Of a stretch of DNA of 21,898 nucleotides, positions 1-21,898 are shown in pieces; position 1 is the first letter of the stretch, and every line of letters begins with the position of its first letter. Location: NCBI GenBank assembly GCA_038999435.1, contig JAVZYR010000011.1, forward strand, positions 1-21,898, written 5' to 3'. The stretch is from Candidatus Aenigmatarchaeota archaeon. Its GTDB lineage: Archaea > Aenigmatarchaeota > Aenigmatarchaeia > QMZP01. A program made the position numbers and the translations under genes. The notes below the pieces were generated by a model. That model was not told the origin of the DNA and made no database searches. It was given only the letters and a program-made list of their open reading frames with translations.

Positions 1-1
1 G

Positions 2-196
2 CTTGAGAGGACAAAGGCGGACATCACACCAGTCATAAAAAAGGTCATTGCAGAGCATCAAAAGGCAGTAGAAGATTACAAAAAGGGTCAAGAGAAGGCA
101 ATAGATTTCCTTGTTGGCAAGGTTATAGCAGAGACGAAGGGCAGGGTTGATGCAAAAGAGATAAGAGAAATGCTTAAAAAGTTTATCAAAAAATAG
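2..196 (+). CDS. gatB: Asp-tRNA(Asn)/Glu-tRNA(Gln) amidotransferase subunit B, C-terminal (Yqey-like) end; 5' partial
   Basis: Manual translation of frame 2: LERTKADITPVIKKVIAEHQKAVEDYKKGQEKAIDFLVGKVIAETKGRVDAKEIREMLKKFIKK*. This matches the GatB C-terminal pattern V.DYK.G..KA..FLVG.V...T.G. Stop TAG at 194-196. Confidence 0.88.
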   Translation, partial: LERTKADITPVIKKVIAEHQKAVEDYKKGQEKAIDFLVGKVIAETKGRVDAKEIREMLKKFIKK

Positions 197-238
197 TATT
201 CCTTTCTTTTTAAAATCTTTCTGCTAAATTATTAATTG

Positions 239-3200
239 ATGGCAAACAAAAGGCCAAACAAGGTTTATGCATATGCAGTCATATTATTTTTAGTTTGTTT
301 TGTTTTCCTATTTACAACCTTAACGGGCTACATGGCTGGCTATATAGAATATGTCAGTCTTTCAAGCGATTTCCCAGACATAAACTTTCAAGAAGTAAAC
401 AGGGAATTGATGGCATTCAGCAAGGACAATGTAGCAGTTGAGCTACAGGGACCGAGGATTGCTGAGAATAGGATAATAAGGGTTGTACAGGATACTGTTT
501 ATGTAAAAGGTATAGATTTTGATTCAGCAACTGTTTATGTCGAGCATGGCCCGCTTGGAGCCGTATACACAATTCCAAGTATTTACTATTGTGCTGATGC
601 GGATTTTGACCCTGACACAATGCAGTGCGCAGATTGGCAGGTCCTGACAGAGAAAAAGGTTATTGAGGTATGCGAAGGACAGACTATAGGAGAGGAAGGA
701 TTAACAGAAGAAGTTATTGAAGGTGTGTCTATACCGGAAACAGAAGAAGCTGAGCAAATAACCCAAACTGAGGTGCAAGAGACAGAGGGTTTAGAGGAGG
801 TCGAAGGCATGCAAGGGCCAGAGCTGACAGGAGAATTGATTGGCATGGAATGGCAGGAAGAGAGCGGAGCTGAAGCCATGACTGAGTTTGAAGTAAGCAG
901 TGAAGAGAGGGCTGGTTGTAAAAACATCACTATTGATGTGCCTGTGAGACCGCAGTTTAACGAAAGTCATTACTGGTTTTCTGTCGCGCACTTCACTGCA
1001 TATTATGTCAACTCATCGGGTGGGGATTTCCCAAACATCACTGCATGTCTTGATGCAATCAACGAAACAGGCGATAGTTGTTATATAAACGAGCCAGGCG
1101 AGTATGTGATAGAGAATGAAACATATTACTCCATCTCAGATCCTGATGGTGATGGCGTGATAAACCTTGTTGCTGATGATATTATCCTTGACTGCAATAA
1201 CTCGATTATAGAACGAAAATTATTTTACAGAAATGATACAGGTATATTGGCAAAAGACAGAAACAACATAAAAATCCAAAATTGTATTGTCAGAAATTAT
1301 GACTATGATGTGAATGTAACAGGTTCTGCTTCATGCAGCTTGATGTCAAATAACATTAAAAATGCCTACTTTACGAACTCTGAATTGTGCAATTTGTCAT
1401 CCAATACATTTTGGAATGCCTTTATCACAAATTCACAGGGCTTTACACTTACATCAAATAATATCAGTGACAACTTGCGCATTTCAGGGGATGACATAAT
1501 CTATTACAATCACGCAATCGACCTGAGCAATCTTCTCAATGGCGGTCTGATTTACTATAACCTTTCTGTTTCTGATTATATATATTCAGGGCTGACAGCA
1601 AATTGGCTCGTCTGTGTTAATTGCAGCAACATAAGCATTGTTGACAGCAATATCAGCCATCAAGGAATATTCCTTGGCTGGACAAATACAAGTTTGATTG
1701 CCAACAGCACAGGTACATTTTGGGGCAGTAGCGAGACAGGAATAACACTTTTCAGGAGCAGGGATGCTGAGATTTCAAATTACAGGTCTGGTAATATATC
1801 AGCAATTGGTTCAAGCAGTCCAAACCTCAGCTTTTTCAGGTATGGCATTCTTTTGAATGAGAGCATTAATGTAAGCATAAAGGATGATACCCAACTTGCT
1901 TATGCCTATCTAAACTATACTCCGGGTAATATCATCAGCTATATTCTGTATCTTGTGAACAGCAATAACACCATCATCAACAATGTAACAGCAAAGGGGT
2001 GGCAATTAGAAGGTTCTTTTGAAAATACATCCATATTAAAGCTTGTGAATTCACACAACAACAGCATAAATAGTTCATATTTTTACTACAGTGCATCCAG
2101 TACAATTATCATAAATATGACCAATTCTTCTGACAATAACATATCAAATTCTAATATAATTACAGCAGGCTCTGGAGCTTGGGCTAAAGGGATTGCGCTC
2201 AGTATGTCAAATTCGCACAGGAACGTATTCACTAACAACATAATACTGGGTAAAAATTCGCATACTGGAAATCAGTTATCACCACTGCCAGGATGTGCAC
2301 AGATTGCTTATTCGCAAAACAACACATTCATCAACAACAGCATGGAAGGTACTTATGGTGCTTATTGGGCTGCAGGTGCTATTTATGTCACAAATTCACC
2401 AAATACCATATTTATAAACAACACGATAAACTCTTCATACAGTTCAGCTGTTGCATGGGACCTGCCAACAATCAGGTTTTCTTCTTCACCTGGATGTGTG
2501 ATGGAAGGAAACAATCTAAGCAGAACCAGTTCAATAGGCGTAATGATAGAAAATTCAGGCAACCTTACACTCTTGGGAAATAACATAAACCGTTCAGTTG
2601 TTGGTGGTCTTGTCATTCGAGGTTCTTCATTGTCACATTATCTGCACACAATTTCTTCTGACAACCTTGTTGGAGGAAAGCCTGTTTATTACAATCATTC
2701 AATATCAGACCACATCTTCTCAGGCCTTGACGCAGACATGATTGCCTGTGCAAACTGCAGTAACATAATCATAGAAGACAGCAATGTTAGTCGGGATGGC
2801 ATAAGGTTGTGGTGGACAAATCACAGCCTGATAAACAACAGCTTTTCAAATGATACATGGGAAGGTATGGTGCTTTACAAGTCGCGAAACATAACAATGA
2901 TGAACAACCAGATAAATAAAAGCAGATATAGAGGCCTATCAATCACTGGTGATACAATAGAAGAGGTTTGCCACACAATCGACACAAGCAACCTTGAGGA
3001 TGGTGTTCCAATACAGTATGCATGTGGTCAGAGCGATTTAGTATATGAAAATCTTGTAATTCCGTATCTTGCCTGTGCAAACTGCACAAACCTTATAATC
3101 AGGAATTGCACATTTGCAAATGGAACAGGTCTGAATATATGGTTTTCTGACAATGCATCTATCTATAACAACACATTTGACAATTTCAAGATGATATCTC

Positions 3201-6200
3201 TTAAAAATCATACCTGCAATGTCTTTGAAAACAATACAATAAAATCTCAGTCCATAACAGCGCCTGGCGCTAATTTCATAACGCAGAATAAACTTGTATT
3301 TTCAAACATAAGTTCATGCAAGATATACAACAACACTATATATTCCTCTGCATCTGAATTCATAGGCACCAACAGTCTTGTTTTAGAAAAATCAAGTGGA
3401 AATCTCATAGATTCGAACAGGCTCATTGGCCTTCGTTGCCATGGCATACTTCTGTCTTCTAGCCCAAACAACACAATCTCCAATAACATTGCAAATACAA
3501 CAATTCCAATCGGCGGTAGTTGTTATGGTTTTTATTTGTCATCACAATCTAACAATTTAGTAGTTTACAACAACACAGCCATTGGGGCAACAACGACAAA
3601 TGCAGCAGGGTTTGGTTGTGGTTCAAGCAATAATCTCAACATATCTTTCAACAATGCAACCAAAAACTACTATGGCTTCTCAATAAATGGATGTCAAAAT
3701 TCAAACATAACTGATAATGTTGCTAATAACAATACTGCCACAGGATTTGTGATTTTTACTGTCTCAACTGATACTAAAATAGCAAATAACAATGCAAGCT
3801 CCAATTCTTATGGCTTTTCTTTTTCTTCCCCAGGCCTTATTATAGAAAACAACACAGCTGATAACAATACCTATGGCTTTACTGTGGCAGCGGCAAACAA
3901 CCTTACCAACAACACAGCCGTGGGCGGAACTTTGGGTTTCAACATATCCTTTACAGCTCCAAACTCAAACCTCACAAACAACACAGCGCTCAAATCTACT
4001 TATGGCTTTTATATTTCAGCCCAAAATACAACACTTGTTGGCAACATAGGAGAGAACAACTCATATGGCTTTTATTTATCGGAAAGCAGTAGTGGCAGTG
4101 TGCTGAAGGGCAACACGGCAAAAAATAGCACAAGCCAAGGTTTTAGTTTGTATTATACGAAAAACGTAACACTTGAGGACAACATAGCAATAGGCATACC
4201 TCGGGGTATATATACATTTAATACAACTGATGCAAAAATTCACAACAGCAACATCACGGGATGTGACTGGAGCATTGTGCTTGGAAATTCTTCCAATATC
4301 ACAATGACTGATAATATCGTCACAGATAGTAAATATTATGGCATTTTTGTTAATGGAAATGCACCGTATCACTTTGCCCACACAATCCCAACATCAAATA
4401 CAATCAATGGCAAGCCTGTCTATTATAATCATTCGCTATCCAATTATGCCTTTGATGGGCTTGATGCAGGTCATATAGAATGCGCATTCTGCAATGGCGT
4501 GAACATAACAAATTCACAGGCAATTGGTGATGGCATAATCCTGCGCTTCTCAAACAATAGCAGGATTGAGCAATGTGATGTTTCAACAACATATAGTTCG
4601 CTTTGGGGCTATAAGCTTGAAAACACCTCAATAAACAATTCTGTATTTAATTATAATTCAAATATTGAATATTCTAACAACACATTCATCTCCAACTCCA
4701 CCTTCCAAAACTCCTCAACAGATCTCCGTATCTTCCGTGTCAACAACACCTTCATCTCCAACTCCACATTCCAAAACGCCTCAAGAGGCCTTTCTGTTTC
4801 TTCTTCCAACAACACCTTCATCTCCAACTCCACATTCCAAAACGCCTCAACAGGCCTTTATGTTTCCTCTGCCAACAACACCTTCATCTCCAACTCCACA
4901 TTCCAAAACGCCTCAACAGGCCTTTATGTTTCCTCTGCCAACAACATCTCAATTGATACAAGTAGATTTTTAGACAGCGACAATTGTATCTTTGCATCAC
5001 CAAAAACAGGTTTCTTAACAAATTCTAATTTCAGCAACTGTATCACCTCCACGATAACAGGAAGTTGGCAAGATTCAAACATAAGTGGTAACAAGATTGA
5101 AAATTGTGGAGAGAGTGTGGTTTCACTCACGGTTAATAATTCAATAATATCATATAATAACATTTCAAATTGCAGTTCAACAGTAATAATAATACATTTA
5201 GACGGGAGTGGGATTGAGTTTTCTAATAATATATTCGAAAATAGTTCAACCATGGATTATTTCGTGGATTTGGCAGTTAGTCCAACAACAACATTAACAA
5301 ACAATGTGAGAAAGAACTTATTTAGAAACATAACAGCCCTTGTCATATTATATATCGAAAATAGTCAAAATATAAGTGTGGAGGATAATGAATTTATTAA
5401 TAACACAGCCAGCAGTATACTTACACTTTGGGCAGTAACTAATAGCACGTTCTCTGGAAACTATTTCAATAACAGCCCTGATAGTGTAGATTATTCAATC
5501 GTGATTGGGGATACTGACACCACTAACAATGTTTTCCATCACAACTACTTCTACAATAGCAGTATTTTACATGCATTTGCAGAAGAGCCAGGCAATCATT
5601 TCAACATCACAGGCTCTGGTGCACAGGGCAATTACTGGGATGACATAGGCAATCTGCAAATATATGATATCGATGGCGATGGCTATGGCGACAGTGGGCC
5701 TGATTATCCATATTCAAATGCAACAGGCGGGCGGGTCAGCCCAAATGTAGTTGACTGGGGCCCGATATTGGAAGAAGATGTGACGCCACCACAAATTACA
5801 ATCATCTCACCTGAAAACATTACATATTGCTCATCATCGCTATGGGCAAACATAAGCTGCAATGAGCCATGTAATTGGGCTGGATATAGCCTTGATGGAC
5901 AGCCAAATGTCAGCATGTCCAGTACTGATTACTGGAATTGGTCAGCATATTTAACAGGCTTGTCAAATGGTCAGCACAATATCACATTCTGGGCTAACGA
6001 TACATCAGGGAATATGAATCAGTCCGATTATGTGTGGTTTAGCATTGACATCTCTGGCCCGTACTGGTCTGGCAATATCACAGCACCGGCAAGCCCAACC
6101 ACATATCAACCAGGTAAAAACTATCAATTCAATATCACTTGGACAGACCCAAACAGCATCGACACAGCGCTTATACGCGGAAACTTCACAGGCACGATGC

Positions 6201-8056
6201 AGAACTATACACCAACAAAGGTAGGGGATGTGTACAGCATAACCATTGCAGACCTTGCTGCTGGGACATATGCATGGGGTTCATGGGCAAATGATAGTAT
6301 ATGCGGAAATTCAAACTCAACACCGGATTGGATATATTTAGTGAACAAAGCCGAAACTATTTTAACACTCTCAGCACAACCTGCCTGGTCAGTAACATAC
6401 GGCACTCAAACAAACATAACATGCTCTGCAAACAACAACGAAGCCCAGATAGCCCTATACAGAAATGACAGCCAAGTTGCATCTGGCTATGGCCTTGTCT
6501 ATGAAAGCACAACGCTCGCAGCCGGCCTTTGGAACTATACATGCAACACATCAGGTTCACAGAACTGGACCGCTGCATCTGTCTCAAATCTGCTTAATGT
6601 CACCTTAGCTGATACAAATCCACCAGGCATTATATTTATCACACCAACACCTACAAATGCATCTTATCGCAACATCAATTGGGTATATATAAACATCTCT
6701 GTTACAGACGATACTTCTAACATAGATGCATGTTGGGTTGAATGGAATGGAAGCAACTATACAATGACAAAGGTGGGTTCTGGCCTGTCTGTAACATGCT
6801 GGTACAACATGACAGACCTGGCTGATGGCATATATAGCTACAAAGCATGGGCTAATGATAGCGTCGGCAATGTTGGCTTATCCGAAGAAAGGATTGTGAC
6901 AATAGACACAGAGCCACCAAAGATATTGAATGTCAGGGCAGAGTCTATAACAACGAGTTCAGCTGTTATCAAATGGGATACTGATGAGGAAGCAAATGCA
7001 ACAGTACGCTATGGCAAGACACAGGCGCTTGGTTCTGTGAGAAGCAACAGCTCATTTGCTCTGAATCATACGATTGATTTGGTGAATCTAGAATCAGGCA
7101 CGCTTTATTATTACAATGTCAGTTCGTGTGACCGTGCAGGCAACTGCAATATGACAGGTCTGTACAACTTCACAACAAATATATACATACCACCAAGACC
7201 ACCAGCTGGAGGGGCTGGACCAAGTATATCTTATCTGCATATAATCGTCAATGTCACACCCCAAGAAGTCGTGATAAGTCCAAATATAATTGTGCTATTT
7301 GAGGTTGTTGATTTCGATAGCTTGACGAGAAGCCTGAGATGGACAGGTACTGATAAAGGCAAGGTGACATTCACAATACAGGGCATGGCTATAGAATTAC
7401 CGCTAAACAAAAGGGTTGATATAGACCTAAATGGCGATAATGAAAATGACATATGGATAACCGTCACAAGGATTGATGCAACCGTGACATTCCTTATTGC
7501 AAAAATACCAAAGGAAATTCCAGCACCGCCTGAGATAATATGTCAGCCAGGTGAGAGAAGATGTGAAGGCAGGGAATTGCAGGAATGCGGCAGAGAAGGC
7601 ACAGAATGGAGAACACTTGTGATATGTGAATATGCATGTGTAAATCTAACATGCCTGGTCCCGCCTGTAATACCAATAGGACCTACAGCAGCACCGCCTG
7701 TTGAAATAACGTCCCTTGCAATTGCAATTGCATCTATAGCCATATTATCAGGCATATTCTATGCAAAGAGAAGGCTGAGAAAAGGGCTTGCTGATGTAAT
7801 GAAGGATGTCTATGGCATGATTAAACAAGGGAAAACAGATTACCAGATAAGAAACGCTCTACAAACAGCTGGCCTGGGCACAAGGACTATTGAACTTATC
7901 TTGCAAGAAATGAGGAGCAGGCCAAATAAGATAGATGCAATGATGGGGTGGGTTCAGGAGCAGATAAAGGCTGGAAAGAGTAAGAAGGAAATAAAGAAAC
8001 AGCTAATGCGCGAAGGCTGGCCAAAAGAGATGGCAGAGATGGCAATAAGAGATTAG
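239..8056 (+). CDS. Giant (~2,605 aa) membrane-anchored surface glycoprotein with right-handed parallel beta-helix (NosD/CASH/PbH1-like) repeats, Ig/FN3-like domains and a C-terminal TM plus cytoplasmic tail
   Basis: ATG at 239 (the track starts at TTG 236). N-terminal hydrophobic segment; long Asn/Ser/Ile-rich beta-helix-type repeats (e.g. NNTAxxNxYGF); GKPVYYN and GNYWDD motifs typical of archaeal NosD-domain proteins; DxTPP.I Ig-like modules; FN3-like segment (SAVIKWDTDE...LESGTLYYYNVSSCD); TM ITSLAIAIASIAILSGIFYA followed by KRR; very many N-x-S/T sequons. Confidence 0.85.
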   Translation: MANKRPNKVYAYAVILFLVCFVFLFTTLTGYMAGYIEYVSLSSDFPDINFQEVNRELMAFSKDNVAVELQGPRIAENRIIRVVQDTVYVKGIDFDSATVYVEHGPLGAVYTIPSIYYCADADFDPDTMQCADWQVLTEKKVIEVCEGQTIGEEGLTEEVIEGVSIPETEEAEQITQTEVQETEGLEEVEGMQGPELTGELIGMEWQEESGAEAMTEFEVSSEERAGCKNITIDVPVRPQFNESHYWFSVAHFTAYYVNSSGGDFPNITACLDAINETGDSCYINEPGEYVIENETYYSISDPDGDGVINLVADDIILDCNNSIIERKLFYRNDTGILAKDRNNIKIQNCIVRNYDYDVNVTGSASCSLMSNNIKNAYFTNSELCNLSSNTFWNAFITNSQGFTLTSNNISDNLRISGDDIIYYNHAIDLSNLLNGGLIYYNLSVSDYIYSGLTANWLVCVNCSNISIVDSNISHQGIFLGWTNTSLIANSTGTFWGSSETGITLFRSRDAEISNYRSGNISAIGSSSPNLSFFRYGILLNESINVSIKDDTQLAYAYLNYTPGNIISYILYLVNSNNTIINNVTAKGWQLEGSFENTSILKLVNSHNNSINSSYFYYSASSTIIINMTNSSDNNISNSNIITAGSGAWAKGIALSMSNSHRNVFTNNIILGKNSHTGNQLSPLPGCAQIAYSQNNTFINNSMEGTYGAYWAAGAIYVTNSPNTIFINNTINSSYSSAVAWDLPTIRFSSSPGCVMEGNNLSRTSSIGVMIENSGNLTLLGNNINRSVVGGLVIRGSSLSHYLHTISSDNLVGGKPVYYNHSISDHIFSGLDADMIACANCSNIIIEDSNVSRDGIRLWWTNHSLINNSFSNDTWEGMVLYKSRNITMMNNQINKSRYRGLSITGDTIEEVCHTIDTSNLEDGVPIQYACGQSDLVYENLVIPYLACANCTNLIIRNCTFANGTGLNIWFSDNASIYNNTFDNFKMISLKNHTCNVFENNTIKSQSITAPGANFITQNKLVFSNISSCKIYNNTIYSSASEFIGTNSLVLEKSSGNLIDSNRLIGLRCHGILLSSSPNNTISNNIANTTIPIGGSCYGFYLSSQSNNLVVYNNTAIGATTTNAAGFGCGSSNNLNISFNNATKNYYGFSINGCQNSNITDNVANNNTATGFVIFTVSTDTKIANNNASSNSYGFSFSSPGLIIENNTADNNTYGFTVAAANNLTNNTAVGGTLGFNISFTAPNSNLTNNTALKSTYGFYISAQNTTLVGNIGENNSYGFYLSESSSGSVLKGNTAKNSTSQGFSLYYTKNVTLEDNIAIGIPRGIYTFNTTDAKIHNSNITGCDWSIVLGNSSNITMTDNIVTDSKYYGIFVNGNAPYHFAHTIPTSNTINGKPVYYNHSLSNYAFDGLDAGHIECAFCNGVNITNSQAIGDGIILRFSNNSRIEQCDVSTTYSSLWGYKLENTSINNSVFNYNSNIEYSNNTFISNSTFQNSSTDLRIFRVNNTFISNSTFQNASRGLSVSSSNNTFISNSTFQNASTGLYVSSANNTFISNSTFQNASTGLYVSSANNISIDTSRFLDSDNCIFASPKTGFLTNSNFSNCITSTITGSWQDSNISGNKIENCGESVVSLTVNNSIISYNNISNCSSTVIIIHLDGSGIEFSNNIFENSSTMDYFVDLAVSPTTTLTNNVRKNLFRNITALVILYIENSQNISVEDNEFINNTASSILTLWAVTNSTFSGNYFNNSPDSVDYSIVIGDTDTTNNVFHHNYFYNSSILHAFAEEPGNHFNITGSGAQGNYWDDIGNLQIYDIDGDGYGDSGPDYPYSNATGGRVSPNVVDWGPILEEDVTPPQITIISPENITYCSSSLWANISCNEPCNWAGYSLDGQPNVSMSSTDYWNWSAYLTGLSNGQHNITFWANDTSGNMNQSDYVWFSIDISGPYWSGNITAPASPTTYQPGKNYQFNITWTDPNSIDTALIRGNFTGTMQNYTPTKVGDVYSITIADLAAGTYAWGSWANDSICGNSNSTPDWIYLVNKAETILTLSAQPAWSVTYGTQTNITCSANNNEAQIALYRNDSQVASGYGLVYESTTLAAGLWNYTCNTSGSQNWTAASVSNLLNVTLADTNPPGIIFITPTPTNASYRNINWVYINISVTDDTSNIDACWVEWNGSNYTMTKVGSGLSVTCWYNMTDLADGIYSYKAWANDSVGNVGLSEERIVTIDTEPPKILNVRAESITTSSAVIKWDTDEEANATVRYGKTQALGSVRSNSSFALNHTIDLVNLESGTLYYYNVSSCDRAGNCNMTGLYNFTTNIYIPPRPPAGGAGPSISYLHIIVNVTPQEVVISPNIIVLFEVVDFDSLTRSLRWTGTDKGKVTFTIQGMAIELPLNKRVDIDLNGDNENDIWITVTRIDATVTFLIAKIPKEIPAPPEIICQPGERRCEGRELQECGREGTEWRTLVICEYACVNLTCLVPPVIPIGPTAAPPVEITSLAIAIASIAILSGIFYAKRRLRKGLADVMKDVYGMIKQGKTDYQIRNALQTAGLGTRTIELILQEMRSRPNKIDAMMGWVQEQIKAGKSKKEIKKQLMREGWPKEMAEMAIRD
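4676..4946 (+). repeat. In-frame 66-bp tandem repeat (4 full copies plus a partial fifth) encoding 22-aa units NNTFISNSTFQNxS...
   Basis: Units start at 4676, 4742, 4808, 4874 and 4940 (partial). Copies 3 and 4 are identical; copies 1 and 2 diverge in the last third. Markedly C-rich relative to the flanks. Confidence 0.95.
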
Positions 8057-8059
8057 ATT

Positions 8060-9526
8060 CTATAGATCAGGAAACCAAATAGTACACCCTGCTGGAGAAG
8101 TGTCCTTGTTTTGGTTTTGGTCTATAGGCGTGATTATAAAGACCTCCCATCCATATATAGTGATAGGAATCTCAAATGTGCAATCAAATCTTTCTCTTAT
8201 TCCTAATGGGCCACATCTTTCTATAAGCTCGTTATCTGTAAATGATTTTATAATGAGATTATCAATTCTTGCAAACTCTAATGTTTTAACACCCCACACA
8301 CCATTGCAAGGATATTCAAAGTTTGTATTTAAAGGATTGAATATATCATTTTCTGCAGAATAGTAGTCCCAACAATCCCCATCTATTGGTGTGCAGTGTA
8401 TTTGGATAACTGTGTCAAATGGATAATTTGGCAGTTCGCTTGAAAAGAATGGGGCATCATACGCACAACGTTTTGTTATACCATTTATCGTTACTTCACA
8501 AGGTCTTAACTGGGAATATCCAAGCAAATAAGAGGGTATATTGACTGTTTTCAAGGAAATAATTTTTTCTGACATGCCTGCACTATTTTTTGCCCAAAAC
8601 TTAAATTTGTAAATGCCGAGGTCACCATTCTCATTAAAAGGAAAGTATACATAAAGTTTTTTGCCATCAGCCACATAGTTGCCTTCCATTGTCTCATAAA
8701 GGGTGGGGTCTTCTGTAACATTTTCCCAACCATATTCCTCTGCCACACCAATTATATCTGCTTCGATGTTTGTCTGTTCATTCCTGCAAAAATAGGCATC
8801 GGCATCTGTGAAATAAAGGGTATGAATATATCCACAAAAACTTGATTTTAGGTTTTTTATTTCAACTTCAGGTGGGTTCAGTATACATGCACCATTTTCG
8901 CATTGGTCTGGGCAAACGTACTCTGTGCTGCTTGCAAGGTTATCTTGGCAGAACCATTCTGTTAATGTATTACCTTCGCAAGAATCTGTATGGCTTCCGT
9001 AGTTATCAATGGTGGTTCCGCTTACATCATAGTTCAAACCACCATCTGTATCTGTGCAAAAAGGTTCAACAGAGTTACCATCCATAACATTTATTAATTG
9101 ATCATCTATAGCAGTTCTGTTCCTGCTATCCTGAATAAGCAACTTTGCAGTATATTCACCTGGATTTGTATATTCATAATCAAATGCAGCATAGCCATTA
9201 TCAGCGCCTGATACGTCCTGATAGTTTTTTGCAATACCATTTATTGCTTTGTTTAAATTACCCTTGCAATTTGTAAAATCAACCACATCATCCCCATTAA
9301 CATCCCAGTATCTACATAGTTTTTTATATTCCTCTTCAGAAACCGGGGAACAATCTTCAAAATGAACCTTTAAGGGAACTGTTCCTTTAACAGGGCTTGC
9401 ACATATCTCTGCATTCAGATTGTCATTATTGTTGTTATTTGGTTTTCCACATGATGAGAAATACAATGCTAGCCCAAACCCTAAACCGATTAGTGTATTT
9501 TTAAGATACTTTCCAAGGTATCTCAT
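8060..9526 (-). CDS. Putative lipoprotein with PKD-like domain and Cys-rich CTDTDGG module
   Basis: Signal peptide ending in lipobox-like FSSC, then a poly-Asn linker. PKD-like motifs G.VPL.V.F, YWD.NGD and YEYTNPGEYTAKL. CTDTDGG...DSC.GNTLTEWFC...CP..CENGAC is a Cys-rich module common in archaeal extracellular proteins. Confidence 0.75.
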   Translation of the reverse strand: MRYLGKYLKNTLIGLGFGLALYFSSCGKPNNNNNDNLNAEICASPVKGTVPLKVHFEDCSPVSEEEYKKLCRYWDVNGDDVVDFTNCKGNLNKAINGIAKNYQDVSGADNGYAAFDYEYTNPGEYTAKLLIQDSRNRTAIDDQLINVMDGNSVEPFCTDTDGGLNYDVSGTTIDNYGSHTDSCEGNTLTEWFCQDNLASSTEYVCPDQCENGACILNPPEVEIKNLKSSFCGYIHTLYFTDADAYFCRNEQTNIEADIIGVAEEYGWENVTEDPTLYETMEGNYVADGKKLYVYFPFNENGDLGIYKFKFWAKNSAGMSEKIISLKTVNIPSYLLGYSQLRPCEVTINGITKRCAYDAPFFSSELPNYPFDTVIQIHCTPIDGDCWDYYSAENDIFNPLNTNFEYPCNGVWGVKTLEFARIDNLIIKSFTDNELIERCGPLGIRERFDCTFEIPITIYGWEVFIITPIDQNQNKDTSPAGCTIWFPDL

Positions 9527-9587
9527 CGTATTATAATTTTGAAATGGTATTTAAAAGCTTTTTGAGCATCATTCCAATTAAATTTAT

Positions 9588-9895
9588 GGGCCCGTAGCTC
9601 AACTGGATAGAGCATCCGGCTTCGGACCGGAGGGTTGGGGGTTCGAATCACCGCTCTTTAGAGCTACCGCTTCAGGCTGTTGCCCACTTTGGTCGGTCTG
9701 TTAAAGTGGGCTTTGCAAGCTGAGCGGTGGAGCAGAAACCACCTGCAGGGCTCTTTAGAGCTACCGCTTCAGGATAGCCTATTGCCCACTTTGGCCAATC
9801 TGTTAAAGTGGGCATTGCAGGTATAGCGTGGAATAGAATTAGTTCACAAAGGTATCAAAAACTTTTATAAAAAGGAGAAAATCCTCCCGGGCCCA
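9588..9895 (+). tRNA. tRNA-Arg(TCG) with a 234-nt insert/intron in the T-loop (position 58/59); exons 9588-9646 and 9881-9895
   Basis: Joining the exons gives a 74-nt cloverleaf: GGGCCCG/CGGGCCC acceptor, GCTC/GAGC D-stem, TCCGG-CTTCGGA-CCGGA anticodon arm (TCG at 9622-9624), GGGGG-TTCGAAT-CCTCC T-arm, discriminator A. The junction can slide within the shared AATC. No encoded CCA. Confidence 0.9.
9653..9838 (+). repeat. Two diverged ~90-nt structured direct repeats inside the tRNA-Arg T-loop insert
   Basis: GCTCTTTAGAGCTACCGCTTCAGG at 9653 and 9750 (offset 97). Each is followed by TTGCCCACTTTGG-N4-TCTGTTAAAGTGGGC (GCCCACTTT/AAAGTGGGC stem) and a GCG(G)TGGA..AGAA end. Confidence 0.92.
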
Positions 9896-9913
9896 TTTTT
9901 AAATCTTCTTAAA

Positions 9914-10027
9914 GATGGGCAGCGTGCTGGTTTTCCCGCCCGAAGGCAGTACACACCAGTACGTGGAGGAGTTTAACTTCCGTGTTCGAAATGGGAACGG
10001 GTGAACCTCCTCGCTTTGGCCGCCCAA
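9914..10027 (-). rRNA. rrf: 5S rRNA, not linked to 16S/23S in this window
   Basis: Reverse complement reads TTGGGCGGCCAAAGCGAGGAGGTTCACCCGTTCCCATTTCGAACACGGAAGTTAAACTCCTC...GTACTG..GGGAA..CGCTGCCCATC. It has the 5S signature CCC.TTCCCATT.CGAACAC.GAAGTTAA and the closing helix TGGGCGGC/GCTGCCCA. Ends are approximate by a few nt. Confidence 0.95.
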
Positions 10028-10045
10028 TATATGATTGAGTTTTAG

Positions 10046-10075
10046 ATTTATAAAAATTTGCAAAATCTTTAAAAT
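10046..10075. promoter_or_regulatory. Back-to-back TATA-like boxes for 5S rRNA (-) and tRNA-Asp (+)
   Basis: ATTTATAAAAA (10046-10056) lies ~25 nt upstream of the 5S 5' end on the minus strand. CTTTAAAAT (10067-10075) lies ~25-30 nt upstream of the tRNA-Asp start. Confidence 0.55.
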
Positions 10076-10097
10076 AAAAAGTCCATTATTTTTATAT

Positions 10098-10205
10098 GCC
10101 CAGGTGGTGTAGTGGCCTAGCATAAGGGACTGTCAGGGCTTTTTAAAGGATACAGAAAAAGCCTGCAGAGCTCCCTTGACCCGGGTTCAAATCCCGGCCT
10201 GGGCG
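10098..10205 (+). tRNA. tRNA-Asp(GTC) with a 35-nt canonical 37/38 intron (10136-10170)
   Basis: GCCCAGG/CCTGGGC acceptor, AGGGA-CTGTCA^C-TCCCT anticodon arm, CCGGG-TTCAAAT-CCCGG T-arm. BHB: central helix CTGT/GCAG, bulges CA^G and AG^C, inner stem GGCTTTTT/AAAAAGCC. Confidence 0.95.
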
Positions 10206-10235
10206 TGAATTTATTTAATCTTGACAAAATTAATT

Positions 10236-10406
10236 ATGTTTAAAAAGAGAAAGAAGAAAGGGAATGATGCAGAAGGCATAGCATTTGTGGCATTCTTTTT
10301 TGTTGGCATGGCTATTGGTGCGGTTTTTGGAAGATGGGATGTGGGCCCGTTTCTCGGTTTGGCATTAGGATTCCTTGCAATGTTGTTCGTGCTTAAAGGC
10401 AAATAA
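10236..10406 (+). CDS. Small membrane protein (56 aa, two hydrophobic Gly-rich segments)
   Basis: ATG at 10236. Basic N-terminus, then GIAFVAFFFVGMAIGAVFG and VGPFLGLALGFLAMLFVL. Fills the gap between tRNA-Asp and marC. Confidence 0.7.
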   Translation: MFKKRKKKGNDAEGIAFVAFFFVGMAIGAVFGRWDVGPFLGLALGFLAMLFVLKGK

Positions 10407-10408
10407 AA

Positions 10409-10993
10409 TTAATATCCAAACCTTTCTAACAATCCTTCAATACCTCTAAAAATAAATTCAACTGCCATCGCAGCCAATAAAAAGCCTGTTACTCTTGATA
10501 AAATATCTAAAATATCATCGCCAAACAGCCTTTGTAAAAGTTCAGAATAGTGAAGCATGAGCCATGTTATAACTAAAACAAGCATAGAAGCAAGAATAGG
10601 TATGAAATAGCCATAATGCCCTGCTAAAATAACTATCGTCGTCATTGCCCCAGGCCCACATAAAAGGGGTGTGCCTATAACAATCCCTTTCATTTGTTTT
10701 GATGATTTGTTAATCCCGATATTCAGAATTGTTTGTATGCCCATGATAATCAATATCAGACCGCCTGCGATCTGAAATGCAGAGAAGCTTATCTTCATGA
10801 TGTCTAATATAATTACACCTAAAAACAGGAAAAATAAAAGCAGTCCACCCGCAACACTTACAGCGATAAATGCTTCTTTTGCCTTTCTTCTTTGGCTATA
10901 CCCTTTTGTTAACCTCAGAAATATCGGTATACTAAGAAATGGATCTATGACTATAAACATCGTTACAAATGATATGAGAAATTCTGAAAGCAT
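10409..10993 (-). CDS. marC: MarC-family integral membrane protein
   Basis: F.VIDPF..IPIFL.LT, G..IL...ISF.AFQIAGG.IL, PLL.GPGA.TT and R..G.LLAA.AVEFI..G motifs; about six hydrophobic segments. Confidence 0.93.
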   Translation of the reverse strand: MLSEFLISFVTMFIVIDPFLSIPIFLRLTKGYSQRRKAKEAFIAVSVAGGLLLFFLFLGVIILDIMKISFSAFQIAGGLILIIMGIQTILNIGINKSSKQMKGIVIGTPLLCGPGAMTTIVILAGHYGYFIPILASMLVLVITWLMLHYSELLQRLFGDDILDILSRVTGFLLAAMAVEFIFRGIEGLLERFGY

Positions 10994-11092
10994 GTATATT
11001 TTTAGTCATAATAAAATAAAGCCGTGTTGTGGTTATCAAAGCTTTATAAATCTTTGTATCTAATTTTTAATCATATTCATTACTTTTTGGTA

Positions 11093-11104
11093 AAAATTTA
11101 TAAA
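11093..11104 (+). promoter_or_regulatory. TATA-like box upstream of the HD-domain gene
   Basis: AAAATTTATAAA ~25 nt upstream of ATG 11125, compatible with a leaderless transcript. Confidence 0.5.
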
Positions 11105-11124
11105 TCTTTATGTCATTTTTATTT

Positions 11125-11952
11125 ATGGTAACATACCTTGTAGAATCTGGAAAAAGAATTTTGGATGAGATTTTGGCAGGCGGTAATATAAAGGATGATA
11201 TACTAGCAAATACTCCGCTAATAACCTCTATAAAAAATAGCATTGGAGCCAGGGCTGATATTTTAAAAGATTTTGTTGCATACAGCACTGAAGTTGATGC
11301 TATTTCAAAAATGTTAAAAGAGAATGACAGCTCTACTGCAGAGCATTCATTTGGGGTTGCTGAGATATGCGATGGTATGGCTGGATATCTTAATTTAAAC
11401 AGGGCAATTGCAAAAAATTCAGGTTTGTATCATGATTTCGGAAAACTTTTCATACCTGAAGGGATTAAAAATCAGGAGATGAAAACAGGAAAGGACATAG
11501 AGCCATTCGATTTGGAATTTGTTAGATATGGTCATGTTCTCATAGGCGAGGTTCTTGCAGTTCTTGGTGAGGTTGATGAACATCTTAAATATGCAATGGC
11601 ATACCATCATGATAAAAGAAATCATAAAGGCTATCCACATAAGGTATTCGAACTTCCAGATGAGACAAAGGCACTTCAGGTTGCTGATGCTGTTCAATAT
11701 AAGAATATTGTAAAAGTTGCAGATGTCGCACATGCTCTAACAGATAAAAACAGAAAAAATATGCAATGGTATAGAAGGAATGGTGTAGATATACAAAATA
11801 AATATGATGTTTTTGGTTTTTTAATCAAAGGTGTCTATGAAGGAGATTTTGAAGAAAAGTATGTCAATGCCTATCTAAAATTTGCAGGGCTTAAAGAGGA
11901 TGAAATAAAGGAGCTATATAGATTAAAAAGACCTGAAACAAACTATTTTTAA
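11125..11952 (+). CDS. HD-GYP-like metal-dependent phosphohydrolase
   Basis: T.EHS..VA, GLYHDFGK, H..IG..L, YHHDKRNHKGYP (variant of HHExxDGxGYP) and IVKVADV.HALT. Start placed at ATG 11125 (alternative 11110) from TATA spacing. Confidence 0.85.
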   Translation: MVTYLVESGKRILDEILAGGNIKDDILANTPLITSIKNSIGARADILKDFVAYSTEVDAISKMLKENDSSTAEHSFGVAEICDGMAGYLNLNRAIAKNSGLYHDFGKLFIPEGIKNQEMKTGKDIEPFDLEFVRYGHVLIGEVLAVLGEVDEHLKYAMAYHHDKRNHKGYPHKVFELPDETKALQVADAVQYKNIVKVADVAHALTDKNRKNMQWYRRNGVDIQNKYDVFGFLIKGVYEGDFEEKYVNAYLKFAGLKEDEIKELYRLKRPETNYF

Positions 11953-12119
11953 TGCATAGCTGTTAGCTTGCATGGATGGGCCCGTAGCTCAGCCAGGTTT
12001 GGCAAAACCCTGAAATGGTAGAGCACCGGGCTTTTAGCATCGGCTAAAAGCATGTTGAGGTCTGTTAAATCAGACCGATGGCAGAAAAGGTTGCATACCC
12101 GGGGGTCGCGGGTTCGAAT

Positions 12120-12213
12120 GAGCCCTTTCTTTCAAGAAGAAAGCGCTCGCGGAAAGAAGGAGCTAACCGCTTCCGATTTCAGAGCCTTTCTTTCAAGAAG
12201 AAAGCGCTCGCGG
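12120..12213 (+). repeat. Two ~32-nt hairpin direct repeats in the tRNA-Lys T-loop insert
   Basis: GAGC(C)CTTTCTTTCAAGAAGAAAGCGCTCGCGG at 12120-12152 and 12182-12213; each folds GAGC..CTTTCTT/AAGAAAG..GCTC. Confidence 0.92.
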
Positions 12214-12273
12214 GCACGCTTCTCCTGCTCCCAACAGAAGCGTGCGAGTAAGAGGGAGCTTACGCTTCCAGAG

Positions 12274-12402
12274 TGGAAGCGTTGTGGAGCGAAGCGAAAC
12301 AGCTCCCGGATGGCTGGAAACCTTGAGGGTTTCCAGAATGGAAGCGTTGTGGAGCGAAGCGAAACAGCTCCCGGATGGCTGGAAACCTTGAGGGTTTCCA
12401 GA
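12274..12402 (+). repeat. Tandem duplication with a 65-nt period (64 nt identical) in the tRNA-Lys T-loop insert
   Basis: TGGAAGCGTTGTGGAGCGAAGCGAAACAGCTCCCGGATGGCTGGAAACCTTGAGGGTTTCCAGA at 12274-12337 and 12339-12402. Contains hairpins GGAGC/GCTCC and CTGGAAACC/GGTTTCCAG. Confidence 0.95.
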
Positions 12403-12421
12403 GAGAATCCCGCCGGGCCCA

Positions 12422-13105
12422 TTAAAATATTTTCAAAATTTCACCTAACTCAGAAACTTCATAATCAGCCTTTCCTTGTTTATTTTTATATTTTCCTTTT
12501 AGAATGCGAATCCCGGTCATCCCAACATTCATCGCACCCTCAACATACTCTGGCCTGTCATCGCAGTGAGCAGCATTGCAGGCATAAATACCCATACTCT
12601 CAAGGGCTATTTTGTAAATTTCTGGTTCTGGTTTTTGGTAGCCAACGCGCTCAGAAATTATTACATATTCAGGTCTAAAAAAACAGTCAAGTTCGAGTAA
12701 AATAAGTTTATACCATTGTTTTTTTGTTATGCCATTGGATATTATGCCAAGTTTAACATTTTTTGATTTTAGCTCATCAAGGGTTTTTTTCACATCAGGA
12801 AATGGTTCAAGCTCAACAAATTTTTTCAAATGATATCTATAAACAGCACTCATCACTGCAGGATAGAATCTCGGGTCTTGTTCCGAAATACACAATCTTT
12901 TCAGCACATCATCAAAGAGCAAGTCATGGTTTGAGCCATTTTCGGAAAGCACAGCTTTTGTTTCATTTTTTAATTTTTCCATGTCTATTTCAGGGAAATA
13001 TTTTTGAAGTTGCTCAAGTCCGGTCAATCTTGCGTTTTCAGAAAAACCCGTACTATCATACAATACATCATCAATATCAAGGAATATTCCCTCTATCCTC
13101 CCCAT
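12422..13105 (-). CDS. HAD-superfamily hydrolase (subfamily IA, archaeal TIGR02253-like)
   Basis: Motif I FLDIDDVLYDS, PFPDV..TL..LK, motif II IISNG...KQW.KL, motif III KPEPEIY, motif IV CDDR...V.GA..VGM. Start placed at the ATG ending at 13105. Its stop abuts the tRNA-Lys 3' end. Confidence 0.92.
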   Translation of the reverse strand: MGRIEGIFLDIDDVLYDSTGFSENARLTGLEQLQKYFPEIDMEKLKNETKAVLSENGSNHDLLFDDVLKRLCISEQDPRFYPAVMSAVYRYHLKKFVELEPFPDVKKTLDELKSKNVKLGIISNGITKKQWYKLILLELDCFFRPEYVIISERVGYQKPEPEIYKIALESMGIYACNAAHCDDRPEYVEGAMNVGMTGIRILKGKYKNKQGKADYEVSELGEILKIF

Positions 13106-13199
13106 TGTTAAAAATAGCAATAAATTTTAAATTTGGTAGATCCCATAAAAGTGGGAAAAGTTTAAAAATCCTTAATATTATTATTTAAATCTGCATATT

Positions 13200-13592
13200 A
13201 TGAGAAACTCGAATGTAACAAGATTGGACCAGAAAGGCAGGATTCTTATCCCAAACCACATAAGAAAAGACCTAAAGATGGAGAATGGTACAGAGATAGT
13301 TATAATACCCGATGGTGGAAAGAATGAAGCAAGAATTCTGCCTTTGTTGAAGGGCAAAACAATCAAATTCAGATTTCTCATTTCAGATATCCCTGGTTCT
13401 TTGGCAACCATCGCATCAATACTTGGAGAATATAATGTTAACATTGTTTTATCAGAATCGAGGACATTGGTGAAAAACAAACTTGCAGAATGGGATATTA
13501 TAGCTGATGTTTCTGAATGTAGAGATCTAAACAAACTAAAGGATATTCTTATGAGATCATCACTAATAAAAAATATGGAGATATTGAAATGA
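13200..13592 (+). CDS. AbrB/MraZ/SpoVT-type DNA-binding domain fused to an ACT domain
   Basis: N-terminal RLDQKGRILIPNHIRKDL (swapped-hairpin signature); C-terminal ISDIPGSLATIASILGEYNVNI (ACT signature D.PG.L..I...L....VNI). Confidence 0.85.
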   Translation: MRNSNVTRLDQKGRILIPNHIRKDLKMENGTEIVIIPDGGKNEARILPLLKGKTIKFRFLISDIPGSLATIASILGEYNVNIVLSESRTLVKNKLAEWDIIADVSECRDLNKLKDILMRSSLIKNMEILK

Positions 13593-14554
13593 TAAACATA
13601 AAAAAAGGCCTTAAGGAATATGCAGAAAGAGGAAAAATTGCAATAGCAAGTGGGGATAATTACGGACCTGCTATATCAGCTTTGTATGCAATCGGCATAG
13701 AATTGTACGGCTGTTATATTGAAAATGACAAAGAGATATTTAAAAAACTTACAGGAAATGAAACAAAAAATAGAAACTATTCTTCTTCCACAAAGCATGG
13801 AACGGAAAGCAACATACAGCCACCTCGTGCATATTTTGAACCAAACGATGAAGGTCCATTTATTCCTATCATTCCACCTCAAGACTTTCCAAACTATATG
13901 AAATCTAAAAGATTAGAAATTGTTGTTGGTGCTGGTTATGATATTCAGATAAATGAGTGTAGAATAAAAAATCCCCCATTAAATGGCAAGTTTAAGGACC
14001 CAAATGAATGGGATGAGGTAATGGAAAAAGGGCTATTAAAAGCAAAACAAATAGGTGTAAATCTCAATCAGAAGCCTGTAATGTTCCCTTTGCTAGCTTA
14101 TAGAAAGACAGGCGCAGATGAATTAAAAGATTTGAAATGCAAGAAAAAAATAGAAGCGCTTTCAGAATTTCCTCATATTTTTGAGGAATTTTGTAAAGAA
14201 AAGGGCATACCTTTGAGCAATATGGTGAAGGTTTATGGAAGAGCAGAATATCAGCTTGGGTCAGGATTTGCACATATAGGGACTGATATAGTTGAGACTG
14301 GAAACAGTATATTAGCGGATATAGAGAGAATAAGAATCATATATGATAATGGAGAGCCTGTCGTGATTATGTATTCTATGCCATGGCTACTGACAACCTT
14401 AAAAGAATACAATGCCAATAGGGCATTCTTTAATGCACTTTTTAATGAGATGAAAAACGCCCTTAAAAATATTGATGTAAAGAATGAGATTGAAAAATTT
14501 GATAATTTTTTCAAAAAGTTCAAGGAGAAGGAAAAAGAATTGGGTTTAGAGTGA
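13589..14554 (+). CDS. hisG: Divergent ATP phosphoribosyltransferase (HisG)-like protein
   Basis: HisG motifs recognisable in order: KIAIASG (cf. IAlpKG), PQDFPNYM (cf. .DIP.YV), GYD...E, SEFPHI (cf. TKYP.I), VYGRAE (cf. L.GSVE), GFAHIGTDIVETGNSI (cf. GLAD.IVDIVETG.TL, PRPP loop). ATGA overlap with the upstream ORF. Confidence 0.7.
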   Translation: MINIKKGLKEYAERGKIAIASGDNYGPAISALYAIGIELYGCYIENDKEIFKKLTGNETKNRNYSSSTKHGTESNIQPPRAYFEPNDEGPFIPIIPPQDFPNYMKSKRLEIVVGAGYDIQINECRIKNPPLNGKFKDPNEWDEVMEKGLLKAKQIGVNLNQKPVMFPLLAYRKTGADELKDLKCKKKIEALSEFPHIFEEFCKEKGIPLSNMVKVYGRAEYQLGSGFAHIGTDIVETGNSILADIERIRIIYDNGEPVVIMYSMPWLLTTLKEYNANRAFFNALFNEMKNALKNIDVKNEIEKFDNFFKKFKEKEKELGLE

Positions 14555-14621
14555 AAAATTGAAAAAGAATTTAAACATCTCAAGATAAATATAAATCATT
14601 TAGGTGGGAAGTTTGTGGTAT

Positions 14622-14927
14622 ATGGCAAGGGTGAGTGAGCATATACTTGTTCCAAAACATGAGATTCTCTCTGAAGAGGAAAAGAAGCAACTACTTGAAA
14701 GGCTCATGGTCACAGAGGCAGGGTTGCCAAAGATATTTGTTGATGACCCAGCAATAAAACATCTGAAGCCAAAGATAGGCTCTGTGGTAAAAATAACACG
14801 AAACTCGCCAACAGCAGGGCAAGCTGTATACTATCGTGTTGTGGTCGAAAGGACTGCAATCGAAGAGGAAGAAGAGGCACTTGGTGAGGAAGAAGAGGTA
14901 GAAGAGGAGGGAGGAGAGACAGAATGA
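14622..14927 (+). CDS. rpoH: DNA-directed RNA polymerase subunit H (Rpo5) with acidic C-terminal extension
   Basis: HILVPKHEILSEEE, LPKI..DDP, VVKITRNSPTAG..VYYRVV; first gene of the RNAP operon. ATG 14622 preferred over GTG 14604. Confidence 0.97.
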   Translation: MARVSEHILVPKHEILSEEEKKQLLERLMVTEAGLPKIFVDDPAIKHLKPKIGSVVKITRNSPTAGQAVYYRVVVERTAIEEEEEALGEEEEVEEEGGETE

Positions 14928-17900
14928 GTCAGAAAAAATTAAGATCTGTGTTACTTTTACATGAAAAAGGATACGGATGGGCAGACTTTCAAATAAATTC
15001 TTTTAACAAACTGATGGACTCTGGTTTACAGGAAATCATAAATGAGATAGGTTCTCTGAATCTGACACCTGAGACAGGTGAGTTAAAACTTGCCTTCGGT
15101 GAGGTTACAATTGGTAAACCAATCATAAAAGAGGCCGATGGCTCAACACGCGAGATATTTCCAAATGAAGCAAGGATAAGAAATTTGACATATGCAGCAC
15201 CCGTTTTTGTTGAGATAACCCCGATTATTAATGGTGTGCGCGAAAAACCTGAGGTTGTACATATATGTGACTTTCCAATCATGGTTAGGTCCAAATACTG
15301 CTTGACCTCAGGGCTTTCAGAACAGGAGCTAATAGCAGCTGGCGAGGACCCAAAGGATTGCGGTGGATACTTTATCATAAACGGCACAGAGAGGGCTGTT
15401 ATACTCATCGAAGAGATAGCATCAAATAAACCTGTCTATGAATGGTCAAAGGATGTGCTGACAGTTAGGATAAATTCAGAGCGTTCTGGCTTCAGACAGA
15501 AACATCTCATTGAAAGAAAGCCTGATGGGATATTGCACATTTCCTTTGCAAACCTGAGACATCTATCATTAATAACCATTATAAGGGCACTTGGGCTGGC
15601 ATCTGACAGGGAGATATGTGAGGCAATTTCTTCTGACCCAAAAATCCTAAACGAATTATACGTAAGCCTCTATCAAGAAGAGGCAACAAAGCCAGAAGAG
15701 GCGATGGAGATTATAGGAAAGAAGCTAAAGTTGGCTGAGGATTATAGAAAGCAAAGAGTAAATCAAATACTTGATAGATATCTCCTCCCACATATTGGGC
15801 AGGAGCCGGAAAACAGGATTGAAAAGGCGTATTTTTTGTGCAAGGTAATAAATAGACTTCTTCACATCGCATTGGGTTTGGCACCAGAAGATGATATTGA
15901 CCACTATGCCAACAAACGACTTCTTACTGCAGGTGACCTTTTAGGTCAACTCTTTAGGTCTGTGTTGCTTGGGCGATGGGGACTGCTGGCAAAAATGACA
16001 TATAATTATCAAAAAATCACAAAGAGGGGCAAGATACCAAGCATACAGGGTATCGTTGAGGCAGATGCAGCAACAAAACAAATCCTATCTTCACTCGCAA
16101 CAGGAAATTGGGTAGGTGGTAGAACAGGTGTGTCTCAAAGGCTTGATAGAAGCTCGTTCATAAAAACAATATCACATCTAAGGTCTGCAATATCACCATT
16201 AACCCCAACACAGGAGCATTTTAGGGCAAGACAAATACATCCTACAGAATTTGGTAGGATATGTCCTGCTGAGACGCCTGAAGGTTCTTCTATTGGATTG
16301 AGAAAGCATTTAGCCATCCTTGCTGAGATTACACCTGGGCTCAATCTTGAGGAGGAAACAAAGCTTTTTAAAGAGCTACAGGAAGGTGCAAGCGAGAAGG
16401 AGAAAACAGGTGCTGATCTTTTCTTTAATGGGAGATGGATTAGGACAATAAAAAGGCCTGAAGAGTTTGTGAGAAAGTTAAGAGAGAGAAGAAGACAGGG
16501 CCTGCTCTCACATCATGTTAACATCGCATGGTTTCCTGATTTTAATGAAATAAGGATAAATTCAGATCCTGGCCGTCTGCGAAGGCCTCTAATAATCGTT
16601 GAAAATGGAAAGCCCCGCCTTACCCCTGAAATCATGGAACAGATTCAGAAAGGAAAGATGACATTTTATGACCTGATAAAGAAGGGTGTGATAGAGTATG
16701 TTGATGCAGAAGAGGAAGAAAATGCTTTGGTTGCGCTCAGGCCAGATGATGTAACAAAAGAACATACGCATCTTGAGATAGACCCAATCACGCTTTTCGG
16801 CAATTCTGCAGCCATTACACCATATCCTGAATATAACAGGGGTGATAGAATAAATTTTGGCTCAAAGATGGTTGGACAGGCAATAGGTTGTATATTAGAC
16901 AATTTTCCATTAAGAACAGATACAAAATTCAACATACTTGCATATCCACAAAAGCCTGTTGTCCAAACATCTATGTCAAGTATTATGAATGAATATCCAG
17001 GTGGACAGAATATTGTGATAGCAATTATGTGTTGGGATGGCTGGAATTTAAATGATGCAATAGTTATGTCTCAATCAGCCATTGAGCGAGGGCTTTTCCG
17101 CTCGTTTTACTTCAGAACATACGAAACCCTCAAAAAACGCTATTGGGGGGGACAAGAAGATGAAATAGTCATACCACAAGTTGGTATAAAAGGCCATAGA
17201 GGTGAGGCAGCATATGTACATCTTGATGAGGATGGTATCATAAATCCAGAGATTGAAGTGCAATCAGATTCTGTCCTTATCGGAAAGATATCTCCACTAA
17301 GATTCCTTTTTGGTGAAGAGTTCACTGCTGAACTTGAAAACAAGCGTGAGGCATCGATATGCGTAAGACATGGTGAAAAAGGGATAGTTGATGCAGTCTT
17401 GATATCTGAGACACTCGATGCAGAACAATTGATAAAAGTGCGGGTAAGAGATATGAGAATACCGGAGATAGGAGATAAGTTTGCCTCACGGCATGGCCAA
17501 AAAGGGGTTATTTCACTACTCGTAAAACAGGATGATCTACCATTTACAGCAGATGGCACAGTCCCTGATATAATCTTCAACCCTCATGCAATACCAAGCA
17601 GGATGACGATAGGACATCTTCTTGAAATACTTGCAGGTAAAGTAGGTGCACTATCAGGCCAATACATAGATGGTTCTGTGTTTTCAGGTATGAGGGAAGA
17701 GGAGATAAGGAAAACCATGCAAAATCTCGGATTTAGGGATGATGGAAAACAGATGCTATATGATGGTGCAACCGGCAAGGCATACCCAGCCTTAATTTTC
17801 ACAGGGATTTCATATTATTTAAAATTGGACCACATGGTTACGGATAAGATACATGCAAGGTCGCGTGGGCCTGTAACATTGCTTACAAAACAGCCAACCG

Positions 17901-18196
17901 AGGGTAGGGCAAAAAGAGGCGGTTTAAGACTTGGAGAGATGGAGCAACAATGCATAGTTGGGCATAATAGTGCCATGATTCTTAAAGAAAGATTCGACTC
18001 TGATGTCGCGTCTATTCCAATATGTAAAAGTTGTGGCCTGCTTGCAATACACGACTTTTCAAAAAATAAAACATACTGCGATGTTTGTAAGAATTCAGAG
18101 GTTGTATGGATACAGACTTCGTATGCCTTTAAACTTTTCTTGGATGAACTTAAATCGATAGGTATATATCCAAAGATTGTTGTTGAGGAGGTTTGA
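14924..18196 (+). CDS. rpoB: DNA-directed RNA polymerase subunit B (Rpo2), unsplit
   Basis: GGYFIINGTER, DHYANKRL, GRICPAETPEG, GDKFASRHGQKG, LKLDHMV.DKIHAR, EGRA..GGLRLGEME and a C-terminal CxxC...CxxC zinc site, all in one 1,090-aa ORF. Confidence 0.99.
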   Translation: MSQKKLRSVLLLHEKGYGWADFQINSFNKLMDSGLQEIINEIGSLNLTPETGELKLAFGEVTIGKPIIKEADGSTREIFPNEARIRNLTYAAPVFVEITPIINGVREKPEVVHICDFPIMVRSKYCLTSGLSEQELIAAGEDPKDCGGYFIINGTERAVILIEEIASNKPVYEWSKDVLTVRINSERSGFRQKHLIERKPDGILHISFANLRHLSLITIIRALGLASDREICEAISSDPKILNELYVSLYQEEATKPEEAMEIIGKKLKLAEDYRKQRVNQILDRYLLPHIGQEPENRIEKAYFLCKVINRLLHIALGLAPEDDIDHYANKRLLTAGDLLGQLFRSVLLGRWGLLAKMTYNYQKITKRGKIPSIQGIVEADAATKQILSSLATGNWVGGRTGVSQRLDRSSFIKTISHLRSAISPLTPTQEHFRARQIHPTEFGRICPAETPEGSSIGLRKHLAILAEITPGLNLEEETKLFKELQEGASEKEKTGADLFFNGRWIRTIKRPEEFVRKLRERRRQGLLSHHVNIAWFPDFNEIRINSDPGRLRRPLIIVENGKPRLTPEIMEQIQKGKMTFYDLIKKGVIEYVDAEEEENALVALRPDDVTKEHTHLEIDPITLFGNSAAITPYPEYNRGDRINFGSKMVGQAIGCILDNFPLRTDTKFNILAYPQKPVVQTSMSSIMNEYPGGQNIVIAIMCWDGWNLNDAIVMSQSAIERGLFRSFYFRTYETLKKRYWGGQEDEIVIPQVGIKGHRGEAAYVHLDEDGIINPEIEVQSDSVLIGKISPLRFLFGEEFTAELENKREASICVRHGEKGIVDAVLISETLDAEQLIKVRVRDMRIPEIGDKFASRHGQKGVISLLVKQDDLPFTADGTVPDIIFNPHAIPSRMTIGHLLEILAGKVGALSGQYIDGSVFSGMREEEIRKTMQNLGFRDDGKQMLYDGATGKAYPALIFTGISYYLKLDHMVTDKIHARSRGPVTLLTKQPTEGRAKRGGLRLGEMEQQCIVGHNSAMILKERFDSDVASIPICKSCGLLAIHDFSKNKTYCDVCKNSEVVWIQTSYAFKLFLDELKSIGIYPKIVVEEV

Positions 18197-18197
18197 T

Positions 18198-20669
18198 ATG
18201 TGGCGAATATCTGCAATCGAGTTTAGAATGCTTGACCCAGAACTGATTAAAAATATGGCAAAAGTACGCATAGTTACATCTGAACTATATGATGCTGATG
18301 GCTATCCTGTCGAAGGAGGGGTGATGGATTTAAGGTTAGGTGTGATTGACCCAGGACTTTATTGCAGGACATGTGGTGGTGGAATGGGGGATTGTCTCGG
18401 ACATTTTGGCTATTTAGAGCTTGCCAAACCAGTTATACACGTTCTCTATACAAAGCTTATCTATGATCTGTTACGCATAACATGTAGAAAATGTGGAAGA
18501 ATAATAATAGAGAATGTAGCTGCTTTAAGCAAAACATTACCATCAAAATGCCCGCATTGCAAAGCCGAGCAGAAAAAGATAAGGTTTGTCAAGCCCTACA
18601 CATTTTACGAAGACAAAGATGAAATGAATCCGATACAGATAAGGGAGAGATTTGAAAAGATACCTGATGGTGATTTGGAGAAGATAGGGATAAAAGGTGG
18701 AAGGCCTGAATGGTTAATTCTCACACTTTTGCCCATACCACCTGTGACAGTAAGGCCTTCTATTACATTGGAAACAGGTGAGCGCTCTGAAGATGACCTC
18801 ACCCATAAACTTGCTGACATAGTGAGGATAAACCAGTCCTTGAAAGAAAATATGGAGATAGGGGCACCAGAATTTATCATAAACGATCTCTGGGAGCTTG
18901 TGCAATATCACACTGCCACATATTTTGATAATGAGCTGACAGGTGCACCTCTTGCCCGACATCGTTCGGGTAGACCTTTGAAGGGTATCATGCAAAGGTT
19001 AAAAGCAAAGGAAGGTCGTATAAGAGGAAATCTATTGGGTAAGCGTGTTAACTTTTCATCCAGAACAGTGATTTCACCAGACCCAAAATTAAGCATAAAT
19101 GAGGTTGGGGTTCCAGAAAAGGTTGCAAAGGAACTTACAATCCCAGTTTATGTTACAGCGCTTAATCTAAAAGAAGCAAAGGAGATGATAAAGGCAGGAA
19201 AGGTGAATTATGTTCAAAGACCTGATGGAAGGAGAATCAAAGTAACCAGCGAAAATATAAAAGATATAATTGAGGGCCTTGGCATAGGCTGGCAGATCGA
19301 GAGACAACTACAAGATGGTGATGTTGTGCTTTTCAATCGTCAGCCATCTCTTCACAGAATTTCTATGATGGCACACAGGGTCCGTGTGATGCCATATCAG
19401 ACATTTAGGCTAAATCCATCTGTTTGTCCACCGTACAATGCTGATTTTGATGGTGATGAGATGAACCTTCATGCACTCCAAACAGAAGAGGCGAGGGCAG
19501 AGGCAAGATTGTTGTTAGAAGTACAAAATCACATCATCTCTCCAAAATTTGGCGGACCTATCATAGGCCTTGACCTTGACCAGATATCCGGTTCATTCCT
19601 TCTTACTTCAAAAGATACATCCCTAACAAGAGAGGAGGCATCGCAGCTCCTTGCAATTGCAGGCATAGATGTTCATCTTCCAAATAAAAACACATTCGAA
19701 GGAAAGGAGATATTTAGCCTTCTTTTACCTGAAAGCCTGAATATAGAATTTGAGCCTGGCTATGCAAAGGGCCTTAAACTTAGCAGAGAAGAAAAGATAA
19801 AGAATGATGCGATTGTTATTATAAAAAATGGCAAACTTGTATGTGGTCAGCTTGATAAAACCGCACTGGGAGTAGAAAAGGGATTATTGATATCAGAGTT
19901 GAGATATCATCTAAACAATGAGCAGCTAAAAGATTTCATAGACAAGGCAGGTAAACTCGGCGCAGCATTCCTAAAGATGCGCGGATTTTCAATTGGCCTC
20001 TCAGACCTTGATGTCAAACAATCTGCTATAAATAAGATAAAAGAAGAAATTGAACAAGCAGAGAATGACTCTATGAAATTTATTCGAAAATTCCACCAAA
20101 AAGAGCTTCCGTTACTTCCAGGCCTTTCATATAAAGAGTCGCTTGAGACGCATATACTTAATAGGCTTTCAAATTGCCTTAGCAAAGTTTCTGAGATAGT
20201 AAGTCAAGCAATACCACAAAATGATTTGGTAATCATGGCAAAGTCGGGGGCAAAAGGCTCAATGATAAATATAACACAAATGGCTGCAGTTGTAGGTCAG
20301 GAAACGATACTTGGGAAAAGGATAACAAGAGGTTATATGCAAAGAACACTTACCCATTTCAAGCCAGGTGACTTATCGCCTATAGCTCATGGCTTTGTTG
20401 CAAGTGGATTTAAGCAGGGGTTGAATCCATTTGAAATTTTCTGGAACATTATGAATGGCAGGGAAGGTCTTATGGATAAATCACTTAGAACAAGAAAGTC
20501 AGGATATATGCAAAGAAGGCTTGTTAATGCATTGCAAGACTTGAGGGTAACATATGATGGTACTGTTAGGACAGCCACAGGTGCAATAGTGCAATTTTTA
20601 GCAGGTGAAGATGGTATAGACCCATCCAAGTCTCATTGGGGAGAACTGAAATGGAGGGTTGGATTTTGA
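18198..20669 (+). CDS. rpoA1: DNA-directed RNA polymerase subunit A' (Rpo1N)
   Basis: CRTCGG...C.GHFG zinc site, RGNLLGKRVNFS.RTVISPD, LFNRQPSLH, catalytic YNADFDGDEMN, SGYMQRRL. ATG 18198 follows GAGGAGGT. Confidence 0.99.
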   Translation: MWRISAIEFRMLDPELIKNMAKVRIVTSELYDADGYPVEGGVMDLRLGVIDPGLYCRTCGGGMGDCLGHFGYLELAKPVIHVLYTKLIYDLLRITCRKCGRIIIENVAALSKTLPSKCPHCKAEQKKIRFVKPYTFYEDKDEMNPIQIRERFEKIPDGDLEKIGIKGGRPEWLILTLLPIPPVTVRPSITLETGERSEDDLTHKLADIVRINQSLKENMEIGAPEFIINDLWELVQYHTATYFDNELTGAPLARHRSGRPLKGIMQRLKAKEGRIRGNLLGKRVNFSSRTVISPDPKLSINEVGVPEKVAKELTIPVYVTALNLKEAKEMIKAGKVNYVQRPDGRRIKVTSENIKDIIEGLGIGWQIERQLQDGDVVLFNRQPSLHRISMMAHRVRVMPYQTFRLNPSVCPPYNADFDGDEMNLHALQTEEARAEARLLLEVQNHIISPKFGGPIIGLDLDQISGSFLLTSKDTSLTREEASQLLAIAGIDVHLPNKNTFEGKEIFSLLLPESLNIEFEPGYAKGLKLSREEKIKNDAIVIIKNGKLVCGQLDKTALGVEKGLLISELRYHLNNEQLKDFIDKAGKLGAAFLKMRGFSIGLSDLDVKQSAINKIKEEIEQAENDSMKFIRKFHQKELPLLPGLSYKESLETHILNRLSNCLSKVSEIVSQAIPQNDLVIMAKSGAKGSMINITQMAAVVGQETILGKRITRGYMQRTLTHFKPGDLSPIAHGFVASGFKQGLNPFEIFWNIMNGREGLMDKSLRTRKSGYMQRRLVNALQDLRVTYDGTVRTATGAIVQFLAGEDGIDPSKSHWGELKWRVGF

Positions 20670-21796
20670 TGAAAGAAATCTCACTTCCACCAAAGATAGA
20701 AGAGGAGATTAAAAGATATTTCAAAGAAAATAATATTCCAGAAGAGAAGCAAAAGGAAATCAGAGCCAAGATACTTGATATATACAAAAAAACCCTATAT
20801 GAGCCACAAGAAGCGATAGGTGTTATTACAGCGCAATCCCTCTCAGAACCAAGCACACAAATGACGATGAGGACATATCATTTTGCAGGTACTGCAGGTA
20901 TTCAGGTCACACTTGGCTTACCGCGATTACTCGAGATATTTGATGCAAAGCGTGAGCCGGAGACACCTATGATGACAATCTATACATTAAAGGAATGGCA
21001 AACACCTGAAAAGATAAAGAGGCTTGCTGAGAATATAAAGGAGGTCAGACTTAAAGATATAACCATTTCAACAGAGGTTGATATAAGCAATTTGAGTATA
21101 AAATGCCGGCTTGACACGGCAAAAACGAGAGAATTGGGGATAAGCCCAAAAGAGCTTGAGAAAATCATAAAGATAAGGAATGCAGAGATTGAGGTAGATA
21201 AAGAATACGTGCTTGCAAAGAGCAAAAAGGAAGACATATTAAGTCTATATAGGCTGAAACATACCCTGCTTGAGCATCATATAAAAGGTATAAAAGGTGT
21301 AACACAGGCGGTAATAACAAAAGAAGGTGAAGAATGGGTTATACACACGCTTGGCTCAAATCTTGCAAAGGTCATGGAGATAGAGGGTGTTGATCCAACA
21401 AGGACAACATCCAATAATATATTTGAGATTCAAGATGTGTTAGGTATTGAGGCTGCACGAAATGCAATCATGAAGCAGGCAAAATATACAATGGATGAAC
21501 AAGGTTTAACAGTGGACATAAGATATATCATGCTTCTTGCGGACCTGATGACACATAGCGGCCAAATAAGGGCAATAGGGCGATATGGCGTGGCTGGCCA
21601 AAAGGCATCTGTGCTTGTGCGTGCATCATTCGAAGAGACAAAGAAGCATCTTATTACAGCTGCTGCAAAGGGAGAGATAGACCTGATGCAAGGAATAATT
21701 GAAAATATTATGACAAATCAGGTCATACCAACAGGGACAGGTTCTTTTGAGCTTGTTGGAGATATACCTGAGATAAAGAAAAAGAAAGAAGAGTGA
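20669..21796 (+). CDS. rpoA2: DNA-directed RNA polymerase subunit A'' (Rpo1C)
   Basis: EAIG.ITAQSL.EP.TQMTMRT.HFAG, VTLGLPRL.EI, LGIEAAR, RASFE, ENI...Q.IP.GTG. TGATG overlap with the rpoA1 stop; upstream GGAGG. Confidence 0.98.
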   Translation: MKEISLPPKIEEEIKRYFKENNIPEEKQKEIRAKILDIYKKTLYEPQEAIGVITAQSLSEPSTQMTMRTYHFAGTAGIQVTLGLPRLLEIFDAKREPETPMMTIYTLKEWQTPEKIKRLAENIKEVRLKDITISTEVDISNLSIKCRLDTAKTRELGISPKELEKIIKIRNAEIEVDKEYVLAKSKKEDILSLYRLKHTLLEHHIKGIKGVTQAVITKEGEEWVIHTLGSNLAKVMEIEGVDPTRTTSNNIFEIQDVLGIEAARNAIMKQAKYTMDEQGLTVDIRYIMLLADLMTHSGQIRAIGRYGVAGQKASVLVRASFEETKKHLITAAAKGEIDLMQGIIENIMTNQVIPTGTGSFELVGDIPEIKKKKEE

Positions 21797-21798
21797 TT

Positions 21799-21898
21799 AT
21801 GCAAAATTTCGATAAAAGATTTTTAAAAGAATATTACAAAGATGGTTTTTATGGTTTTGCTGATGCACTGAAGCAGTGCATCGAAGAGGGCTCAAAAC
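21799..21898 (+). CDS. Hypothetical protein, 3' partial
   Basis: ATG 2 nt after the rpoA2 stop, open to the window end: MQNFDKRFLKEYYKDGFYGFADALKQCIEEGSK. Not recognised. Confidence 0.5.
   Translation, partial: MQNFDKRFLKEYYKDGFYGFADALKQCIEEGSK

Follow-up and report, generated by a model that had tools for sequence, protein, structure and literature searches.

The window analyzed here, a 21,898-nucleotide stretch of one contig of a hot-spring Aenigmatarchaeota archaeon (genome G000, 0.55 Mb, 86% complete), contains two tRNA genes, tRNA-Arg(TCG) and tRNA-Lys(TTT), that are interrupted between positions 59 and 60 of the T-loop (Table 1). The Rfam tRNA model matches the arginine gene only in part (9594-9654), and ARAGORN reads this gene as Arg(tcg) once the insert is cut out in silico. 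The element that recurs in the inserts is a unit of about 55 nt. It begins with the variable hairpin P1, continues with a linker rich in purines, and ends with hairpin P2, which is conserved in sequence (GGAGC-UAAC-GCUUCC, one U being bulged); unit derivatives specific to G000 are also present. The arginine intron comprises two ~100-nt "Arg-type" sub-repeats and an AT-rich tail with a GAGAAAA end, includes the direct repeats D3 and D9, and has a fold z-score of -4.49. The lysine T-loop intron (z-score -5.63) includes an A-type unit with a pyrimidine/purine P1, the linker AAAGAAG, and the P2 GGAGCUAACCGCUUCC; a B-type unit with a P1 of CACGCUUC/GAAGCGUG closing a conserved 14-nt loop, the linker GAGUAAGAG, and the P2 GGAGCUUACGCUUCC; and a terminal "D" module, each copy of which consists of an inverted P2-like hairpin and a CUGGAAACC/GGGUUUCCAG hairpin. 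The neighboring tRNA-Asp has the T-loop TTCAAAT and, as an earlier reading made from the sequence alone had stated, no T-loop insert; its sole intron lies in the anticodon loop.

Table 1. RNA genes, introns and hairpin units of the two interrupted loci and their surroundings (positions in the window).
Feature	Position	Strand	Basis or remark
tRNA-Arg(TCG), whole gene	9588-9895	+	234-nt insert at 9648-9881
tRNA-Arg(TCG) exon 1, positions 1-59, end TTCGAA	9588-9647	+	Acceptor and T-stem pairing
tRNA-Arg T-loop (59/60) intron, 234 nt	9648-9881	+	blastn family interval, hBH junction
P2 hairpin copy AGAGCUACCGCUUC in tRNA-Arg intron	9660-9673; second copy 9757-9770	+	Motif search, P2 pairing count
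tRNA-Arg exon 2: T60, T-stem 3' strand, acceptor 3' strand, discriminator A	9882-9895	+	
5S rRNA, no insert (context only)	9914-10027	-	Rfam RF00001, 66.7 bits
tRNA-Asp(GTC), comparison gene	10098-10205	+	Rfam tRNA, 52.3 bits; ARAGORN
tRNA-Lys(TTT) gene, three introns	11978-12421	+	Exon pairing; anticodon read from sequence
tRNA-Lys D-loop intron, ~23 nt, GAAA end	11993-12015 (boundaries +/-2 nt)	+	Read from sequence
tRNA-Lys canonical 37/38 intron, 60 nt, with GGTCTGTTAAA at 12059	12037-12096	+	Read from sequence
tRNA-Lys T-loop (59/60) intron, 289 nt, five hairpin modules	12119-12407	+	hBH junction, family interval
A-type two-hairpin unit in tRNA-Lys	12118-12174	+	Model R1, 20.3 bits, E 4.5e-4 / 0.0022
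B-type two-hairpin unit in tRNA-Lys	12212-12269	+	Model R1, 81.7 bits
3'-terminal "D" module in tRNA-Lys, two tandem 65-nt copies	12266-12395	+	Repeat D1, 98% identity

The sequence-only reading had singled out short motifs common to the arginine and lysine inserts, and all of them were recovered in place. GAGCTACCGCTTC occurs at 9661 and 9758, and its two-mismatch variant GAGCTTACGCTTC at 12256; these three matches compare with 0.08 expected in the window, and three were reached in 0 of 100 shuffles. GAGCTAACCGCTTC lies at 12160 and AGCGGTGGAGC at 9723. AGCGTTGTGGAGC (12278 and 12343; 13 exact copies in the genome) is weak in the window alone, because 2 of 100 shuffles reach two matches when up to two mismatches are allowed. 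Three GAGCT..GCTTC variants have 6, 6 and 4 exact copies in the genome, and two AGCG..GGAGC variants have 6 and 13; every exact motif copy has the same strand as the T-loop of a tRNA gene and follows shortly downstream of it. The GAGCT..CGCTTC motif corresponds to hairpin P2. As to the link drawn between the arginine T-loop insert and the lysine anticodon intron, GGTCTGTTAAA is indeed found in both, at 9695 and 12059 (0.01 expected in the window), and has no other exact copy in the genome; no further similarity backs the link, and the sharing may be a coincidence, since the two copies of the motif have different hairpin contexts.

Extension of the analysis to the whole genome revealed T-loop inserts of 11-306 nt at position 59/60 in 25 of the 33 complete tRNA genes. 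Run on the raw genome, ARAGORN recognizes 10 tRNA genes; once the T-loop inserts alone are removed, it recognizes 31 of the 33. A blastn comparison of all T-loop introns against G000 yielded 30 intervals (3,874 nt in total), so that the inserts of different tRNAs do form one sequence family, as had been proposed. Twenty-eight intervals are in tRNA genes (T-loop, D-loop, or anticodon region), one is in the 23S rRNA, and one is at a contig end (C16:13795-13963) with no recognizable exon after it. None of the 30 overlaps an ORF or an ordinary intergenic stretch of G000, and all are co-oriented with the host RNA gene; within this genome the family is thus restricted to stable-RNA genes with the host orientation always kept, unlike MITE- or REP-like repeats dispersed between genes in both orientations. 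The 14 matches in G000 of R1, a model of the unit, all fall within these intervals.

Two narrower proposals about the targets did not hold. Targeting of tRNAs only is contradicted by the units in the 23S rRNA intron and, in relatives, by units that lie intergenically or in the 3' trailers of tRNAs. Specificity for the loop TTCGAAT fails in 12 of the 25 hosts: positions 54-59 read TTCGAA in 13, TTCAAA in 9 and another sequence in 3, and one tRNA gene (C3:7277-7422) has TTCGAAT and no T-loop insert. Related introns occupy differing tRNA positions within G000, the A-type unit being common to T-loops and the D-loops of C3:7277-7422 and C18:605-741, and Arg-type units occurring in the anticodon region of C4:11633-11979. 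An intron contains from one to about five units, and truncated and inverted pieces occur.

Chance similarity, or mis-assembly of a repeat-rich metagenome bin, is hardly credible as the source of this pattern. Contigs from four DNA runs break within introns, and the summed depth is 650-925 in introns versus ~10 in unique DNA, which makes assembly difficult there; nevertheless, matching 5' and 3' exons at 25 loci give a canonical tRNA when the insert is removed, the motif counts far exceed those of shuffles, and homologous units are found in 28 other genomes.

All 25 junctions fit a relaxed hBH splicing motif that consists of the T-stem, a 3-nt bulge (AAT in 22, TAT in 2, CAT in 1), and a helix that is 3 bp long in 17 cases and 4 bp long in 8. 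The form is relaxed in that an open loop instead of a closed bulge contains the 5' splice site of the G000 introns; in some relatives of family f2 (by reading, e.g., L140 and L145), P1 can give up its 5' strand to pairing with the intron 3' end, and a full bulge-helix-bulge results. Typing of the tRNA-splicing endonuclease, which the sequence-only reading had called for, points to the broad-specificity epsilon2 type of ARMAN: a fragment at C7:3-527 aligns collinearly with 4FZ2, the epsilon2 EndA of ARMAN-2, over its residues 219-387 (E 4e-55). A contig end breaks the gene, and the part seen includes neither the specificity loop nor the N-terminal unit. The RNA ligase RtcB is also encoded (E 1.5e-171). 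With canonical tRNAs restored upon removal, relaxed junctions, and an epsilon2-like EndA together with RtcB, the inserts have the features of EndA-spliced 59/60 introns.

The closest known case of such introns is Candidatus Micrarchaeum acidiphilum ARMAN-2, for which the available text of Fujishima et al. (2011; PMC3239211) describes relaxed (hBH/BHL) 59/60 pre-tRNA introns, a three-unit epsilon2 EndA, and cleavage of a 59/60 hBH intron by this enzyme in vitro. The G000 introns resemble those of ARMAN-2 in position, in the relaxed junction, and in EndA architecture over the part seen. They differ in extent, since few tRNAs are affected in ARMAN-2 whereas G000 has 25 of 33 genes interrupted by introns of up to 306 nt, and in construction, the G000 introns being built from a conserved repeated unit and repeat content not being described for ARMAN-2 in that text. 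The epsilon2-type host is here an Aenigmatarchaeote, unlike Micrarchaeum and Mancarchaeum, whose lineage was stated in 2018 to be the only one in which this enzyme was known (PMC5829648, in the text available).

We further analyzed the unit as an RNA. Covariation was assessed on 48 R1 matches (46 distinct rows), with P2 left out of the model structure. In this alignment, 95.2% of cells pair, versus 42-52% with the partner slid; both sides vary in 10 of the 14 pairs (8 of 9 in P1, 2 of 5 in P2), and the covariation score is 0.492 versus 0.145 in shuffles, with 0 of 500 shuffles reaching it. In two families of an Aenigmatarchaeota order, the stems of the unit therefore covary, a point that the sequence-only reading had suggested checking. 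Between two genera, orthologous Leu-type T-loop introns (L140 and L145) show compensatory replacement of a C-G pair by U-A in P1. The stems also keep G-U pairs, which are strand-specific and therefore point to RNA. Together, the covariation that includes G-U pairs and the invariant P2 show that the unit, which is presumably transcribed, is under RNA-level constraint. The family has no counterpart in Rfam: a scan of the inserts with Rfam 15 gave nothing even at E up to 10, the matches in the window being the 5S rRNA and tRNAs only, and the unit loci of relatives gave no match either.

Structured RNAs housed in tRNA introns are known, e.g., in archaea the box C/D RNA of the tRNA-Trp intron and in animals the tricRNAs. 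The introns described here would resemble them as structured RNA predicted to be freed by tRNA splicing and possibly circularized by RtcB; they differ in having no box C/D or other Rfam match and in being patchy among close relatives. The unit might accordingly be a functional small RNA or protein-binding module freed by tRNA and rRNA processing (EndA, RNase Z), acting either in trans or in the form of a stable RNA that may be circular, or else in cis in precursor folding or quality control. The P2 sequence is kept beyond the need for pairing, P1 shows compensatory changes across two families, and the unit is retained in the orthologous introns of L140 and L145. It always occupies segments that are cut away during processing, namely introns, at three positions in tRNAs and also in an rRNA; in relatives, units lie directly 3' of the discriminator. 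We nevertheless regard this reading as doubtful in view of the distribution of the unit. R1 matches occur in 29 of the 91 genomes of the order, and the 62 genomes without the unit include a same-genus genome and near-complete ones; in the phylum sample, the matches are found in 4 of 13 genomes of family f1, 9 of 12 of family f2, and 0 of 125 genomes of the 28 other families. Inside one family the copy number ranges from 0 to >10, with strong differences between close relatives. The variable number of units per intron, the truncated and inverted pieces, and the absence of a matching Rfam family also argue against a defined function.

Comparison of introns within G000 revealed extensive sharing between genes. 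Two tRNA genes with exon identity of 58.5%, C3:4089-4318 and C29:5355-5578, carry one and the same 117-nt intron, at 100% identity. Eight of the 20 introns of at least 30 nt group into two families when 80% identity or more is required; these families cross between tRNA genes of different type, with host exons 45-74% identical, and most of the remaining introns share modules. Directly at the junctions of the copied introns, the T-stems and even position 57 differ. In the same-genus genome G001, the T-loop is uninterrupted in eight orthologues of intron-bearing G000 tRNAs (Ala GGC, Thr CGT, Arg CCT, Cys, Met, Thr TGT, Gln TTG, and Arg TCT), a state that holds for the orthologues seen in this 71% complete genome, and the Pro CGG and Glu CTC introns are 10 and 12 nt long in G001 versus 178 and 109 nt in G000; as a comparison of two genomes, this fits either gain in G000 or loss in G001. 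The identical 117-nt intron and the at least eight introns absent from the same-genus genome point to recent spread: the introns are no long-standing residents, and both whole introns and single units have passed as copies from one RNA gene of this lineage to another, unrelated one.

Transposed tRNA intron families have been described in Thermoproteales (Fujishima et al. 2010, as summarized in the available part of PMC4033280), and in the part of a 2026 Asgard preprint that was available they serve as the positive control. The likeness lies in similar or identical introns across isotypes and tRNA positions within one genome, which imply copying between genes. Judged by these accounts, G000 differs from Thermoproteales in phylum and EndA type; the copied material is a defined covarying two-hairpin unit; introns grow by tandem addition of units; and the unit is also found in an rRNA intron and, in relatives, in tRNA trailers and intergenic DNA.

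The bacterial REP/BIME/REPIN elements and MITEs offer another comparison. These are short, GC-rich, hairpin-forming, multi-copy, mosaic repeats with lineage-specific bursts, and the unit shares all of these properties. It could thus be the remnant of a MITE- or REP-like DNA transposon, for which introns are the sole tolerated insertion places in a compact genome, the gene for the transposase lying in the 14% of the genome that is missing, on a virus or plasmid, or in a partner in symbiosis. By reading, 11 of 28 inspected copies in relatives lie outside recognizable RNA genes, and those of genome G072 sit between ORFs beside other short repeats; the intergenic dispersal typical of MITEs and REPs is thus partly seen in relatives, though not in G000, and the unit is not intrinsically an intron. 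The very unequal copy numbers noted above and the short direct repeats beside insertions, which read (G)AAT in the T-loops and GAAAC in the 23S rRNA, also agree with transposition. The T-loop "duplication" requires no target-site event, however, being automatic because the palindrome TTCGAA must pair with the intron 3' end.

The absence of mobility genes that the sequence-only reading had reported for the window extends, in part, to the genome. A search of all of G000 (86% complete) with five Pfam families gave no match for Y1 transposase (PF01797), TnpB-type (PF07282), DDE_Tnp_1 (PF01609), or reverse transcriptase, but did find one single-copy tyrosine recombinase, on C23 and not on the contig of the window. 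No cognate RAYT/Y1 transposase accompanies the repeat in this assembly, and the sole match in an IMG/VR scan lacks P1. Unlike REP elements and MITEs, the G000 copies are found only within stable-RNA genes and always in the direction of the host transcript, and their pairing includes G-U pairs, which implies selection on the transcript. A transposon remnant is therefore an unlikely explanation.

We consider it probable, at roughly 0.75, that the inserts are protein-spliced archaeal introns that consist of one to several two-hairpin units and were recently copied between RNA genes. They would occupy the tRNA T-loop at 59/60 and, in G000, also D-loops, the anticodon region, and the 23S rRNA. The entire interrupted gene is presumably transcribed, and the motif seen at the junctions (T-stem, 3-nt bulge, mostly AAT, and 3-4 bp helix) would form a relaxed bulge-helix-loop, its helix pairing T54-R57 with the penultimate GAA/GAG of the intron. 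The encoded epsilon2-type endonuclease would cleave at this motif, as published for its ARMAN-2 homologue, and RtcB would then ligate the exons and probably circularize the intron. The number of units may shift through recombination between short GCTTCC/GGAAGCG repeats. Copying most likely takes place at the DNA level, possibly by short-homology recombination or template switching, and the surviving copies would be only those that are co-oriented, splice-competent, and located in removable parts of stable RNAs. No particular mechanism of mobility is supported, the reverse splicing and gene conversion named in the sequence-only reading included.

Movement at the RNA level, with an excised intron reinserted into BHB-like sites by reversal of EndA and RtcB and then converted to DNA, would also produce nucleotide-exact boundaries in unrelated exons, such as those of the identical 117-nt intron with its different T-stems and position 57, as well as strict co-orientation and targets that are each a structured loop of a stable RNA. 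We judge it very improbable: the search of G000 for reverse transcriptase was negative, relatives have intergenic copies, and selection for splice-competence alone accounts for both orientation and exact boundaries. With their recent copying between RNA genes, the unit-built introns of G000 offer a case in which the spread of such introns can be traced. The P2 sequence is near-invariant across the two families, a feature that a purely selfish DNA-level model leaves unexplained.

The window carries three tRNA genes and one 5S rRNA gene, listed in the table with the sites of a hairpin module found elsewhere in the genome. All motifs that the sequence-only reading had quoted as shared by the inserts of the Arg and Lys tRNA genes were found at their positions and exceed chance, GGTCTGTTAAA being the weaker case; that observation is thus confirmed, and the interpretation built on it is supported in part. 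As a tie joining the T-loop insert of Arg to the anticodon intron of Lys, GGTCTGTTAAA was dropped: the likeness ends at 11 bases, the hairpin contexts differ, and the whole genome contains two exact copies of this word, both of them those already quoted.

Coordinates of RNA genes and inserts in the window and, on other contigs (C-numbers) of the same genome, of sites holding the long hairpin module
Feature	Position	Strand	Basis
tRNA-Arg(TCG)	9588-9895		acceptor and T-stem pairing
Partial tRNA, 5' part only	9594-9654		Rfam
tRNA-Arg(TCG) T-loop insert, 234 nt	9648-9881		
5S rRNA	9914-10027	minus	Rfam
tRNA-Asp	10098-10205		Rfam
tRNA-Lys(TTT)	11978-12421		acceptor and T-stem pairing
tRNA-Lys(TTT) D-loop insert	about 11993-12015		
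tRNA-Lys(TTT) canonical 37/38 intron	12037-12096		
tRNA-Lys(TTT) T-loop insert, 289 nt	12119-12407		
Long hairpin module, intron of Pro(CGG)	C2:34031-34282		
Long hairpin module, intron	C8:7009-7442		
Long hairpin module, intron	C18:180-470		
Long hairpin module, 23S rRNA insert	C8:368-527		

The window is contig C11 of its genome, which comprises 549 kb in 30 contigs, is 86% complete and has about 38% G+C. When TTCR sites were searched for flanking acceptor and T stems that pair, 33 complete GC-rich tRNA genes emerged, plus two further ones truncated at contig ends. In 25 of the 33, the T-loop is interrupted at one shared place by an insert of 11-306 nt (3,177 nt in sum), and after in-silico removal of these inserts alone 31 of the 33 genes are called by ARAGORN. 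Because standard tRNA finders detect so few of these genes (ARAGORN calls none in the window at default settings, and 10 in the whole genome with introns allowed), annotation and completeness estimates for such lineages are misleading, and automatic annotation of this lineage will overlook most tRNAs. The degree of tRNA disruption differs widely across the order, as judged from Rfam tRNA matches at E <= 0.001: 47 in G002, 29 in G024, 15 in the studied genome, 14 in G025, 11 in G072 and 1 in G036. The last of these genomes is 90% complete and yields a single weak match genome-wide; nearly all of its tRNA genes are probably interrupted, exceeding the studied genome.

The T-loop inserts fit introns at position 59/60 that would be spliced by the splicing endonuclease EndA. 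Three features recur at their junctions: (i) exon 2 starts with T60 in all 25 cases, (ii) 3' of the T-stem comes a 3-nt bulge, which reads AAT in 22 cases, TAT in 2 and CAT in 1, and (iii) T54-R57 are paired to the penultimate bases of the intron by a helix of 3 bp in 17 introns and of 4 bp in the other 8. Judged by sequence, the junctions are bulge-helix-bulge motifs in their relaxed form (hBH/BHL). In two introns from genomes of family f2 (L140, L145), the 5' strand of hairpin P1 of the unit described below can alternatively pair with the intron 3' end, forming by eye a strict bulge-helix-bulge. The genome possesses a gene for the RNA ligase RtcB, and encodes the C-terminal 174 residues of EndA at a contig start (C7:3-527). 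This fragment aligns unbroken to residues 219-387 of 4FZ2, the ARMAN-2 epsilon2 EndA structure, with E 4e-55. Typing of the enzyme, suggested in the sequence-only reading as a check, thereby points to a predicted three-unit epsilon2 (ARMAN-2) EndA whose gene is truncated by the contig start. The ORF that follows on C7 resembles by eye a family-B DNA polymerase. According to PMC3239211, the ARMAN-2 epsilon2 EndA cut a 59/60 hBH intron in vitro; non-canonical 59/60 introns cut by an epsilon2 EndA are already known from ARMAN-2. A 2018 report (PMC5829648) gives epsilon2 EndA as known only from the Micrarchaeum/Mancarchaeum lineage, and its occurrence beyond the Micrarchaeum lineage would extend the picture of EndA-intron co-evolution.

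Alignment of copies from this genome and its relatives defined a repeated unit of about 55 nt. It consists of a hairpin P1, free in sequence yet paired in every copy; a linker rich in purines (GAGCAAGAG or AAAGAAG); and a hairpin P2 of the sequence GGAGC-UAAC-GCU(U)CC. Among the motifs quoted earlier, GAGCTACCGCTTC, GAGCTAACCGCTTC and GAGCTTACGCTTC are P2 with differing loops, and AGCGGTGGAGC and AGCGTTGTGGAGC are the P1 3' strand extending into the next element. Other modules accompany the unit: the Arg-type module at 9648-9840 has P2 nested in the P1 loop, and the 3'-terminal 'D' module, derived in this genome and present as a tandem duplicate at 12266-12395, contains an inverted P2-like hairpin, of which there are 13 copies. 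Rfam, permissive thresholds included, gave no match over the inserts for the unit or its modules.

The stems of the shared unit covary, which the sequence-only reading had proposed as a check. A covariance model, R1, was built from nine copies with P1 alone as structure, and covariation was counted on 48 R1 matches kept as loci (46 distinct rows). Paired cells amount to 95.2%, versus 42-52% with slid partners; two-sided changes occur in 8 of 9 P1 pairs and in 2 of 5 P2 pairs, where 5 rows show U-A in place of C-G and 2 rows U-A in place of G-C. The P2 counts are not fitted, because P2 is absent from the R1 structure. The covariation score of 0.492, compared with 0.145 for shuffled data, was reached by none of 500 shuffles. 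A compensatory P1 change also separates the orthologous Leu-type T-loop introns of two f2 genera (L140 versus L145). Both hairpins include G-U pairs, which suggests that the transcript, rather than the DNA, is what is constrained.

Two more specific structural readings were considered and not adopted. In the A-type unit at 12119-12174, the P1 purine strand (AAGAAAG) and the linker (GAAAGAA) are mirror-symmetric. Such symmetry is that of a fold-back purine triplex; the linker of the relatives is a direct repeat and not a mirror repeat, and a triple helix was rejected as a general feature of the unit. Within the long hairpin module (CACAAAGCCAGAC...GUCUGACUUUGUG), the stretch CUGA-AUGAUGU-CUGA is reminiscent of a K-turn, or of box D'/C'/D in C/D RNAs; an upstream C box and an Rfam snoRNA match are both absent, and this assignment was likewise set aside.

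Comparison of all T-loop inserts with the genome by blastn gave 30 intervals (3,874 nt in total) that include all 14 R1 matches of this genome. All of them are co-oriented with the RNA gene that hosts them; ORFs and ordinary intergenic DNA contain none. Of the 30, 28 belong to tRNA genes, where they sit in T-loops, in two D-loops (C3:7277-7422, C18:605-741) and in one anticodon region (C4:11633-11979). Another falls within the 5' portion of the 23S rRNA gene, and the last, C16:13795-13963, is at a contig end without a recognisable exon downstream. The confinement to tRNA genes proposed earlier holds for most intervals of this genome and fails for the one in 23S rRNA, as it does for the relatives, where copies also lie elsewhere. 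Both ends of C16 (13795-13963; 1-247) terminate in Arg-type units: one comprises the 5' part of a tRNA, the intron of which continues past the contig edge, and at the other the units close ..GCTGAAAT and give way to AT-rich DNA and a convergent ORF, no 3' exon being present. An orphan copy, a gene that is split or a break in the assembly could explain this second end. The 23S insert, roughly 200 nt of A-type units and a long 'E' hairpin, is located inside the loop of the conserved GGGGAACUGAAAC/AUCUUAGUACCC hairpin. Its fold has a 3-nt bulge and two helices, one short and the other long and internal, and a relaxed splice motif is a plausible model for it. The 16S rRNA match (C8:1156-2756) spans 1,601 nt versus 1,478 model positions and may carry an insert of its own; blastn detected no family unit in this region.

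Of the order's 91 genomes, 29 gave R1 matches, namely 16/46 of family f1, 12/23 of family f2 and 0/21 of the other four families. In a phylum-wide sample they occurred in 4/13 and 9/12 genomes of f1 and f2, respectively, and in none of 125 genomes from 28 families outside f1 and f2. A scan of database contigs with a degenerate 18-19-nt word listed mostly chance bacterial matches; the full unit was present in at least six loci among the matches listed, in records titled Aenigmatarchaeota or uncultured archaeon. The contexts of 28 loci in relatives were assigned by eye: 8 copies directly follow GGTTCRA in T-loops, 4 are in anticodon-region introns, 1 is in a D-loop, 3 are in the 3' trailer one base past the tRNA discriminator, 11 are not within recognisable RNA genes, and 1 is a coding false positive. 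In G072, copies lie between ORFs beside other short repeats. Given these contexts, the unit is a small dispersed repeat of the lineage; in the studied genome, its surviving copies are confined to portions of stable RNAs that can be removed. Scattered copies in ordinary intergenic DNA had been named as an argument against a tRNA-targeting family; that argument applies in part to the relatives, with 11 of 28 loci outside recognisable RNA genes, and not to the 30 intervals here. In G003 (C17, about 8.2-11.2 kb; loci L003 and L146), a repeat of roughly 70 nt that contains P2 (..GGAGCTACCGCTTCC..) forms a tandem array, which lies partly under a masked N run and has a B-type unit at its end; no recognisable tRNA adjoins it.

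Several observations speak for a recent spread of the introns. Two tRNA genes with 58.5% exon identity share one 117-nt intron without a single difference; among the 20 introns of at least 30 nt, 8 fall into two families whose members reside in different tRNA genes and are 80% identical or more, and most other introns have modules in common in mosaic arrangement. Around the identical copies the flanking T-stems are not the same, nor is position 57; hence the intron alone was copied, with nucleotide precision. The same-genus genome G001 (71% complete, 20 full-length Rfam tRNA matches) has uninterrupted T-loops at eight orthologues that are interrupted here, and introns of 10 and 12 nt at two orthologues with 178 and 109 nt here; it gave no R1 match and no BLAST match to the Lys intron.

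For the route of spread, the least secure part of this account, we favor DNA-level copying via short-homology recombination or template switching, after which selection would retain co-oriented, splice-competent copies; the number of units would be altered by recombination between GCTTCC/GGAAGCG repeats. Reverse splicing at the RNA level would also fit, being compatible with the exact boundaries and the strict orientation, but it has against it that no reverse transcriptase was found in the genome. Y1 transposase, TnpB-type nuclease and DDE_Tnp_1 were likewise not found in this 86% complete genome, and its single tyrosine recombinase is on C23. The short direct repeats at junctions, among them the GAAAC on both sides of the 23S insert, could be target-site duplications; those at the T-loop junctions, however, are already explained by the palindromic TTCGAA. 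A single IMG/VR viral-contig match lacks P1, lies in AT-rich DNA and is probably due to chance.

DNA-level copying, as any selfish-DNA model, leaves the invariant P2 sequence unexplained, and it is mainly for this reason that we keep a functional-RNA reading open. We assign a probability of roughly one in five to the unit representing a novel class of RNA element that takes advantage of the RNA-splicing and end-processing machinery of archaea, and not intron-borne junk. Such an element might be (i) an RNA-level mobile element entering bulge-helix-bulge-like loops of stable RNAs, or (ii) a source of released, probably circular, small RNAs or RNPs with P2 as a putative specific protein-binding site. 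If true, the unit in either form would be the vehicle making new tRNA and rRNA introns in DPANN archaea.

Sharing of intron sequences among different tRNAs is already known in Thermoproteales, as summarised in PMC4033280. In open PMC/bioRxiv full text, we found no hairpin-repeat-built T-loop introns of Aenigmatarchaeota, no interruption on this scale (25/33 genes, introns up to 306 nt), no defined covarying two-hairpin unit, no such unit in an rRNA intron and tRNA trailers, and no epsilon2 EndA in an Aenigmatarchaeote. The genome is an unusually clean case of intron spread and bears on how archaeal tRNA introns reach new genes and positions. The route is testable because a covarying cargo unit, identical introns in unrelated tRNAs, rRNA and trailer copies, and a relative with empty or short-intron sites are available together.

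Contigs of four DNA runs from one hot-spring study cover the introns at very high summed depth, with contig ends within introns, and no intron-free allele was seen among them. They also contain a few module-swap joints with short sides, which may stem from other loci or organisms.

Follow-up and report, generated by a model that had tools for sequence, protein, structure and literature searches.

The window examined here, a stretch of 21,898 nt from a tiny hot-spring archaeon of the phylum Aenigmatarchaeota, carries at 11978-12421 on the forward strand a gene for tRNA-Lys(UUU). The gene consists of four exon pieces and three inserts of 23, 60 and 289 nt, with the discriminator A at 12421, and 84% of its length is intron. 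In its intact form it escapes both ARAGORN and Rfam. When 11993-12015, 12037-12096 and 12119-12407 are removed in silico, ARAGORN returns a canonical 72-nt tRNA-Lys(ttt), the cloverleaf of which is kept perfect across all exon parts. A TATA-like box, visible directly in the sequence at 11944-11953 on the same strand and 25-34 nt 5' of the tRNA start, is the presumed promoter.

The first insert (11993-12015, boundaries approximate) lies in the D loop and forms a hairpin, with a clear central helix absent. D-loop introns stand at the same place in other tRNAs of the genome and end in GAGC-AT|T. The second insert (12037-12096) follows position 37 in the anticodon loop, the anticodon TTT being at 12033-12035, and inspection by eye found no strict BHB at its 3' junction. 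Convincing BHB motifs could not be assigned by eye to the D-loop and anticodon inserts of tRNA-Lys, nor to the insert in 23S rRNA described below.

The third and longest insert sits in the T arm, between TTCGA(A) and (A)TCCCGC. Since AT stands at both junctions, it can be written as 12118-12406 (58/59), 12119-12407 (59/60) or 12120-12408 (60/61), three frames that are sequence-equivalent within tRNA-Lys itself. In the 59/60 register, T-loop positions 54-59 (TTCGAA) fall at 12113-12118 and the intron at 12119-12407; the 3' exon (12408-12421) holds T60, the 3' strands of the T stem and the acceptor stem, and A73. The intron is ORF-free and has a GC content of 54%, against 39% in the rest of the window. 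An earlier note on this DNA had placed the 289-nt insert at one fixed T-loop position common to tRNA-Arg, with the same terminal motif, and this is what we find: in the tRNA-Arg(TCG) gene (9588-9895, forward strand), 59/60 is likewise the site of an intron, of 234 nt, which ends in GAGA-AA|AT.

The T-loop insert is built of hairpin modules

The description of the insert as an array of hairpins with repeats of about 32 nt and a 65-nt duplication is borne out by TRF and by the repeat and hairpin coordinates. TRF reports a 65-nt unit, repeated 2.1 times at 12266-12402 with 98% matches, and a repeat search returned an exact 29-nt direct repeat (12124-12152 and 12185-12213). Further elements are a 10-bp hairpin (12214-12223 with 12236-12245), a 9-bp stem at 12262-12282 and two 23-nt hairpin units (12314-12336 and 12379-12401). 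The GGATGG said to precede both of these units and the GAGC motifs said to occur at 12160, 12256, 12287 and 12352 are all present.

The array can be divided into modules, all on the forward strand. Module A (12120-12152) begins 1 nt past the 5' splice site and comprises a 12-bp hairpin with one mismatch, followed by GCGG; its stem shows compensatory changes in the 23S copy. It is succeeded by module C (12153-12174), a purine linker with the tail hairpin hpT (GGAGC-UAACC-GCUUCC), and by a second copy of A (12182-12213) that is shorter than the first by one C. Modules B+T (12214-12269) form a two-hairpin element: a 10-bp hairpin, whose 12-nt loop is conserved, is joined by a linker to hpT. Modules D+E come last and twice. 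The first copy (12275-12336) makes up the 65-nt repeat unit together with the next 3 nt (12337-12339), and in the second (12340-12401) hairpin E abuts the 3' strand of the central helix.

T arm and insert together fold at -139.4 kcal/mol, compared to -108.0 +/- 6.0 for 100 dinucleotide shuffles, none of which folds as well (z = -5.25). The predicted minimum-energy structure retains the T stem and a helix between TTC and the 3' end of the intron, in which TTC pairs with GAA, 2 nt off the 59/60 register proposed below.

How could such an array lengthen? At its E-to-D junction the duplication has an 8-nt microhomology, TTCCAGAG, which is also found in the loop of the hairpin that starts D; a hairpin loop and the 3' end of the intron have this stretch in common. 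Unequal recombination would therefore suffice to create the 65-nt duplication. Growth by repeated insertion and duplication, as once suggested, thus retains its duplication part, while insertion of introns is not needed for the duplication. The same E-D-E arrangement is also found in the intron of tRNA-Ser(CGA), where a variant base peculiar to that gene stands in each copy of D.

A family-wide frame test supports the 59/60 register

At least 27 of the 36 tRNA genes found in this genome carry an insert at 59/60, 25 of them complete (11-306 nt) and 2 truncated at contig ends; this proportion is approximate, as the census required a TTCRA T-loop and GC-rich candidates were picked by eye. Which of the frames left equivalent by tRNA-Lys is obeyed by the family? 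We paired the exon sequence TTCR against intron nucleotides n-5 to n-2 in the 25 T-loop introns. The 59/60 frame yields 83 of 100 possible central-helix pairs, with 8 of the 25 introns perfect. The 58/59 frame (GTTC), which the earlier note had adopted, fails by comparison, with 57/100 pairs and no perfect intron; 60/61 and 57/58 give 34/100 and 48/100, respectively. Exon and intron tetramers change in concert (TTCG/CGAA, TTCA/TGAA), and introns as short as 11-19 nt fold into clean hBHBh' or hBH motifs. The family-wide test supports assignment of the Lys insert as a 59/60 T-loop intron, at the position known from ARMAN-2.

According to this test, positions 54-57 represent the exon strand of the central helix, and 58-59 the first two nucleotides of the 5' bulge. 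The 3' splice element is AGAG-AA (12402-12407), an end that 13 of the 25 T-loop introns have. Its AGAG pairs with T54-G57 at three of four positions, a weak central helix of U-G, U-A and C-G with a G-A mismatch. The outer helix, that is the T stem, is present at the Lys junction, as is a 3-nt 3' bulge beside it, proposed from the frame test to consist of AA and T60 (12408). With three of four central-helix pairs and a 5' site that lies in a multi-helix junction rather than a true bulge, the junction is relaxed and not a strict BHB.

Modules are shared among tRNA and rRNA inserts

Closely similar intron sequence recurs in tRNAs of different identity within this genome. BLAST with the Lys insert returns 72 segments at 21 loci (85-100% identity), and 17 of the 25 complete inserts bear Lys modules, again at 85-100% identity and in the fixed order A..B/T..D-E, with D-E terminal in 13 of the 25. 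The 178-nt T-loop intron of tRNA-Pro(CGG) is a member of the same family with the modules A - F - D - E; compared to it, the Lys intron is longer, has A and D-E duplicated and contains the conserved B+T. The tRNA-Arg(TCG) intron is made of a second module family, including an hpT-like motif. Outside the T loop, the same modules build two introns of D loops, and in 23S rRNA they make up a 211-nt insert within a hairpin loop. Modules A+C constitute whole D-loop introns in this genome, and B+T whole T-loop introns in relatives.

These inserts hide most tRNA genes from view. Once the 59/60 inserts are removed, ARAGORN finds 31 of 33 tRNAs, as opposed to 10 in the untouched genome. Standard tRNA finders see these 10, where at least 36 are present. 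For lineages of this kind, genome annotations can thus be badly wrong, as can claims of "missing tRNAs" in DPANN archaea.

Might the Lys array be, in part, a product of assembly? Sequence matching 9000-13000 of the window was found in four public DNA runs from one hot-spring study, and 0 RNA runs are listed. Short-k contigs of the four runs leave the insert unbridged, in pieces of 51-77 nt, so that module order and copy number are those of the assembly. The public contigs break throughout 12097-12420, at a depth tens of times that of the flanks, and every sub-arrangement of the Lys intron is present in another tRNA gene. Short reads threaded through more than 20 near-identical copies could in this way have produced a false module order, the second copy of A or the 65-nt duplication. 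We regard this as unlikely: the acceptor and T-stem halves on either side of the insert match each other uniquely, a 53-nt contig crosses the E-to-D junction inside the duplication with one mismatch, and long modular inserts occur at 17 loci as well as in relatives from other records. Contigs over 11800-12600 break in the repeats and neither confirm nor refute the duplication; the joints in this range match other paralogous introns.

One long intron or a row of short ones?

The earlier note had interpreted the insert as many short introns tiled in tandem. Taken literally, a row of BHB introns, each separately cleavable, would share one exon tetramer, be removed stepwise and have grown by repeated insertion into splice sites. 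Several features agree with such a row. The terminal hairpin, tetramer and dinucleotide have the appropriate form, and three internal sites in the 59/60 frame pair with TTCG at all four positions (CGAG-TA at 12245-12250, CGGA-TG at 12307-12312 and 12372-12377). Units such as A+C and B+T are complete introns elsewhere, which upholds that part of the tiling idea, and sequential cutting is mechanically possible, since the 5' exon remains base-paired to the 3' exon.

The internal splice ends, however, are not enriched over background in either frame. Among maximal stems of at least 5 bp, the complement of GTTC directly follows 1 of 46 (P = 0.90) and that of TTCG 7 of 46 (P = 0.024), three of the seven being copies arising from the 65-nt repeat. 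For stems of at least 6 bp, taken at full length or 1 bp shorter, the counts are 3 of 32 for GTTC (1.6 expected, P = 0.21) and 1 of 32 for TTCG (2.0 expected, P = 0.88). Scanning the full precursor for strict hBHBh' motifs gave 36, versus 50.7 +/- 10.3 in shuffles; the scan is uninformative because its thresholds are permissive and it misses the true outer site with its three of four pairs. As for the 28-nt units that had been described as complete BHB introns, the last hairpin with its tetramer and two nucleotides does have the form of a BHB 3' end, whereas the internal copy at 12314-12341 pairs at only one of four positions in the 59/60 frame. The four GAGC motifs, once read as 3' splice ends, are without exception 5' arms of hairpins: those at 12160 and 12256 belong to the conserved hairpin GGAGC-UNAC-GCUUCC, which shows compensatory changes in relatives, and those at 12287 and 12352 to a local GGAGC/GCTCC hairpin. 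Module order is fixed rather than random, and a nested insertion within module B of one relative, on reading of its sequence, has no BHB with its flanks. Separately spliced short introns are in our judgment improbable, and the insert is most likely removed as one piece.

Enzymes to do so are encoded in the genome. A splicing endonuclease is recognised by a match to PF01974 (contig C7, 3-215; E = 2.8e-17); its gene is a C-terminal fragment at a contig edge, of which 174 aa are seen. A 394-aa homologue in a relative has 75% identity to this fragment and aligns end to end with PDB 4fz2, the epsilon2 enzyme of ARMAN-2 (E = 1.8e-99). All 12 relatives searched encode full-length epsilon2-type homologues, and the ligase RtcB is encoded on contig C15 (747-2054; E = 1.5e-171). 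The ARMAN-2 epsilon2 enzyme cleaves a relaxed 59/60 motif in vitro. As far as its accessible portion goes, a paper from 2018 still lists epsilon2 solely for Micrarchaeum and relatives (PMC5829648).

We consider it likely that the 289 nt constitute a single long, endonuclease-dependent archaeal intron at 59/60 of the T loop in a tRNA-Lys(UUU) gene that is functional. The T stem would provide the outer helix of the precursor, and T54-R57 would pair with AGAG, the four intron nucleotides ahead of the last two, in three of four pairs. The three-nucleotide 3' bulge would consist of AA and T60, the 5' site of A58-A59 and the first intron nucleotide. With the first hairpin beginning straight after the 5' site and the last ending at the central helix, a string of stacked hairpins would replace the usual inner helix, leaving a relaxed hBH-type motif. 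The epsilon2-type endonuclease would cut the two outer sites, and RtcB would join the exons and probably circularise the intron as well. The body of the intron would then consist of modules of a repeat family strung together and not of separate introns. This family appears to occupy the removable parts of this genome's stable RNAs (introns of the T, D and anticodon loops and the 23S rRNA loop) and may change in length by tandem duplication, by deletion at short direct repeats and by exchange between loci.

Could the gene instead be dead, or its insert be removed without ligation to leave a tRNA in two pieces? Nothing but the intron's unusual size and its weak central helix points in this direction. 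Against it stand the perfect cloverleaf formed by the exon parts, the presence of the same kind of insert in three quarters of the tRNA genes found, and the genes for endonuclease and RtcB. Moreover, a second tRNA-Lys was not recognised in the set of 36 tRNA genes found, several multi-intron members of which are not reliably typed. We deem a dead or two-piece gene highly improbable.

Relation to known tRNA introns

The single long intron favored here finds a close parallel in the 59/60 intron of ARMAN-2, which shares its position and has a relaxed hBH-type junction like the one proposed for tRNA-Lys. The three-unit endonuclease of ARMAN-2 is homologous to the enzyme of this lineage, and many tRNA genes are disrupted in both. 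The ARMAN-2 substrate cleaved in vitro has an intron of 13 nt, whereas the Lys intron is modular and measures 289 nt; in the present genome, a 59/60 intron interrupts about three quarters of the tRNA genes, and the lineage, unlike ARMAN-2, is Aenigmatarchaeota. The tRNA-Trp intron of Haloferax carries a C/D box sRNA. It resembles the Lys intron in being a structured, conserved RNA within a tRNA intron, potentially released by splicing, but the Lys intron has neither RUGAUGA nor CUGA boxes on reading of its sequence and no Rfam match.

In Thermoproteales, intron families have spread among tRNA genes in what was termed 'large-scale intron transposition' (Fujishima et al. 2010, as cited in the accessible portions of PMC4090602 and bioRxiv 10.64898/2026.10.13.758758). 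As far as these sources describe them, one genome there contains near-identical intron sequence in tRNAs that differ in identity and at more than one position, as is the case here. The units shared here differ from theirs in being hairpin modules smaller than an intron and variable in number, in a DPANN host; besides tRNA introns, they are found in 23S rRNA, and relatives have them in leaders and trailers of tRNAs and as units that stand alone. Our literature search, with subscription journals and supplements outside its scope, turned up no account of modular T-loop introns, nor one of an element of the B+T type.

A protein-spliced tRNA intron of ~290-300 nt, free of ORFs and with a hairpin array for an inner helix, would stretch the known form of this class. 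With its shared modules, microhomology junctions and modules in both tRNA and rRNA, the genome offers an unusually clear record of intron growth and spread. The route by which archaeal introns arrive is described as a question still open in the accessible text of bioRxiv 10.64898/2026.10.13.758758.

A conserved two-hairpin element inside and outside of introns

Among genomes of the order, B+T occurs in 20 of 91 (8 of 46 in family f1, 11 of 23 in f2, and 0 of 21 in the other four families), and in a sample of the phylum in 12 of 151, with none outside f1 and f2. Copy number is 10 or fewer per genome. The sites comprise T- and D-loop introns, tRNA 5' leaders and 3' trailers, and intergenic DNA directly past TATA-like boxes. 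Both hairpins covary. In the MAFFT alignment A1, 91.3% of cells are paired against 83.2 +/- 0.8 in shuffles (0 of 500 reach this value), counts that understate pairing for the rows of this genome, as the outer stem of hairpin B is mis-registered. Six pairs show double changes (5 of 500 shuffles), and slid controls give 41-59%; some of these counts are non-independent if the two sequence subtypes of B+T stem from one ancient split.

Do the modules, above all B+T with hpT, exist as independent elements, be it a new family of small RNAs or a selfish mobile element, lodged in whatever part of a stable-RNA precursor is cut away and with the intron as their carrier? Their spread over families f1 and f2, their presence in up to 10 copies per genome within and outside introns and the covariation of both hairpins speak for this, as do the approximately 33 strict copies of hpT in this genome, every one of which lies within a tRNA or 23S insert. 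Several results speak against it, in addition to the possible non-independence of some covariation counts. No function, target or mechanism of mobility was found. Rfam 15 gives no match for the Lys insert or B+T at E up to 10; over 9550-12450, 5S rRNA and tRNA are its only significant hits, all others having E of at least 0.96 and scores far under gathering. Modules A, D and E as such were not found in 40 relatives. We hold this reading to be possible though rather doubtful, and it can be combined with excision of the insert as one long intron. A conserved two-hairpin unit found both inside and outside of introns is nonetheless a candidate for a new family of small RNAs or mobile elements.

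Two specific identities were considered and rejected. Derivation from IS200/IS605 as a hairpin element (PATE/MITE) finds no counterpart in the five module-bearing genomes (86-95% complete), none of which has a Y1 transposase (PF01797) or TnpB (PF07282). A role as guide RNA likewise lacks a partner: the conserved loop of B has no complementary target of at least 10 nt in rRNA or tRNA of this genome, with just scattered 9-13-mers in other DNA.

More speculatively, the hairpin units might define an undescribed class of Aenigmatarchaeota elements, with a variable hairpin, a purine linker and a conserved, covarying tail hairpin (GGAGC-UNAC-GCUUCC). Such elements would colonise every discarded part of stable-RNA precursors (tRNA leaders and trailers, D-, anticodon- and T-loop introns and the 23S rRNA loop) and accumulate as tandem arrays; once freed by tRNA-processing enzymes, they would be stable and perhaps circular small RNAs that have a function or a mechanism of mobility of their own. 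We offer this as a minority view, which we hold to be rather unlikely. If true, the giant T-loop introns would be passenger arrays rather than splicing signals.

Two further observations concern the folding of module B. In alignment A2, columns 10, 27 and 42 vary jointly, as they would if the 5' arm of B paired with the linker in an alternative helix; two old subfamilies can explain this joint change, and we do not claim the helix. For a candidate pseudoknot between the loop GCUCCC and the tail GGGAGC, some relatives preserve the pairing through one-sided changes and others disrupt it.

A tRNA-Lys gene composed largely of intron

The tRNA-Lys gene occupies 11978-12421 on the forward strand. 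Its 5' part is standard, running from the acceptor 5' strand through the D stem to the anticodon stem-loop, with the anticodon TTT at 12033-12035; the T-stem 3' strand, the acceptor 3' strand and the discriminator A form its 3' end. The intact gene is detected neither by ARAGORN nor by the Rfam tRNA model. Deletion of three inserts in silico leads ARAGORN to call a tRNA-Lys(ttt) of 72 nt whose cloverleaf is regular. These inserts, all on the forward strand, lie in the D loop (11993-12015, 23 nt), in the anticodon loop after position 37 (12037-12096, 60 nt) and in the T loop (12119-12407, 289 nt), so that 372 of the 444 nt of the gene are intron. The GC content of the T-loop insert is 54%, versus 39% in the remainder of the window, and the T arm with its insert folds at z = -5.25 relative to shuffled sequences, with 0 of 100 shuffles as good. 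By eye, we saw no convincing central helix for the D-loop and anticodon-loop inserts; the latter opens with a perfect 9-bp hairpin that takes in the anticodon.

The sequence features listed in the earlier note are present. The 65-nt tandem duplication (unit repeated 2.1 times at 12266-12402, 98% matches), an exact direct repeat of 29 nt and the named hairpins were all recovered, as were GGATGG before both 23-nt hairpins, GAGC at 12160, 12256, 12287 and 12352, and an insertion point shared with tRNA-Arg(TCG) (9588-9895), whose T loop is interrupted there by 234 nt.

Splice register

Between which nucleotides does the intron lie? Both junctions of tRNA-Lys have AT, and the registers 58/59, 59/60 and 60/61 are therefore indistinguishable in this gene alone. 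Across 25 introns, we paired the four exon nucleotides preceding the last two exon nucleotides with the four intron nucleotides preceding the last two intron nucleotides, the tetramer pair that makes up the central helix of the bulge-helix-bulge (BHB) motif. Frame 59/60 yields 83 of 100 pairs and 8 perfect helices among the 25, versus 57/100 for the 58/59 register assumed previously, 48/100 for 57/58 and 34/100 for 60/61, each with 0/25 perfect helices. In the 59/60 register the outer helix is the T stem, and the third nucleotide of the 3' bulge is T60. Short T-loop introns are textbook cases of the motif: a 19-nt example consists of one bulge nucleotide, a stem of 4 bp capped by a loop of 4 nt, then TGAA, and finally CA/T (slash, splice site). 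The intron tetramer tracks the exon, CGAA accompanying TTCG and TGAA accompanying TTCA. The Lys intron and 12 others with the same final module end in AGAG-AA/T, in which three positions pair and the other is a G-A or A-A mismatch. In position and in type of relaxed motif they match the pre-tRNA-Cys of ARMAN-2, which, according to two reports, has a relaxed motif at 59/60 and is cut in vitro by the ARMAN-2 epsilon2 endonuclease (PMC3239211, PMC3488258).

T-loop introns throughout the genome

The genome (549 kb, 30 contigs, 86% complete) derives from a hot-spring metagenome. ARAGORN finds only 10 tRNAs in the untouched sequence, and many Rfam tRNA matches end at model position 63-64. We searched for TTCRA after a T-stem strand whose partner lies within the next 800 nt, requiring also that the acceptor strands match, and chose GC-rich, tRNA-like candidates by eye from 237 raw hits. 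The resulting, non-exhaustive census holds 36 tRNA genes, including 3 from other searches. A complete T-loop insert is present in 25 of these, an insert broken by a contig end in 2, and none in 9. The complete inserts measure 11, 14, 16, 18, 19, 35, 38, 89, 109, 111, 112, 117, 117, 118, 124, 144, 163, 177, 178, 178, 205, 234, 255, 289 and 306 nt. Once T-loop inserts are deleted in silico, ARAGORN recognises 31 of 33 tRNAs.

Several neighbouring features were recorded along the way. The tRNA at 7178-7275 of contig C3 (Rfam, 48 bits) has an apparent insert of about 22 nt in or beside the T-stem 5' strand rather than at 59/60. In the window, 19 nt separate tRNA-Arg from a downstream 5S rRNA gene on the other strand (9914-10027, minus), a tRNA-Asp with a 35-nt canonical intron occupies 10098-10205, and a 66-nt tandem repeat (4.1 copies, 90% matches, 4676-4946) probably falls within a coding region.

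Modular architecture

We defined six modules by coordinates in the Lys intron and mapped them elsewhere, allowing a few mismatches: A (12120-12152, copy A' 12182-12213), C (12153-12174), B and T (12214-12269), and D and E (12275-12336 and 12340-12401). The Lys intron then reads t[A][C]gatttca[A'][B][T]agagt[D][E]aat[D][E]agagaa, its module order and copy number being those of the assembly, since the public contigs fail to bridge the repeats. At least one of these modules occurs in 17 of the 25 complete T-loop introns, and 13 of the 25 end in [D][E]. Order is constant in these introns, with A first, B/T in the middle and D-E last; the shortest modular introns (109-112 nt) consist of A, 10 nt, D and E. 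The D-loop introns of two tRNAs are [A][C] or [A].

BLAST of the Lys insert against the genome gave 72 segments at 21 loci, and the sole locus outside tRNA genes, C8:369-527, is in the 23S rRNA gene (L017, minus strand, about 320-530). There the Rfam archaeal LSU model aligns to the sequence flanking a 211-nt insert, with modules [A'][C]...[C'], that occupies a hairpin loop close to model position 181; at the base of this insert's copy of hairpin A, two pairs show compensatory changes. A second module family is used by tRNA-Arg and several other tRNAs. The tRNA-Arg(TCG) intron, at 59/60, contains a unit of about 100 nt twice (53-nt core, 81% identity; 24-nt block, 100%). This family was also seen on contig C4, in an anticodon-loop intron, and on contig C16, at either end.

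Tandem introns or duplication within one intron?

Could the insert consist of many short BHB introns in tandem, as previously proposed? Such introns were expected to show exon-complementary tetramers enriched after stems. We counted full complementarity, allowing G-U. Maximal stems of at least 5 bp have 46 ends, of which 1 is followed by a GTTC-complementary tetramer (background 4.9%, P = 0.90) and 7 by a TTCG-complementary one (background 6.3%, P = 0.024), three of these seven being second copies from the 65-nt repeat. When stems of at least 6 bp are used, either complete or less one pair so that the proposed units are admitted, the counts are 3/32 for GTTC (1.57 expected, P = 0.21) and 1/32 for TTCG (2.0 expected, P = 0.88). 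Scanning the complete precursor for strict hBHBh' motifs gave 36, versus 50.7 +/- 10.3 in 200 dinucleotide shuffles. The internal 28-nt unit 12314-12341 makes 1 of 4 pairs in the 59/60 frame. As for the GAGC motifs taken as splice ends, those at 12160 and 12256 are the 5' arm of a conserved tail hairpin, and those at 12287 and 12352 the 5' arm of a GGAGC/GCTCC hairpin. The sequence offers no support for many separately spliceable 28-nt introns. Growth by duplication and addition of units remains a reasonable part of that proposal, A+C and B+T being whole introns elsewhere.

The duplication probably has a simpler origin. TTCCAGAG is common to the 3' end of module E and the loop of the hairpin opening module D, and the E-to-D junction, in tRNA-Lys as in tRNA-Ser(CGA), is the exact product of unequal recombination at these sites. 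The Ser intron has the same E-D-E arrangement. At a diagnostic base in module D both Lys copies carry one variant and both Ser copies the other; this one site suggests separate events or homogenisation within each gene.

Extra hairpins occur within module B in three relatives (L009 in G022, L010 in G039, L050 in G030). In G039 and G030 a related third hairpin, followed by TCGAAAGTT, lies between the two conserved hairpins. In the one case checked by eye, the flanks of the nested hairpin formed no BHB.

Processing enzymes

The genome encodes RtcB and, at the very start of contig C7, a 174-aa C-terminal fragment of a splicing endonuclease with its catalytic domain (C7:3-527). Endonuclease homologues were found in all 12 relatives searched, including open frames of 394-421 aa. 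The 394-aa homologue of one relative (L066:838-2022) has the Pfam N- and C-terminal endonuclease domains and matches PDB 4fz2 over residues 10-394 (E = 1.8e-99); homologues at 51-58% identity occur in records labelled Micrarchaeota. The host lineage therefore has an endonuclease of the broad-specificity three-unit (epsilon2) type, an addition of this analysis for Aenigmatarchaeota. Several relatives have a second, shorter endonuclease-like gene (184-265 aa).

On the best-supported reading of the sequence, the tRNA-Lys gene would be functional and its 59/60 insert would be one very long intron of the relaxed-BHB type. An epsilon2-type endonuclease would cut at the two outer sites, and RtcB would join the exons; the sequence collections searched yielded no RNA data. 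The intron body is probably a concatenate from a repeat family living in removable parts of stable-RNA genes and changing through duplications, deletions and exchanges at short repeats. Introns at 59/60 and the epsilon2 enzyme were already known from ARMAN-2 (PMC3239211, PMC3488258), and copying of introns between tRNA genes from Thermoproteales (via PMC4090602 and bioRxiv 10.64898/2026.10.13.758758). New here are a count across the whole genome, the correction of the register, the negative tiling test, the probable microhomology origin of the duplication and tRNA-intron modules in 23S rRNA.

A conserved two-hairpin element

Insert positions 97-153 (modules B+T) are the sole part matched in other genomes (7 of 40 relatives). 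With a sequence-only model of this unit, 20 of the order's 91 genomes gave matches, the present genome included (8/46 in family f1, 11/23 in f2, 0/21 in the other four families), and in 12 of 151 sampled across the phylum, with none outside f1 and f2. Genomes carry up to 10 copies. Its tail hairpin (GGAGC, a UNAC(C) loop of 4-5 nt, GCUUCC with one bulged U) also closes module C and the long module F, and members of the second module family contain it too. The present genome has about 33 strict copies of this hairpin, all within tRNA or 23S inserts.

Covariation was examined in the model-derived alignment (30 matches, 26 distinct rows), in which the outer stem of the present genome's rows is mis-registered, working against the proposed structure. 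Paired cells amount to 91.3%, versus 83.2 +/- 0.8% with shuffled partners (0/500 reach this), and the covariation score is 0.199 versus 0.081 (0/500). Both sides change in 6 of 15 pairs (5/500 shuffles reaching this), including G-C to U-A at two tail-hairpin pairs and, in hairpin B, four different versions of the outer stem. With partner columns slid by 1-3, pairing is only 41-59%. We place weight on the slid controls and double changes because common ancestry can lift even unstructured sequences above their shuffles. A covarying element within and outside introns, in two families, is likewise new; we found no Rfam match, no target for its conserved loop, no hairpin-using type of transposase in five genomes that carry the element, and no description of it or of modular introns of the Lys kind in open-access papers and bioRxiv.

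Eight loci place the element in T-loop introns at 59/60, one in a D-loop intron, three immediately 3' of tRNA ends and one just upstream of a tRNA 5' end. At six further loci, all in relatives (L055, L063, L044, L059, L062, L047), it lies in intergenic DNA, a few nucleotides downstream of TATA-like boxes, as if at the 5' end of its own transcript or in the leader of the next gene. At L043 (G051, contig C16), a B+T-like copy lies apparently in frame just past an ORF start codon, which could be an insertion into a coding gene or a mis-called start.
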